This document shows, piece by piece, positions 1 to 64,000 of a DNA stretch of 64,000 bases. Location: positions 330,246 through 394,245 of the forward strand of contig NW_005434621.1 of assembly GCF_000315625.1 (NCBI RefSeq). Direction: 5' to 3'. The stretch is from Guillardia theta CCMP2712 (lineage: Eukaryota; Protista; Cryptophyta). The position numbers were made by a program, and so were the translations under genes. Positions within the stretch are counted from its first letter, which is position 1. Every line of letters begins with the position of its first letter. The notes beneath the pieces are model-generated. The model was given only the letters and a program-made list of their open reading frames with translations. It did not search any database and was not told the DNA's origin.

Positions 1-628
1 GCCGCTGCTGCCCGCGCAGGTCATTGCAAGACTTTACCTATGAAGTTGAACTGCAGGCAGGGCCGGCTGACAACCGGAACAAGCCAATCGTCCTCCATCA
101 AGTGAAGCGGGTGGAACCCGTCCACGAGAGCCGCCGGCATGATGAAGGAGACTTGACTCTCGTTAACGAACGTTGCACTGATGTTCAAGACTTGTGAAGT
201 CGACAGGCTCAACCTGTACAGAAGACAATGAGAGAGGTCGATGAAAGACTTTGACTTGTCTTGTCTCTCACCCCACAATCATCGTTGCTGACGGTGTGAA
301 CTTTCCCAACAAGCTGACCTGATATCCGCCTCTGAAGCAATATTTACCGTCTGTCGATTCAAGACGAAACAAGTGTCTGCAACCTCAAATTTCCCTGCGA
401 AGGCAGCATCGTTCGAACATAATTTGTCTTGTATTCGAAGATAGTTGACAACTTCCCGAAATCTGATGACGACAAATACTTCAGAGATTGAATGAGAGAT
501 TTATGACATGGAAAAGCTTTCAAGGGAAAGAGATCTTGACAAGAAAAGCCTACCGCAGGAGACAGTCACGTTGGCTTTTCCTACCCCAGGCCATGGCGGA
601 ACCTGACGACAGAAGTGACAATGATGTT

Positions 629-662
<34 letters not shown>

Positions 663-677
663 ACAACAACAACAACA

Positions 678-739
<62 letters not shown>

Positions 740-2711
740 AACAACAACAACAACAACATTCCATCTCCCGTCACCTGCACATCCAGCCTCGACAACGACT
801 GAATTTGAGACTTCACGCACTTGTACGCCTTGCATCCGTTCTGACATGTGCAGAAGTCGTAGGCTACCTGACCCTCAACGCCTCTGAAGATCACTTCGCA
901 GCTCTTGCTCTGCCATGGCAACATCCCAGTCAGTCTCCTCGCTCCGACTTACTACATGCGCGTATCACCAACGGCAGACCGTAACCCAGGACGGTCAGGT
1001 ACGAGCCCCCAATGGTGGGCCCAACAGCCTGATCGAAGCTATCCAGCACGGATGTGAACAAGAAATTGAATTGTGAGCCTGCAGAAGAGGAAGAGAAGAA
1101 TGTGAGAGAAACGAAAGATTGAGCTTGCAATTGTGACGCCAAGACAAGATGCACATAATGATCACAACCTCATCACTTGCAGGGGTGAAGTTCAACAACG
1201 ATCATGCGTACCATTCACATCCTGCGTTGCCAGCAGACTTTCGTTGTAGTAGAAGGACACGTTCGATCTGCAAGCTCGGAAATTCCATGAAGGAGAAGGA
1301 AACGAGAAGGAGGTTGTGCTCTCAGTGATGGAGTACTGAACTCGCTCATACTTGTCTTCGCACCGAAACTCAACCATAAAGCTCTGCTCTGCAAAGAATC
1401 CAAAACCCTGCCAGGCCATTCATCAACAACTACCTGCTACCTCTCTCCTCTCCCCGTCACGCTCCTTGTCCTCCTTTCCTCCTCTCCCCCATTATCCCGG
1501 AGCCTCCTCCTCAGCTCCTCCTCTTCTTCCTCACCGTCACTGTGAGCTGCAGCCCTCCACTGGCGTATCCTTGTGTCGGGGAGAGACGGTAGATGACAGG
1601 CTGGAAGGAGACGGAGAGGAAGCGCGAGGAGGTCAAATTCACCGTCTCGTTCCGCTCCTTCACCAACACAAAGAAGTTTACAGTCTGCTGCGGTTGGTCC
1701 CACACCGGAGCAGGGCAGGTCAGGTTCCGCCAGGAGGTCACGGTAGCGTCAGAGCAGGCCGCCTCTGATCCGAAGCAGCACGCGTAGGACAGCGAGGAGC
1801 TGAAGCCGAAGCCCGTGACCACGATCGTGCCTGTCTTGAAGGATCATGTCGGGCCAGCTAGCAGTACCACAAGACTAACCTGACCCATCGGACGGAGCTG
1901 TCTGAGAGCTGATCCCCTCCACCTGCTGGTAGTACACGAGCTCTGAGCTTCCTGGCAGAGCGCTGGCGCCAGCAAGGACGGACAGCTTTATCCTCCTCTG
2001 CTCTCCGACGAGGGGAGGCAGAGGACAGGTAAGCTCCTCGGTGCTGACGACTTGAGCAGGGGTCAGCGCGTGAAAGGGGTTGGAGATGTTCTCGTTCACT
2101 TCAGAGAAGAGGCAGCTGTACTTGACTGGCCCGAGTCGCCCATCGCACAGGGAACATCGCTGAGCGAAGTCGTTGTACGCGTCAAAACCTCGTCCTCGCA
2201 CCTTCATGACCTCAGGGACACCATCGTACTGCCCTGAGACTCCGACGTAGGTCGGGGAAGCAGACGACATCCCTGCTTCCATGTACAGCAAGGCGAAGAA
2301 CTGAGGACGAAGGGCTGTGCGTGCCTTTTCCACTGAGAACCTCACGAGCATTGACGACAGGTCCCAATGGTGAGGTGAGTCGCAGGAGAGCAGTGTGCTT
2401 GATTCGACTTTCGCTGGCTGCCTCCTGACTTCAGCTTCACCGCAGCGAGTGCTCGGAGGCAGTGGAAGTGAGGAACAGATTGTCAAGTCTGTCCGGAACA
2501 CGCACTCGTAGTCACCTGCCACCGGTATGAAGCCCGTGCCGTACACTTCTATCTTTGAGCTCCCCGTGGACAACACACTTGGAACAAAGCTCTCGACGCC
2601 ATTCACGGTGATTGTGTTCCAACTCGCAGGAGAAGAGACAGAGCTCGAGCTCGAGACAAGGATAAAAAAGGCGAGGAAGAACAATGGCACTTTCACTCCT
2701 TGCCTGGTCAT
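1..2711 (-). CDS. Secreted/surface protein with repeated IPT/TIG (Ig-like) domains; multi-exon, 3' end runs off the window
   Basis: ATG at 2711 gives signal peptide MTRQGVKVPLFFLAFFILVSSSS. Exons carry repeated IPT-like motifs (PSVLSTGSSKIEVYGTGF, PVIYRLSPTQGYASGGLQLTV, AVGPTIGGSYLTVLGYGL, AKVESSTLLSC) separated by GT-AG introns. Confidence 0.7.
631..758. repeat. Compound trinucleotide microsatellite (CAT)n(CAA)n(TAC)n(CAA)n, intronic
   Basis: Seen directly; explains the poly-I/N/Y/T/V ORFs. Confidence 0.95.
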
Positions 2712-3957
2712 GGTGACAAAACGTGTTCTCCCTATCACCTCACCCTCGTCTCCTCTCCTCAGGCTCCTCTCCTCTCCTCTCTTCTCCTATCGTCTCGTCT
2801 CGTCTCCTCTCCTCTCCTCTCCTCTCCTCTCCTCTCCTCTCCTCCGTCACATCCAGTAGCCCCTGAGGCTCCGACAGTCCCCTGAGCGCATAGCCAGCAT
2901 CTCCGTCACTTCATCCATCAAAAGGTGTTAACGGGAGAGGTAACTGCTAATAACGGATATAACGGTCAAGCACAGCCTGTGAGTAAAGAAGCCTGTGAGC
3001 ACTGAGAGACTCCTAAGAAGTTCACAGGGCCTTTACTCAAAGTACTGACTCCCGGGCCCGGAGCCTCGGAGTCCGAGTGCCGTGACGACGGCGGCGGACG
3101 GCCCAAGTTTGTCTAACCAGGCTCCGACCGCTGCAACTTTGTTGTGCCCGATCTGCCAGGTTTCTCGCCGTGAGTTTTCCTCGTACTGATCAAGTTTAAC
3201 CTGGTTTACAGTACGAGTCGAGGACTGAGGCTTGACCCTGACCGTCCGCTGTCCGGCGCACAGGCCAGCGAGAACCACACAGTAACTGGAGTGACTGCTG
3301 TCGAGGCTGCCGCAGTGCCACGGTGGGCAGCCTTGCGATCCGGCGGGCCCGGTGAAGCCTCCGGCTGAGCGACGTCATTGCGACCGTACCGTCCGGTGAC
3401 TGATGAGTCAGCCTATCGACTCTTTAAAACTTGAGTAATCGAGTGACTGTCACGATGAATTTATTGCCGCCACGCCGTTACAAGACACTATTCGGAACTC
3501 GGGGAATTCGGTCACTAAAATAAAATAAAAGGTACTGAGGTTTTGATAGTACCAGCCATTTCGGATAAAACATTATTCGGAGCTCCGTATAAAACTATGT
3601 TTTATATCGGATGACCGGAAATATGGTGTCGGAGCCCGCCTCAGTCATGGATGCACAAATATTCAGAATACATGTCGACAGTTTCAAAATCACAGAGAAA
3701 GAATTTCAGCATCATTCAAATTCCAGATTCGGTACCGAGTCACGAAGCGGTCACGAAGATGAAAAACTCGGCCTTGGGCTACAAGATATGCAGCAAGGGT
3801 CGTTAGGGAGACAGGGGGTACTTCGAGGTCAGAAGTGGGGATCACAAAAAAGGGGGTGGGTAGCGCTCACTTTACTCAGGGGAATGTTGAGAAGGCTTTT
3901 GGACACGGGGTGGGTACTGAGAACGAGGCATGAGATGCAGCGACTGTGTTGAACAGA

Positions 3958-4022
3958 GCATGGAGATCTAGATCAACGTCGAGATCACCATGCAGATCTA
4001 GATCACCGTCGAGATCAGCATG
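3958..4022. repeat. Two-copy ~30 bp tandem repeat upstream of the TIR/RSH gene
   Basis: catggagatctagatcaacgtcgagatcac / catgcagatctagatcaccgtcgagatcag. Confidence 0.85.
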
Positions 4023-4131
4023 TCATCAACATCTTCCTTGTTGCTGGTCGATCACTGCCTCCTCTGAGAGCCGACGATGGGGCAACTCTTCGAATGATGC
4101 CAAACGTGCAGGAAAGCAGAAGTTGTTGCTG

Positions 4132-6939
4132 ATGTTCTCAATAGGGAAGATGCATATCTTTGTAACGAGATTGCATCCATCACAACAAAACGAAGTTTCC
4201 GGCGATGTTGTACAGGAAGCTGATCCGTTTCCTGAGCTCCTACATCACAGCATCCACCAAATCCAATCGTCCGAGTCCAAGAGTGTTTTCAAGATCTACC
4301 CCGAGGCAACTTATCTTGACATGGACTGCGTGCCTGGCTCCTTTGCGGGAGAGTCGAGAGTATCCAAAGCAAAGTACTTGAGGAACAGCTCCATCTTTGT
4401 GCCCATTATTACATGGGGAAGGGATCACAGCGTTCTGAACGAGCTTGCACGAATCAACGAGGAGAGCGATGTAGAGAGTGACTTCGTGGTGTACGCGTTG
4501 GTAGCCATCTACTTGCTGCATAACAGCGTTGGCAGACTGAAGACGGTGTTCTCGATCCTGCAAGATGAGTCAGGGGGGCAATGCTCGATGATGGACGCGT
4601 GCCGCCAGTTGAGCAAGAAGCCTTCTCTGCTAAGTTGCGAGCGGGCGTGCTCACTGCTGCAGCAGGGAGGAGTTCGCAAGGAAAGGGAGAGGATCCTCGA
4701 ATTTCTTCTCAAGATCTCTGTGCAAGATGCGGTGTTGCTCCTCCTTCCAGCGGGATGGTGCGAGGAGGCACCGATGGTGGGGGGGAACAAGGGGACGTGT
4801 GCCATGTACGTGATGCCGGACGGGGAGGTGGAGAAGGGTGCCGTCGAGGCTGCAGAGCTGATTACAGACTGTCTTGTAAGCATCGTGAACAAGCACATCG
4901 AGCGGAAGCTGTGGGAGTTCTCCAACCACAACCCCCGAGGGATCGAAGTCCTGCAGGTGCTGCGGGAGCTGGGAGTCCACGAACAGTTCAATGAGTACTT
5001 TGCGCTGCGAGGCATCGAGTCTTTTGAGAGGCTGTCGAGCCTGGGGCACAATGTTTCCTTGAAGAAGGAGTGCAACGTGGTGTTCAGATCCTGCGACGAG
5101 GTTGTCACAGTGATGTCTCGGCACGATGAGGATTCGATCAAAACGCTGCAGATGCTTGCCTCCGAGCACAAGAGGGACAAGCGATTTCGACCCTTGAACG
5201 AGCGGCTCAGGCAGTACAGAGATACGGACGTGAACGGAGTGCTGGCTCTCCGCACCAGCAACTCACTCGAGACAGCCTTGGTGAAACTTCCTGCGAGAGT
5301 CTGCATTACTTTCCTGAGCACAGTGTACCTGGTGTTTGGTATCAAACAGCTTATGTCAGTGTGGACAGAAAGCATTTGGCTACCGGAAGCAAACTCGACG
5401 ACGCCTGTAGAGCCTCGAACTGTGAAGATATCGGTGATAGCAGACCCAATCATCAGCTTCTACTGGAGCTTCCTCTTTCTCTCGGGCATAGTCATCGGGA
5501 TTGTCAACACTCCACTGCGGGCCAAGTGGCTCCTTCTCTTTACAGGGCACCTGGTGATTGTTGGGAATTTGTTCTGCGCCCTGTCGGATTTCGTGCAATG
5601 CTCCACTCAGGGGACGGGGATAGGATCGTATTGTAGCGGGACTTCGCACATAGTGACTGTGATCTTCGTTGCGTTCGCAATGTACCTTGCGCATTTTGTT
5701 CAGCACTACTTCTGGATAGCAGCTTTCTTCCTCCAAGGCGCTTTCTGTCTCTTTTCATTTGTCGACATTGAAGGATGGTTCAGGATGTTATTCCTCGCTC
5801 TCGGGTTGGGATGCTTCGTCGTTGCCTTCATCATAGTCCTCCAGTTTCGCAAGCAGTACAGGAAGACTTTCATGGAGCTGACGGCGGCTATGAAAAGCTT
5901 CGATGAGAGCTGGGAGACGGTGAGGGAACAAAATACACAGGCAATAGAAGAAATCAACCAGCGAGTCCGATCCATATCTCAAGAGCTGAACGAGGTGATC
6001 AAAGGGGGCACCAAGACTTGGACTCTATACCTGAGTGTGATGCTGGGCATGCGGAGATCGCGATACTCGAGTCGCAACGATAAAATCCGGCAGGAGAGCA
6101 GCGACTTCGAGCGACTGTTCCTGCAGGCGCAGGAGATCAGTGCTCAGTTCCAGCTGTGGGTGTCTAGTTGGAATCAGGTGGGCAGAGTCGAGCACGGGAA
6201 CGTCAAGTCCTGCTCGCGAGCGATGCAGAAGACCGTCAGGTCGTACCAGCGGGACCCCTCCTGCTTGACCGACCTCGTGAGGTGCACGGTAGTAGTGCAG
6301 TCCATCGATGAAGTTCTTGCGTGGGTGACTTTCCTGCGCGAACAATCTGTGGTTGGCTTCGAGGTGAACGGTAGGGACAAGCCTGGGTCGTCGCGGGTGA
6401 CGTCAGAGGACATAGAGGTGGGCAGAGGAGGAGGAGGTACGGAGGGAGTGACGGAGAAGGCAGGCGGGGAGGGACGCAATGAGAGGAGACATCTTCATGA
6501 GCATCACGAGCATTAAGAATCGGTAAGGAGGGGAGGGAGAGTGAGGCAAACGCGTTGCACCTTACACACTCCTGTTAGGTACGATCCCTCGTACAAGGCG
6601 AGCATCAGTGGAGGATACAGAGACCTCTGCGTCTGTGTGGAGGTAGGAGGAGCAGGGCTGGGTACACGAGAGCTGACGCGATGGGGGCTGAAGGTGGGAT
6701 GGACGCGAGACGAGATGAATCAAACTTGTAGCCTCGTGCCAGTGAGGGAGTGGGGGCAGACGGCAGGGCTTCGGAAGCACATCTGTGAGATCCAGGTGGG
6801 AGAGGAGCTCGGGACGGTCCTCGGAGGTCAGGGGAGTTACTGACGCCGTCATTGGCAGGTGCTGCTGGAGGAGATGCACGCTATCAAGAAGCTCCTGCAC
6901 AAGGAGTACGTGAACTTCCGCAACACCCTATGCCAGTAG
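4132..6939 (+). CDS. Multi-pass membrane protein: TIR-like + SAM-like + ~6-7 TM helices + C-terminal RelA/SpoT-like nucleotidyltransferase
   Basis: Long first exon (ORF 3946-6516; start probably 4132 or 4150). Intron 6418-6463 and three further short introns restore ...FMSITSIKNR/YDPSYKASISGGYRDLCVCVE/VGW...HICEIQ/VLLEEMHAIKKLLHKEYVNFRNTLCQ* (TAG 6937-6939). RSH-synthetase-like motifs: GNVKSCSRAMQK, DLVRC, GGYRDL, EIQ. Confidence 0.75.
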
Positions 6940-7172
6940 AGATGCCGCCGGGATGTCGCCGTTGTGTACTATGATGTGCCATACGATCAGTTAGTGTAGT
7001 TAGTATTCTTTTCCTCTTCTGTACAGATCTGATTAAAATCATGATAGTCATTCCCAGTAGTGGTCCTCTAAATATTAATTCCGTGATACTAATAATGATT
7101 TACCCACCCCACAATAAGTTTTCGAAAAATAATTAGCGACCCTAAAGAGTATTGACCCGGCGGCTGGGCGAC

Positions 7173-10077
7173 ATGGCAGACGCTGGATGGTGGATCGGGG
7201 CGCTCGTGGCGGCAGCATGCGGGATGGCAGCGATGTGGGGGATGAGGAGAAGCAGAGGAGGTGAGGATGGGATGAGCCTGCGACATCGACCTCTGCTCAG
7301 TCAGCTAGGGGAGGAGGGGATGGGGAGGGAAAGTTGACTTTGGCCCTTGTCCAGGGGAACGTGGAAAGCAGCCGTCGGGGAGCAAGAAGGTTGCGTTTGT
7401 GCATCCGGATCTTGGGATAGGAGGAGCTGAACGGCTGGTATGATCATGATTCTGGTGTTGTCTTGTCCAGTCAAGAGTAGGATGGGTGATGTGGAAGCGA
7501 CCGTGGGGGTTCTGAGAAGAAAGTCCTGAAAATGATTGAGCATTGTGAATGAGAGGAGTAGGAGGGTGAGAGGTAGAAGAGGAGGGGAAGTTGAGGTAGG
7601 GTTGCAGGTGGTCGATGCTGCTGTTGGTTTGCAAAACAAGGGCCACAGTGTCGTGATGTACACCTCACATCACGACAAGAACCACTGCTTCCAAGAAACA
7701 AGGGATGGCACGTTGAACGTGGAGGTAGCCGTGTCGAAGATTCGCTGTTTCCTCTTGTCACCTTCATCAGGTGTTTGGGGACTTTCTCCCTCGGCACCTC
7801 CTCGGAAGGTTTCACATCCTGTTTGCAACGCTCCGAGGGATTTATCTAGCCATCGTGAGAGATTGCTTGTCCACAGGACCATAGAGAAAAACATTGCGTT
7901 TGTCTCTTATGCAGATTCCTTGCAGGTCATCCTGCTGACACAATCGCACTATGATGTGATCATCGTCGATCAGCTCTCGGTTCTTGTGACTTCCGGTGGT
8001 TGTTCGAGGGATCTGACAAATGTACTCATCCAGGTTCCCGTACCCATCCTCCTCGCCACAGGATCGAAGATCGTCTTCTACTGCCATTTCCCGGACCTGA
8101 AGCTCTCTGGGCGGTGAGCTTGAGGGTGTGGGCGACGGAGAGGAGCTGGTTGAAACGAGGGCAGGCGGAGTTTGATGAAATCTCTATACCGCCTGCCTTT
8201 CGACTGGCTCGAGGAGTTCACTACGTTGCTCGCTCACAGGGTATCCTACCTGATCGCACTCTTGTTGTGCATACCGACATGCACGTGTTTGCAGATCCTG
8301 GTCAACAGCAAGTACACTGCCCAGGTCTTCCACGAGACATTTGCAAGCGCGAAGATCTCGCCAGAGGTCGAGATGGAGAGCTGGGGCTCGAGGTTGACGT
8401 TGAATGTAGGTGCTCTACCCCAGCATCAATCTCAAGTCGTACGAGAGGAACGAGAGCGGGACGTCGACGAGATCGGAGGAGGCGGGGACGTTGCTCAAGA
8501 CTCTGCGCGACTTCACGTACGCTGCTGCTGTTCCTCCTCCTCCTCCTCCTCCTCCTCCTCCTCCTCCTCCTCCTCCTCCTCCTCCTCCTCCTCCTCCAAG
8601 CAGAGTTTTCGTTCCTTGGCGACTGAGACGACTGAAGGTGTTTCGTGTCTATCAACCGTTTCGAGCGCAAGAAGAACATCGATCTGGCAGTAAAGGCTTT
8701 TGGTACTTCTTGTCACCTTGCCAGCCTGCGTTGAGGGCATGGCTGCTGGCAGCTCGCCTGAAGCGAGATCAGCCCAAGGATGAGTTCGGGAAGTTGAGAC
8801 TAATCATTGCCGGGGGGTACGACCCGAGAGTCACGGAGAATGTAAGAGATTCGTCGTCTCTCCCATCGCCGCACCGCTCACCATGACGGCGCAGGTCGAG
8901 TACAAGCGGGAGCTAGAGGGGCTGAGCAAGTCCCTTGCTGTTTCAGATCAAGTCTGTCGAATTATCCTCTCTCATCCTTTCCTATCTCCCCCCCCCCTCC
9001 TCCTCCTCCCCCTCCTCTCCTGCTCTCTCCGTCCTCTCCTACGACTCTCCTCTCCTGCCTCGCTGCCTTGCCGTCTCCATCCCTCCTCCTCGTTTCTCTA
9101 GATGCGAATGACATGTTCTCCAGATCATTTTCAAAGCAAGCTTCAGCGACGAGGAGCGATCCCTCATGCTGAGGTCTCTCTGTCCTTGTCCCCCCTCCTC
9201 CCCTCCTCCCCTCTCCCCTTTCCTACCTCTCTCCCCTCTCCCCTCTCCTCCTCCTTCCCTCTCATCTCCCACCTGCAGCCATTGCTTCGCAGTGATCTAC
9301 ACGCCTTCCAACGAGCATTTCGGCATTGTGCGCTTCAGACACGCCATGGGAAGCGTCTGATGAATGTCGGCAGGTTCCGATAGAAGCCATGTACAGCCAG
9401 CGTCCTGTCCTCGCATGCAACAGCGGAGGACCAACTGAGAGCGTTCTACACGAAGTCAGCCTCCTCCTCTCTCGCCCCTCCTCTCTCTCCTTGTCCTCTC
9501 CGTCCTCGTCCTCGTCCTCACTTTCCTCCCTATTCTCGTCCTTTTACCTAGTATTCCTTCCTTTCCGCTCCTCCTTTCTCGCTCCTCCTTCCTCGTCCTG
9601 CTCCTCCATCCCTCATTTAAATTTTCTGCCTCTTGACTCATTTTGAGCAGAAGACGGGGCTTCTGTGCGAGGCCACAGAAGAAGATTTTGCCTCGGGGAT
9701 GAACAGAATGTTGAAGGACAGGAGCTGGGCAAGAGAAATGGGGGCGAATGGAAGGTGAAGACCTCAGCTTGCTGTTGTTTCGATGATGATGACGACGACG
9801 ACGATGATTACAATGATGATGATGATTATGATGATGATGATGATGACGACGACGACGATGATGATGATGATTACAATGATGATGATGATGATGACAACCA
9901 TGATTGGATGATGATGGTGCGACAATGATGGTGATGATGAATGATATTGAGATTGAGATTATGATTGTTGTGATTATTACGACGATGATGGGCTTTGTTG
10001 ACAGGAAAAGGGTACAGGAGAATTTCTCTTTGGATGCCTTCTCCCAAAGGCTACACGAAATCATAAGATCTTTATGA
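7173..10077 (+). CDS. ALG2: Alpha-1,3/1,6-mannosyltransferase (GT4), multi-exon
   Basis: Exon motifs VAFVHPDLGIGGAERL, MYTSHHDKNHCFQET, IVFYCHFPD, YRLPFDWLEE, SINRFERKKNIDLA, AGGYDPRVTEN, YTPSNEHFGIV, PIEAM...NSGGPTESV; ends ENFSLDAFSQRLHEIIRSL* at 10077. Confidence 0.92.
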
Positions 10078-10960
10078 TATCAACAAAACCTCGACTTTCT
10101 TTGTGACTCAGATGATTCAACTCATCGCATTGTATCAAACGGCAGGACAGTCATATGGTCCTGTCCTCTCATCATACTCATCTTCTCCCCTCATCCCATC
10201 CCCTCATCCCATCCCATCCCATCTCATCTCATCTCATCTCATCTCATCTCATCTCATCTCATCTCATCTCATCTCATCACATCACATCACATCTCATCTC
10301 ATCTCATCTCATCACATCACATCACATCTCATCTCGTCTCGTCTCGTCTCGTCTCGTCTCGTCTCATCTCCCCTCATCTCATCTCCCCTCATCTCATCTC
10401 CCCTCCTCTCCTCTCCTCTCCTCTCCTCTCCTCTCCTCTCCTCTCCTCTCCTCTCCTCTCCTCTCATCTCTTCTCGTAGAATTCCTTTCCTATCTGTTGG
10501 CTTTTTTACTTGGCCCTGTCTACACACAAAGGACGTGTACTACCACTACCCCCTATTTACCGCATGTGAGTACCCCATTACACTCACTATTACTCCCCAA
10601 CATTCCTTTCTCCCTCCCTCCCTCCCTCCCTCTCCCTCCCTCTTCCTCCCTCTCCTTCTCTCTCCCTCTCTCCTTCTCTCTCCCTCTCTCCCTCTCCCTC
10701 GCTCCCTCTCCCTCTCCCTCTCCCTTGCTCCCTTGCTCTTTCCCTCTCTCCCTCTCCATCACTACTCATTCTCTCAATATTCTCCTCTAGGATTCTTCTA
10801 TATTCTCCTCACCTGCTTGCTTCTCCGCTTTCCAACCACAGCTGCTGACTTACCTTTTCCTTGTCTTGCCCTCCCGCCCTTGCCTCGTTCAACGCCTTGC
10901 GACATGCTCTTGTAGTTCCGGCTCTACTTCCAGCATCCAGCATCCTTCACCGACAACATC

Positions 10961-12125
10961 ATGGCAGACACAACAAGCGCAGGGCAGCTCGCATTGGGGG
11001 ACTGGGCAATGGTGTGGATATATTTCATCCTCTGCATGGGGATAGGGCTGGGTATAGCGTACAAGAACCGGAACAAGGGGGGAGGAGCGACAGGACCCAA
11101 ACTCGTCTCGCAGTCCAGCCAGTGCTCGTCCGATGACGGGCATGCAGAGAGGTACTTCTTGGCGGGAAGGGAAGCAGCGTTCTGGGCTGTCGGCGCGTCA
11201 CTCTTCGCTTCCAACATCGGATCCGAACATTTCATCGGCCTCGCAGGGAGCGGAGCCAAGGTCGGCATGTGCGTCTCCTGGGGAGAGTGGCTGTCGCCCT
11301 TCGCCATCCTCCTCCTAGGCTGGGTCTTCGTCCCCCTCTACATCGGCTCTGGCGTCTTCACCATGCCGGAGTTCCTCGAGCGGCGGTACTCGCGCGGGCT
11401 GCGTACCTACTACGCGTGCCTCCTCCTCTTCCTCTACGTACTCACCAAGGTCAGCGTCGCCCTCTACGCTGGAGCAGTCGTGCTGCAGCAGACGGTCGGG
11501 TGGGACCTGTGGAGCGGGGCCGTGAGCCTGGTGGTGGGGACGGGAATCTACACGGCGACCGGGGGCATGGCGGCAGTGATCTACACTGAAGTGATCCAGA
11601 CCGTGGTCCTGATCGCAGGCGGCCTCGTCCTCCTCTTCATCGCCATGCAGAGGGTCGGAGGGTTCGACATGATGTGGCAGAAGGTGTGGGAAAAGTGGGG
11701 TGGAGGATGACAAGGAGGGAGGAATGAAGGGGCAGGAGGAGGGGGAGGAGGAGGAGGAGGAAGGGAAGGGGACGTATTCTGGGAGGAGGAGGAGAACGAT
11801 AATGATTCGATGATACGATGATGATATGATGTTCGTGATGACGATGGTGTTTGTGTTTGTGTTGGTAAGAAGAAGGAGGAGGAGGAGGAAGCGGAGAGGG
11901 AAGAGGAGGAGGAGCAGAAGGGAGGAGGAAGAGGAGGAGGAGGAGGAGGAGGAGGAGGAGGAGGAAGATTGAACATTAACGAACCTCAAAGGTCCCAGGA
12001 GAGCACGCACATTTGTTTCAACCACCTTCTCATGAAGACTTCCCATGGACTGGAGTTTTCTTCGGAATGCCTTTCACCTCCATCTGGTAGCCCCTGCATC
12101 CCGACATTACTTCTACCCCAGCCCT

Positions 12126-12179
<54 letters not shown>

Positions 12180-14656
12180 TCCTGCTCCCTCTTCTCTTGC
12201 TGCTGCTGCTCCTCCTCTACCATCTCCTTCTTTGCTTCACCTTCTGTTGTCTTCCTTTCTCATCCATAGCAGGTACTGGTGCACGGATCAGAATGTTGTT
12301 CAGCGAGTCATCGCCGCCAAATCACCAGCTCATGCTCGAGCCGGAGCGATTTTTGCAGCCTACCTCAAGGTACTGGGAGCGGCGGGCTAACTTGCAAAGT
12401 AGTCTCTGTGCCGAACAAAGTCGCTTGTCTGTGCTGAGGAGGAGACAACTGTTGGAACATGTCATGTCAAGGTTGTGATGTTTCAACCTTCAGATTCTCC
12501 CTCCCTTCATGATGGTCATTCCCGGGATAGTCTGCAGGTACGTGAAATACAAGTGCAGTAGCTCTCAGCTGTGATCGAGTTCTCGTCACTGTGAGGAATT
12601 CTTGTTTCCTATGAATCATGTTCGATGCCGTGCGAGCTTTCGCGCACAACATGTTCTTGTACACTCACTGCAAACCCCTCAGAGCACTCTATCAAAAGGA
12701 GCTGTTGGATCAGAGTGCAGGTTACAACGTGGCATTTCCTTACCTTGTCGTCAACATCCTGCCGTCTCCTCTTCTCGGACTTATGGTGCTGAAGATGTGC
12801 TGACGATCTTGTTGCGTCTGAACTTGTCGTTGCAACAGATCGCAGCGATGCTTGCAGCTCTCATGTCTTCGCTCGCTTCCGTCTTCAACAGGTGAGCAGC
12901 AGTTGGGGGTAGAGGAGGGGAAGGAGATGGCAAGTTTGACCTCCAGGGTGTGTCAAGAAATGGAGGGAGGAGAAGGACGGAGGGACGGAGGAGGGAGGGA
13001 GAGTCAGGGGGAGGAGCGAGGGATGGGAGCGTGGGTTGATGGATGGATGAACAGAGGGAGGGAGAGAGACAGAGAAGGAGGAAGAGGGAGGGAGGGAGGG
13101 AGGAAGAGTCAGGGGAGGGAGACAGGGAGGGATGGAAGGAGGGTGATTTTCTTTCATCTCTCTTGATTGCTTCACTCGATTCTGAAGTTCAACCATAGCA
13201 CTTCGACGATCTTCACAATGGACGTCTGGCGCAAGTGATACTATCTTGCCCTCAAACTCTCCTTTCTCACTCTCCTCCATGGCAGCCTCCGCAAGTCCGC
13301 CAGCGAAAAGGAGCTTGTTCTTGTTGGCAAGGTGTGTTTCCTCCACCAGCAAGGGCTGTCATGACATGTTACTTGTCTTCGATCCCTCCGCATCCCTTCT
13401 TTTACATCCTCGTTTCTTTCCTTACCCTTCGCTCTCAGGTCGCAACAGTTGTCATGACCATCCTCGGCATCTTGTGGATTCCTCTCATTCAAAGTCTCTC
13501 CTCCGGGTTGTACATCTACACTCATAAGGTCTCTTTATCCTCTTTCTCCCTCCTGCTCCCTCCTGCTCCCTCCTGCTCCCTCCTGCTCCCTCCTGCTCCT
13601 GCTCCTGTCCTACCTCCTGCTCCTACTTCTTCTTTTTATCCTCCTCCTCCTCTCTCATTCCCCTCCTCCCTCCTGCTTGTACTCCTTCCACCTGCGCCTA
13701 CTTCTCCTCCTTCTCCTTCTCGTCATCCTCCCTCCTCCCTCCTCACCTCTTCTTCGCTCAGGTCATGGCATACATGGCTCCTCCCATCACTGTCGTTTTT
13801 CTCGGAGGCGTTCTTTGGCCTCGTGCCAATCAGCAGGGAGCATGGGGTAACTTACCCTCCCTCTTTCCCGCTCCATCCTCCTCGTCCCCTCCCCTTCTCT
13901 CCTCCTCTCTCTGTCCTCTCCCTCTCCTCTCCTCTCCTCTCCTCTCCTCTCCTCTCCTCTCCTCTCCTCTCCTCTCCTCTCCTCTCCTCTCCTCTCCTCT
14001 CCTCTCCTCTCCTCTCCTCTCCTCTCCTCTCCCCTCCTCTCATCCTCAACTTTTCTCCTCCTCCTCTGACAAACGATCGCAGCATGTCTCATGTTCGGCT
14101 TCTTTGTGGGTAACTTGCGGCTTGTCGGCGAGATTTCGATTGCTAGATCGCACGACTCATCTATTACCTCTCTCTTCTTGTAAGCTCCCCTCCTTTCCTC
14201 TCTCCTCTCCTGTCTCTTGCTCCTCCACCTCGACCTCTTACCTCCACCACCACCACCTCCTCCTCCTCCTCCTCCTTCCTCCTCCTTCTCCTCCTCTTCC
14301 CACCACCACCACCTCCTCCTCTTGACTCCACTACCTGATTACTGAGTTCTCTTTTTCAACTGTACAGTCACAGCAACTTCCTGCATTTTGCTGCTTTCTT
14401 CGGCTTCTCCTGTTTCATAGTAATAATAACCTCCCTCGATCCTTTCTCATCCTCCCTCTGACTCCTCCCTCCCTTCCCTCCCTTCCCTCCCTCCCTTCCC
14501 TCCCTCCCTCCCTCCCTCCCTCCCTCCCTGCTGCTCTCTTTCCCTCCTCATTCTTTTCCTCTTGAATCTCTTCCCCCTTCACTCAGTCACCATCTCCTTC
14601 CCCCTTAACGTTCTCATCGCAGATGCTCTGGCTTGGGAGCATTCTGACGTCTCCTC
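10961..14656 (+). CDS. Sodium:solute symporter (SLC5/SGLT-SMIT family); 3' end lost in gap
   Basis: YFLAGR, GASLFASNIGSEHFIGLAG, GVFTMPEFLERRY, GGMAAVIYTEVIQT, YWCTDQNVVQRVIAAK, LAALMSSLASVFN, STIFTMDVW. Confidence 0.9.
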
Positions 14657-15153
14657 NNNNNNNNNNNNNNNNNNNNNNNNNNNNNNNNNNNNNNNNNNNN
14701 NNNNNNNNNNNNNNNNNNNNNNNNNNNNNNNNNNNNNNNNNNNNNNNNNNNNNNNNNNNNNNNNNNNNNNNNNNNNNNNNNNNNNNNNNNNNNNNNNNNN
14801 NNNNNNNNNNNNNNNNNNNNNNNNNNNNNNNNNNNNNNNNNNNNNNNNNNNNNNNNNNNNNNNNNNNNNNNNNNNNNNNNNNNNNNNNNNNNNNNNNNNN
14901 NNNNNNNNNNNNNNNNNNNNNNNNNNNNNNNNNNNNNNNNNNNNNNNNNNNNNNNNNNNNNNNNNNNNNNNNNNNNNNNNNNNNNNNNNNNNNNNNNNNN
15001 NNNNNNNNNNNNNNNNNNNNNNNNNNNNNNNNNNNNNNNNNNNNNNNNNNNNNNNNNNNNNNNNNNNNNNNNNNNNNNNNNNNNNNNNNNNNNNNNNNNN
15101 NNNNNNNNNNNNNNNNNNNNNNNNNNNNNNNNNNNNNNNNNNNNNNNNNNNNN
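14657..15153. other. Assembly gap (N run)
   Basis: Run of N. Confidence 1.
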
Positions 15154-15304
15154 CATGCTCTCCCTCCTTCCACTCCCCTCCCCCTACTCCCTCCCTCCCT
15201 CTCCCCTTCCCTCCCCTCATCTCCTCTCCTCTCCTCCCTCTCCCCTCCCCTTCCCTCATCTCCTCTCCTCTCTTCCTCTCTTCCTCTCTCCTCCCCTTGC
15301 CTCA

Positions 15305-15725
15305 CCTGTAGACCTGGCGATCCCTTCAAGGCTATCTGAAAAGCTGCCTGCATGGGCTCCAACCTGCGGGATGTGAGAATGAAATACCGAGAAGAAAAAG
15401 AGAGTGGAGAAGGAAGTTGACACGGGACAAGCTACGAGGGGAGCATGGAGGAGAGGAGCTGGGAGAAGCAAGAAGGGAGCACGAGAGGAGCATGAAGGAG
15501 GGAGGGAGCAGAGGAGAGCGACTAAGAGGAGGAGAGTGAGGAGAGGTGAGCTTCAAGGAAGACAGGAGGTAGGAAGAGGGGAGCTAGAAGTATATGGGAG
15601 TCAGGAGGGGAGGAGACCGGAAGTATGGAGGCTCTTGCTCGAAGCATTCGATTGTAAGGATCCCCAAACTCCAGATGTCTACCTTGGCTACGAACAAATT
15701 ACTTTCTCTTCCATGGTCCTCCACA

Positions 15726-15761
<36 letters not shown>

Positions 15762-17500
15762 CCTTCTCCTGCTCCTGTCCTACCTCCTGCTCCTTCCTTT
15801 CTCGTCCGATCCCTCCTTTCAACCTCATTTCACACTTACCATCGTAAAACTCCGACCGGATCAGCTCAGGCGCCATCCAGTAGGGTGTTCCCACCATGGA
15901 CCTGAGGGACACAAGTAAGACAAATGCAAGTTTCCTGCTTCTCAATCCTCACTCCTCCTCCTCCTCCTCCTCCTCCTCCTCCTCCTCCTCCTCCTCCTCC
16001 TCCTCCTTTTCACCTTATAATTGTTCAACTTTTCTCCTACTCTCTCTTGCTTTCTCCCCTTCCTCCTTCCTCCTCACCCCCTCTTCTTTCACCCGTGTGT
16101 CTCTGTCCCCCCCCATTCCTCCTATTCCTCTCATCCTCCCCAGCTAACAGGCTCTTCTCCTCCTCCTTCGCTCCCTCCGTCGAGTCTCCTCCTCTTCTTA
16201 CTTCCTCTTGTCCACCTCCTCCGTCAGCTGCACGCACAGCCCGAAGTCCGCAAGCTTGACGCTTCCGTCGCTTGCAATCANNNNNNNNNNNNNNNNNNNN
16301 NNNNNNNNNNNNNNNNNNNNNNNNNNNNNNNNNNNNNNNNNNNNNNNNNNNNNNNNNNNNNNNNNNNNNNNNNNNNNNNNNNNNNNNNNNNNNNNNNNNN
16401 NNNNNNNNNNNNNNNNNNNNNNNNNNNNNNNNNNNNNNNNNNNNNNNNNNNNNNNNNNNNNNNNNNNNNNNNNNNNNNNNNNNNNNNNNNNNNNNNNNNN
16501 NNNNNNNNNNNNNNNNNNNNNNNNNNNNNNNNNNNNNNNNNNNNNNNNNNNNNNNNNNNNNNNNNNNNNNNNNNNNNNNNNNNNNNNNNNNNNNNNNNNN
16601 NNNNNNNNNNNNNNNNNNNNNNNNNNNNNNNNNNNNNNNNNNNNNNNNNNNNNNNNNNNNNNNNNNNNNNNNNNNNNNNNNNNNNNNNNNNNNNNNNNNN
16701 NNNNNNNNNNNNNNNNNNNNNNNNNNNNNNNNNNNNNNNNNNNNNNNNNNNNNNNNNNNNNNNNNNNNNNNNNNNNNNNNNNNNNNNNNNNNNNNNNNNN
16801 NNNNNNNNNNNNNNNNNNNNNNNNNNNNNNNNNNNNNNNNNNNNNNNNNNNNNNNNNNNNNNNNNNNNNNNNNNNNNNNNNNNNNNNNNNNNNNNNNNNN
16901 NNNNNNNNNNNNNNNNNNNNNNNNNNNNNNNNNNNNNNNNNNNNNNNNNNNNNNNNNNNNNNNNNNNNNNNNNNNNNNNNNNNNNNNNNNNNNNNNNNNN
17001 NNNNNNNNNNNNNNNNNNNNNNNNNNNNNNNNNNNNNNNNNNNNNNNNNNNNNNNNNNNNNNNNNNNNNNNNNNNNNNNNNNNNNNNNNNNNNNNNNNNN
17101 NNNNNGGAGGGAGGAGGAGGCAGCACCTTGATATCTCGATGAATTCTACCGTGCATGTGGAGGAAGGAGAGAGCGGAGACAATCTGCTTGCAGAAGTAGG
17201 CTATCATGTCCTCCTTCAGCTGCTTCTTCGAGCTGAAGGCAGGAGAGAGTGAGAGGAGCCGGGCAAGGGCAAGAGGAGGTCAACAACTAGTTAGAGGATG
17301 CAGGTAATTGCGCGGGATGAAGCAATGGGAAGAGGAGGAGATGCTGGAACAGGACTGCAGAGGAAGAGGAGCATGAGAAGCAAGGGTAGGAGCAGAAGCA
17401 AGGGCATGGGCACGAGGGGTAAGAAGAACAGGAGCAGGAGCAGGAGCAGGAGGAACAAGGAGAGCAGGAGCAGCAGGAGCAGGAGCAGGAGGAACAAGGA

Positions 17501-17558
<58 letters not shown>

Positions 17559-19042
17559 GGGAGCAGGAGGCGATACCGGATGAGACTCATGAGAGACCCT
17601 CGCTCCATCGCCTCCATCACAATCCAGAGATAATTCTTCCAGAGATAAGAATCGAAGAATTCCACTGCAAGCACTCGTCAGAGAAGGGAAGTGACGACAA
17701 AGGCGCTGGATCTGATGCCAGGGAACACAACTTCATCACAGATCATCTCCAGTAGCCTTTCAACAAGCACAAAGACTACATCTTGACGCAACGAGCCACA
17801 GATCTTGCTCAGAGTTCCACATCATGTAGCACACACAACAATCACAGCTCCACAACAGCCCCACAACCTCACGGCAACCTTCCGCTCGATCTCACCGACG
17901 TTGGGATGCTTGCTCAGCGTCATCATGGCGATCTCGTTCTCGAGAGACGCCATGTTGGTCAGCTTTCCGATCTCGAGCCTCTTTAGCGCCATGAGCTTCT
18001 TCGACGAGATCTTGACACAACCTCGTCAGATCACGACGACAGCCGCAAGATGCGGTCAGCACAGGGAGGCGCTGGGGGTAACCAACGGCGTTCATGCACC
18101 CGAGAAGGGACACAAGGCAACCTCTTGCTGACGTGGGGGGCACAAGAAACGCAACGAGTTGAGCCTGCTGGGTTTACCTCGTTGGCAAGAAAGACGCATC
18201 CGTGTCCTCCCTTCCCGATCTCAGTGAAGCCGCTGAAGGCAAGCATCGGGTCCTCCAGCTTCATCGAGATCGCATTCCGCACCTGCCATGGAAGGATCAT
18301 GCTGGAGGCGCCGGGCCGCGCCCTCTGCTCTCCTCACCCTCTCCAGCACTGAGCTCTCTGCCGGCAGCTTGACCTTCCTCTCCCTCACGGGACTGCTCAG
18401 CTGGATCAGCGGAGCAGGGCTGCAGCAGCCAGGCCTCCTCCTCACCGGTACATCCCCCCAGCTGTGAACTCCAGCACGTCCAGGACTGTCTGTGGATGCT
18501 CGAGCGCGTCCTCCTTACTGATCCCCGATGAGAGGAGGAGATCCTCCCAGTCCTTCGGCAGCCCTGCAGTTACACAAGCCCCGCCTGCCTCCTCCTTCCT
18601 ACCCGCCGGGAGGACCAGTTGGTGGGGATGAGGTATGCAGGGACATCGCCGCTCCCCTCCCCCTCATGGAGCGTAAAGCTGTCGGAGAGCGCATCGCGCC
18701 ATGCGTCGGGTACCCCACTGACGATGTTCTTGACCGGGTCATGCTCCATGTGGACACCTCTGAAGGAGCGTCAGGCAGAGACGGCAAGGAGGGTGGGAGG
18801 GACTGGGACAGGAAGGAGGATGTTGGACAGTTGCAGAGTTGAAGAAGTGATGTTGCAGAGAGGTATCATCAAAGAGGAAAGAGACGATTGTTAGAGCTAG
18901 TGGTGAACCTCTTGAAGTCTGACGGAGCAGAAATGTTGAGATCTTCATTCGCTTCCCCTGCCTCCCTATGCCTCGAAGAGCTGCTCAGGTCCTTGGCCAG
19001 CTGCGAGAAGATTTCGCCCATCTCTGCAGCATGGCTAGTCAT
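15305..19042 (-). CDS. PAK/STE20 kinase with N-terminal CRIB motif; interrupted by gaps, 3' end in gap
   Basis: CRIB ISAPSDF..HVEH; kinase motifs IGKGGHGCVFLA, LWIVMEAMERGSL, IHRDIK, KLADFG, SMVGTPYWMAPELI, VDIWSLGIL, PMQAAFQIALKGSP. Confidence 0.88.
16281..17105. other. Assembly gap (N run)
   Basis: Run of N. Confidence 1.
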
Positions 19043-20071
19043 TGATGGAATACAGCCCTTCCATAGAATCATCGCAAGAGATTCCTATGGACGGCCTTTG
19101 TCTCCTCAGCTTGCAACTCCTACTACTCCTGCTCGTACCTCGCTACTCCTGCTGCTGGCATGACGGTTTCTACCCTTGTATCTTCCTCTTACTACATCTC
19201 TCCCTGTCCCCCCATCCTTTTCTCGTCCTTATCCTCCCCCTCCCCCTCCCCCTCCCCCTCCCTCCCATCCCCAGCCCGGCAGGAACTACATGATAAAAAT
19301 CGTTCCCTGTGAAGAACATTTCAGTTGTTCCTCCTACAGAACAAAATCAGGGATAGATAGATAGATGGGGGTCATTGTTGGTTAGGAAAGGATGGGGGTA
19401 GGGTTAGTCACCTTTCTGCAATTGGAGGGGTGTTAATTACTGTCAGTTGCTCTGTAAGGACCGGGTACTTTGGATTTAAAAAAAAACAACCCATTAGGGG
19501 AAACAGAGGGTGTTAACGCACAAAAGGACCGGTGGTCGGGGTCATCATCATGGTTTTGAGTTTGATCGCCCGTTCAGCCGCCCTGATGGCGCCGGCCCAG
19601 CGTGACATACTCTCTGAGCTCGCAACATGCTGACCTGTCTCCTTGCTCCAGCTCATGGATGCGTGCTTTGCTAGCATGTCCTCTTCCTCTTCCCCTCCCC
19701 TTATCTGTCCTGTCACTTGCTCAATGCTCCACACACCCAGCCGTGTAGAACCGTTTTCATGCTGTCCTTAGATCCTTGGTTCGGGGTGTTGTCCAGAGCT
19801 GCGTTGCCGGTCTGTCAGTTGTCGCATCCTTGCATTGCCTTTCTTTGCATTGTGAAACAAGAGACAATGAGAAGTTTTTGTGCATCGACCGTCCACAGGT
19901 GTTTTTGACGAGATTGAGCCTGAATTTCAAATTTTGTGCGTTCATCATTCAATCAAGGGGTAGTGGGTGTACTTTTGAGTTTGATTGGAATCAATAAGCA
20001 CACGAGTGTATCTGTAGTCTCTAACTCGTTTGAACTCCTGGGTCCGCAGGAAGACTTGTTGGAGCTCTAAG

Positions 20072-21340
20072 ATGACTGAGGAAACTTCCAACTTACCAAG
20101 CTTTCGCTTTGTACTCGTTTGTTCAGCATCTATGTGAGCGAAACTTACAATGGAGCAGAAACCATCTAAGGCGCCAAAGAAATACAGAAAGCAAATGAGA
20201 AGCCATCCGCTCTTCCAGGATGTCCTGCGAGCTTATGTCCTCTGCAAGCGACCGGTGCAGACAGAGATCTGTTTGCGCTGTTCGCTGAGATAGTTTCTAG
20301 GTTCTGGGGCCCATCCCAGCTTTGGAGGCCTCAGAGGAAGTCTTGTTCAAGGAATTTGCTGAAGAGGATCACCCCTCCCTCAAGGAAAGCTTCTCTGAGA
20401 AGGAGCAAAAGGAGGAGGCGGCACCGGACGTCTCAGCAGAGGAAATGACAAGCTTTTTGCAATCTGCGATCTCGTCCATGAAACAGCATCGTGAAGAGGT
20501 AGAGAGTCTGATCAAGATACGTGATGCATGCTGCGAACAATACCTGGAATTCCTCAAGAACACGTGGACCGAGCACCTGCAAGCCAGATCAGATTCAAAA
20601 GTGTCAGGAGCTGGTGACTTGAAGCTCAACAGGCCATCGATCGATCATTCCAGCTCGAACGAGCAAGGTACTTCTTCTTGCGTACTGTCAGACTCTGAGC
20701 TTGCACCTCCCGATTTTTTTTCAGACCCGAATGCCCCTCGACCAGAGAAGAGACGGAGGGAGAACCTGCCCTCACAATCAGTTTCAGTTCTCAAAGAGTG
20801 GATGCGAAACAATATCAAACGGCCTTACCCGACGGATCAGGACAAAGTAGAGCTGGCAGCACTAGCAAACATTACAACACAACAGGTTTCCAATTGGTTT
20901 GTCAATGCGAGGAAGAGAATTTGGCAACAAATGCTGGAGGATAAGTTTGGAAGAGATCAAGCGAATGCATTAATTCCAAGTGAAGCATGCTCTTGCGTAT
21001 TCTTCGTCTGAATACTGTGTTGCAGATCGTGTGAGACCAGGTGAATACGACCCAGTCGCGATGCAGTTTCAGGTTGGCCTTGTGAGGAGGAGGTTTGGGC
21101 TGCTAACTAGAGCACATAGGGTGCGAGCTACGCTGCTGTCTCAGCGCTGATACAAGTGCGTCCGACAGGAGCGGCAGCAGCGCTCCTGGGAACTCCTCCA
21201 ATCCCTACCACTTCGCAGGCACCCTCAGGTGGCTAACGAGAGCAGATTGATCCAAGTCTCTGAACGTTCCTGTGAAGGTGGTTCCAAAACGACAAGCTCC
21301 TAGAGCTCATGATGCTGAATTGTGTCGAGTGAGGATAGAT
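20072..21340 (+). CDS. TALE-class homeodomain transcription factor, KNOX/MEINOX type
   Basis: Homeodomain with PYPT and WFVNARKR (ORF 20322-21011). Upstream exon gives KNOX1-like RSHPLFQDVLRAYVLCKR and KNOX2-like EEMTSFLQSAISSMKQHREEV. Start 20072 or 20150; end approximate. Confidence 0.85.
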
Positions 21341-21396
21341 ATTCAGTACAAACAGATTTGTGAAATGTTGTGCTCGTCGAAACACGAAATGCCATA

Positions 21397-22439
21397 TCAA
21401 ATAGATCTTTTTGCAACGACTAAGTGTGTTGTCCCTAAGTGATATGACTTGCTTTCCACGACCTGGTATGAGAAACAGCAGTTATGACATGAAACCTCCG
21501 AGTCTCTATGTTCACCTGCAGACCTGACTTGCTGACGATGTCTCTAATGTCTCGATTCCACCAGCAGCCCCACCTGCAATCACCAGGAGTGAGCAGGCGG
21601 TAATGGGGCGGATACGATCGCTACTTCTTCGCATGGTTCGCTGCAGATCTATCGAGCATCCAGTTCAGAGGTGTAAACCAGGAACGACCGTGCTCCAACA
21701 GCAGAATCTTCCCGTCCACCTTGCACACCCTCTGCATTTCCTGCAAGCTTGCCAGGGGATCTTCGTAGCTACAGATCCCAAACGTGTCGACAACGGTGTC
21801 GAAGCTCTGATCCAGGAACTTCAAGTCTGCAGTGTCCATCACGTGGATTGATTCCACGTTTGGCGAGCTCTTGGACTGGCAAATCTTCGCCATCGCTTCA
21901 CAGTTGTCTGCTGCTGTAATCCGGCAATCTGATGGATACAGATCAAAGTTGTGTCCAGTCCCCGATGCAACCTCGAGCACCTTGCCCCGAGCATGATGTA
22001 GCAGCGCCTTACGAGCCTTATCTATCCCAAGCCATGCCTCCCCGGAGCAGACATCCTTCTCGTAGGTTGAAGCTCCATGCTCATACGCAGCCTTCCTGTC
22101 CTCTTCCGTGACCGGCGAGCATGTGGAGGAGGGCTTAGCACATGCATTCATCGTCGCATACACACCAGCTGCATATCCTGCAACACCCACGACACCACCC
22201 ATCAACCACACCGCACTGGAAGCCTTCTTTGCCGCGGGAGATGGCAAGGTCAGCGACCTCTTGTTTGTATCGCGGAGCACATTAAACCGTCGCAGGAATA
22301 TCCACATGGAATGTTCCCTCCCCCCTACTATCCCCATATCAGCTGTTAACCTCATCCTGACCCCAACCCGCACAGCACAGATCCTTTCCCCTGCCATCTT
22401 TCTCCACCTAGCCGCACTTGCATGGGCGTACCGCAGCAT
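21397..22439 (-). CDS. SAM-dependent methyltransferase (Methyltransf_11; OMS1/METTL7-like), probably mitochondrial
   Basis: VLEVASGTG, SFDTVVDTFGICS, ILLLEHGRS; spliced exons WGCWWNRDI and VVESKSYHLGTTHLVVAKRSI*. Arg-rich N-terminus plus a TM segment. Confidence 0.85.
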
Positions 22440-23817
22440 TCTTGCTCTGCCTTGTCGGAAAAGCAGGATCATCCAGTGACCCGCCTCAGTCAGATGCACA
22501 CCGGGGCCCGATGGTCGTTAGAATTGTAACGTCTATAACGACCGTGTCTTCAACCGCCGTCCGTATATCCGAACGTGGTGTAACGGTCACAACTAAGGCA
22601 GCCGTGACCGCGCTTCTGACTTCGGAATTCTCTATAGAAGGGTCATAGAGGGGTCCTAGGAAGTGGGATATAGAGAAACACTGGGGTACCCCCCGGCTTA
22701 TAATATGGATCACGTAGAGGGTCAGGGTGTCAGGTCAAGGGGATGCTCCGTAAAAGTCCACATAAGGGGTACTTTGAGTGAGGAAAAGGGGGGTAGTATT
22801 TGACTCGTGACTGGAGACACTCGAAAGTCATAGCAGGGCGCACCGTAGTGGGGTGGGTCATACGATCAGATGGTGCAATCTCCAAATTCCGGGGGTAGGG
22901 GTACTTTGCAATGTGAGGACTCACTGAAGCCTTCACCGGTACCATAGAAGAGATTTTGATGGAACATACGGGGTGGGGTGAAATAAACGGGGGGGTGGGG
23001 GTGCAGTTGATATTCGACGGGCACGGGGGGGCGTACAGAGCGACTCCGAGGCCGTCAAGGTTGACTCTTGGAGGTCCAAAGAGGCGGGGGCGCGGGGTAG
23101 GGTGGTTCGGTCAGGATCGCCAACAAGTTTCGTCGAAGGGTGGGTCCAATTAGCTCCACGGGAGGGGTACAGGAGAGGGGATGGGGTGTATTTGAAGACA
23201 GGATAAACTTTTTGAGTTTTAAAATGCAGGTGGAAGGGGATGGAAGGGGGTACGGATGTGGCAAAGGAGGGGGTAGGGGGTCGATTTGATTGCCTGGAAA
23301 GTGGGGGTAGTGGTGTTCGGTACAGCCGGGGGTGCGATTGAAAGTGAGAGGTGGGGGTGAAAGTTGGTGAAAAGGAGGGGTAGTCTAGTAGCTGAATCGG
23401 TTAATGATGTCTCGCGAGAATTCTCGTTGATAATCAAAGGACCACCCCTCTAAAGTCCGTTCTAAGTACCGGTACAAAGACTCGAAACTATTGACCCAAT
23501 ACTACTGAGGGTGATCTGATACAAGGATAAAGGCATTGGACGGGTAGGGTGGGGTGGCTGCGGAATGGCAGACGATTGCCGCCAGGAAGGGGGGGGAATG
23601 CGGACAAGGAGGAGGAGCAAGGGTCCGCAGTCCTGGATGTTACCTTTGTTCATACAACTATCGTTCTGTCTCGATACAATCCAAGGTGATTTTTATGAAA
23701 ATTTCATAGCGTTGTTGGCACCGGTTCTCCTCATGTTGCCTTTCGGTGATGATTTCGTTGATCTCTAAATCACCCCCTGCATGTACAAAGAAGCACGTGT
23801 TATCGTTTATTGCTTAG

Positions 23818-26800
23818 ATGCATGATTATGCTCCCTTCTCTATGTTCCTATCATTTGTTCGGTTTTCAAACAGTGTAAAAGCGCTGATGTTACTTTCTGT
23901 TCGAAGATGTTCTAGAAGATACATGGCTAACTTTATGGATGATCCAGCTAATGCACAACAAACGACGTTCTCCACGGTCATCTCCAGCTCCAGCAGCACT
24001 CCATTCTACAGCTCCAGCAGCACTCCATTCTACAGCTCCAGCAGCACTCCAATTATAGGCTCAACATACACCATAGAAGTCTCTAACTTCACAGAGTCAT
24101 CAAGTTCCAGCACACCAATCTTGGACATTACAACATTCGAGACAAATCCAAGCTCGACCCTCAATGTTCCAGAATCGAGTCCAACGTTTCTCGCTTCATC
24201 AAGCTCCAGCACGCCGGCAGCTCAAACGATCGAGGCAACTTCTACAATGCAAACAATAGGAGAAACCTCGACGCCGATCGAGTCGTCCAGCTCCAGCACG
24301 CCGGCAGCAGAGGAAGAGACGTCCTCTACCACGACGCCGGAGCCGACAGCACAAGAGCAGTCATCGAGCACAGCCGAGGCAGAGCAGGGGGTAGGAGAGA
24401 CCTCTACCACGACGCCGGAGCCGACAGCACAAGAGGAGTCATCGAGCACAGCCGAGGCAGAGCAGGGGGTAGGAGAGACCTCGACGCCGATCGAGTCGTC
24501 CAGCTCCAGCACGCCGGCAGCAGAGGAAGAGACGTCCTCTACCACGACGCCGGAGCCGACAGCACAAGAGCAATCATCGAGCACAGCCGAGGCAGAGCAG
24601 GGGGTAGGAGAGACCTCGACGCCGATCGAGTCGTCCAGCTCCAGCACGCCGGCAGCAGAGGAAGAGACGTCCTCTACCACGACGCCGGAGCCGACAGCAC
24701 AAGAGGAGTCATCGAGCACAGCCGAGGCAGAGCAGGGGGTAGGAGAGACCTCGACGCCGGAGCCGACAGCACAAGAGGAGTCATCGAGCACAGCCGAGGC
24801 AGAGCAGGGGGTAGGAGAGACCTCGACGCCGATCGAGTCGTCCAGCTCCAGCACGCCGGCAGCAGAGGAAGAGACGTCCTCTACCACGACGCCGGAGCCG
24901 ACAGCACAAGAGCAGTCATCGAGCACAGCCGAGGCAGAGCAGGGGGTAGGAGAGACCTCGACGCCGGAGCCGACAGCACAAGAGCAGTCATCGAGCACAG
25001 CCGAGGCAGAGCAGGGGGTAGGAGAAACCTCGACGCCGATCGAGTCGTCCAGCTCCAGCACGCCGGCAGCAGAGGAAGAGACGTCCTCTACCACGACGCC
25101 GGAGCCGACAGCACAAGAGCAGTCATCGAGCACAGCCGAGGCAGAGCAGGGGGTAGGAGAGACCTCGACGCCGGAGCCGACAGCACAAGAGCAATCATCG
25201 AGCACAGCCGAGGCAGAGCAGGGGGTAGGAGAGACCTCGACGCCGATCGAGTCGTCCAGCTCCAGCACGCCGGCAGCAGAGGAAGAGACGTCCTCTACCA
25301 CGACGCCGGAGCCGACAGCACAAGAGGAGTCATCGAGCACAGCCGAGGCAGAGCAGGGGGTAGGAGAAACCTCGACGCCGATCGAGTCGTCCAGCTCCAG
25401 CACGCCGGCAGCAGAGGAAGAGACGTCCTCTACCACGACGCCGGAGCCGACAGCACAAGAGCAATCATCAAGCACAGCCGAGGCAGAGCAGGGGGTAGGA
25501 GAGACCTCGACGCCGATCGAGTCGTCCAGCTCCAGCACGCCGGCAGCAGAGGAAGAGACGTCCTCTACCACGACGCCAGCCGCGAGTTCATCAGAAGAAG
25601 CTACGACCTCGACGACGCCGGCAGAGGCCACGACCTCTACGACGACGGCAGAGGCCACGACCTCTACCACGACGGCAGAGGCCCCCGCCTCTACGACGAC
25701 GGCAGAGGCCACGACCTCTACCACGACGGCAGAGGCCACGACCTCTACCACGACGACGGCAGAGGCCACGACCTCTACCACGACGCCGGCAGAGGCCCCC
25801 GCCTCTACGACGACGACGGCAGAGGCCACGACCTCTACGACGACGGCAGAGGCCACGACCTCTACCACGACGGCAGAGGCCACGACCTCTACGACGACGG
25901 CAGAGGCCACGACCTCTACGACGACGGCAGAGGCCACGACCTCTACGACGACGGCAGAGGCCACGACCTCTACCACGACGGCAGAGGCCACGACCTCTAC
26001 GACGACGGCAGAGGCCACGACCTCTACGACGCCGGCAGAGGCCCCGACCTCTACGACGACGACGGCAGAGGCCACGACCTCTACGACGCCGGCGGAGGTC
26101 ACGACCTCTTCCACGACGGCAGAGGCCACGACCTCTACGACGCCGGCAGAGGCCCCGACCTCTACGACGACGACGGCAGAGGCCACGACCTCTACGACGC
26201 CGGCAGAGGCCACGACCTCTACGACGACGGCAGAGGCCACGACCTCTACGACGACGGCAGTCATAGCTTCAACGACGACGACGGCAGAGGCCACGACCTC
26301 GTCGACCACGGCGCAGGTTGCGTTGTCAACGCCGATCGAAACGACCGAAACGCTCCCGGATAAAACAAGCGTATCAGTCTTTGTTCCAACTACCACACCT
26401 GCTTCGGTTTGCGGCAATGGCGTAAAGGAGTTGGACGAGCAGTGCGATGATGGGAACACACGACCTTATGACGGCTGCAGCTCTTTCTGCACGATTGAAA
26501 GACTGTGGACGTGCACTACATTGAGTGAGCTCTCAGTTTGTCGTCTCATCAACCCCCCTGCTTTCTCTGGAGTGCAGATCTTCGCCAATACCACCTACAC
26601 CAAGTCTACTTGCCTTTTCCGTGTCACTGTTTCGGCGAATTTCTATTTCAAGTCTGCAACGACTGTTACCATCGGAGGGCTTAAGTTGAGCACAAATCAG
26701 ACGACTGTTGATATTGTCAGCACCGACTTGTCTCCCAAGGCCTCATGGGATATTACATCAGGGTTCCTCACTGTCAACGTCACGAATCCTGACACAAATT

Positions 26801-28377
26801 TTTTGTTCTTCACTCTTGTTGGTTCCAGCCCCCTCGTTCCGCAAACCGCAGTCCAAGTTGAAGCCTCTTGTTTCCAGTGCATCGCAGATTTGCCCAACAC
26901 TTCTGTTCCCACATTTTCTGCACAATGGCCTCTCAGCTTCACAGACCTCCCAAAACCCTCATGCGTTCTTCCACGCTTTGGTCCAAACTGTGAGTTCACA
27001 TGCCAAGGGTTGGTTGTCGTGGACAAATGTGTGTGTTTGACAGGCCAGTTTGGTTTCACATGTAACCAAACAGCTGTCAAGCTAGCTGACAGCCCTCCTC
27101 CGAAACAAGTAGTCCCTGATGCTCCAGCAACCATCACGTCTAGCAGCGGAATTGGTGTTAGAATCCCTGCGGGAGCTCTCACGAGTGGAATCACGATCTC
27201 TGTGGATGTCTATGAAGTGAAGAACCTTGACGTCGGCGTCCAGAAGGACACCATCACTCCTGCTGGGCCAGTCGTTGTATTCGAGCCATCTGGCATAAGG
27301 TTTGAAAAGCCAGTGGAAATCTTCACTCCCTTTGACCCCACCAGGATTCCACCAGGCAAGTCCGCGTTCGTCTTCTACAACAATGAGTCAGCGTTCCCTC
27401 CCTGGCAAAGACAAGAAAGTGAAGTGGTTCCGGGAAAGAACCTCACAAGGGCTCTTGTGTATCACTTCTCAGGATACATGTCTATGGCTGCCGACCCGCC
27501 AGTAATCCCTTCCCTCTCCTCCAACGCCTCCGTCGTTGTCACGGTCTCCAGCACCCCAGCATCGTCAACAACAACCCCAAAGCCCTACGCGGCCCCTCTT
27601 GGGTTGATCCTCGGGTTGATTGGCGGCGGAGTTGGAGTGATGGTGACTATGAGTGCATCCCTGGTGGTATATCGATACTCCAAGAAAGCAAGGCAGGCTG
27701 AAGACATCGTGGAGGAGTTTTCTCCAGTCATGGCAGATACTGGCCTGGCCTCAGCTTCTCTTGTATTGCATGATAACCCTGAAGGTCTTCCTGACTCCAT
27801 GACTCGAGAATTGAACGGAGAACGAGGGCAGCAGCAGCAGCAGCAGGATGAGCAGCAGCAGCAGCAGCAGGATGAGCAGCAGCAGCAGCAGGATGAGGAG
27901 CACGAGCACGAGCACGAGCACGAGCAGCAGACACATCTTGATGAAGAAGCAGAAGAGCCGATTTTCCAGGAGATCGAACAAGAATCTACAGTCTCTCCGC
28001 GTTTGATCGAAGCACAGGGCAGCGTTCTCGGCAGGTTTTGGCCTGCTCAGATATCGTTGGAAGGAGGATCGGTCTCAGCTTCCATCGTCATGCAGGGCAG
28101 CGAGTTGCCGTCAGCGCAAAGCCCTTCCACGCCCTCGTACTACCAGAGAGAGACAGTGACAAGTGATGACGAGTCAGAGATCGCTGAGTTGAAGACGGAG
28201 GACTTCCCTTCCTTCCGCTTCCCCCGGCATCCTCCTGCTAGCGGCGCCGTCTTCGTGTCTAGCTTCCTCTACTCCTCCCAGGACCTCGCTCCCATCGACG
28301 CAGAGCCCGACGAGTTCCACGAGGCCTATCCGGCGTCACCGGGCACAAGCATGACTTCAAAGACTATCATCTTGTAA
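23818..28377 (+). CDS. Mucin-like type I membrane protein: S/T/E repeats + Cys-rich CGNG..CDDGN repeat + EGF-like + ZU5-like + TM
   Basis: 1519 aa ORF; CGNGVKELDEQCDDGNTRPYDGCSSFC, CVCLTGQFGFTC, VRIPAGAL...FEPSGIRFEKPV...HFSGY, TM GLILGLIGGGVGVMVTMSASLVVY. True start may lie in an upstream exon near 23637-23750. Confidence 0.8.
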   Translation: MHDYAPFSMFLSFVRFSNSVKALMLLSVRRCSRRYMANFMDDPANAQQTTFSTVISSSSSTPFYSSSSTPFYSSSSTPIIGSTYTIEVSNFTESSSSSTPILDITTFETNPSSTLNVPESSPTFLASSSSSTPAAQTIEATSTMQTIGETSTPIESSSSSTPAAEEETSSTTTPEPTAQEQSSSTAEAEQGVGETSTTTPEPTAQEESSSTAEAEQGVGETSTPIESSSSSTPAAEEETSSTTTPEPTAQEQSSSTAEAEQGVGETSTPIESSSSSTPAAEEETSSTTTPEPTAQEESSSTAEAEQGVGETSTPEPTAQEESSSTAEAEQGVGETSTPIESSSSSTPAAEEETSSTTTPEPTAQEQSSSTAEAEQGVGETSTPEPTAQEQSSSTAEAEQGVGETSTPIESSSSSTPAAEEETSSTTTPEPTAQEQSSSTAEAEQGVGETSTPEPTAQEQSSSTAEAEQGVGETSTPIESSSSSTPAAEEETSSTTTPEPTAQEESSSTAEAEQGVGETSTPIESSSSSTPAAEEETSSTTTPEPTAQEQSSSTAEAEQGVGETSTPIESSSSSTPAAEEETSSTTTPAASSSEEATTSTTPAEATTSTTTAEATTSTTTAEAPASTTTAEATTSTTTAEATTSTTTTAEATTSTTTPAEAPASTTTTAEATTSTTTAEATTSTTTAEATTSTTTAEATTSTTTAEATTSTTTAEATTSTTTAEATTSTTTAEATTSTTPAEAPTSTTTTAEATTSTTPAEVTTSSTTAEATTSTTPAEAPTSTTTTAEATTSTTPAEATTSTTTAEATTSTTTAVIASTTTTAEATTSSTTAQVALSTPIETTETLPDKTSVSVFVPTTTPASVCGNGVKELDEQCDDGNTRPYDGCSSFCTIERLWTCTTLSELSVCRLINPPAFSGVQIFANTTYTKSTCLFRVTVSANFYFKSATTVTIGGLKLSTNQTTVDIVSTDLSPKASWDITSGFLTVNVTNPDTNFLFFTLVGSSPLVPQTAVQVEASCFQCIADLPNTSVPTFSAQWPLSFTDLPKPSCVLPRFGPNCEFTCQGLVVVDKCVCLTGQFGFTCNQTAVKLADSPPPKQVVPDAPATITSSSGIGVRIPAGALTSGITISVDVYEVKNLDVGVQKDTITPAGPVVVFEPSGIRFEKPVEIFTPFDPTRIPPGKSAFVFYNNESAFPPWQRQESEVVPGKNLTRALVYHFSGYMSMAADPPVIPSLSSNASVVVTVSSTPASSTTTPKPYAAPLGLILGLIGGGVGVMVTMSASLVVYRYSKKARQAEDIVEEFSPVMADTGLASASLVLHDNPEGLPDSMTRELNGERGQQQQQQDEQQQQQQDEQQQQQDEEHEHEHEHEQQTHLDEEAEEPIFQEIEQESTVSPRLIEAQGSVLGRFWPAQISLEGGSVSASIVMQGSELPSAQSPSTPSYYQRETVTSDDESEIAELKTEDFPSFRFPRHPPASGAVFVSSFLYSSQDLAPIDAEPDEFHEAYPASPGTSMTSKTIIL
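24250..26310 (+). repeat. Coding tandem repeat array in two blocks (modular TPIESSSSSTPAAEEE / TPEPTAQE / STAEAEQGVGET, then ~27 bp AEATTSTTT units)
   Basis: Near-identical nucleotide repeats seen directly. Confidence 0.95.
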
Positions 28378-28695
28378 GGTGGATCCGCACATGTCATCCT
28401 CTTTCACATTTATTGTTTCCTGTGTAACCATAGCAGACTAAAGTAACTGAAATTATGAAAAATCTCCTTCGCTGCCTCCTCATCTTGTTTTCATCCTTTT
28501 TCTCCTCTTCCCACCAGCACCAGCATCACCAACACAAGTGTAATGCATTTGTAGCCTACACTGGTTTCTTTAATATTCAACATTCATTTCAAGCGTGAAA
28601 GTTCGACTATGCGATACCGACGCCTTCTCCTGACGGAGAATCCTTCCAGTCCCTGGTTCCTTATCAGTCTCCCTCCCCTCCTCAGCCATCGCGTG

Positions 28696-30724
28696 TCACC
28701 CGTCTCTCGAAGGGATCTTGTGACCCGGCGATCCTCTCTTGCCCTGGCACTTGCGGCCTACTTTGGTCATGCTATGCCCAGATGTGTCTGTTCTCGGAGA
28801 TCGCTCATCTCCGCTTGAGCTTTGAATTCCTGAGCTTTTCCTCCTGTTGCGTGTTGCATTGTCCTCATCGAAGTTGCTGCTTGAGGATGGGCGATACCTA
28901 AATGAACATTACCTTGGCGGAAACAAACTAATGAATCCTCTTACCAGAGATTTCGATACGCTTCCTCTACTCGGTCAAGGTTTCCACCTTCCTTTTGCAG
29001 ACTGTCTCGGTGCTTCTGTTGCCTTTCTTGCTGTTTCGGGTATCTGCCACTAGGTAAACAAGTAACATTATCAAGGAACTAAAATGAAAACCTAAACTTA
29101 ATTTCTTGCTCCTCGTAGGGTCTATGGCGCCGATAGTATATTTCATCATCGGTGATCTCCTCACTGCTCTCGTTCTGGCCTCCATCATTTGACGCACCGT
29201 TGCTGGGGCTCAGTTGCATTCTTGGTTTTGCATACTTGGAACCAACAGACATACTCCTGCTTCTCTGATAAACAACCTCCTTCCTCTGAGATATCACACG
29301 CCAATTTGGAATCTCAATCTCTTTGGCCTTCACTATCTCTATTTTTGTCTGTACTCTCGGGCCCCCATAGACGTAATCATCAATTCCTGACAGACAAGAC
29401 TCAACTTCAAGTCAAAATTTGTGGAAACATCGACTCACCCCAATCTCTGGTACTCGAAGAATCCCTTGGAGTGTTGGGCATTGATGAGGGTCCAAGCCTG
29501 GGTGATGAAGCAGCTGATCTCTGCCCCGTCAGCGCAGCAATTGACTTGTTCTTCTTCGTGCTGCAAGGAGTGTGTGGATCCCCATCTGAACGCGATGAAG
29601 CAAAATTTTTCCCATTCTTTCCATTGCTCGGTGCGGGTGATTTCGGAGACGTACTCTTGCCAGACAACTTGATTACCACCTGTCATTAACAAACAAACAA
29701 AAGCAGGAATTTCAGTATTGAAATCCATACAACCTGATGTTCAATACCTTCTGTCCTGTAGAGGTTACCAACTTCCGGGTGCCGTTCGTGTTTAGCGATA
29801 AATCTTTTCCATGCCCAGCAAATCTACCATTCGAATCTCTTTCTTGCAATTTGCTATTCCATGGAATCACTAACACAAAATGATTTGCAGTGAGCAAAGG
29901 AATTAACCTGTTGTCTGTGCGAAAACCATTCGCTCTGTGCACATGTTTGTGAGAACACATCACATTAGAAAGCAAAATAGTACCCTTTCGTGAATGACAT
30001 AGCAACTCCAGATCGATGCCGTTTTCGAGCTTCTTGTTCATGAGCTTCCCTTTGTAGTACACTCACTGGCATAGCGGCCTACAAATGGATATGATCAACT
30101 TGCCATCCTCAAGACATTCTTGACGTTCACCTGGACAAGCTTGCGCCTTCGCCCTCCTAGTGTTTGTTTCCAATCGACTGCACGAACACACCCCCACGAC
30201 GACTCCGCAAACCCAACGTCATTGTTTCTGATCTCACTCTCTTCATTGCTACTTGTCTTCTCATTTCCATGATCTGCACTATTCATCCCGTTTGGAAACC
30301 CAGCAGAAACTGCATGATGCCCTCTCTTTGAAGGTAGGTGTAATGTACACTGACATTTTTCGGCCCGTGCCTTGTTCAAAGCATTGAGCAGCAGATCTCG
30401 TTGTAGGGCAAGCAGCTCAATTTGAGACCGCATCCATTCCTGCCTCCATTTCAGAGCACGTACCTGGAAACATACCATCAACAAAATTAATGTGAGACTG
30501 ATAATCATTACTTGAATGAAAGCATTTCCCAAATCAACTTCTTCGGAAGAAGTTCGTTTTTTCCTCTTCTTTGACGTGGATTCATTAGTATCGTCCTGCT
30601 CATCTTTTCGTTCTGACGCGTCCGGGGTCTTGATTGCCTCGTCAGCCGAGACATCGGTCTCATTAGGGTCCACTGATTCCATGGGACATGATCCATCGTT
30701 AATTGCTTCTTTCGGGACAGCCAT
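28696..30724 (-). CDS. KANSL1/MSL1-like PEHE-domain protein (MOF acetyltransferase complex subunit-like), multi-exon
   Basis: KWRQEWMRSQIELL, GCVRAVDW...RRRKLV, and PEHE-like EIEIPNWRVI...ITDDEIYYRRHRPYEEQEIKF. End approximate. Confidence 0.65.
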
Positions 30725-33700
30725 TTGCAAAAGAACTTGACTATGTCAGGTTAAATCCAACACAAATTTCACACGTTTTCTTTTGTACTTCGCCTTGCGA
30801 TCAATGAGACAAGTTACACTTCTGTCAACTTGTTCTACAGCAGAAAGTCAAGAGAGGGTTTCTCAAATGAAATCACATGACAACAATCAAATATAGAGAG
30901 AATTTGGCATTCTAGTCTGTCATGGTTGATTTTCGATTGGGAGGGTTCAGTGTAAGAATCTGAGGGGTAGCATACAAATGGTTACAGCCAGGTATCTTAC
31001 ATTCAGGGCGATTGGCAGAACATCATGAGCGATAGGACTGGTCAAAGTGCACCATTCCGGGCCCTTTCGTAAAGTTGACACGGCAAAGGCAAAGGTGTGA
31101 TTGATCAATGGGCAGTGCTTATCATATCCTTCGGATATAGATTAGATCCATGATCGAGTGAAAAAGGATGCAGACTCAACCATATCAGCTCTCCATGCTG
31201 CACATTAATTCAACTGCTGAAAGTAGCCTCAACGCAACGAAGGGGTTCGCCGAGACGTCCTGTATACACCAAAGTCAGGCACAAGAACAGCTCACTGATA
31301 TCTATGCAATCCAAATACTTTCACTTTCATTTCATGCCACTCTCTATGATTCAATCGACCACATCACACGATGAGGATTAATTCAGCCTTACACAACATA
31401 CATCATTCGTGGTACTTCGTCTACCAAGGCATTACAGTTCAGTGTGGCAGTCATACATTCTATCATACTTAGCCATAGATCACTCTGTCATTCAAGGAGC
31501 ATCCAACTGAAACCATGCAACAGAGAAGTGAAAGAAGCAAGGTTTAATTACCCAACAGACATTCTAGAAGGCAAATGAGTTTTCTAGAAAGAAATTGAGT
31601 CTGACCAAGAGATCAAAGTGTAAACAACCAGTTGAAGGGTTAGCAAACAAGTTCGTTTAACAAGCTGGGCCTCCAAAATGAGGAAGAGGTGAAAAATGAG
31701 AGAGACACGGAAAAAGGAAGGAGGGACATTCAACTGCAGATGCAGCTATGAGGGTATCGAACGCCGGAGCAAAGAGCAACCTCAAGAGCAACAGGAAGAA
31801 GCAGGGAAGAGAAGAAGCAAGGGAGAACTGCTGATAGTGAGTGGGTATAGTTTGCAGAGCCAGCAGAGGAAGAGGAGAGCGCTGGAGCAGATGAGGAACA
31901 GCATGCTGGGGAGGGTTACAACGATGAGACCGAGGACTGCATAGAGAAGGGGAAGGGGCCCGGCGCGGTAATATGCACAAAGGGGGTAGGGTGGTGAGTA
32001 ATGGCAAAGAGTGTCTGTAAAGGAGGGGTCATTTTAGACATTGAAAGGGGTAGGGTCATTGTGCGGAAATGGGAGATTGTGGGGTGGTGATTAGCAAGGG
32101 GTACATCGGCCATGAGGATATTTTTCGCTGGGTAGGGTATTCTAAAATTGGGGTTGCTCATTACGGGGGTTATATGAAGTAGAGATGAAAGGGCAAAGAG
32201 ATGAAGTATGCCATAATATATTAGTATTTCACTAGATAAATAAGAGACCTTGGGCAAAAATTATCAGAAGAGACCTCCTTGATAAGAAAGAGGTGTATGG
32301 ATACACAGATACAGCCTTAGGGATGGGTGGTCCGAGTCATGCGCACAAGGGGTCTTGGGGTTGGTTGCTTGTCTAGAGGGGGTGGTGAGACCGGCGCGGA
32401 AGATGGAAATCTGGGAGTACAGTCCACTAAGGGTGGGGTACTATTTGGTAATCATCAGGGGTACTTTAGAAGTGTGAAGTAGATGGGTGGGTCCTTGGGC
32501 AGGGCGGTTCTTCCTGGTGGGTCCTGGGGCCATATGCCGCATACTAAATATGGTAGGTAGGGTAGGTATGAGGGAGGTTATGTATGGTGGGGTGGAATAT
32601 AAACATTCCAGGGCAGGGTAGGGTCGGTAAGGCGAGGAGTACTGAAATTGTAGGGAAAGAAGGGGTAGAGAAATAATGAGGTTACAGAGTACGGTAGGGT
32701 AGGCTGTGTACCTGGGTCTTGACCAAGCAACTTGAGAGAATTTGCGGGGTAGTCTTTCGATGATACGGGTGCTTCCAACTCTTGTGTATATCATAGGGTG
32801 GGTGGGTAGGAATCACTGCAGGGCAGGTAAGGGATGAGATTACCTCGGTGACTCGAGCTACCGGGGGTGGTATAAGAACATGGAGGGGTTGTGTCGAACC
32901 TCGTAACGATGGTGTGAAACTAGATTATCAAAGAGAAGATATTTGTAATTGAAGCAATAATAAAATGAGGTAAGGTATCAGGTTGCCCTTCATGCTCAGC
33001 ACAGAACAGGAGGTGCCGTTTCACCAGGGTAGGGTTAGACTGAGTTCCATACAGTTGGGTGGGGACAAGTGAATGATGTTCCGAGGGGTGGGTGTGGGAG
33101 AGCAGGGGTTGTGACTTCGGGGTGAATAAAGGAAGCTAAATGTAGGGGGTACCTGTAGCGATAGAGATCAAGGGGAATCAGCAGGGTAGGGGGGTCATAA
33201 GGTTGGGACGAGTTTGAACGGCGAGGTAGTAGTGAAGGAAAAGGTAGGGTAGGGTGCTGAACCGGTAGGGTCAGAGGTTGGGAAGGGTTTTCCCGGGGTA
33301 GTAGGGAGGGTGGTGGGGGTGGGTGGAATGTGAGGTGTCCTACTCGTTGAGCCCCGGACATGTTCTGGTGTCAACTTTTAAATTCGTTTCATTTTGATTT
33401 CAAAATACATCGACCGACTGATCAAATATAAATATATATACATATGTACAAAATGATGACTGGTACAGCTTTCAGTACCATAAATGGCTAATAAAAAGTA
33501 TGTAGAGCTGTATAAATTAGTTTTATTGGAAATTCAGTCGTCGAATTGCAAATTTTTGGAAAGTGTCCTAAAAATGGTTTGAAAATATTCATCAAATTTT
33601 GTTGATAAATTTCAAAACCGAAGGTGCCTTTTACAGGTCCCGGATAAAGTTCAACTCAATGATATTGCCTAGTGACCGTACTAGGCGGGTCGCCGCGGTC

Positions 33701-34012
33701 ACCGGGTACCGGGCCGGGCCGGGCCGCAACCGGGCCGCCGGGCGGCCTTGAGTGCACCGTACGGTCGGTTCGGGCTTGAAGCCGCCCGGCCGCTGACTCA
33801 GTCTGAGGCTTGAACCGTTGAACGGCAGCCTCCGTGTCAGGCTCGGCCGGGCCGGGCGGCCGCGCCGCGCTTACTAGTAAGGCTTGCGGCCTGTGCGGCC
33901 GCCCCGTTGACAGAGCCTCCCGGACTCCGAGGCTGCCTCTATTACAGAACCACGAGTCACTGAGTATGGCGGCGGCGGCACTCAGCCATCAGCCAGTGCG
34001 GCGCGCGCGGCG

Positions 34013-34820
34013 TCAAAGGAGTTGATGTCCCGACAAAGTGACGACGCAGTCGCTTCCTGCTCCCTCCACGCACACAGCCAGGTGCAAGGGGCCTCGAAGA
34101 CCCTTCACCTCGCCCCCCAGCCGCTCATGCGCTCTCCAGAACGACAGGACGTCTGAGCTGAAGTCCATACAGCACAAGATCTCGTCCCCCTCCTTCATGT
34201 CCGCCCCGACGAACCCGAGGATGGAGCCATCGCGCATCAGGCAGCCGTCAGAAGACAGCCACCACGAGTTGCCGTCTTCCTCCACCTCCAGTCCAGCTCT
34301 CCCTCTCGCCGAAGGACCAGGAGCCGCCGCCGGCCGCATACACCCCAAATGGAGGAGCCCCTTTCCCCGCAGGCGCTCTATCTTGACCTTGCAGACGTGC
34401 CTCCCCTCGGAGAAAGCCGTCGAGCACAAGGCCGTGTGTCTCTCCGTCGATCTCTTGGGCGGAGAGTCAAGTGGGGATGAGGAGAGGAGAGGACAGCAGG
34501 GAGAGTGTATCAGCGTCCGTCCTGAGTTGGCGACCTGATCGCAAGAGGACGGGAGTCAGAATGGGGAACAGGACAAGCATCGGCTCTTGGGAGTACCTGG
34601 AACGCACTGGAGGGGCGATCGAAAGTGAGGAACCTTTGTGATGCGTCCGACAGAGAGCGGGAAGCGGCTTGCATGGCGACGGAGCCATGGATGTAGTCGG
34701 AGAGAGTGGTATCTCGGAGCGAGGAGAGATGCCCCCCATTGCGCCCGACCCCCGTTAGCCTCCTCTCGTCCGCCAAGAGACAATGAACGAGCGCACGTTT
34801 GTGAACGCTGTACCTCTCCC

Positions 34821-34875
<55 letters not shown>

Positions 34876-36991
34876 ATCCCTCGCTGTCGACTGCTCGAGA
34901 ACTCCACGAGCTCCTTCGTCAGCGATGCCTTTATCTCTCGTCTCTGCTTCTGTCTCTTGCAGACCACCTTGTTTGGTAGGAGACTGAGGGGAGGGACATG
35001 CTGCCATGTCATGTTCTCTTACTTGGGTCTGAACATCAACCTCCAAGTCACTTAGCTTGTCGACGATTTCTTTGCAAGACAGTTCGATCTCGGTCCTCAG
35101 CCTTGTTTGTTCCCTCAAGTTGTTCTGCAGTTCCTCTGTCTTCCTTCTGAGAGCCTCCATCTCTCTCTCTAGCTCTGCGACCTTGGCTTCTTGCCTCGTC
35201 AAGGCCTGTCTCGCTTCTCCACATTGTTTGACAGCCTGAGAGACGGCGAGGGCGCTTGCTCTTGCCAGCCCTTCCATCTCCTTCGCCTCCTCCGCTGCCT
35301 CATCAAACTTCCTGCTCGCCTCCTCCAAGTCACTAGAGAGCTTGTCGACTCTGAAGTCCTCGTCTCAGGTCTCACTTGTATCGCCAACAGCCGCTTGCTC
35401 ACCTGAGTTGGACTGCCTCCTGCTCCTTCATCAGCCTCGCAGCCGCACGTCTTCCCTCCTCAGTCGACCGCAGCGCGCGCTCGTTGACGACGCTGCTATC
35501 AAGGAACTTGGTATGCACCATCCGGTGTTCTGCTGCCACCTGCACTAGCCCATCACACCGACACCACCAGCACAAGTTTGACAAGCTGCCGCATCGTCAA
35601 GCCCTTGCTGGGGCCCAGCAACAGTCTCACCTTGTCAAGTCTGGCTGCAACTTCTTCAGCCTCCAAGCACTCCACCTGGTGAATCAGCTCCTGCATTATC
35701 AGCTCCATCAGAGGTCGCCCGACGCCTCTCGATCCCCACAGCGACGCCTCCTGCCGCCTCAAGTTGCCCACATGCTCCAACACAGTGCCGTCCACAACGG
35801 AGGGTTGCGCGTCTTGGAAGGAGCGCGAGAAGTAGTGATCGGAGTAAGCTTGTTCCACGATGAGATCAACTGCTTGTTTGTAGGCCTCTCTCGCGCTGTT
35901 GAGCTCCTGGTACCCCAGTTCCCTCTGCCTCGACAAGTCCAGGTCTCGCTCCAGGAGATGCTCGTGTTCAGTCTGCAGCTGGAAGTCTTGCTGGGAGAGC
36001 GAGATCAGCTGCTGACGAGTCTTGAGACTCTCTCCCTCCCTCTCGTCAATCTCCATCTTCGCCACCTCAAGCTTGCGCTGCAGCTCCCTCGCTGTCAGCA
36101 GAAGAGGAGCGAGCAGCTTCTCCACTTGGGTCTTCTTCATTCGCCTCATCTCCATGATTTCTTTCGATCGCAGGAGGCGAAGTTTGTCCCTGTCTGCGAG
36201 AGCTCAGACGTCAGTGACGGAAAAGTGCGAGAAAGAGGAGGTGAGGTCGGGCAGACCTGAATCCCTGTCTGCCTTGAGCTGCTCCATCTCGGCCTCGTCC
36301 AGCTTGACTTGGAGGAGTCGGAGAGTTTCCTGCTCCCTCGCTCGACTCGCTTCGAGCGCGGCGATCTCTTCCTCCATGGCCTCCAGGTCTTTCTTTGACC
36401 TCTGGATCTCGTCCGCATGGTAGGAAATCAGCTCCTGATGAGCTTCTAGCTTCTTGCGCAGTGCAGACGCCCTGCCAGAACGCTCCCCTGTGGGAGTTTG
36501 CAAGGATGAATCGAGCGACCTTGAAGTCTCATGCATGACGCTTCAGCTACTATCCCGATCAAGCCCTCATCTTTTCTTGCTTCATCTCATCCTCAATCCG
36601 AGGGCGTACCCGGAAATGTTATCTTCCCTCAGTTCCACGTGTTGATCGTTGATGCTTCCCCCTCCTAGCTCCTGGCTCCTGGCTCCTGGCTCCTGGCTCC
36701 TGGCTCCTGGCTCCTGGCTCCTGGCTCCTGGCTCCTGGCTCCTGGCTCCCTTCCCCATGCCCCCCACACCCCCGGGTACCCAGTGTTTAGGGCCCTGCTG
36801 GTTCATTTCCAGTCGGTCCCACCCAGGAAGGCAACGAGGGGGATAAGAGTCGAGCTCACCACCTCTGCTGGCGTCAGACGTAGAGCATCGTGACAAGTGT
36901 AGGAGAGGTCAGTGTTTCTACATGAGCTGCCGATAGTGGAGACGATTGCCATAGTTTCTTCTCCATTGAAATTTTTCTCCATGGCGCTCAT
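34013..36991 (-). CDS. Long coiled-coil protein with C-terminal SPRY/B30.2-like domain, multi-exon
   Basis: Coiled-coil exons (36204-36536, 35553-36155, 34510-35328). Last exon FSEGRHVCKVKIE...LHLGC...SWWL...MKEGDEILCCMDF...LSFW. Confidence 0.7.
36669..36748. repeat. Heptamer tandem repeat (GCTCCTG)n, intronic
   Basis: Seen directly. Confidence 0.9.
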
Positions 36992-37503
36992 GTTGCCGTC
37001 TCTGCCGCTTCCGAACTGCCTCAGTGTGCAGTCTAGGCACTTTCTCGCTAGTGCCCTTGAAAGTCATCCTTTCTTCCTCCCTCCCTACCCTTCAATACAT
37101 AATCTCTCAGCGCTGGATCCGTGGTTGTTACTCCTCCATCAGCTCACTGAGGATCAGGTATGACGAGTCGATTTAAGGCTTCTTTCAGCTTCATACCATG
37201 TAACTTGCTCAATCGATACACGAGTGAGGGAACATCTTGATTTTCTACTCTACAAACTATCTATCCTTCTGACTATCACTGAATGCATATTCGTTGAGAC
37301 AATGCTCATTTACCAATCCACAGCAAACAAGCTTGACCTTCTTCAGGAAACAGAGGCAGGGCCCCAAATCTATCTCATCGACATGGGAGAACTCGATTGC
37401 ACCCATTTCACTCGAGCAATCAGATTTTCATGATACAGAGTTGTATTTACAAGTCCAAAGAGGTGTGGAAAAACCGATGTTAAAATGACTCAAGACTACA
37501 TGA

Positions 37504-37842
37504 CTAAGAGCAAGTGTCTGTGGACGTCCTGGGAGTCAACACGAAGATCATAACGACGAAGATGACGTTAATAACGAACATGCTTGCTACTATCCAGCAG
37601 TAAACATCATTGAGTTTCGTCTGCACAGTGTCGTTGCCTTCTTTGGCGGTGACCTCTTCCTTGCGACATGCCACGGCGGGTTTTGCTGCCGAGTCGAAGA
37701 ACATGAGGTTGTGCTCAGAGGATACCAGTCCCAATCTCTTTGCGAATTCTTGATGTCTTTCTTTCTCTCTGAAGCTTCTCTGCCCCTCCTTGGAGTATTT
37801 CAACAATTTCACCGCTGAGTTCACTTCCATAAAATCCACCAT
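37504..37842 (-). CDS. Small hypothetical protein with a C-terminal TM helix
   Basis: ORF with hydrophobic tail WIVASMFVINVIFVVMIFVL. Confidence 0.45.
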   Translation of the reverse strand: MVDFMEVNSAVKLLKYSKEGQRSFREKERHQEFAKRLGLVSSEHNLMFFDSAAKPAVACRKEEVTAKEGNDTVQTKLNDVYCWIVASMFVINVIFVVMIFVLTPRTSTDTCS

Positions 37843-38600
37843 CCTTGTCAAAGGCGAACAAATCGATTGAGCCGACAGACCGGAAACGATACGATAAGAA
37901 TCTTACTTTTCAATAGTAGCCTTCAAACTAGAAGAAGATTCTGCGAGCAGAACTCAACACTGTAATTGCTGCGAAAAAAAATCCTTGGAACCCTTCTGTG
38001 AAACCGGGAAAGCTGATGAGAACGAATTGAAAGGAGGGAAGACCAATCGAGGGGTCGAAACGTTAGGAATGCGGAGGAGAGGTGGGAAGTACGAGTGAAG
38101 GGATCGAGGAACGCGTGTTCAGATACCAATCGCTGCGACTCAGGGAACCAAAGGGTCGAAGGGCAGCCAAGGAGCAAATCGAGGACGGCTGTGTTGGAGG
38201 AGCAAGAGGAGCGTTTCACGAGATGAGGGGTGAGAGGGTAGGGTCAAGGGGTAATATCAAAAATGGGGGTAGTGATGGGTAATTTGTGGGGTGCAATTGA
38301 ACGATTTTCGGTAAAACCTAGTGGAGGGTGGGTGCATTTCAGATGCAGGCCTCCTTGTGATCTCTCATCTTTACTACGAAAATCAGCGTATCTTACGTCA
38401 GCGTGTCATTCTATGTCTGTGTTTAAGTCTCGAAAATAATTCTTTTCGAGCTGTATCGTGTGACAAACGTATATGAGGACCCCTCCATTTGACTAAACAA
38501 ACCCACCCCATTTAATTTTGACCCCTTCTATTGTGTTTTAGTTTTATGCAACGTGACATGAGCGTGACCGATGCTCTGCATCGTGACAACTCCGTGACAG

Positions 38601-38951
38601 TAACTTAAACTACAGAGTCGTTAGATGTTGACGAATACCGTACTACCAAGTGCTGTAACGATTGTGGTTCTGAGCTCGATGTGCTTCGACGGATTGAAAA
38701 TACAGGGAAAGAACCAGACGAGACCTGTAGGTTGAAAACAAGGAAAAGTGAAGTACGAGGATTGAAATTTTGCAGATCATCGAGGTAATGTCAAGTTTTG
38801 TATACTCCTGTAATTCACCTTTTCATCTAACTGTTATCGTGACAGCTGTAAAGGAAAGCCGATCAAATCCAGGGACTTGAATGCTGCACTGAATATACTC
38901 ACTTGTTTCAATGTGTTTCCTGAAAGACCGAATCACCTACGTCGCCCCTGA
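38601..38951 (+). pseudogene. Fanzor1/TnpB-like RNA-guided endonuclease, C-terminal fragment (RuvC-II, Zn finger, RuvC-III) with one spliceosomal intron
   Basis: 38624-38784 DVDEYRTTKCCNDCGSEL...EVRGLKFCRSS; intron 38785-38845 (GTAATG..CTAAC..ACAG); 38846-38951 CKGKPIKSRDLNAALNILTCFNVFPERPNHLRRP*. An apparent +1 frameshift separates NYRVV from DVDE. No RuvC-I is visible upstream. Confidence 0.85.
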
Positions 38952-39270
38952 GGTGAATTCAATGATTGTTGTCGCCCCCTCCCTACCCAGACTGCGTCCC
39001 TCGGGACTCGATGCCTAATTCCCTGCCTGCCTGCCTGCCCGGTGCCTGCCTCCATTATGATCCGATGTTTACGACATGTGATCATTGAAGTGACTGACTG
39101 GCATCATTTGGTAGGATTCATGTAAGGCTCCAACAACATCCGAAGACAATTTGGCAAAAAAAAACAACTGCCGTTGTATGACGGAGAGTCGCGGCTCTCA
39201 ATCATACGACGGCAGTTCTGTGCGAAAACTTAGTTCGTCGTTCAGAAGGGTATTCACATATTCCGTCACA
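38952..39270 (+). ncRNA. Candidate omegaRNA (Fanzor guide scaffold) / element right end
   Basis: Immediately 3' of the Fanzor stop. 16-bp stem 39166-39181/39202-39217 (one G-U) with inner GAGAGT/GCTCTC stem. Boundaries inferred. Confidence 0.5.
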
Positions 39271-40096
39271 TCATGAGGGAGAGTACCCGTGGTAGATAGA
39301 TTCGTGGCGTTTATCTATTAAACTACCCACCTAGGCTCTCCTAGGAGAATGAGGGGGTACTGCTCGGGAACAGACACAAAAAGATCATCCCACCCCAATA
39401 ATCCCTATGACTACCCTACCCTTTCCCACATAAAATTGCAGTCACGGGACGCCGGGGGCTGGATGATTGACGTGTGCCGGGCCCGGCGTGGCCCGGGGCG
39501 GCACGCCGGCGGCGGGCCCGGCGGCCCAGACACTGTTCACGGTAGGCTTCACGGTCCGTTGGTCGGATCAGGGCCCGGCAGTGTGTGACCGTGACGCCGG
39601 CGGCCTGTGCGACAGTGTCAGGGTCAAGCCTCCTCGACTCTCCTGATTGTCCTCGTACTGATTTTTAACTTAACTTTGAGTAAAGAAGACTCTGTCACTG
39701 AAGTTCGCGGACGTGCGGCCCGGCCGCTGGCGCCATCACACTGGCTGTGGCGAACTTCGGAACGGTCCGTCGCCGGCTAGTCCACCGTAACTCTGAGGCG
39801 GCGGCGCCGCGCGCCGCGCCGCCGGCGCCGCCGCTGGCCCGGCCCCGGCTCAGTGCCTCGGACGGTGACTGCCAAGTTTCGCGGCCCCGAGCTGTTCACA
39901 TGAATGACGATTGCTGGAGTTTTATTGGATTCGACCACTGTACGGTAGGGAAGGGTTGCAAAGGCTTGGATTGAGGCTTTCCGTCGATGCTCCAGGATGG
40001 TACGGTCGGTGGGATAACTGACCGCCTGCCGCCGTCATTGCGTCACGTTGAATGATTTTATCCGATCAGCTGAAACGCGCAAATGAAATTCCAGCC

Positions 40097-40639
40097 TCAG
40101 TGTTCAGATTCAGCTTGGTGCCTGCAGTAGAGGAGCAGTCAGCATCGGATGCAATTCATAAACAAACCCCATTACTTCTGGCGGTTCGCGGCATTGGCTT
40201 TCAATGCTCCTGCACCTCCGGTGAACATAGGTTGCTGGATGGCTGTTGTTGCAAATGCAAGTCACAAGCTTGTAAATACGAGATATTCTTGTCCCATGCA
40301 CCTTCAAAGTAAGCTTGTGCAAACTCTTTGCAGTTGTCCTTATGATTCACTCCTTCTCTGCGTGAAGGCTGCAAGTCAACGGGGATTGAGCCAGAAGAGA
40401 ACGGAGCTATCAAACCTCCTATAGCATTCTCGGAGGAGATGCCTGAGGTGTCTTGCATTCATAATCTTGAGCCATGCATCCTTTGCCTTCTTCTCGCGAA
40501 TGTTTGCTGGGGCAAGAACATCATTCTGTAAGCAACGTAAGTTTCATCCATGCTGTAGTGCCAAACCAAAAGAGCAGACCTCGGACCCAATGGGAAAATC
40601 AAAGTTGGCAGCTCCGATCGGATCGAAGGCTTTAGGCAT
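40097..40639 (-). CDS. NDUFB10: NADH dehydrogenase (complex I) beta subcomplex subunit 10 (PDSW), 4-5 exons
   Basis: Spliced by eye: MPKAFDPIGAANFDFPIGSE/NDVLAPANIREKKAKDAWLKIMNARHLRHLLRECYRR/EGVNHKDNCKEFAQAYFE/ALKANAANRQK. CYRxEGVNH is the family signature. Not assembled in the ORF track. Confidence 0.85.
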
Positions 40640-42067
40640 TCTGTGATATCAATGCAATGGATCAGGAATCGTGCGCAGAGAGGGTGAGCATGATAAAAGA
40701 AAATGAAGAAATATAGGAATATTATTGAAGGCGTCGGGAACTCTTGTGCAATCACTGTCGGTTCCGATGTACCCAACATTCATCATACAGAAAGTGTAAA
40801 ATGAGAAAGTATTCCGTATGATTCGAAAAGTTTCAATACAACTATGTACAAAACATCCTCGGTGTCCGGATATCAACACTGGGATGTTTAGCGTAAGAGG
40901 AAACATTGCTCAACACTTGAAGGAGCACTGGTTTGTCTGATCTAGCTCAATACTGGTATCTGATCTTATAAGACATGTCTCTCCATTCAATTCTTGATTA
41001 TGTCTCAGTGCCAACAAGTTGTTGCCAGGTCTACGTACTGGTTCAGTCTCAGCTCTCAATGATAGTTTGCCCCTTTGGGATGTTGCCATAAATTCATTTC
41101 ATCTACATTACATGAGGAAATCATTTTCCATCATCTTTCTCTCATGTGAATGTAAAATCTCCATAGATCTGTTAGCGTCTCGCCTGATGTGTCCATTGCT
41201 CACCGAACAAAGGAAAACGAATTCCAGTTCAATCTCCTCATCAATCCCCTCTTCACTCCTCTCCTCATCCCTCCCCCTCCCCTCTTCTGGCCCTTCACCC
41301 TTTCTGTCTCTTCCCCCTCTTCCACACTCCTCCACCATCTCCCTCTCTGCTTTCTTGTCTCTGCCTTCCCCTCCCTTTGCCTCGCCTACTTCCGCCATTT
41401 CGTTACTACGACAGAGGCGACGCTATACAAATCTGTGTGAGACTTTTTATTTTGCTACTGATTCCCTTCCACGTTTACAAAGTTGTACTGTTATTTATAA
41501 AATATCTACATATTCAATACAATTTGTATCATATATGTATACAACACTGCTTTTAAAACTGCCGCTGCATCCTAGAAAACTGCCCCGGCCCACTGCCAGT
41601 TCACGGTTCGGGCCCGAACCCGGGCCACCGCCGGCCCAGTTCGGAACTGTCGGCCCGGCCGGCCCGGCCCCGGATGATGTCCGAAGTTCGACGTTCCCAA
41701 TCAAATCATGAGTCAGTTTGGGCTCCCTGATGTAGCATATTGATCCCACTGTCTTATGTAACATTGCCACCTGTGTCTGTCTATAAGATCCCCATCTATT
41801 CTTTTGTATCAGTAGTGACAACAATCCCATCTATGTACATTCTCCTCCTCTTCCAACCTTCCTCCTCTCCTCGATCACCTTGCTCCTCCTCTCATTCCAT
41901 CCTAGAAGTGCAGGTAACCGTCTTGCCTCTCCTCCTCTCCCTCCCCTTGCACCTCTCCCTCCCCTCCTCCTCCTCGTGGTACTCCTCCTCGTCATCGTCA
42001 TCGTCTCCGTCCTCCTCTCCTCATCACTCCTGCGCTTCTCGCACATGTTGCTCGTGCTTTGTCCTTG

Positions 42068-43444
42068 CTACGTGCTCCAGTGAGCTGGCTGACTCGTTGT
42101 CTCAGCTTGGAGGCAGGAAGCGTCATCATCAGCTCCCCCTTGAGCGTCGACACCGACAACAGCAGCTCGCGATCCAGAGCAAGTCCTATCCGCAGCTACT
42201 GGGAGTCCGGCATGGCTGGGGAACAGCTGGAGGTAGTTGTGTCGTGCTGGGGGTGCTCTGCTGAACTCATGGCAGGATCGACTTGTGAGAGCAGCACGAT
42301 GATACACCCTCCCGTAGTCCGCGGGATGCGGGGGGGGTGCCAGTGGAGGAGGAGAGGAGGAGGAGGAGTAGGGGCTATGTAAGATGAATACAAGGAAGGA
42401 CATGAGAAGCGAGGGCAGAGAATGAAAATGTTTTTACACGGGGTTGTAGGGAGAACGTCTTTGCTGTTCACATGGTCGCGACGTGAACCTTGTCGCATTT
42501 CACCGGGGAGATCAAGATTACCTGCAGGAGGGCAGAGTGAGTAGAGCCATGCGGGGGGACGATGAAGGAGGAAGGAAGGAGGGGGAGGGAGATGAAGTTG
42601 GAAGTGAGGGAGCGGCAGAGGATCAAAGGCACAGGAAAGGGAGGGGGAGGCGAGTAGAAGCAAACGAGGTCAGGAGGAACAAGGGGAGTGAGAAGGAGGA
42701 AGATCGATATAAGATGGCTGAGAGCATGCAGAAAGATAATAGAGGACGATTTCTCGATCTCACAGTAGTTGTCTTGCAGACAGACGCGTCCGACGCGCAT
42801 TCAACGTTACACAGTGCTTGTCCTGCCTCCGTGGGATTCACAACATTCACTCCTGCGTGCACCTGACCCATGCTGTCAGCTCCTCCTCCTCCTCCTCCTC
42901 CTCCTCCTACACCACCACCACCTCCTCCTCCCCCCCTCCCCTCTTCCTCCTCCTCCTCCTCCTCCTCCTCCTTCTCCTCCTAAACTTCCTCCTCAACCTC
43001 TTACTCCCCCTTTCCCTCCTCCTCGGACCCCTCCTCCTGTTGTCACTACTCTCGACTGCTTCCTGCTCCCTCCCTCTCCCCCTTCTCTGCTTCTATGGGA
43101 ACTACCTCTTGTGCAAGGATACGAGCACAGGATGCCTCTCCAGATGGACAGGGCGCGATGTAACCTGAAACGGACAAGTTGAGGACAGAGCAGGAGGGGC
43201 AGGAGGAGCAGGAGGGGCAGGAGGGGCAGAGCAGGTGGTTGTTTCACCTCTCTTCCAACTCAGCTGCTCAGCGTTCACGACGACACATCCGTCCGTTCCT
43301 CTACCGATGGGCTTGACAAGCCTGAGAAAGGGAGAGAAAGGTCAAGGCAACTGCTGACCCAATTTCCCTCTTCCTCCCTCCCTACCCTGCCCCCTTCGCT
43401 TTCCTTCCTCTCTACTCCCTCTTCATGCTCCGCCTCTCCTCGTA

Positions 43445-43480
<36 letters not shown>

Positions 43481-46199
43481 CTGCTTCTCTTCCTCTACTT
43501 ACACATGCCCAGCCCCGTGCTTCCATGCCTCATCCGTGGAGTCGCCTGGTGGTGGATCAGGTGGAACGACGGCTGAGGTCAGCCAACCTGTGCTGAACCA
43601 GTAGTCCTCATAGCCCCAATTGCAGATGCTGATGGTGGTGGGAGAGAGTTTGCTGCGAGAACATTCAGCGAAGGAGAAGGGGAGCGGAGGGGAGAGGAAG
43701 GGACAGAAGAGGCGTGGGTTGGGGAGAAGAGAGGAGAGGAGAGGAGAGGAGAGGAGAATCGGGCGTTAGGACGGCAAAGTAGAGGTAAGGTAGAGGAGAC
43801 AGGAGAACGCAAGAACAAGGTAAGATCAAGATCTACCGTGTGCTCGATCCTGGTCCAGGTTTCCACTTGGTAGGGTAGGGGAAGACAACCTGAGAGGAGA
43901 AGAGCGTGACAAGCAGAAGGGAGAGGGAGAAGGAGGAAGGAGTAGAAGCACAAGGGAGAGAGAGATGGAGGAAGGAGTAGAAGCACAAGGGAGAGGGAGA
44001 GGGAGGAAGGAGTAGAAGCAGGAGGGAGAGGGAGAGGGAGGAAGGAGTAGAAGCAGGAGGGAGAGGGAGAGGGAGGAAGGAGTAGAAGCAGCATGAAAGT
44101 GTAGGAAGGTGAGCAGCAGAAGGCAAGTGGAAGGAGGAGAAGACTGTGAGACAGCGATGTCTACCTTCGCCATGCTGTCGTAGGGCGCAGGAAACTCGAC
44201 GAGGTCCACTGCGCTGGGAAGAACCTGAAATGAAAGAATGAAAGAATGAAAGAAGGTGGACAGACATGGAGGAGGATGAAGATGATGTGGAGTAGGAGGA
44301 GCAGGAGCAGGAGCAGGAGAGCAGCTGAGTCTCTTGACCTGAACGTACGCGCAGTGCGCCGGGGCGATGTAGACAGCAGTGGTGGTCTAGGATGCATGGG
44401 GTAAGGAGAATGAAGGCACAGGAAGAACAGCCTCGTGCTGCAGCCATTCCAGGATGCCACTTTCTTCTCTCCCCTCTCCCTCCCTCCTCTCCCCCTTCCT
44501 CGTCTCCTGCCTCCTCTCTCCTCTCCTCCTCCTCTCTCTCCTCCATCCTCTCCCTTCACAGCGCATTCCCCGTCTTCTACCTTGCATTCAGCCTTGGAAG
44601 CCGTACAGACGACGGTGCAGACGGCGCTGGAGGGGGGAAAGTCAGAGGAGGAAACGATGACGACGACCTCATACCTTCCTTGACCCGACGAGACAACAGA
44701 AATGCCGGCAGTGACGGCCTTTGCGCTGCAAGAAACGTCAAGGTGAGCTGATGCGATGGAGAGGAGGGAAGCGCTGAATGGAGGAGGAGAAGAGGAGGAG
44801 AAAGGGAGAGAGGAGGAGGAGGAGAGGAGGAGGGCGAGGAGAGGTTACCTGTTGAGGAAACAAGATCGAGTCTCGCAAGGGGCAACGGCGCCTCTCTCCC
44901 AGCAGACTTCATCCTTGCATGCTTGATCGAGAGGAATCGACATACATGCCTCCCCAACCCCCACACTGCAAGCCAGTCAACTTCCTCCCTCCCACTCCAC
45001 CTTCGCCCTCCCCTCCTTGCCCTCCCTCTCCATCTCCCCTGCTTCCCTCCTGCCTCCATCCAGCTCCCTGCCTCCTGCCTCCTGCCTCCTGCCTCCTGCC
45101 TCCTGCCTCCTCCGCAGCACCTTGGCACAGCCACTTTCTCGGATCCTTTCTTCCCGCCCTTGTAGAAGTATGTTCTGTCCGCGTAGTTGCACAACGTTAT
45201 CGACATCCTGTCTGCTCGCTTCGGGTACGGGAACAGAATTTGCACGCCATGGCGCGCCGGCTTCCTCTCCCCCCCCATCCCCTGCGCCATGCTCCCTCCA
45301 CTCCCCATCCTGTCCGAGAGGCCCGAGCGGCTGCTGCTAGCACGAATCCCTTCCTTTCTCTTGCACGTCAAGTACCAGGCCTGCACGATGGGCCCGAGTC
45401 TGAGGGGGTAGAAGTATCCTCCGTCCTTGGTGTTGGAGATGCTGGAGACTCCAGGCCCGCTCGACACGCACTGCTTGTTCCCTTCGTTGAAGAACCGCAG
45501 CGCGTCCATGTCCTTCACCTGACAGTGCTTCCCGTCTGCCATGATCCCATCCCCTACCGCGCAGGTCGTCCTGCACGTCTTGTAGAACTTCCCGACCTGC
45601 CTCGCGTTTGCTGGCGCGTACACGAACTGCTGGACGAGGGAGCGAGAGGCTCCCTCCTCTGCCTTGGAGATGAACCCGCTGCCCTCGCTCGAGCTCGAGC
45701 ACGACTGGCCGTATCCTGCCAGCCACATCCTCGCTGCCGGGTAGCGTACTATACACATCTGAAGCTGAGAGTGGTACGCGTCCTCCTGCGCCGCACACAT
45801 GGGCGTGCAGCTCTTGTAGACTTCCCTCACCTCAGCTGCTCTGTTGTAGGGGTAGAAGAACTTCCCCGTGCTGTCATGGTGCCGCTGCAACACCGAAATG
45901 CCGGGAAGGTCGGCGGCGCAAGTAGACCAGCCCTGCCCTCGGAGAAAGGAGAGGGCCCAAGGGTTCGCAACCTGGCACATCTTGGTCGAGGGGTTCAGGA
46001 TGTCTGTGGTGTCTGCACATCGAGCCGTAGGAGGAAGAGAGTAGCTGCTCAGGCTCCCGCCTCCCATCCACGCCATACCAAGGACGATGACGATGGCTGC
46101 TCCTATCAGGATGGTTGTGGCTGTGCTTCGTGTGGACGAGCGGAAGGAGCTCAAGGCCCTTTCCAGGAGAGAAGATGCGCGAGACCAGAAGCTTCCCAT
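42068..46199 (-). CDS. Type II membrane Cys-rich protein with three ~70 aa internal repeats and many small downstream exons
   Basis: Anchor ILIGAAIVIVLGMAW; first exon runs to ~45130. Later coding-like islands between microsatellite introns (e.g. VHAGVNVVNPTEAGQALCNVEC, DYGRVYHRAALTSRSC). The 3' extent is uncertain. Confidence 0.55.
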
Positions 46200-47187
46200 C
46201 GTCAGTCGAAGTTGCACACAGCTAGTTGATCATACGTCTTGTACAGGGCAGAATAAGATTCCTGCAGCAAAGGGTCATGTTGTTTCAGGTGGAGATGAAT
46301 GGATTCTTCATGAAGAAGTAAGATGTGTATCTCCACTAAGTCATCACTCTTTCCTCTTGTTCTGATCGCTGTCGATAGTTCACATACTCTCACTCCTCCT
46401 CCTCGTTCTCATCCCGATCCGGATCCCACCTCAGTTTATCGCCTGCATCCTCCTTCAGAACCATCCATCATCCTACTCGCATTGATCTTCGACACCTCCC
46501 TCTTCCTCTCTCCTTCTCCCTCTGGCTCTGCTTCTCCTTCTCCTTCTCCTTCTCCCCTCCCTTCTCCCCTCCCCTCCCCTCCTCCTCTTCCTCCTTCCCG
46601 GCATTCTTTCGCTCCATGCTGACGACGACATCACGAATGCCCCGGGGTGGGTCCTGAAAAGAGGGTACTGCAAAGATGGTGGTACCAAATTACCGGATTT
46701 GATTAATGAACTTCGACTAAGAATGAGGGGTACCATTTCGAATCAGTGGGTAGTGGTATTTCACGGACGGGTAGGGGTTTGTCATGGGAACGAGAGAACT
46801 CCGGAACGATCGGAACGATCATTCCGGTCGGACTGACAAGCAGGAGAGAGGGAGAGGGGGCAGGGACAGGGACAGAGACGAAGACGAAGACGAAGACGAA
46901 GACGAAGACGAAGACGAAGACGAAGACGAAGACAGAGAGAAAGAGAGCGGGTAGATGGAGGGAGGCAGGATGGAGGGAGAAAGACAGGATTCATGGAGGG
47001 AGACATGATACAGGATGACAGAGAGGGAGAAAACTTAGAGCATAGGTGATCCCATCAAGGTGCAGAGGCGAACAAGTGAAAATTCCTCTGTTTGTGTTTG
47101 AAGAGCGATCCTCTACACTGTTTGCCTCCTAAGAGCGATCTCTACTACTCGACGACAATCCACTGATGATGATGAACTTTCCTAGTG

Positions 47188-48010
47188 ATGAGTTTTCCAA
47201 GGTTGAGGAACTCGAAGCTCCTCCGGCTTCAGCTCCCCTTCTTCAGCTACCTCGGTCCGTCCTGGCCCCTTGCCCTGCCATGCACCCATGACGCTCTTCG
47301 CAGCCTTTCAAGGGAGCACAGCTACCGCCTTCAGGGCGGCATTCGCCCGACCTCCTCCCTCCTCCGCCGTCCAGATGAGTACAAGGTGAGAGAACTCGGA
47401 CATGTGGGTCATCGAGCTAGTGCCAGGGCGAGTTTGTCTCCTGCTGTCCTCTGACGTGCCTCCAGTCAAGGCAAGGACGGCCTTATGTTCGGGCGGTTCT
47501 TCATACCCGAAGACCATATCTTTTATCGGTCGCCGTCCGGCCTGTCCGCCGCATTCGTGAACCTCCGGCCGATCGTCCCCGGGCATGTGCTGGTGGTACC
47601 GCAGCGGGTAGTCGACAGGGAGAAGGAGCTGGATGAGGAGGAGTCCCTGGACTTGTGGAAGACAGTGCGAGAAGTGGGTCATAGGGTGGAGGAGGAGTAC
47701 AAGGCCTCAGCGCTGAACATCGCTGTGCAAGACGGGAAGGCTGCCGGGCAGTCTGTCCCTCATGTTCACTTTCACATCCTGCCGAGGGCGGTCGGGGACT
47801 TCGAGAGGAACGACGACGTGTACGACAAGGTTCGGCGAGGTTGCAGGGATATCCTTGCATGTAGTGTGACATGATGTGCAGATCGAGGAGTTTGATGCTC
47901 GTCCAACGAAGCTGCACGTGCCGGAAGATTCAGAGCGGAAGGACAGGACGTTCGAGGAGATGAAGGAGGAGGCAGGGAGGCTGAGGAGGTTGTTTGCGGT
48001 GAATACATAA
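47188..48010 (+). CDS. FHIT: Bis(5'-adenosyl)-triphosphatase, HIT family
   Basis: AFVNLRPIVPGHVLVVP, IAVQDGKAAGQSVPHVHFHILPR, DFERNDDVYD; last exon ...RTFEEMKEEAGRLRRLF..* at 48010. Start uncertain. Confidence 0.9.
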
Positions 48011-48060
48011 AATGAAATGATTATGCTATTGAAAGATCTCGTCCATCAATCAAAACACAC

Positions 48061-49702
48061 TCATCTTAATGGAGAATAAAGTATGCTGTTGAGGTCAGTC
48101 CTTGTTCTATATTTACAGAGCTGCAGGCCTAGATAAGTCGCAGATCCCTCTCGATCGAGGACATCTGGACCCGATCGCTCGTGTCTGCATCTACATTGTA
48201 CGATCTCATTCCCCTGCTCCAACAAGTCAACATGCATCAACATCAGCGCCAAATCTCTCCACCTGTTATCCTTTTCCACCTTCTCCTGACCCTGGGAGTC
48301 GCTGGACTTCCCGTCCTTGGGGTACTGGTCATACACACCAATGTCTCCCGCCATGGCTGCACAATCATCAGCGTCTCATCCAGCCTGCAAGCACGCGGCG
48401 GCACCTCTTTCTATCGATCCCTTGGGAAGAAGGTTGTATAGAAGAACTATGGCTGACCCCACCAACACTATGAAGATGGCGCCGTAGTACGCCCATCGGT
48501 CTGCGTCCGCTGTCGCCACCAACATCAGGTCAGCTGCCGTCTACTCCGACTCTCCGCGCGCACCTGAATCGACCGCGTGCGCCTCCCGGTCCCCCCCGAC
48601 GTCATCAAGCCCGTTCTCCAACCTTGTGATCGGCGGCACGGAAACCTGTCCCCCTTCTGAAGTTGCGACGTACTTCATGCGTACACGTCAGCAAAGCTGC
48701 GCTCACAGCAAACGCTTCTCACCTCGCCATCCCCAGCATGCACCTTCCTGATGGCTTCAGCAAAGTGCTGGTTGGGTGTAGAGGAGGATTGAGGAGCTTC
48801 AGCAAGACCCATCATGGGGTACATGGAGGGCTGAACGTTCCTGAGCGAAACCACACGGTCCTGTCCTCGATACTTGAGGACCGGTCTAGCTTGCTGAGAA
48901 ACTTTCGAGCTTCTCGCAAGAGACTGAGTCCTTGGCCTGGATCCAACAGTGATGTAGGAATCGTCTGTGTGAATCATTCCTCCTGGATGTGACGCTGCGA
49001 GAGCGACTGCCGCCTTTCCGGACAACAGCCGCTGCTTCCCCCTTACGGCTAGAGACTGAGTCTTCAACGCCTTCTCGGCCTGAGTGCCCTGCATCTCCTG
49101 CATCTCCTCTTCGGAATATTCATCAGGGGGGCTTGCGGGAGTTTGGTAAGGTGAAGAAACGCCAAGGTCCGCTTCCTGCAGAGACTTCAGAACAATCCCC
49201 TCCCATGCTGTCAAGGTTCTCAAAGACTATATTTCACCTCTCCTGCCATCCATGGTGGTTTTTGAGTCATGAAGACCGAAGTCACCACGAGCACCAGCCC
49301 GAATACGGCTAGGGCCGTGAAGAACTGCAATACGAGTCATAGAAGCCAACAGACTCCAATTATTTGGAAGATATTCTAAGCTTGCAGCCTTGTGCAAATG
49401 ACCGCACATGTTGCTATCAATCGCACTTCCCTAGTCCTTTTCTTTGATACATCAAACCTATGCTGCTCATTCCTTCCAATTTATTTGCGACAACCTTTAC
49501 CTCTTCTACGTTCACTTGTATCTGCTTTCTTTCCATTGCAATCTTCTCCTTGCTTCCTCACTCCCTCTCCTCGTTCCCTCTCCTCCTCTCCTCCTCTCCT
49601 CTCCCTCCCACTCTCTCCCACACTCCTCCTCTCCTCCTCTTCTCTCTCCCTCTCTCCTCCTCCTCCTCTCACCTCCGCCTGCGTCGGTTCCTTGAACGCC
49701 AT
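48061..49702 (-). CDS. Hypothetical membrane protein, multi-exon
   Basis: TM-like segments FFTALAVFGLVLVVTSVFM and WAYYGAIFIVLVGSAIVLLY; ORFs 48675-49223 and 48061-48354. Confidence 0.5.
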
Positions 49703-49831
49703 GACGAAGAGCCAGCCCAGACGTTACACCGCAACGGATTTAAACGTTATTTCCGTTACAAATTTTTAGTGCCTAGCAGCCGATTGTGATTGACCAGCAC
49801 CCGGCCAAGATAGCAGCAGCTAGCGGGGGGG

Positions 49832-52800
49832 ATGGCGGGGGCGAAAGGACGGGGGGCGACGCGATGCCGTGCCCGAGGGCGTCCGAGAGGGAGGAAGAAG
49901 ACGAGCGAGAGAGGAGAAGAGCTGGAAAGCTGTGTGGAAGCGTCGGGTCAGGAGGGAGAAGATGAAGACTCTCAGGATTTTCTCAAGACAGGAAGCAAAT
50001 GGATTGGAAAGCGGGTAAGCTTACTTGGCAATGCGAACGATGCCGGGGTTTCCTGAAATCTTGAATGAGTCTGAGAGGATGATTGAGACCTGTTCTCTGT
50101 TGTTCTTATCTGGCGATTCTTCGTCGTGAATGAGGTTGTTCAGGTCAGAAGGATGATCCTGGACGACGATGGCAAAGAGATCGGCTACGGAAAGGGCGTG
50201 GTGAGAGATGAAACATCAACGTCTGGATTTCTCATTTCTAACTATCATTTCATCTTCAAGGTCTTATCCTGGTTACCAGCGTCCATTTCTGATTTCTACA
50301 GCGAGGTTGCCCTTGTTTTTGTATGTCCAAACTATGCCTTAACACTTTATTAAGGCTACTGGAGAACCGGCTCCTTTGTTTCGTATTCGCTTTGACGAAG
50401 TGTCGATCAACGATATTCGGTGAAACATCCTGCAAGTTTTAGATCACGCAATGTGATTGTGCTCCGAAAACAGACGCCCTTCCTCAGAAATGGGATATGA
50501 AGACTTGGAGGAGTTCGAGGTTAGACAAACCTTTCGATGCTTTACAAGATCTCAGAAGTGTGACTTCATCTTGTCTTCGTTGCGTGAGCAGGTGGAGCTT
50601 GCAGTGAAGCAATACAATGAGATCAAGGATCCCTTCTCTTGGTATGAATGTCGCAAGGAGAACGAAACGCCTCAGCAGATAGCGAAGGTACCGGTGTGGT
50701 TTTTGGTCGATCGTTTGCAAACTTTCCCCCCAGATATTCGGCATTAATGTAGATGCTCTTGTCAATGTCAACAAGAGATATTACCCTGCGCTTCTCCGAA
50801 ACTCGAAACTGAAAGACCGGACGTGAGTTTTCCATCACATCGAGATTCGACGTTAACACAAAGTGCAGGTGGTTGCTGATTCCACCACTTCATAGCTATC
50901 GGGGCAGGAGGAAGCCGAACTCTGTTGGGGCTGAGAGAGATCAGGAACAAACTGAAGCAGAAAGCACAGGAGGAGACTTTGGAGGGGAGGAGAAGGGGAG
51001 AGATTTCAATTCGGCTCAGTACGACAAGGAATTCCTGCGGAGAACGAGGAACAGCGATAAGAATGCTCTTCACTTTGGGAAGGAGAACACGCTTCTAGAC
51101 CAAAAGAGCGAAAATGATCAATATAAGTCATCTTGTGAGAACGTTGGCAGGAGAAAGTCTAACTCGCGAAACCAGCGTCAAAAACCGGAACCGGTTTGTA
51201 GCCGAGACCAGCGTGATGTGATTTGAGTCTGACGCTGATGCCCAGGACGAGGAGTTTGATCTTGAGACGTGTGTAAAGAGCAACATGATGAGAAACGATG
51301 GGTGGATGTCATTTGAGCTGGATGGAAAGAAATATCAGGCGAAGATTGTGAACGAGGGCATGCATCTCCAGTTGTGCAATGGCAAACAGCACGAATTCCG
51401 GACCTTGTCTTCCTTAGCCAAAGTTTTGATCGGGCACGATCCTCCCTGCAAGGTTGGGTTGGACTGCTGGTACTACAGTGAATCTAGAGAAGGGATGGGG
51501 ATCTCTATCGCTGAGATCTGGATGAAACTGAAGAACGAAGGGTCTGAAACTTTGCTCTTTGTGGCAAACAGCTTTGACCCCTCAGCTGGGATATACGAGA
51601 TCGAGATGCAGAGCGAGCAAGACTGCTGCGAAACAAAGGTGAAGGAAGACATCGAAGGTCACAGCCTCCTTGATGAGCATGAGGGAATGAAATCAAACGC
51701 CTCCGAGGCATCCTGTGCAGATGGAACTTGTGAGGACCCTAGTGTGGCTGAGAAAGGATGCGATGATGACAAAGAGTCCGATGGCCCGCAGTGTTCTGAT
51801 GCGAGATCTTGCTCAAGGGGAAGAATCCCTAAACGGGAGATTCTAGATTTGATGGGGATCAAGGAGAAAGGAGGCTCGAAAGCAAAAAACGACGCCTTTG
51901 CTCAGCGCGACGCCTTCGGCATTTTCATCTATCAACCAAGCGATTCAAGCTCAACCATGTCTGGAATGAACGGCAAGCACGTGAGATTCGCCAACTTGCT
52001 GGAGGAGGTGATGACAGTCTTGGAACGAGTGGAGGGGGCTGATTTTGGTTGTCATTCCCAGGTTGTTGCTGAAGTTGAGAAGAGGGCCAACGAAACAGAC
52101 GGCAGGTGGACTCGAGGGCTACACAAGAAGACTTCCGATCAGATAGCAGAACAGGTGAAATCGACGGACACTCTGAACGATCCTGACCACTGCTGTAGCA
52201 TCTCAAATCCAAGCAGAAGAACAAGACTAGGAGCTCCATGCGGTCAATCTTGAAACCTTTCAAGCAGGACCAGTGAGCCCTTTGAGATGTCGTGTGGTAT
52301 CAAGACATGTTGGTGATTGATTGAATCAGGCGCGAGAAGTTGGAAGGTCAAAAATATTCAAACCTCTTCGGCCTTAGCGCCCGAAACACAACGGAGAACA
52401 AAAAGCTGCTGAGGAGCTGGAAAGAAGATTTGGACTCGGAAGAAGCATCAACATCAGAGAAATCTCCTCCGCCCGGAAAGATTGAAAACCTGTATGTTGG
52501 TGAAGATATCAAGTGCGAGGTGAGTGCATTTCAAGGACATTTTTGCATCATGCTCCCTGTATCCCAACTAACTTCAACGGCTCCAGATTTGCATGGACGG
52601 GCAGGACGAGGAGAACCTTCTGTTGTGCGACGGTTGCAACAAAGGGTTCCATATCTTCTGCCATCAACCTGCGCTTGAGGAGATTCCGGATGGGGAATGG
52701 CTCTGCTCTAGCTGTGCCTTCGTGAGGAACATCGAGTGTGAGGTCTGCAGGAGGAGGGACGGAGAAAACGAGCTGATCTTGTGCGACCGCTGCGACAAGG

Positions 52801-55800
52801 GATGGCACATGAAGTGTCTCGATCCTCCTCTCCGCTGCGTTCCGCAGGAAGAATGGTTCTGTGAGGCATGCAGCGACGGACGGGAGGGCAGCGGGAAGGT
52901 TGTTGAGGAGTCGAACGCTGTCAAACGTGTGACGCAGCGGAAGAAGAAAACCAAGAAGGGGGCAAAACGAACCAAGAGGAGAGGGTCTTCCAACAAGGTT
53001 CGGGACATGTCCGAAGACAAGGAAGGGGAGGAGGAGGAGGAGAGTTTGGTGGAGAAGGAAGAAGACGACTCCATTACCTTACAATCATCTTGCGAATATG
53101 ATTCGGACATCACTTCGGAGACGTCAGATAACAGCAACAGGCCTACGACTACAGCTGTCACCGAGGTTGGTCATCTTGGTTCAGAGCAGGCGATTTCTAA
53201 GGAGCTCGATGCGGATGAAGAGGATAGCGAGTTGCACGTCAGCATGGAGCTCGATAGCGGCAACCAGACCTCGCCGACCTCGCCTGAAGCTGCCCAAGAG
53301 GGCCCGAAGCAAGTCTCAAACGTTGACAACACACTAGGTGTTGATTCATCTTCTGCAAGGTTCGACAGCATTGTCGAGGAGAGAGTCTCCCCCGTGTTGG
53401 TTAGCAAAGTCAGGAGTTACCGGAACATCTCCAAGAGGCGATTGCAAAGAAACCTTTCTCAAGATTTGAAGGCCGCCTGTGAAACAAGTTGCAGCCAGAC
53501 AGTCATCACAGATGTTCACAAGGAAAATGACAGCATTCAAGAGGAAGCTCTCAGTCAGGGGAGCGGGGATTCTGTGTTGCCTACAAGCTCTCAGGATCAG
53601 AATTTGCAAGAAAAATCACAAGTTGACGAGTTGCCTGACAAACTACAGGATCCAGCTCAAGAGGTATCCGCTGCAGTCAGAGTGGATGATTCAGATGAGA
53701 CAGACGCAAATGAAAAGGTGCAGGAGACAGAACTTCAACCTTCATCCCCTGTCAGTGAATCCTCCAGGGCCGATGTAGATGACTCAGAGAGAGAAATCCT
53801 CTCATCTCCTTTTGTCAGCGAGAAATCAACCCCTGCAAAACAAGCGAACGGGCCTGTTGCTTTCTCGTCTGTCAGCCCCGTCAAATCATTGAATTTGGCT
53901 GCTCAGATGCTCGCAAACTCTCAACAGATCCACCCAGAAGATGAGGAACAAGAAAAAGAAGTTGCTCCTACTGCCGACTTCAACTTTCATGATGGCTGCC
54001 AGCCTGACAGAGATCAATCTGTTTCTATTCCGTCAACAACAAAAGCAGAAATCTCGGAAAATGAAAATGGAGAGCAAGAAGATCAGCTGATGGATGAAGA
54101 GGAGCTGGAGGAGGATTTGAGTTCGAGGGCAAGTGAGGAAGAATCGTTTGAGATCATTGAGCTCTACATGTCGCAGAAGGAGATGAAGTTCCCTATGACG
54201 GAGGTTGAACCTCCCAACACCTCGCATGATGCATCAAGGCTTGAAGACGATGAAAGGATTCTCGAGCCTGTACTTGCTAAGTCGGAACCAGCCTCTTCGG
54301 AGAGGAAACAAGACGAAGTAGCGAGAGGAGGGGTGCATGACGAGACCACTGTTGAGCTGAATGTTTCTCAGAGGATAGAGTCGTTACATTTGGACGATGA
54401 GAATCATGGTCAGGTGCAATCTCAATTTGAAATTACCAGGAAACAATCTGCATGCATTGTTGGCAACAGGGAGCTCGATGAACAAAATCCGAATCAACAA
54501 CTTTCCCAGACTTCACCTGGTTGTCATGCTGTTGACCATGAAGGCGACAAGAATGCGATGGACCAAAAGGAGAGAACTCTTGGTTCTGTCGCGCATGTCG
54601 ATGTAAGCAACATGCAGGATAGTTCTCAAACTTCCAATGTTTCTCAAATCTCCAAAGAGGAAGGCAGTTCTGGACAGTACAATTTTCGGGATGGAAGATG
54701 GAATTTTGCCGTAGATGCAGAGAATCTCAAGATTCGGATTAGTCCTAAAGTCTTCGATAGTCCGCTGGTCCGTCCATGTCAATCAGACGAACCTCGTGCT
54801 GAACCATCTTTTGGTCAAGACGGAGAAGACCAACATCGCAGTATCTCGCAGCTCTCCGACAGACTCTCAACCAAGAGCTCTTACAGGATTTTCTCGATAG
54901 CCGTTGATCAAGACAGCCCGTTCAAGAACCACTATTTCGCTGATCGGACATGGAAGTTCCGAGTAGAGGATGAGGCAGAGAAGCTAAGGATTGTCGTACG
55001 CCCGAAGCGCAGGAAGATCAGTCACGATGGCATGTGGGACGATTCCAATCTTCAGCATGACAGTCTTTGCACGTCAATACCATCGAAATCTGGTGACATT
55101 GACAGACTGGCGTCAAGTCCTTACGCAGATTTTCGTTTTGCCGATCGGACTTGGAAGTTCAAAGTGAACGAGGAGGCGATGAGGATCAGAATCTATCCGA
55201 AGAGGAAGAAAAGGAGCCTGGAGCTCGAGGCGTGTGATTGGAATGAAAATCATCACGATCATGACGCGAGGTCGGACTGTGAGTCGACTGCTGAAGGCAA
55301 CAAGGAGCACGTAAAAGCTGAAAGGATTCCGCATACTCCACAGCCACTGGGCACTTTGACCGAAGGAAAGATCGAGAGGCTGAGAGCAGCGGAGGAGGGC
55401 GGAGAGAAGGCAAGGGAACATGCGCGAGAGAAGACCCAGCCTTCCCCCAACCTGCCGCGGGAAAAGCCTCTCAGGTTGGAGGACATTAGAATCCCGAAGA
55501 AGAAGCACGTGGATAAGCCGATGTCGACCTTGCAGGATGCAGCGAAGGATTCGCAGGACAGCAGGAGGGGAGCTGAGCGGGATGACCGTCATCGTAATCG
55601 CCCTGATATCTCTGCGCGACTGCATGACCTAGCTTCACCTCAAGAGTTCAGAAGCCAGAGGAGGGAGCGCGACTCTGTATTACCCTCGCAGCATAACAAC
55701 TTCTCCGATGCTCCGCATGACTCGTCGTCAAGAGATCCGCCCCGCAGTGCGGCAGCATCATCATCAGCAGCAGCAGGTGATTCGTGGTCTTCTAGCGCGT

Positions 55801-56699
55801 CGGCAGCCAGCAGGGACATGCCGTCGCGGAGGCATTTCCTGCCTGCTTACCTGAGGAACACGTTGGAAATGTTCCATCGAGACAGTGGGACGCAGGCGCA
55901 GGAACAGATGCCGAAGTTGCTGAAGGAGGAGGCAGACAAGAAGAAGGAGGAGATCTCGCAGCAGATCCAACTCCATGAGACGAAGCTTGCAGACAAGATC
56001 ATGCAGCTCTTCAAAGGGAAGGGTGTGGGAGGAGTGAGCGAGCCCACCGGCGGCAACAACTCACTCATCGGATGGCTCACCTCTCGCTACCGCAAGGAAC
56101 CAGCGCAGGAGGTCTGTGAGCGACCCGACGAACTGCCGCATGCAAGAGAATCTCAACAGCTACAGCAGCAGAACATTCGACAGCAGCACCAGCACCAGCC
56201 CAAAAATCTTCAGCCCCAGCATGTTCAGCCCCAGCATGTTCAGCGTCAGCCACTTCAACATCAGCCACTTCAACATCAGCCTCTTCAACATCAGCCTCTT
56301 CAGCATCAGCATCAGCATCAGCATCAGTCTCCTCTCCAGCATCGTCCTGTAGCAGCTGAAGAACGAGCGCGATCAAGAGATCGAAGTCCTGACCCTCACC
56401 ATCGCTGGAAGGCCAGGCATCCAGCACCCCGTGAGGGAGACGGCAGAGGCTACACCAGGAAGTACCGGCAACCCACTCCTCCGAGGTCTTGGCATCCCAA
56501 GGCTTCTTATGAGGACCGGAGGCCCAGGGAGTCTTCCTGGAAGTACGACTCGTACGACTCCTACCGGGGCAGGGATAGGATGGAGGAGCCAGCTCATGAG
56601 CGCGATCGGAGGGACTCGTGGTCGAGGCCGGGTTACGACTGCAGGTACGTTGACTCGTCTCCCCACCACTCCCAGTGGTACCGAGGGGGACCGGTGTAA
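49832..56699 (+). CDS. Large chromatin reader: Tudor-like + RAMA-like + tandem PHD fingers + long disordered tail
   Basis: Spliced N-terminus WIGKRV/RR...GKGV/VLSWLP...LFRIRFDE...EDLEEFEV. RAMA-like segment in ORF 51285. Two C4HC3 PHDs (CEICMD...CDGCNKGFHIFC...WLCSSC; CEVC...CDRCDKGWHMKC...WFCEAC). Confidence 0.8.
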
Positions 56700-56750
56700 G
56701 TTTAGTTTTCGTTTCTCTCTTCTCTTGTTTAGTTCAGGTTTAGTTTAGTT

Positions 56751-57992
56751 TCAAGTCGAGCTTCCCTTTCTAATGTAGTTTCCGTCGCCATCCTTCTTGT
56801 CAATTCGAATGACCTTGATGTTGAAGAGGAGGGTCTTGTCAATGAGCCCCTTGTTGAACAGGACCTGCGGACTACCAGTCACTCCTCCTCCCCTTCTCCT
56901 CTTGTCCTCTATCTTACAAAGTTGAGAGCTCTCTGGCCGTCAAAGGTCGATGGCTTCGGGCCGACCTGAGTTCAACCCGGTTACCATCACTGAGATCAGC
57001 GCATGGGTGCAGCACCCGAGTATGGGAAGGATCGTCCTCGGGGTACCCCAGCTCAGGGGTGACGACAAGCTGTCGAATCCCCCCAACTTTCATGCCCTTC
57101 AGCCCTTCCTCAAGGCCAGGGATCTGGAGAAAAGTTTGAGCTGGTGAACCGCGGCGGCTGCAAGCAAGTGCCTTACCACAGTGTGGCTGCCGAGGACACA
57201 GCGTTGAAAGTCTGTTGAGGGTGAGCAGGGAGGAAACGAGAGGAACAGGAGAGCACCTGTCTCGTCGGCAAACGCTCCTCCCTTCACGCCATTCTTAGCT
57301 TGAAAGATTCTGCCGTAGTAGCCGATAGTGTATCCTTCCCAATCGAAGACAACTCGGTCGCCGTCCTCCGGGCTCTCACCATTGCCGACCTTGACATCCT
57401 TGTACTGCAGACCTGAGGGCGTGGCAACGAAGTCCGGGTACTTCATCTTGGTCTTGCCGTAGTCCTTGCCCTTGAGTGCAGGCATGCTCACGATTTCACT
57501 CTTGTCCGGCAACGAGCCTTCTGCTCGCGTCAAAGCAGTAAGAGGTGAAGTCAAGGAGTTTATAGAGAGAAGAAGAGAGCATCCAAGAGAGCGCATAGTC
57601 AATGAGATGAAAATTTGACCATCCAAACCACATCTATCACACCGCTGCTCACCTGGGAGGAAGTTTGGCTTCGGCTGGCACTCCTTACGAGCGCAAGTAT
57701 CAGCATTGACGTCCTCGATGGGGAGAAGGAAAGAAGTCGCAAGAGCGAACGTCATAGCAGCTATCGAACCTCTGCGTCCCATCCCCTCGCCGTCCTTGCT
57801 CGCATGCAGCATCCGAACTCCACCGTACTTGCGATCCGGAGCTTGAGCAAAGGCTCTTGAAGGGACAGGAAAGGCAGCAGAGCGAGGAACGAAGGGAGAG
57901 AAAGAAGATGCAGGAGAAGGAGCAAAGAGGAATGAAGAGCTCGATGAGGAGCTCGCCATGACAGGCGCACTGAACGCCATGCAGCCGGCCAT
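56751..57992 (-). CDS. FKBP19: Plastid/thylakoid FKBP-type peptidyl-prolyl isomerase, FKBP19-like
   Basis: GKDYGKTKMKYPDF..SGLQYKD..FDWEGYTIGYYGRIFQAKN..KGGAF; last exon GLIDKTLLFNIKVIRI. N-terminal MAF-SAP, Ser-rich transit-like stretch and twin-Arg-like GRR. The signal-peptide exon was not located. Confidence 0.85.
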
Positions 57993-58152
57993 CCTGCTGT
58001 CTGAATACCAACCCCCACCTGTACAATTGGATACCCGCCCTGGTCGACATAGATAGAAACATATAGTAAAGTACCGGTCTTTGCAGAGAATTGATAGCAC
58101 CCCACCCTTGAATCTTGTTTATATGAGGCCGCTCATCGGACGGTTTCAGAGC

Positions 58153-58172
58153 AGTTACCGTTAACGGTAACT
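58153..58172. promoter_or_regulatory. 20-bp perfect palindrome with two MYB-type TAACGG cores in a divergent promoter
   Basis: agttaccgttaacggtaact between divergently oriented FKBP19 and PPIL6-like genes. Confidence 0.5.
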
Positions 58173-58660
58173 CCAACGGCCGGAACCGTTGGAGACGAAA
58201 CCTGAGAGCGCCATGCAGTGGATGGGAGGTGGAGAAGAGCGAAGATGGGAGGGGGAGAGGGGAAGGGGAAGAGAAGGAGACGTGGGGATCGGTGCATTGA
58301 TTCTTGCGATCTCTGTCTCAGAAGGAGCATGGCATGCAGGCTGAGCTTCCTAACACTCCTGAACTTCATCATCCTCCCCATGTTGAGAGTGCGTGCTTCG
58401 AGGAAAATCAGCCCTCATTCGATGTGATGTGACTTGATGACTTGATGATTGATCCTTTAAAGGATAAAGGAGCGATAGGTTGTATAATCACTCTCCCGTT
58501 GCAAAACCTCGCCATCATCGAACACAGAGAGGAATCGACATGCTGCGATGAAAGTGTACTGTTATAGCCGGCTGACAGTGGTTGATCAGGAAATAACTTG
58601 ATGTCAAGAAGATCGCATTGAGTTGTCTACTCTGCAAGAACTTGAGAGCTGAACAACGAG

Positions 58661-61034
58661 ATGCCGAATAAGCTCGTGGTTGTGAAGCACAATGTCAACT
58701 ACCCATCTTTCTCCCAGTGGGCTGCTCATCATGCTGGAACAGTAAGCCTGCTTCAACTGCGCTCTACCACGCTGACAACTCGCGTGTTTTTTGTCTGCTG
58801 TGTAGGCTCAAGATCAGTGCCAACGTCTCAAGTCCGTCAGAGCCATCATGTCTTCGCAGTGCGTCAAGAACTTGCCCGGGGTCATCGGATTGTTCTGCAT
58901 TCGGGAGGAAGATAAAGACGCGTTCTTGCCAGGTTACTTGTCGCAGGATTTCGCGCCCAACACAGATGTAGATGAGAAGACGTATGAGATCGACCTAGAC
59001 CTTGGTTATGGTGGCGGCATTGCCATGAGGAAATCCTCCATGATGATCTGTGAGCTTGCGCTGCAAATCCCTTACGAGGAGTGGAAACAAGTTTTCATGG
59101 AAACACACAAACAGTTGTACCTGGACATCTCTAAGGCCTTTGTGTGCCCGACTGGCGAGAAATCGTTGTTTCTGTGCGTTCTGTTCGACCGGGAGAGGCT
59201 GCTAGAGGTTCAGAGGCAGCACGACGTCACGAAACCGTCCATGTTCAAGCAGTTCGTTGAGGACGGTATCGTCAAAGAGATCGAGTACATCGATTGGCAC
59301 AGCCAGGTTCCGATTGCATTCGACTACTACAATAAGTCCGGCCCCACTCAGCACCTGAAGATCATCGGGAAAGTCAACGACCCGCTGCTGGCCAAGATGA
59401 TCGCTGCTTGTGAATTCTTGAAGCTGCACCAGGAGACCTTCTCCTACAGCCAGGACAGTTTGATCGAGAGCGAGTTCCTCGTTGCTGTAGCCGAGCTGGT
59501 GCAGAAGTTTGAGGGCAAGGCAAGGGATCACCTGCGCATGCACGCTGGCGGGCCGCTGGTGCTGTGCAACGGGGAGTACGTCGGTTGCATCCGGGAGTTC
59601 GAGAAGTGGGCAAGCGAGATGTACGAGTACCAGGACAAGACGCCGGACTCCTTGTACGCTGGGAGGGCTAGGAAGAGCCTTGCCAGCTACATGCAGAGCC
59701 GAAGCGCCGAGTGCGACTTTGTCTTCATGGACGTGGCGTTCAGAGATGGAGAGACCGAGAAGGAGGTGAAGCCAAGAATCATCATCGAGCTGTACAAGAC
59801 GATCGCGCCCAAGGCTGTGCAGAACTTCAAGTCCATGTGTGAGGGCGCATACAGAGGGTCGAAGTTCCACAGGGTCGTGACGCGTGGCTGGGTGCAAGGA
59901 GGAGCTGTGGGGAACGAGTCGATCTTCGGGGGCACGTTCGAGGACGAGAGCTTTGCGGTGAAGCACAGGGGAGCAGGAGACCTGGGCATGTCCAACACGG
60001 GCCCTCACTCCAACGTTTGTCAGTTCTACATCTCACTCGAGAAGCTGTCATGGCTGGACGGCAAGAACGTGGTCTTCGGTCGAGTCGTTGACGGCCTCAA
60101 GGCGGTGAAGTTCGTGGGGAAGGCCCAGGTTCAGCCTTGGAACCAGAAGCCGCTGCTGGATCACTACATCGCCGACTGCGGTCTATTCCGAGACGCGCAG
60201 TCGCTTTCCAAGAAGCCTCTGCTGCAGAAGCAGGAGGAGGCGAAGGAATCGCAGGCTGCGCAGGGCGGAGGAGAAGGGGCAGGAGGGGAGGCGGAGGTGG
60301 CGAAGGCCAAGGGGGAGGCGGGTGGGGAAGGGGCCGAGGGGCCGGGGGAGGCTCCAGGACAAGCCCAGCAGATCTCAGACATGAACTCGTCGTATGATGA
60401 AGCCATGCAGCAAGCGGCTCTGAAGCTCCAGGTGACTTGAACCTCTTCCAGCACCGCCGCCTCCACATCCTCCCCGTCATCCTCCTCCTCTGCTTCCACC
60501 CACCTCTTCAACCCCCCATCCTCTCAATCTCCTCACCCACTTCTCCCTTCTCTCTCCTTCTCCCTCACTCTTGATGCAGACGGCTGGTAGAGGATTCCTG
60601 GACAGGTCGCGCGTGAAGAAGGAGATAATCCTAAACTTCTCCGAGCTCTTTGAGAACGTCAGCGCGGATAAGCTCTGGAGCATCTTCGGAGATTTCTTAG
60701 GTGTCAACACGAGCATTGGGCAGGAGGAAGAGGAAGGGAGGGGATGGAGAAGAAGACAGGCAGAGGCAGAGGGAGAGGGAGAGCGGAGAGCAGAGAGCGG
60801 AGAGGGAGGGAGAGAGGGGCCTAACTTGTTTTGCAGCTCCTGTACTGCAAGAAGCAGGTGTGTACAAGGAAGTGAAGGCAGAAGGTCAAGTCTCCCTCGG
60901 CTGCAAGCGAGTGGTGGTCCCCATGAAGGGATGGTGGACAGACGTTGAGAGGGAGGAAACCTTGGTATCTCTCAACCCCTCAAAGAGATGGCTCTCAGTC
61001 TCTGTTACCGGGTGAGCTCTACACCCCCTCGTTC

Positions 61035-61126
<92 letters not shown>

Positions 61127-61536
61127 TCTTTCGTTTCTCAGATCCTCCAATTCTTCATCTCCTTTCATCACCGTAGCTCTTCATCATCTCCTGTGCTCTC
61201 CTAACATCTGTCGATGCCCGAAGGCCCAAGGACACGCTCTCCTCTGCCAAGTACAACAATTGCGTCTTGACTTGGAAAGTGAGGGAGGAGGACGGGAACT
61301 CGAAGCTCCTCTTCGTTACCAAGTTGATCCCCAAGAACGACTTCACTGAAGAGGACGTAAGCTGTTTTCCAGCTCGCCTCCTGCTCCTGACTGTACATCC
61401 CTCGTCAGATATCTCCTTCCTTCAGCTCTGAGTTCACTTCCTCTGTGGAGGTATCCGTCAGTTCCCTGCGTCTCTCCTTTGTTGTGACTTGATCTGTTTG
61501 CAGAAAGTGAAGGAGCACTTGTCGAAGCCTCAGTGA
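58661..61536 (+). CDS. PPIL6-like cyclophilin with IQ-like motif and C-terminal SRPBCC/polyketide-cyclase-like domain
   Basis: IIIELYKTIAPKAVQNF..YRGSKFHRVV..VQGG..ESIFGGTFEDESF..GDLGMSNTGPHSN..QFYI..WLDGKNVVFGRV. PPIL6-type glutaredoxin-like pre-domain. AALKLQ/TAGRGFLDR; VSADKLWSIFGDF..GCKRVV. Confidence 0.75.
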
Positions 61537-62205
61537 CTGGGGGACTTAGTAAGAGCCTGACGTAGATAGAAATGATATGTAAACAAACCGAGCCTCCGAC
61601 ATGTCTTCCTCTTCAAGTCTGTCCCGGGCTATTCAATTGCCCGGCGGTCAGCGAAGCCTTCAGTGTGGTCCTTGAACGGACTGTCTTCAAGTTGATCAAC
61701 GGCTATTGAGATAACCCTGTAAGAGCTCCGGGGCTCTTGGTAGAGTCTTTCGGAGATTTTGCGAGAAACTGTGCCATGATCAAAAATCTGCCCACGGTCA
61801 GCCAGTATCAGTCGGAGCCTTTTTCTTTATTGACTGAAAAAGAAGGCGAGTGAAAGCGTGATCCGCCAGGTACCAGAGAAACCGAAGCCTTGCCCGGCGG
61901 GCCGCCGCCCGGACCCCCCCCGGGGGGCCGGCGCCGCCCGCGGCCGGGCCGCCGCTGAGTGGTGCTGTAACAGCCGTTCGGAAACCGTTACAAATTGAAT
62001 TGAGGTGGGGAGACCAGGTTGCATCGCCCTCATTACCCCTTCAATATGGACGTTGCGCGGGGGATTGGGGATGGCGGAAACGAGAGGAGTTGGCGAGGAG
62101 GAGGAGGAGGAGAAGGAGGAGAAGGGAATGTGAGGAGAGGAGAAGGCCTCAGGTCGCTTCTCAAGCATGGACTGAATCATCTATCATCTCGATCACGCTA
62201 AGGTG

Positions 62206-64000
62206 ATGATAAGGAACGCAGCTTTGCATTGGTTTGCCGTGCTGGCACTGTTTTGTCACCTGCCTCACAATCCTGTACATGCATCTGAAGGCTACTCTCT
62301 CTCAATTTTAGGTCAGAACGTCTGTGCTGGCTCCACCTTGTACGTACAATACACAGCACCTGTCGGCCATGCACCGAACAACATCATCGTTATGTATCTG
62401 AGGGATGGGAATCAAAATTTTGTGTTGACCGGGAGCAATCCGGTCCCATGGAATGCCACAGGTATTTTGGCGGTGGAAACGTACGAGTCGTACGTGAATA
62501 ATCTTGTCGTCTTTCGTTACTTTCAAAACTTAACCAGCGTCGATCACGATCATCGTCCTCTCGCGGAAACGCAGACCGAGAACCTTGGTAGCCCGTCCGA
62601 TCCCTGCGGGGTCTGCGGGGGAGACGGCAGCACCTGTCGCGGATGTGATGGGATTATCAACAGTGGGAAGCAAGTTGACAAGTGTGGGGTGTGCGGGGGG
62701 CAGGATGAGTGTGTGGATTGCCGCGGTGTGCCGTATGGTATGTACAGAACTGACCGTTGCGGACGTTGCGGCGAACCCAGGTACACCTGCTCCGAAGGTC
62801 CTAGGAGAGGCTTCCCATGCCATAATGGCGAAGACTGTGGTGGCAAACCGTGCACCACCGATCTTCCCTTCGAGGGGTGGAATCTTTGTGTTGATTGCGG
62901 TGGAACGCTGAACGGGAGCCTGACGAGGGACTCGTGCGGTGTGTGTGGAGGGTCAGACGAGAGCTGTATACGAGGATATGTCATCCTCCCTCCCCTCTAT
63001 GACGTTTGTGCTGATAGCCCTCTACTTGTCGACTGGTTGTCACCAGCCGACAGGGCGAAAACTTCGATTCTCGGGTTCGCAATGATTCGTAGCGATGGCT
63101 CGACAGGGCCTCTGCAAGGCTGGGCATTCATGGATCCATCTCAAGCAGGGAGCTCGTCGCCCTACCTCTTCCAAGCGCTACAATCTCCATCTACCTTGCT
63201 GGGGAGCAGCATGCTGTTCCGTAACCAGTCTGATACCAGCGGGTCGATGCTCTTCAATAGGTCCAGCTCGCAGCAGCAGATTTCGAGCTGCATCCCCGGA
63301 AGTTCGGATCAAGATTCGCGATGCCTGAGCTCGCTGGAATTCTTCAGGCCCATGCGGCCAGGGAAATATAGAATGCAAATATTCAGCTCGTCAATGAGCC
63401 CCCAGCGTATTGCTCAAAGCGCTGTCTTCGAAGTGCTTCAGAGACCTGACGAGTGTGGAGTATGTGGAGGGGACGGGGCGAGTTGTCGGGGTTGTGATGG
63501 ACTCATCAACAGTGGGGTTGAATTCGACCAGTGCAATGTGTGCGGGGGGAACAACGCATGTCTTGGATGCGATGGGATCCCTTTTAGTGAACAGGTGGTT
63601 GACATTTGTGGAGAGTGTGGTGGGATGAACGTCTCTTGTACGGGCTGTGATGGTGTAGCGAGATCTGATGGGGGCTTGAAGTACGATTCATGCGGAAATT
63701 GTGGAGGAGAAGACGATTCATGCGCTTTGCCGCCCAAGGTCGGGCTGCTCCCCTACCCAGCTGATTTCGCATGCGGGAACAAAATTGCTTTTTGGTGGAC
63801 AGCACCGTCGAACAAGAGTTCTTCAGACTTTATTGCCCTATGTGAAGGTGGCACACCTCTCCAATACACTCCAGGAGCATGTCTACCTGTCCTTCTGAAC
63901 ATCTCAGGAAGTTATGGTGAAGCCAAAGTCGACCTGCAGTTGTCCCCAAGCACGTATGACTTGCGTTACCTGCAGCACCAGCCTATAACTTCGGACGGGA
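62206..64000 (+). CDS. Secreted protein with DxCGVCGG Cys-rich repeats alternating with beta-sandwich-like domains; open to window end
   Basis: ATG 62206, signal peptide MIRNAALHWFAVLALFCHL..VHA. No in-frame stop seen to 64000, so it is absent from the ORF track. DPCGVCGGDGSTCRGCDG, DKCGVCGG, DECGVCGGDGASCRGCDG, DICGECGG. Confidence 0.85.
   Translation, partial: MIRNAALHWFAVLALFCHLPHNPVHASEGYSLSILGQNVCAGSTLYVQYTAPVGHAPNNIIVMYLRDGNQNFVLTGSNPVPWNATGILAVETYESYVNNLVVFRYFQNLTSVDHDHRPLAETQTENLGSPSDPCGVCGGDGSTCRGCDGIINSGKQVDKCGVCGGQDECVDCRGVPYGMYRTDRCGRCGEPRYTCSEGPRRGFPCHNGEDCGGKPCTTDLPFEGWNLCVDCGGTLNGSLTRDSCGVCGGSDESCIRGYVILPPLYDVCADSPLLVDWLSPADRAKTSILGFAMIRSDGSTGPLQGWAFMDPSQAGSSSPYLFQALQSPSTLLGSSMLFRNQSDTSGSMLFNRSSSQQQISSCIPGSSDQDSRCLSSLEFFRPMRPGKYRMQIFSSSMSPQRIAQSAVFEVLQRPDECGVCGGDGASCRGCDGLINSGVEFDQCNVCGGNNACLGCDGIPFSEQVVDICGECGGMNVSCTGCDGVARSDGGLKYDSCGNCGGEDDSCALPPKVGLLPYPADFACGNKIAFWWTAPSNKSSSDFIALCEGGTPLQYTPGACLPVLLNISGSYGEAKVDLQLSPSTYDLRYLQHQPITSDG

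Follow-up and report, generated by a model that had tools for sequence, protein, structure and literature searches.

A RelA/SpoT-synthetase-type domain predicted on a six-pass membrane protein of the cryptophyte Guillardia theta

Introduction

RSH (RelA/SpoT-synthetase) enzymes are seen as stress-signalling enzymes of bacteria and plastids, or as bacterial toxins, and algae have nuclear RSH genes for plastid (p)ppGpp. The plastid enzymes of plants and algae, RSH1-4, combine an HD hydrolase with synthetase and regulatory domains and are plastid-targeted. The SAS1/RelQ and SAS2/RelP enzymes (PDB 5DED, 6FGK, 6EWZ and 2BE3) are soluble bacterial makers of (p)ppGpp of about 200 aa, characterised by the motifs R.K...S...K and D..G.R. 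Tas1 (Apk1; PDB 6OX6), the (p)ppApp-synthetase toxin of the Pseudomonas aeruginosa type VI secretion system, is a soluble bacterial protein which is fused to a PAAR delivery domain, is accompanied by an immunity protein and produces (pp)pApp (PMC7229694). In the antiviral fused toxSAS proteins, namely CapRel and also FaRel2 and PhRel, an RSH-fold toxin domain and a regulatory or sensor part are joined in one chain (PMC9712102, PMC11782079); the CapRel-type members are soluble bacterial proteins that sense through a pseudo-ZFD and target tRNA. Some fungal NLRs have also been listed as bearing a RelA_SpoT effector at the N-terminus (bioRxiv 10.1101/2022.03.16.484565), and in these proteins, which are soluble and presumed to be immune, the Pfam-detected effector precedes NACHT or NB-ARC and repeats.

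Here we describe GUITHDRAFT_111645 of Guillardia theta CCMP2712, annotated as "hypothetical protein", which is encoded on the forward strand at positions 4132-6939 of the window, the whole 64,000-nucleotide stretch of DNA that was analysed. Its product belongs by predicted fold to the same superfamily as plastid RSH1-4 but has none of their HD hydrolase, regulatory and plastid-targeting parts. Like the fungal NLRs it is eukaryotic and carries an RSH-like candidate effector; unlike them it has no NTPase domain and instead combines a membrane anchor with a predicted TIR-fold partner. No description of this architecture was found in the literature on Guillardia RelA/SpoT or ppGpp, eukaryotic Tas1, RelA SpoT-NLR-TIR combinations and conflict systems, in agreement with an earlier reading of this DNA made from the letters alone (hereafter the sequence-only reading), whose author knew of no such system.

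Results and Discussion

Gene structure

The verified spliced coding sequence is 2,592 nt long, corresponding to 863 aa and a stop codon, and consists of five exons separated by four short introns:

4132..6417, forward strand: exon 1, aa 1-762 (residues 1-762 of the public model P0001), with a GT donor at 6418; it carries the predicted TIR-fold domain, the helical module, the six TM helices, the coiled-coil linker and the first half of the RSH-like domain
6418..6463, forward strand: intron 1, 46 nt, GT..AG, with the same junction in the transcript-derived Hanusia phi orthologue P0003
6464..6522, forward strand: exon 2, 59 nt, encoding AGRDAMRGDIFMSITSIKN and the two leading bases of the R782 codon
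6523..6578, forward strand: intron 2, 56 nt, GT..AG
6579..6642, forward strand: exon 3, with the G-loop SGGYRDL; a paralogue DNA contig matches 6613-6649
6643..6693, forward strand: intron 3, 51 nt, GT..AG
6694..6795, forward strand: exon 4, ending in HICEIQ with the putative catalytic Glu E835; the donor at 6796 is supported by three RNA reads and by paralogue gene models
6796..6858, forward strand: intron 4, 63 nt, GT..AG; the donor of the public model lies 21 nt downstream
6859..6939, forward strand: exon 5, encoding VLLEEMHAIKKLLHKEYVNFRNTLCQ and the stop codon; it has the best RNA-read coverage of the gene, partly from paralogue reads

Junctions 1-3 match those of the Hanusia orthologue, and the last one, which joins EIQ to VLLEEM, is spanned by the three RNA reads. 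Since paralogue gene models splice at this verified last junction, the 7-aa insert GEELGTV of the public model is spurious. A single intron between GFEVNG and YDPSYK was ruled out by the intron phases; the JGI model and the Hanusia transcript point to the extra 59-nt exon. RNA coverage of the GUITHDRAFT_111645 copy itself is very thin in the one raw RNA run, and the reads over the last exon are mostly 90-95% identical and derive from paralogues. GUITHDRAFT_111645 is transcribed, and its five exons encode a six-pass membrane protein of 863 aa. A further exon may lie upstream of 4132, because the paralogues are longer by 20-45 N-terminal residues. The peptide strings quoted in the sequence-only reading all fall in a single open frame (4132-6516), while the later motifs are found in the small downstream exons. 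The genes neighbouring GUITHDRAFT_111645 are unrelated.

The encoded protein was divided into five parts:

4147..4896, forward strand: predicted TIR fold spanning about aa 6-255; in the AF2 model a short helix past strand C contains E104
4897..5286, forward strand: helical module, aa 256-385, in which a stretch at residues 271-298 shows a weak likeness to the front half of a SAM domain
5287..5847, forward strand: six TM helices predicted by a hydropathy scan, aa ~386-408, 437-459, 466-486, 503-523, 526-546 and 552-572
5848..6186, forward strand: linker of helical or coiled-coil type that connects TM6 to the enzyme domain, aa 573-685, with long helices in the predicted model
6187..6936, forward strand: predicted RSH-fold domain, aa 686-863, split by the four introns

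The C-terminal RSH-fold domain

The Pfam RelA_SpoT profile (PF04607) matched neither P0001 nor its C-terminal part, although matches up to E<=10 were admitted, and nothing significant was found with the whole protein or its parts in Pfam, NCBIfam or PADLOC. The gathering score of Pfam RelA_SpoT is exceeded by one paralogous domain, on contig C1 (31.8 vs 27 bits), and another paralogue, P0057, reaches 18.4 bits. In a phmmer search of the PDB with the single sequence the sole match was Tas1 (6ox6; E 1.5e-3, ~50% identity over 43 aa). The profile A3, built from nine paralogous domains, matched Tas1 (9.7e-5), SAS2/YwaC (6fgk; 3.6e-4, over positions 10-133 of 137) and 2be3 (0.0095).

Predicted structures of the C-terminal and N-terminal parts were compared with known ones; confidence in both is medium (mean pLDDT 65-66, and 65 for the C-terminal model), and both were built from shallow, paralogue-only alignments. 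For the C-terminal model all of the top 45 Foldseek matches in the PDB are RSH enzymes, the best being SAS1 (E 2e-5, prob 1.00). Comparison by VIA gave Z scores of 11.8 for SAS1, 11.0 for CapRel, 10.8 for RelP and 9.5 for Tas1, which has the highest identity (24%); the SAS/RelP enzymes score 10.8-11.8 over 143-160 aa, the long RSHs 7-8.6, and TdT and pol lambda at most 7.1. The models and profile matches to Tas1 and SAS2/YwaC together indicate that the C-terminal domain has the RSH-synthetase fold, a nucleotidyltransferase fold of the pol-beta type, and that it is closest in sequence to the (p)ppApp-making toxin Tas1. The RelA/SpoT likeness which had been recognised by eye in this spliced domain is thereby borne out.

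The key residues of the domain are K692, R696, K700, D714, R717, K780-N781-R782, Y795, E835, Q837, H851 and Y854. The elements K..SR..K, DLVR, GGYRDL, EIQ and H..Y, all of which the sequence-only reading had pointed out, are invariant or nearly so in 14 divergent paralogous domains, whose identity to that of GUITHDRAFT_111645 falls to 28%. D714, E835, K692, K700 and Y795 align with their counterparts in SAS2/YwaC and do not vary in these 14 domains. Judging from the alignments, the residues that RSH synthetases use for ATP-Mg and for the acceptor base all appear to be kept, except for the first Arg of the R.K...S...K motif, which is missing, as in Tas1. Two family-specific insertions break up the domain. 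No other part of the protein is as strongly conserved as the RSH domain: identity among members of the subfamily is 66-74% in the RSH core, 40-48% in other regions and 28% in a poorly conserved 30-aa insert.

The similarities to Tas1 and to the SAS enzymes are of different kinds. Tas1 is the best sequence match; both proteins have KS..RAMQK and DL.R.T..V, lack the first Arg and carry Arg at position 7 of the motif, in addition to a common predicted fold. Unlike Tas1, the Guillardia protein is eukaryotic, intron-split and anchored by six TM helices, with a predicted TIR fold ahead of the enzyme domain, two extra insertions and no evident immunity partner. The SAS enzymes are the best structural matches. 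Their alignment with the profile covers nearly all of the domain and brings the catalytic D, the G-loop Y, EIQ and H..Y into corresponding positions. However, the Guillardia motifs KS..RAMQK and DL.R are of the Tas1 form and not of the SAS form (R.K...S...K and D..G.R), and the domain forms the C-terminal end of a membrane protein.

CapRel resembles the Guillardia protein in structure and in the presence of an RSH-fold domain together with other parts in a single chain, which raises the alternative that the enzyme is an effector of the toxSAS type that blocks translation. This possibility is favoured by the structural score of CapRel, which is on a par with that of SAS1, and by the nature of the tRNA-modifying toxSAS enzymes, immune proteins in which a sensor is fused to a toxin (PMC9712102, PMC11782079). 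Nevertheless, no sequence similarity to the CapRel-type proteins was detectable, CapRel and FaRel2 appear in Foldseek at E > 0.1 only, and the best sequence match is a maker of (pp)pApp (PMC7229694), so that translation blocking is quite unlikely.

The N-terminal domain and the helical module

The AF2 model of the N-terminal domain reaches a pLDDT of ~88 over aa 80-200, with low values in strands A and B. Its top Foldseek match is the TIR domain of L6 (E 0.014, prob 0.97). Among the 48,161 chains compared by VIA, the highest score belongs to 4c6t_B, the RPS4/RRS1 TIR entry (Z 10.7, 152 of 166 aa), followed by RPP1 (10.6), AtTIR (9.9), Cat1 (9.8) and the TIR domain of SARM1 (9.7); TIR domains make up nearly the whole of the top 11, and the scores of related flavodoxin-like folds are 7-9. 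Sequence and profile methods were negative: none of 16 paralogues was matched by TIR or TIR_2 of Pfam at E<=10, an hhalign comparison with eight Guillardia theta TIR_2 domains gave a probability of 0.6%, lending no support to a TIR assignment, and a profile search of the domain against PDB sequences found no match. The domain is therefore best described as TIR-like by predicted structure; the TIR-like N-terminus of the sequence-only reading stands at this level and has no counterpart in the sequence and profile searches.

That reading had also found no Glu at the catalytic position, which it sought in SDFVVYAL. The topology of the model places this position elsewhere, in SVLNELARI, where E104 occupies a helix (101-105) directly past the strand formed by residues 88-95. 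In this paralogue E104 is thus predicted to be at the place topologically expected for the catalytic Glu of TIR domains. The position holds Glu in seven of 16 paralogues and D, Q, L, T, I or K in the rest.

The helical module that follows consists of short helices in the model, with low confidence over aa 305-331. It had been regarded as SAM-like. In an hhalign comparison with seven SAM_2 domains of the same genome, aa 271-298 aligned weakly with SAM positions 7-33 (27 columns, P 0.006, prob 6%), and the best Pfam values among the 16 paralogues were E 0.18 for SAM_2 (two paralogues) and E 0.16 for SAM_KSR1 (one paralogue). Atlas searches with the N-terminal and middle parts gave no usable match, the Atlas model of the protein being poor, and the SAM likeness found no support there. 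What persists of the SAM assignment is a weak resemblance to half a domain, with no match to a full SAM profile.

SARM1 and TIR-1, which are SAM-SAM-TIR NADases, as well as plant and bacterial TIR effectors have the TIR fold in common with the predicted structure of the N-terminal domain, and the resemblance to SARM1 may extend to the Glu at the topologically expected place and to a possible adjoining SAM-like stretch. Unlike in SARM1, the order is TIR followed by SAM-like, neither TIR nor SAM is matched at the sequence level, the Glu varies within the family, and the protein is joined to TM helices and a second enzyme domain.

It is conceivable that the RSH-like and TIR-like domains have both lost catalysis and that their only task is to mediate interactions or assembly within a membrane complex. 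The failure of Pfam to recognise either domain, the loss of the first Arg from the ATP-binding motif, the two insertions in the RSH fold and the variable TIR Glu would fit such a scaffold. On the other hand, the catalytic Asp, Glu and Lys residues and the base-stacking Tyr are invariant in paralogues down to 28% identity, and the missing Arg, together with the Arg at position 7, is a pattern common to the highly active Tas1, which makes the loss of catalysis highly improbable.

The membrane part and the linker

Six hydrophobic segments are present at aa 386-572, close to the six or seven TM helices estimated earlier. Clusters of Lys and Arg precede TM1, lie in the interval between TM2 and TM3, and follow TM6. 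Because the number of helices is six, both termini are expected on one side of the membrane, and by the positive-inside rule this side is probably the cytosol. The N-terminal ~385 aa, comprising the predicted TIR fold and the helical module, and the C-terminal ~290 aa, comprising the linker and the predicted RSH fold, would then face the same compartment. The loop between TM3 and TM4 contains a conserved Cys-containing motif, QCS..G.GIG..C. For the linker there were just weak, non-significant matches to 2TM/SLATT-type profiles, and in the family libraries TM6 together with the linker matched only weakly to TMEM120, TMEM220, SLATT_6 (E 0.18) and PspC.

Paralogues and distribution

Counting of paralogues revealed a large family. 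The genome of Guillardia theta contains 17 matches to the N-terminal part, with about 15 genes having the same front part, and at least 46 matches to the C-terminal enzyme domain; with such numbers, the conservation of the motifs is far beyond chance. Inverted or tandem copies occur on contigs C117, C37 and C4. At E<=1e-3 the family comprises 5,623 representative clusters, and its named members are all from cryptophytes, the group to which the sequence-only reading had correctly assigned the DNA. No relatives were found in viruses, bacteria or archaea by pattern scans with tblastn confirmation, which is weak evidence of absence because the scans hinge on the patterns chosen. Structural neighbours of the C-terminal domain in the Atlas include proteins fused to TPR and ankyrin repeats, and these neighbours suggest that similar unannotated domains may also exist in diatoms and foraminifera.

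The genome encodes two canonical RSH genes of the HD_4 + RelA_SpoT type, on contigs C47 and C24, so an ordinary plastid stringent-response RSH of the plant and algal type is to be expected in this organism. GUITHDRAFT_111645 can hardly be one: it lacks the HD domain, the canonical genes lie elsewhere, and on these grounds this identity was rejected. Furthermore, neither the protein nor its transcript-derived Hanusia orthologue has an N-terminal signal or transit peptide, six TM helices are present, and the enzyme domain is closest to Tas1 and the SAS enzymes and not to the long RSHs. The non-plastid character proposed in the sequence-only reading agrees with these data.

Nearly all long members of the family have a TM cluster upstream of the enzyme domain, while the front domains vary between members. 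In a sister subfamily an extracytosolic loop of ~190 aa, with N-glycosylation sites and cysteines, has a receptor-like look. The protein may accordingly be seen as a physiological receptor-enzyme, in which the six-pass part senses a cue from the environment or the membrane and a nucleotide messenger is formed in the cytosol, as in the receptor-type cyclases of protists, with no involvement of immunity or toxicity. Such a role would suit the family-wide constancy of the layout, a membrane sensor with a cytosolic nucleotide-forming enzyme, as well as the loop of the sister subfamily and the conserved catalytic residues. However, dozens of fast-diverging tandem or inverted paralogues with differing front domains suit conflict genes better, the closest characterised sequence relative is a toxin, and no dedicated cytosolic hydrolase that would end the signal was evident in the HD_4 search of the genome: besides the two canonical RSH genes there is no HD_4 hydrolase, nor is there an extra SAH-type hydrolase as a possible antidote. 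To our knowledge, no eukaryotic cytosolic (p)ppNpp receptor has been reported, which also counts against a signalling role. A purely physiological receptor-enzyme is therefore possible but unlikely.

Proposed function

The likeliest function, to which we would give a probability of roughly 55%, is that of a pyrophosphokinase which is anchored in the membrane, consumes ATP and serves in conflict or immunity. The domain structure of the protein is in line with the sequence-only reading, which is supported because the C-terminus has the predicted RSH/NTase fold and the best structural matches of the N-terminus are TIR domains; the activity suggested there, synthesis of (p)ppGpp/(p)ppApp-like nucleotides in a sensor or immune role, is a putative one. 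We infer a role in conflict or immunity because the family is large, contains tandem and inverted copies, evolves fast outside the enzyme core and has varied front domains; the case for immunity is thus made from family dynamics and analogy.

The enzyme domain would move pyrophosphate from ATP onto the 3'-OH of an acceptor. The likeliest acceptor would be an adenine nucleotide, yielding a (p)ppApp-like product and a drain on ATP, an idea suggested by a likeness to Tas1 at the level of motifs, over 43 aa; a guanine nucleotide or the CCA end of tRNA would be less likely. The enzyme would normally be held inactive, and it might be activated when the membrane part, or clustering through the TIR-fold domain and the helical module, gathers several copies. 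The role in conflict or immunity could be virus defence or that of an effector of cell death or growth arrest. The TIR-fold domain of this paralogue might contribute NAD+ cleavage, or it might act as an assembly module only.

A more specific version would regard these proteins as cryptophyte innate-immune or cell-death membrane receptor-enzymes which, once activated, make (p)ppApp-type nucleotides in the cytosol, drain ATP in the manner of Tas1, and in this subfamily are coupled to a TIR fold that possibly cleaves NAD+. It is put forward tentatively and is somewhat doubtful.

Significance

In this eukaryote, dozens of nuclear genes with introns encode a Tas1/SAS-like domain, its active site apparently intact, as part of a multi-pass membrane protein. 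The synthetase domain is predicted to be on the probably cytosolic face of the membrane and, in the subfamily of GUITHDRAFT_111645, is joined to a TIR-like fold. Because it is invisible to Pfam, the family is absent from surveys of RSH distribution, and a large algal family has thus been overlooked by standard annotation. Activity of the domain would make chemistry of the (p)ppApp or (p)ppGpp kind, or toxicity through ATP drain, directly testable in a eukaryotic cytosol, and a new type of effector would stand beside the immune modules shared by bacteria and eukaryotes such as TIR, STING, gasdermin and NLR. If the more specific version above is true, effector chemistry of the alarmone type would for the first time be seen to work beyond bacteria and plastids, in parallel to the immunity by metabolic collapse of SARM1 and TIR proteins.

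Gene identity and structure

The window spans positions 330246-394245 of contig C53 in an 87 Mb assembly of 669 contigs. A protein search matched the gene at 4132-6939 (+) to GUITHDRAFT_111645 of Guillardia theta CCMP2712, whose 870-aa product is recorded as a "hypothetical protein", lacks any listed Pfam domain and has its nearest relatives in the cryptophyte Hanusia phi. The limits proposed in the sequence-only reading coincide exactly with its start and stop codons, and the start is the first ATG (4132) of one 856-codon open frame (3946-6516). Mapping of the public protein on the DNA and comparison with P0003, a transcript-derived Hanusia orthologue, gave five exons.

Exons of the checked spliced CDS
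4132-6417, +, exon 1
6464-6522, +, exon 2
6579-6642, +, exon 3
6694-6795, +, exon 4
6859-6939, +, exon 5

The spliced CDS of 2,592 nt encodes 863 aa plus the stop, and all four introns (46, 56, 51 and 63 nt) are of the GT..AG type. At the last intron (6796-6858) three RNA reads run from EIQ straight into VLLEEM, and the same junction is used in the gene models of four paralogues; therefore, the donor in the public model is placed 21 nt too far downstream, and GEELGTV, located inside the helix following the catalytic EIQ, is a spurious seven-residue insert. Relative to the putative start of GUITHDRAFT_111645, its paralogues carry 20-45 extra residues ahead of the first strand. Very few RNA reads cover this copy, and much of the coverage over the last exon comes from paralogue reads of 90-95% identity. 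The Hanusia orthologue P0003 is a full-length transcript and a transcriptome contains the Guillardia paralogue P0014, which shows expression of the family.

The flanking genes in the window, an expressed gene from 7167 onward and a sodium:solute symporter, are unrelated. The former (7167-7400 and onward, +) has a depth of about 50-118 in contigs assembled from runs guessed to be RNA, far above that of the GUITHDRAFT_111645 copy, and contains a checked 94-nt GT..AG intron (7259-7352); a Pfam search gave no identity for its product. A long trinucleotide repeat at 8560-8640, within or beside this gene, would encode poly-Leu, poly-Ser, poly-Pro or poly-Arg according to the frame and strand in which it is read. 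The symporter exon (10961-11710, +; Pfam SSF, E 8e-48) belongs to an unrelated housekeeping neighbour.

C-terminal RSH-like domain

The C-terminal domain of GUITHDRAFT_111645 has no Pfam match, even at E<=10, and in a search of PDB sequences the isolated domain matched solely Tas1 (6OX6; E 1.5e-3 over GRVEHGNVKSCSRAMQKTVRSYQRDPSCLTDLVRCTVVV), a toxin of type VI secretion that synthesises (p)ppApp. A profile of nine paralogous domains matched Tas1 (9.7e-5), Bacillus subtilis SAS2/YwaC (3.6e-4) and Streptococcus pneumoniae 2BE3 (0.0095); the YwaC match spans profile positions 10-133 of 137, with KS...K, Asp, GYR, EIQ and H..Y in register. With an AlphaFold2 model of aa 630-870 (mean pLDDT 65) as the query, RSH enzymes accounted for all 45 of the top 45 Foldseek matches, SAS1 being first (E 2e-5), followed by RelP, Tas1, RelSeq, SpoT and exported SAS. 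A second, Foldseek-independent structure search (VIA) gave Z scores of 11.8 for SAS1, 11.0 for CapRel, 10.8 for RelP, 10.0 for exported SAS and 9.5 for Tas1, which had the highest identity among these matches (24%); scores were 7-8.6 for long RSHs and did not exceed 7.1 for other pol-beta-type transferases.

The catalytic set comprises K692, R696, K700, D714, R717, Y795, E835, Q837, H851 and Y854 (863-aa numbering). One rival reading of the domain is a pseudoenzyme; K692, K700, D714, Y795 and E835 are invariant in all 14 domains compared, down to 28% identity to that of GUITHDRAFT_111645, and R696, R717 and H833 are nearly so. Like Tas1, GUITHDRAFT_111645 has the motifs DL.R and KS..RAMQK, the latter lacking the leading Arg and carrying an Arg at motif position 7, whereas SAS enzymes have R.K...S...K and D..G.R. 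Family-specific features are an invariant KNR ahead of the G-loop, GGYRD within it, and two insertions at aa ~741-770 and ~805-830. Fold, profile similarity and catalytic residues place the domain in the RSH superfamily, although the GUITHDRAFT_111645 copy misses the Pfam threshold, which a paralogous domain on contig C1 exceeds (31.8 versus 27 bits of RelA_SpoT). The proposal of a RelA/SpoT-like domain is thus borne out, and we conclude from sequence and model comparisons that it belongs, as a divergent member, to the RSH synthetase superfamily and has an intact active site. The likeness to Tas1 is at the level of sequence and fold, and the domain is classified neither as a Tas1 orthologue nor as a (p)ppApp synthetase. 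The only HD_4 hydrolase domains of the genome are those of its two canonical RSH genes, on contigs C47 and C24.

N-terminal domain with a predicted TIR fold

A model of aa 1-393, based on 16 aligned paralogues, had a mean pLDDT of 66, with values of about 88 over aa 80-200 and low values over aa 1-30 and 54-77. The best Foldseek match in the PDB was the flax L6 TIR domain (E 0.014, probability 0.97), ahead of flavodoxin-like proteins and the RPS4/RRS1 TIR. In the VIA search (48,161 chains) TIR domains occupied almost all of the top 11 places, led by the RPS4/RRS1 TIR entry 4c6t_B (Z 10.7, 152 of 166 residues aligned) and including RPP1 (10.6), AtTIR (9.9), CRISPR Cat1 TIR (9.8), SARM1 (9.7) and IL-1RAcPb (9.5), while nucleoside deoxyribosyltransferases, SEFIR domains and GTPases scored lower. 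Typical noise for this tool is, by its own note, Z 7-8, so the signal is moderate but coherent. At the sequence level the domain was matched by Pfam in none of the 16 paralogues, its profile found no match among PDB sequences, and comparison by hhalign with eight bona fide TIR_2 domains from the G. theta genome gave a probability of 0.6%. The earlier suggestion of a TIR-like N-terminus therefore stands for the predicted structure and is not matched by these sequence comparisons; the domain is best described as "TIR-fold by prediction" rather than as a demonstrated TIR family member.

In the model topology, strand C is formed by aa 88-95 (IFVPIITW) and helix C opens with a short helix at aa 101-105 (VLNEL); therefore, E104 probably occupies the place of the catalytic Glu of NADase-type TIRs, for which the TIR_2 domains of the same genome have CRREFARA. 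The absence of this Glu reported previously reflects a search further downstream. Glu is kept at this position in seven of 16 paralogues, so NADase activity may be possible in GUITHDRAFT_111645 and is not a family-wide property.

The canonical TIR_2 domain also has 17 or more matches in the genome (contigs C150, C149, C23, C92, C184, C221, C228, C33 and others; loci L059-L070). Most are located at the beginning of open frames of 1,200-1,370 aa, near-identical to each other, and they represent a separate expanded TIR family with a CRREF catalytic motif.

Middle module and membrane part

The stretch proposed to be SAM-like, aa 271-298, coincides exactly with the part that hhalign aligns to seven SAM_2 domains from the G. 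theta genome (their positions 7-33), but the score is weak (P 0.006, probability 6%) and there is no clear counterpart of the second half of a SAM domain. In Pfam searches of the 16 paralogues at E<=10, SAM_2 was the family matching the most of them (two, best E 0.18), with SAM_KSR1 matching one more, and the N-terminal model is poor over aa 305-331, within this module, which is possibly a degenerate SAM domain.

Six hydrophobic segments follow within aa 386-572. Lys/Arg clusters lie ahead of TM1, between TM2 and TM3 and behind TM6; by the positive-inside rule, the N-terminal and C-terminal soluble parts, both large, therefore probably face the cytosol. An NST site lies in the loop between TM1 and TM2, and a conserved motif containing Cys in that between TM3 and TM4. 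Neither GUITHDRAFT_111645 nor P0003 shows a signal or transit peptide. The last TM and the next helix (window 5839-6000, aa 570-623) gave a non-significant match to Pfam SLATT_6 (E 0.18), as did aa 676-745 of paralogue P0005 to a PADLOC "2TM effector" (E 0.003); the weakly matched 2TM effector profiles are those of nucleotide-activated defence systems, and composition alone may explain the matches.

Family expansion and distribution

The N-terminal 389 aa have 17 matches in the genome, corresponding to about 15 genes, some of them arranged as inverted pairs (contigs C117 and C4) or as a tandem trio (C37), and the enzyme domain has at least 46. Identity among subfamily members is 66-74% in the RSH core, compared with 40-48% in the TIR-fold, middle, TM and linker regions. 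A larger sister subfamily has frames of 1,000-1,100 aa in which two RSH-like domains flank the TM cluster, itself containing an extracytosolic loop of about 190 aa with N-X-S/T sites and cysteines.

Open frames of sister-subfamily loci
L044:1094-4378, +
L045:1132-4491, +
L040:1457-4735, -

The first RSH-like domain of these proteins ends in ELRLAVM instead of ELQL...GHKRY. Their database relatives P0015-P0020 reach 1,455 aa, and some members have been named "RelA/SpoT domain-containing protein" by the automatic pipeline of UniProt. Contig C1 carries two near-identical copies about 6.4 kb apart (L042, G000:C1:840500-847000, - strand; L005/L006), with a stop-free frame of at least 998 codons comprising the 31.8-bit RSH-like domain, a TM region and a second RSH-like domain; this represents either a single gene with two domains or a read-through of two genes.

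An exhaustive profile search of 1.84 billion representative proteins yielded 5,623 clusters at E<=1e-3, including 1,929 at 1e-10 and 370 at 1e-30. Among the 20 top matches looked up, all named ones were from cryptophytes (Guillardia, Hanusia, Rhodomonas and Hemiselmis) and the remainder were metagenomic. In nearly all members of at least 600 aa, a TM cluster precedes the enzyme domain by 200-350 aa. Outside the Guillardia/Hanusia subfamily, the TIR-fold front part was found in no more than a few environmental contigs. Atlas neighbours, taken as leads only, include similar unannotated domains in diatoms and foraminifera, which suggests RSH-like domains in these groups, as well as fusions to TPR and ankyrin repeats.

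Neither a TIR-fold/6TM/RSH protein nor a cryptophyte RSH-like expansion was described in the searched literature, and a 2025 survey of Tas1 homologues, in the portion available, covers bacterial sequences only and lacks the word "eukaryote". What is new is the occurrence of known domain types in a eukaryotic membrane architecture, together with a large unannotated family.

Proposed mechanism and role

Alongside the documented architecture, predicted folds, conserved active site and family expansion, a mechanism may be proposed in which the enzyme domain is tethered to the membrane via a coiled-coil linker, on the same side as the TIR-fold module. TIR domains work by induced assembly; therefore, we propose that the enzyme would be switched on by clustering of copies, triggered through the six-TM bundle or the TIR/helical module. 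The C-terminal domain would transfer pyrophosphate from ATP to the 3'-OH of an acceptor, for which an adenine nucleotide is the first guess because the motifs are Tas1-like; a rival possibility is a translation blocker modifying the CCA of tRNA. The products of Tas1 are pApp, ppApp and pppApp, and it kills by draining the ATP pool (PMC7229694), while its exported relatives produce (p)ppApp, (p)ppGpp or both (PMC12691689).

The protein could alternatively be a non-immune receptor-enzyme making a second messenger. We favour, by analogy, a role of the family in conflict or immunity rather than in housekeeping signalling, because of its many tandem and inverted copies, fast-evolving non-catalytic parts and differing front domains, and because of its parallels with CapRel, a fused bacterial sensor-toxSAS (PMC9712102), and with fungal NLRs that carry RelA_SpoT effector domains (bioRxiv 10.1101/2022.03.16.484565).

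Follow-up and report, generated by a model that had tools for sequence, protein, structure and literature searches.

Fanzor1 nucleases, their presence in Guillardia theta, their partial and ORF-less loci, and their acquisition of introns and an NLS have already been published (PMC10432273, PMC10530073, PMC11423790), and intron capture and NLS acquisition are recognized as general Fanzor features (Jiang et al., PMC10530073). The Guillardia theta Fanzor1, GtFz1, is represented by PDB entries 9CER, 9CES, and 9CET (Saito et al. 2023, PMC10432273; Xu et al. 2024, PMC11423790). Its omegaRNA was published at NW_005434667 (GUITHscaffold_7) 896451-896603 (Saito et al., PMC10432273), and its TAM was measured as 5'-TTAAN (PMC10432273). 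In Spizellomyces punctatus, 42 Fz loci have been counted, of which 19 are full-length and the rest partial, together with 134 ORF-less ghost loci (PMC10432273).

Here we examine a Fanzor1 locus in a window of 64,000 nucleotides, by which we mean the whole stretch of DNA analyzed, located on scaffold 53 of G. theta CCMP2712. A first-pass annotation had placed the remnant of an intron-containing Fanzor at positions 38601-38951 of this window. The element continues well beyond that end, to 39320. Our analysis indicates that the locus is very probably a dead copy, truncated at its 5' side, of a Fanzor1 element that is young and multicopy in the G. theta nuclear genome and that we term family A. 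The fragment is an ordinary relic of a known kind, in a species whose Fanzor1 has already been characterized biochemically and structurally. What it brings to light are at least two more Fanzor1 families in G. theta, A and B, each with about a dozen or more copies and both unlike the characterized GtFz1.

It is useful to compare family A with GtFz1. The two occur in the same genome, belong to the same Fanzor1 class, and have one ORF in an element without a transposase. The GtFz1 TAM, TTAAN, matches the TTAA or TTAT that adjoins family A left ends. However, BLASTP aligns the two proteins at 35% identity over 51 aa only, and the RuvC-III residue is the canonical Asp (D642) in family A and Asn658 in GtFz1. 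In family A, a 61-nt intron interrupts the zinc finger and a second intron lies in the 369-nt 3' region; GtFz1 is uninterrupted at the zinc finger, and its stop lies ∼85 nt from the right end. The 31-nt target of the native GtFz1 guide (PMC11423790) has a single exact match in the genome, at C7:896589-896619, in agreement with the published coordinates, which identifies the genome as that of G. theta CCMP2712; the ORF at this C7 locus ends WWNRNVAGAFNIL, with the published noncanonical Asn. We therefore reject the identification of family A with the published GtFz1, which lies on C7 and is distantly related. Family A is a deeply diverged GtFz1 paralogue. In the part considered here, the G. theta loci file of Saito et al. 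(PMC10432273) is confined to scaffolds 7 and 348, so a detailed description of families A and B may be lacking. At least four intact copies of family A, with an Asp triad and a TTAA/TTAT motif in the left flank, are candidates for biochemical comparison with the Asn-containing GtFz1.

The closest paralogue of family A is family B, which has at least 11 copies and a ∼640-aa open frame (examples are L017, L018, and L020, on C6, C1, C14, and other contigs of G000). Over 590 aa the two families are 33% identical; they are alike in length and in the tip of the right end, and their motifs are the same. Unlike family A, family B has an intron-free zinc finger, 161 nt after the stop, and right-end flanks without TTAA; its right end reads ...GTCGTTTAGCTAATA. 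Downstream of the family B copy on C6, a topoisomerase-like (Toprim) ORF starts ∼270 nt away. The SpuFz1 elements of S. punctatus carry inverted repeats of 30 nt, and their 134 ghost loci have both ends, whereas family A has no terminal inverted repeats, its copy in the window is the only clean right-end-only fragment, and a ghost family of the S. punctatus kind is absent. The prokaryotic TnpB of IS200/IS605, exemplified by ISDra2 TnpB, resembles family A in its split RuvC domain and zinc finger (PF07282), in insertion beside a short 5' motif, in having a guide RNA gene at the 3' end (a candidate in family A), and in carrying subterminal hairpins rather than inverted repeats. Family A differs from it in being eukaryotic and nuclear, ∼250 aa longer, with introns, an NLS-like N terminus, and no TnpA partner.

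Results

The Window Fragment

Homology to family A in the window occupies 712 bp of the plus strand (Table 1); identity to the full-length copies of other contigs is 99.6-99.9%, and for the C111 full-length copy blastn gives 99.86% over the 712 bp. The onset of DNA homology with the other loci is sharp, at 38609. In pairwise alignment, the window piece corresponds to element positions 2001-2711, that is, to the last 711 bp, with zero substitutions and one inserted T. This single extra T, four codons into the remnant at 38621/38622, accounts for the frameshift that had been suspected near 38623. The peptide, the intron coordinates, and the motifs are present as first described: translation of 38627-38782 (+) yields a 52-residue peptide, VDEYRTTKCCNDC ... 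VRGLKFCRSS, and translation of 38847-38951 (+) yields CKGKPIKSRDLNAALNILTCFNVFPERPNHLRRP followed by the stop. A match of this kind far exceeds chance. Past the stop codon, element homology goes on through a 369-nt 3' noncoding region to 39320.

Table 1. Features of the truncated family A copy and its surroundings, in window coordinates
Feature	Position	Strand	Evidence or context
TTAA adjoining the truncation point	38605..38608	.	In full-length copies, TTAA or TTAT adjoins the left end
9-nt direct repeat TTAAACTAC, second copy	39318..39326	.	First copy at 38605-38613; the pair brackets the fragment
5'-truncated family A Fanzor1 copy	38609..39320	+	blastn; sole element part in the window
Exon 1 remnant, codons 574-631 plus 2 nt	38609..38784	+	Translation; SpuFz1/PpFz1 alignment
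Extra T relative to intact copies, frameshift	38621..38622	+	Pairwise alignment
RuvC-II Glu codon	38633-38635	+	Exon 1 remnant
Additional Cys codon preceding the CxxC pair	38651-38653	+	
First zinc-finger pair CxxC, Cys codons	38654-38656 and 38663-38665	+	
Third zinc-finger Cys codon	38771-38773	+	Exon 1 remnant
61-nt GT..AG intron, phase 2, between third and fourth TNB Cys	38785..38845	+	Spliced contig, run X1
Exon 2 coding part	38846..38951	+	Fourth Cys, RuvC-III Asp, RP..L tail, TGA stop
Fourth zinc-finger Cys codon	38847-38849	+	Exon 2
Intron of antisense transcript, 57 nt	38846..38902	-	CT..AC joint, X1 and X2 contigs, different studies
RuvC-III Asp codon in SRDLNAALNI	38874-38876	+	Exon 2
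TGA stop	38949-38951	+	Exon 2
162-nt GT..AG intron in the 3' UTR, starting 2 nt past the stop	38953..39114	+	X1 and X3 contigs, two studies
Structured 3' noncoding region, to the right end (...TTTATCTATTA)	39115..39320	+	MFE, inverted repeat I1

Of the coding sequence, the window copy keeps only codons 574-666, which cover RuvC-II, the zinc finger, and RuvC-III; the two introns are kept as well, along with the complete 3' region and right end. The promoter, the start codon, the REC/WED domains, RuvC-I, and the left end are missing. Searches of the 64-kb window with the whole protein (tblastn) and the whole element (blastn) found no further parts of the gene or element, in agreement with the first-pass annotation, which had taken the N-terminal part including RuvC-I to be lost. 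The exon 1 remnant contains no in-frame ATG. The upstream flank, 37400-38608, has no second occurrence in the genome, and no other repeat interrupts the element from that side.

Only the Glu of RuvC-II and the Asp of RuvC-III survive among the catalytic codons, RuvC-I being absent, and the window copy is catalytically incomplete. With RuvC-I, the promoter, the start codon, and the left end missing and the frame shifted, this copy is unable to make a nuclease, and its movement is probably ruled out as well. The fragment had been called a deleted nonautonomous copy. It is indeed deleted, but "nonautonomous" is generous for a piece whose left end is gone altogether; the fragment is more likely immobile than mobilizable in trans.

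Just upstream of the truncation point, at 38545-38603, the genome-unique DNA carries four clustered CGTGAC(A/C) motifs spaced ∼10-20 nt apart. A similar sequence, ATCGTGACAG, closes the 61-nt intron (direct repeat D1).

The Intact Element and Its Copies

Comparison of 15 loci defines family A as an element of 2711 bp. At least 13 other copies are present in the genome, at 98-100% identity. The 52-residue exon is 100% identical at 11 other places in the 87-Mb genome, several of them within open frames of 642-668 aa, so the full-length copies with the shared intron that the fragment led one to expect do exist. Frames are intact in at least four copies (C111, C29, C87, and C23). Most of the remaining copies have frameshifts or internal deletions. 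Internal deletions are seen in copies on C23, C61, C98, and C99.

The gene of the intact element consists of a 1895-nt exon 1, the 61-nt intron, and an exon 2 whose coding part is 106 nt. The 666-aa product begins with the NLS-like sequence MPRKRKR, and its RuvC residues are D417 (AIDPGR), E582 (VDEYRTTK), and D642 (SRDLNAALNI). A 5' leader of ∼280 nt, with a subterminal hairpin, precedes the gene, and the 369-nt 3' region that follows it contains the second intron and the conserved right end. The Fanzor gene is the only long ORF; no second one was found in the element.

The ends of the element are well defined. The left end starts CCTTTAATCGAC and forms a perfect 7-bp hairpin, GGACTCC-CGAA-GGAGTCC; TTAA or TTAT stands before it in 11 of the 12 copies with a left end present. 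The right end reads ...CGTGGCGTTTATCTATTA, and the base that follows usually repeats the fourth base of the left 4-mer. Indeed, the left and right 4-mers agree (TTAA/TTAA or TTAT/TTAT) in 10 of 11 copies, the window fragment counted. This pattern is compatible with a TTAW TAM and a degree of target preference, or alternatively with duplication of 4 bp. No terminal inverted repeats were found at the family A ends. A piggyBac-like cut-and-paste element was considered as an alternative identity and is ruled out, since the ends lack inverted repeats and no long ORF other than the Fanzor gene is present.

Family A behaves as a transposon, because it has 14 near-identical copies, defined ends, and a target-site preference. 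For the same reasons, the suggestion that the intron marks a family domesticated to nuclear expression is unsupported.

Two observations concern individual copies. L039 (on C29) and L048 (on C30) have right flanks that are identical for at least 60 nt and left flanks that differ, as would follow from either insertion into members of another repeat or rearrangement at the element. At G000:C36:78962-78991, a lone 30-nt perfect match to the family A right-end tip was found, and the search detected no other element part nearby; this trace may be a footprint.

Assignment to Fanzor1

The two isolated exons gave only subthreshold results in Pfam (PF07282 at E 0.13 for exon 1 and nothing for exon 2), because the pieces are too short. 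Profile searches were informative with full-length paralogues. The full-length homology accordingly rests on the intact copies, of whose last 711 bp the window piece is a copy at 99.9% DNA identity. Used as a single sequence, the family A exon-1 product (the first 630 residues) matches SpuFz1 (PDB 8GKH), its best single-sequence structural relative, at 6e-6, with DPGR and DEYRT aligned. A four-sequence profile matches SpuFz1 at 3.5e-16 and GtFz1 at 1.1e-10. For family B, a single sequence found no match among the solved structures, and a profile was required.

The wider protein family to which family A belongs is large. An initial search for homologous proteins gave just 3 matches, whereas an exhaustive profile search found 5495 relatives at E ≤ 1e-3 among 1.8 billion representatives. 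A 39-sequence profile (600 positions), drawn from these relatives, matches PpFz1 at 4.9e-30, SpuFz1 at 1.4e-27 (positions 12-586), and GtFz1 at 4e-19; these solved Fanzor1 proteins, all three of them, are its only matches. The RuvC-I Asp, the RuvC-II Glu, both Cys pairs, the RuvC-III Asp, and the RP..L tail align, with the motifs DPGR, DEfRT, and nRDlnAAlNI (compared with NRDMLSTCNML in SpuFz1). The zinc finger, C-ND-C and C-RSSS-C, the latter spanning the intron, aligns with C-PR-C and C-TNPN-C of SpuFz1. PF07282, the Cas12f1-like TNB domain, is detected at E ≤ 1e-3 in 25 of the 39 family members.

As judged by these profiles, family A is Fanzor1, and the original identification stands: the family profile matches the solved Parasitella, Spizellomyces, and Guillardia Fanzor1 proteins over nearly their full length, with the named motifs aligned. 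Homology with SpuFz1, GtFz1, and PpFz1 predicts that the protein of intact family A copies is an omegaRNA-guided, TAM-dependent endonuclease of double-stranded DNA.

Introns and Transcripts

The 61-nt intron begins GTAATG and ends GACAG, and it splits a Ser codon after the second base. The 61-nt length is shared by the 12 copies whose two splice sites were both identifiable. In run X1, one contig skips exactly 38785-38845, a GT..AG interval, and thus spans the splice joint; the RNA label of this run is a guess, and X17 alone is recorded as RNA (raw reads, ∼6% sampled). Family B and GtFz1 are uninterrupted at the homologous point, where family B reads CRSTNC and family A CRSS/S/C. Because of the spliced X1 contig and the intron-free paralogues, we regard the 61-nt intron as genuine, as first proposed, and as specific to family A.

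Two more introns were seen. The 162-nt intron of the 3' UTR has ends able to pair with each other (inverted repeat I2), and it lies where the omegaRNA is expected to begin. Together with the intron in the zinc finger, this intron 2 nt past the stop prompts one to ask how mRNA splicing is reconciled with guide-RNA production. The CT..AC skip abutting the sense intron reads GTGAGT...TTTACAG on the minus strand and is therefore the 57-nt intron of an antisense transcript; contigs with this joint retain the sense intron. No genomic copy lacks these intervals, so the joined forms derive from RNA, which supports the guessed RNA label of the runs.

The spliced contigs are evidence at the level of the family, since the reads do not separate the window copy from the 13 near-identical copies. 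Contigs that reach 38622 diverge there, as expected for copies without the extra T. Depth was zero over 38208-38585 in all four runs, and X17 depth on the element was almost none. Expressed sequence flanks the fragment on both sides, at 38100-38207 and from ∼39288 onward.

The 3' Region

The last 206 nt of the element fold with an MFE of -70.8 kcal/mol (z = -4.8 versus shuffles), and the fold includes a hairpin with 26-bp arms at 39166-39217 (inverted repeat I1) and a terminal hairpin. The tip of the right end carries a motif, CGTTTAnCTAnTA, common to families A and B. Rfam assigned the 3' region to no family, giving only chance-level, miRNA-like matches on the long hairpin. It is plausible that 39115-39320 is a candidate omegaRNA scaffold.

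Discussion

The manner in which the copy in the window was truncated deserves attention. The first 5 element bases kept, ACTAC, are also the first 5 bases of the right flank, and TTAA stands directly before the truncation point; a 9-nt repeat, TTAAACTAC, therefore brackets the fragment. One history is that a full-length element was inserted at this site and that its 5' 2 kb were lost later by ordinary deletion, rather than the fragment having been laid down truncated. We hold this to be quite possible, somewhat short of an even chance. Deletion is the commonest decay route of DNA transposon copies, internal deletions occur in the family A copies named above, and on this view the TTAA at the left junction is just the motif targeted by the original insertion. 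Yet a later deletion must start exactly at the first base of the element, and it leaves the ACTAC match and the 9-nt flanking repeat unexplained, a coincidence with odds of ∼1 in 1000. A different account, which we consider unlikely, treats the fragment as the scar of an aborted Fanzor-guided homing event. Copy-back of its own element has been demonstrated for bacterial TnpB. By analogy, a Fanzor-omegaRNA complex would have cut an empty site, reading ...TTAA followed directly by ACTACCCACC..., on the distal side of its TTAA TAM. From the right-hand broken end, the element would then have been copied inward, starting at its right end and with a filled allele as template, until synthesis halted after ∼711 nt. 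Finally, the ACTAC microhomology of 5 nt would have let the new strand reanneal on the TAM-proximal side. An aborted copy-in of this kind would account at once for the survival of the right end and the loss of the left, for the TTAA at the truncation, and for the 9-nt repeat. At the sole other 3' fragment inspected, the family B locus L019, neither the TTAA nor microhomology was present. If the scar reading were true, the genome itself would furnish evidence that Fanzors of eukaryotes promote the copying back of their elements. More broadly, the microhomology at the junction is a testable hint as to how 5'-truncated copies arise. Retroposition of a Fanzor mRNA in the style of a LINE would likewise yield 5' truncation, a bracketing 9-nt direct repeat, and a TTAAA-like site. 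However, both introns are kept, which refutes a processed retrocopy; a poly(A) tail is also absent, and the base at the right end is the same as in every DNA copy. We regard a processed pseudogene as practically excluded.

The dead copy that we favor must also be weighed against readings that give the locus a function. One is a guide-only, ghost-like locus, in which an omegaRNA with a guide from the local flank (from 39321) would be loaded in trans by the nucleases of intact copies. In its favor, the 3' region and right end are complete and match those of intact copies exactly, the 3' region folds strongly (z = -4.8), and trans-acting ghost omegaRNA loci have been documented for SpuFz1 (PMC10432273). 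RNA even covers the locus-unique junction of right end and flank, at a depth of ∼10 from ∼39288 in X17 and in a 337-nt X3 contig, 39295-39631. Against this, the upstream part that would bear the promoter is missing and depth is zero over 38208-38585. X17 depth is also zero over 39234-39287, in the scaffold just upstream of the junction, and the junction RNA is therefore not a molecule of scaffold plus guide. Moreover, outside the 14 young copies the right-end region was found in just one old copy and a 30-nt trace, and such loci do not form a family. We judge a guide-only locus improbable; the junction RNA is more likely the end or an exon of a neighboring transcript than an omegaRNA. Another functional reading, that a host gene has co-opted the Fanzor C terminus and has more exons upstream, could appeal to the spliceosomal intron and to the expressed sequence on either side of the fragment. 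Here the missing in-frame ATG, the frameshift four codons in, and the zero depth between 38208 and 38585 tell against it, and the 99.9% DNA identity to transposon copies, introns and noncoding sequence included, indicates recent copying and not an old co-option. Such a gene is very improbable.

The RNA at the junction has a distinctive profile of its own. Its depth begins abruptly ∼30 nt inside the right end, runs into the unique flank, and falls in X17 from ∼10 to ∼2 by 39557. The AG at 39294-39295 could be a splice acceptor, and a neighboring transcript may take an exon boundary or its start site from the right end. Farther into the flank, 39602-39687 is a repeat of ∼85 nt that has a very large number of other occurrences in the genome, 98-100% identical, with more than 1200 candidates at first look. 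In contigs of the RNA runs it is highly abundant, with a summed depth in the thousands, and it looks like a MITE or short dispersed repeat.

Follow-up and report, generated by a model that had tools for sequence, protein, structure and literature searches.

A truncated Fanzor1 transposon in the window

The stretch of DNA analyzed here (the window, 64,000 nucleotides) is eukaryotic in character, with short GT..AG introns, many microsatellites, and about 52% G+C. On its forward strand it carries a fragment from the right end of a Fanzor1 transposon, recognized by homology to full-length copies on two metagenome contigs, L001 and L002. The following features were assigned to the fragment and its borders:

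38604-38608, + strand: CTTAA motif at the end of the left flank, candidate target/TAM motif, of the same form as the CTTAT/CTTAA before the full-length left ends
38605-38613 and 39318-39326, + strand: 9-nt direct repeat TTAAACTAC, spanning both fragment junctions
38609-39321, + strand: right-end fragment of a Fanzor1 transposon, 5′-truncated, 713 bp, by homology to L001/L002
38609-38784, + strand: remnant of the long coding exon with the zinc-finger/TNB part (..DEYRTTKCCNDCGSEL..LKFCRSS), 98% identical to residues 578-632 of the protein P0001
38785-38845, + strand: intron in the Fanzor coding sequence, 61 nt, GT..AG, from RNA contig joints
38846-38951, + strand: last coding exon with the RuvC-III motif SRDLNAALNIL, stop codon at 38949-38951
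38953-39114, + strand: 3′-UTR intron, 162 nt, GT..AG, beginning 2 nt past the stop codon, from an RNA contig joint
39115-39321, + strand: structured non-coding tail, 207 nt, candidate omegaRNA scaffold, with five consecutive stem-loops
39140-39154, 39167-39216, 39217-39246, 39248-39288, and 39290-39320, + strand: stem-loops of the tail in the minimum-energy fold
39166-39217, + strand: hairpin with a 16-bp outer stem that includes one U-G wobble, then a 2x2 internal loop, a 6-bp inner stem, and a CGCG loop
39322-39341, + strand: right flank (ACTACCCACCTAGGCTCTCC), would-be guide in case of read-through of the tail, at unique DNA depth and past the end of similarity

Window positions 38609-39321 were 99.0% identical to L001 2208-2925 and 99.9% identical to L002 2067-2778. 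The sequences differ only by an additional T at 38621/38622 of the window and by 6 nt inserted in L001, and no further homology to the window was found in the rest of the two full-length contigs. The two upstream reading-frame pieces of the fragment correspond to the C-terminus of a TnpB/Fanzor protein (..VDEYRTTKCCNDCGSEL..LKFCRSS, followed by SCKGKPIKSRDLNAALNIL..stop), with the zinc finger and RuvC-III as the only nuclease motifs kept by the window copy. Between the stop codon and the right end, the non-coding tail measures 370 nt unspliced and 208 nt spliced. An earlier interpretation made from the letters alone (the sequence-only reading) had taken the locus for a dead Fanzor with a broken ORF. 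The ORF proved to be 5′-truncated rather than decayed: because 712 of the 713 bases match the full-length copy on L002, the locus is, judged by this alignment, a clean 5′-truncated copy of an apparently intact element and not a decayed gene.

A retrocopy origin of the fragment was ruled out, since both introns are still present in the DNA. Further decayed Fanzor exons were considered at 37224-38600 (e.g. YLIDMGELDC and VVMGNLWG) and rejected, as this region is single-copy DNA with a minus-strand host transcript and no homology to L001. Minus-strand host transcripts flank the fragment on both sides. The left one (37425-38166) has its poly(A) tail at 37425 and contains an ORF (37504-37851) that ends in a hydrophobic tail; the right one (39844-40800) belongs to a highly expressed gene with introns of 54-59 nt.

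The full-length element family

A full HMMER search with a 59-aa piece from the window returned a single close relative, P0001. This protein of 632 aa is 98% identical to the piece over its 55 C-terminal residues and was located on both L001 and L002. P0001 matched the Spizellomyces Fanzor1 SpuFz1 (PDB 8gkh) with an E-value of 1.1e-6 over residues 375-604; its AIDPG aligned to the IDP motif of SpuFz1 RuvC-I and its VDEYRTTKCC to the zinc-finger region. The full-length copy contains AIDPG, CCNDC...FCRSSSC, and SRDLNAALNIL, corresponding to the RuvC-I Asp, the TNB zinc-finger cysteines, and the RuvC-III Asp, respectively. The rearranged RuvC-II Glu was not located in this copy, and the Pfam Cas12f1-like TNB domain scored 14.4-14.8 bits against a curated cut-off of 26.3. 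By homology and motifs, the family is a Fanzor1/TnpB-type RNA-guided nuclease element. Its full-length copies encode a nuclease of about 665 aa, i.e. P0001 plus one last exon; on L001, the full-length element spans 210-2925. The family is an uncharacterized, young, and multi-copy Fanzor1 and is apparently active.

More distant relatives were few. None of P0001 were found in a scan of metagenome contigs, and a word-index protein search with P0001 gave two relatives only (25-26% identity), while the same search with the C-terminal 203 aa gave none. Looking up a small ORF of the repeat by exact match returned no contigs. The 3′ regions of the distant relatives on L003-L005 were not alignable. We also noted that in the distant relative P0006 (25% identical to P0001), a RuvC-III motif, ..NRDKNAAYNI.., lies downstream of the called stop (L004, about 2060-2100; also on L005). 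It seemingly sits in a separate last exon, as in the window, and the intron position may be conserved and have been missed by gene callers.

L001 and L002 are 2 SNPs and one 6-nt indel apart. Their left flanks are unrelated (L001 1-210 versus L002 1-69), and a G+C-rich right flank is common to both over at least 144 nt (L001 2926-3069). Two separate copies, a segmental duplication, or chimeric assembly of the repeat may explain this pattern.

Copy number and right end

Other genomic copies, among them a paralog of about 80% identity, were visible as depth and as joints in the DNA and RNA runs. The DNA unitig covering 38668-39320 had a k-mer depth of 60.6, compared with 3.9-5.3 in the flanks, which indicates about 12-15 near-identical genomic copies of the family. 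The hairpin at 39166-39217 had originally been described as non-repeat. This holds inside the 64-kb window, where it is single-copy, but not for the genome, where DNA k-mer depth shows it to be repeated along with the rest of the element.

Similarity to L001/L002 ends at ...TCTATTAA (39321). Three different continuations follow ...TATTAA: ACTACCCACC... in the window, GTGGATTCC... in L001/L002, and a third flank in an RNA contig that is window-identical over 39113-39323 and then continues with 192 unlike bases. From 39322 onward, the right flank of the window is at single-copy DNA depth. Aligning the copies to find where conservation stops had been proposed as a check, and similarity was seen to stop at 39321, which on this comparison marks both the element's right end and the border between scaffold and guide, 51 nt past 39270. 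The interval first proposed as a unit (38952-39270) accordingly contains the hairpin but does not form a unit: it opens with the 162-nt intron and ends short of the right end.

Whether the hairpin is kept downstream of other Fanzor copies received a divided answer. It is present in L001/L002, but a diverged, single-copy, and expressed paralog, which aligns over 39185-39324, skips 39136-39184 and with it both the A-run and the hairpin's 5′ arm, so that the hairpin may be dispensable.

The hairpin and the structured tail

The hairpin is formed by the arms AACTGCCGTTGTATGA (39166-39181) and TCATACGACGGCAGTT (39202-39217), with one U-G wobble between them. Both its inner stem, GAGAGT/GCTCTC around the CGCG loop, and the weaker next stem, TTCTG..CGAA/TTCG..CAGAA at 39217-39246, were present in the minimum-energy folds, in agreement with the pairing first noticed in the sequence-only reading. 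The 111-nt fold of 39150-39260 reached −42.8 kcal/mol (z −6.0), and none of 200 shuffles was as good. Folded singly, the hairpin was near strand-symmetric, with z −8.6 on the plus strand and −7.9 on the minus strand. It is a real structure, far from chance expectation, and it lies 105-156 nt upstream of the right end. A run of nine A (39156-39164) directly precedes it. Read on the minus strand, 39156-39217 gives the hairpin followed by G and nine T, a shape that recalls a terminator of antisense transcription, of the intrinsic or Pol III type.

Beyond the hairpin, the whole tail (39115-39321) folded at −71.4 kcal/mol, with z −6.1 on the plus strand versus −2.7 on the minus strand. Taken singly, the fourth stem-loop (39248-39288) scored z −4.2 in sense versus −1.0 in antisense, and the fifth (39290-39320) −8.8 kcal/mol in sense versus −2.2 in antisense, with z about −3 on both strands. 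This sense-strand bias of the predicted folds speaks for a function of the sense-strand RNA. The last stem-loop extends to one base before the element boundary. In the three tail copies compared (window, L001, and L002) the sequence is identical except for the one 6-nt indel; the L001 insertion sits near the apex of the fourth stem-loop and does not alter the architecture. No Rfam family reached its gathering threshold in the whole window, nothing significant was found at E-value thresholds in 38600-39400, and the hairpin had no matches in JGI metagenome contigs and IMG/VR.

Possibly, the hairpin is a functionless palindrome carried in a recently amplified repeat. Near-identity of the copies would follow from their youth, so that conservation is uninformative on selection, and one paralog has lost the 5′ arm. 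We nevertheless give this explanation little credence in view of the five contiguous stem-loops, the z-score of the whole tail, a structure that stops exactly at the element boundary, and at least one neighboring stem-loop (39248-39288) that scores well in sense only.

Transcription and splicing of the family

Runs X13 and X9 behave as RNA, with spliced joints that are missing from the DNA run X1 and without intergenic coverage. The joint of the intron 38785-38845 was found in RNA contigs of X13 (depth 18.4) and X9 (17.5), and that of the intron 38953-39114 in X9 only (two contigs, depth 10.9); neither occurs in the DNA. Unspliced RNA contigs covered 38983-39296 and 39002-39142. Sense-spliced RNA contigs lie over the tail, and taken together the contigs reach across 38983-39323 at low depth. 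The Fanzor family is transcribed and spliced in the sense direction, with the hairpin in the last exon. Thus, the ORF and the structured tail are set apart by a spliceosomal intron of 162 nt, and spliced and unspliced forms were both seen. No description of an intron between a Fanzor ORF and a candidate omegaRNA was found, and its presence is among the observations that the locus contributes.

An additional RNA-only joint, at 38846-38902, has CT..AC ends and occurs in contigs that retain the sense intron. It indicates that in some family member the last Fanzor exon is crossed by a spliced antisense transcript, and therefore sense and antisense RNAs of the family coexist. Spliced transcripts in both orientations, together with a stem of 22-24 bp and weak Rfam matches to the miRNA precursor models MIR5274 and mir-559, would suit a precursor from which small silencing RNAs are made, whether these are miRNA-like or siRNA against the Fanzor family. 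The two matches reached just 22.9 and 20.8 bits, however, below gathering scores of 100 and 95, and the hairpin is just 52 nt long. We regard such a precursor as highly improbable.

None of the sense transcripts among the RNA contigs could be assigned to the window copy. RNA contigs had zero depth over 38168-38530, left of the repeat, no sense contig bridged either fragment junction, and one RNA contig differed in a paralog-specific way and had 77 upstream bases that do not match the window. In a stranded raw RNA run, coverage was at most 0.5x over 38168-39256, and the unique flank (39257-39498) had practically only minus-strand reads, with 0.2x on the plus strand; the strand convention of this library was inferred from the minus-strand genes nearby and their poly(A) tail. 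Toward the right end, contig depth falls without a peak there. Long-RNA libraries would miss a small structured RNA, so that the lack of a sense transcript of this copy is weak negative evidence.

Fragment junctions

The junctions of the fragment read CTTAA|ACTAC...TATTAA|ACTAC. The 9-nt repeat spanning them occurs only twice in the 64-kb window, at the two junctions, and consists of TTAA, common to the left flank and the element end, and ACTAC. The ACTAC at the fragment start comes from within the full-length gene; ACTAC also opens the right flank. CTTAW has a frequency of 4.4e-4 per base in the window. In the full-length contigs, the differing left flanks end with CTTAT and CTTAA, followed by a common CCTTTAATCG....

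Comparable arrangements are known from Chlamydomonas reinhardtii. Its Fanzor1 elements CRe-1/2/3 are often 5′-truncated, with a 3′ end that is almost always intact; their variable TSDs begin right after a target tetranucleotide, and the pattern was described as 'one-ended transposition' (Bao and Jurka 2013, PMC3627910). Non-canonical duplications have tentatively been tied to Fanzor cleavage (Craig, PMC10288648). Like CRe-1/2/3, the window copy combines an intact 3′ terminus with a truncated 5′ side and a short direct repeat right after the target motif. It comes from another alga and another element family, and its repeat of 5 nt (ACTAC), or 9 nt with the shared TTAA, is close to the lower limit of the 7-19 bp of CRe-1/2/3 or falls short of it.

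A GC-rich inverted repeat at 39479-39497 and 41619-41637 was examined as a possible pair of transposon ends and rejected, as just 19 nt match.

Comparison with characterized Fanzor1 guide RNAs

The RNAs that co-purify with Fanzors (fRNAs) stem from the 3′ non-coding region next to the right end; this also holds for the Klebsormidium nitens Fanzor1, KnFNuc, whose TAM is TTA (PMC10530073). The solved Fz1 omegaRNAs are 75-150 nt long and have an SL1 that is always 7 bp; that of GtFz1 has 150 nt and four stem-loops, and the scaffolds of PpFz1 and SpuFz1 are 75-90 nt (PMC11423790).

The tail in the window resembles these RNAs (KnFNuc, CrFNuc, GtFz1, SpuFz1, and PpFz1) as a structured non-coding region from the ORF end to the right end, with a guide that would come from the flank. 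Its last 156 nt hold four stem-loops, as do the 150 nt of GtFz1, in keeping with a scaffold of the GtFz1 kind, and the CTTAW flank motif is compatible with the TTA TAM of KnFNuc. KnFNuc is described as intron-less, whereas the family here, which is known from sequence and transcripts, has a spliceosomal intron between stop codon and tail, and it is therefore probably a different family. Further differences concern the hairpin itself. Its 22 bp stem contrasts with the 7 bp of SL1 and would be unusually long for an outermost stem, and with a position of −156 to −105 from the right end it would fall outside a scaffold of 75-90 nt as in PpFz1 and SpuFz1, and would be at the limit for GtFz1. Both points argue to some extent against the hairpin as part of the scaffold.

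Taken together, the hairpin is one of five stem-loops in the 207-nt tail of a young, multi-copy Fanzor1 transposon, and this tail is most likely the template of the family's omegaRNA scaffold, with the flank past ...UAUUAA as the would-be guide. At this locus, the tail is most likely an inert by-product of incomplete element copying and not a dedicated guide gene. We assign this explanation as a whole, i.e. a Fanzor1 tail that is likely an omegaRNA scaffold and is truncated and probably inert here, a probability of roughly 0.6. From its position, its structure, and its likeness to characterized Fanzor1 systems, the tail is probably the omegaRNA template and would as such bind the nuclease. The big hairpin would be the outermost of the last four stem-loops, which take up the final 156 nt or so of the element; the odds that it is retained in the mature RNA appear slightly short of even. 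The sequence-only reading had proposed an omegaRNA at a stand-alone locus. Its first half fits the place of the hairpin, in a structured tail between stop codon and right end, where Fanzor scaffolds arise (PMC10530073); the stand-alone half did not fare as well, as described below. The locus provides a precisely bounded candidate scaffold (39115-39321) for this Fanzor1 family.

Alternatively, the hairpin could act in cis, in the transposon or in its mRNA, and lie outside the mature guide RNA, either as a subterminal hairpin for a rolling-circle/HUH-type transposase acting in trans, or as a 3′-UTR processing or stability element that marks the omegaRNA cut. Its near-equal folding on both strands is like that of a DNA palindrome, and its distance to the right end is larger than in most known Fz1 scaffolds (PMC11423790). 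Hairpins occur near both ends of the element, the left one being an 8-bp hairpin about 16 nt from the left boundary (L001 225-244, GGACTCCC / GGGAGTCC-type). The pattern of truncation and TSD also resembles Helitron2-borne Fanzor1 elements (PMC3627910). Helitron2 has asymmetric terminal inverted repeats; terminal inverted repeats of the full-length element were considered here and rejected, as the inverted similarity between its left and right ends was not significant (p 0.37). Against a cis element, the hairpins used by Helitrons and by IS200/605 transposases lie within about 10-40 nt of the end, a place occupied here by the stem-loop 39290-39320; no transposase was identified; and the diverged paralog is without the 5′ arm. 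On balance, we consider a cis element unlikely, though with a real chance of being correct, and retain the omegaRNA template as the preferred reading of the tail.

Proposed guide supply from the truncated copy

The idea that this locus supplies guides in trans to an intact Fanzor elsewhere found support in the sequence of the tail, which is identical to that of the intact copy on L002; an RNA made here would therefore be a cognate scaffold with a new 3′ flank. It was not borne out by transcription, as the RNA runs show no locus-specific sense transcript and the promoter has been lost. In its full form, the proposal says that the fragment is a stand-alone omegaRNA gene, whose transcript with the new flank guide is loaded in trans by the Fanzor of intact copies, which implies a non-autonomous homing element or a new targeting function. 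In addition to the 100% identity of the scaffold region, the Fanzor family is expressed, 38167-38608 is possibly a bidirectional promoter region of the upstream minus-strand gene, and 20 additional conserved fRNA copies have been reported in C. reinhardtii (Jiang et al., PMC10530073). On the other side stand the lack of RNA contigs over 38168-38530 and of sense contigs across either junction, a stranded coverage of at most 0.5x over the fragment with minus-strand reads in the unique flank, and the loss of the gene's own promoter from the fragment. Comparing the flank guide with host and viral sequence had been suggested as a further check. The would-be ACUACCCACC... guide (39322-39341) had no second match in the 64-kb window with up to 3 mismatches beyond its own flank and no match in viral contigs (IMG/VR), and the only TAM-plus-target site expected for it is an empty allele of the same locus. 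A stand-alone omegaRNA gene is thus an improbable interpretation of the fragment.

Non-autonomous derivatives are familiar from bacterial elements. TnpB-omegaRNA homing of bacterial IS200/IS605 elements was reportedly described by Meers et al. in 2023. PATEs are TnpA-less or protein-less IS200/IS605 derivatives, which are non-autonomous and have kept their ends. By analogy, the window copy is like IS200/IS605 elements and PATEs in that the guide would be the right flank, the TAM would lie at the left flank, and a non-autonomous derivative keeps its ends. Unlike in the bacterial elements, the host is a eukaryote and the gene, known here from sequence and transcripts, has spliceosomal introns. 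As outlined in a preprint on IS200/IS605 homing, the guide corresponds to the right flank and the TAM to the left, and cleavage of the vacant site promotes re-copying of the element (10.1101/2023.11.20.567912).

In a further reading, the fragment is a working non-autonomous OMEGA unit, with low or conditional transcription, loading in trans, and a guide that directs cleavage of empty alleles or look-alike sites; we consider it very doubtful. If true, the nuclease would be spread or redirected in trans by solo omegaRNA loci, which in eukaryotes would parallel the transition from a TnpB with a fixed guide to guide arrays. As in CRe-1/2/3 and the fRNA copies of C. reinhardtii, the putative RNA-coding end here outnumbers or outlives the nuclease gene. 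The locus adds one member to this pattern known from Chlamydomonas and is no new kind of system.

Origin of the fragment

The junctions offer a possible account of how the truncated copy arose. First, a vacant site consisting of motif and target would be cut at a distance from the motif; second, the right end would be re-copied inward from another copy; third, synthesis would abort; and fourth, the nascent strand would anneal via ACTAC to the remaining target. That the junctions are the footprint of Fanzor cleavage of a vacant site with incomplete re-copying, a reading from this single locus, appears rather unlikely, but it is better supported than the working non-autonomous OMEGA unit. The window contributes one clean truncated copy whose junctions, with a target-like motif and a repeat of the first flank bases, are comparable across genomic copies. 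Such a comparison bears on whether RNA-guided cleavage shapes element copying, and the locus thereby touches on the biological role of Fanzors in eukaryotes.

Farther into the right flank, we also noted a sequence of ~85 nt (39602-39687) with a DNA k-mer depth of about 17,000-46,000, compared with about 4 for single-copy DNA, which is present in RNA contigs as well. Many of its joints lead back into itself and its flanks differ in dozens of ways, which suggests a hyper-abundant repeat, either dispersed or in tandem.
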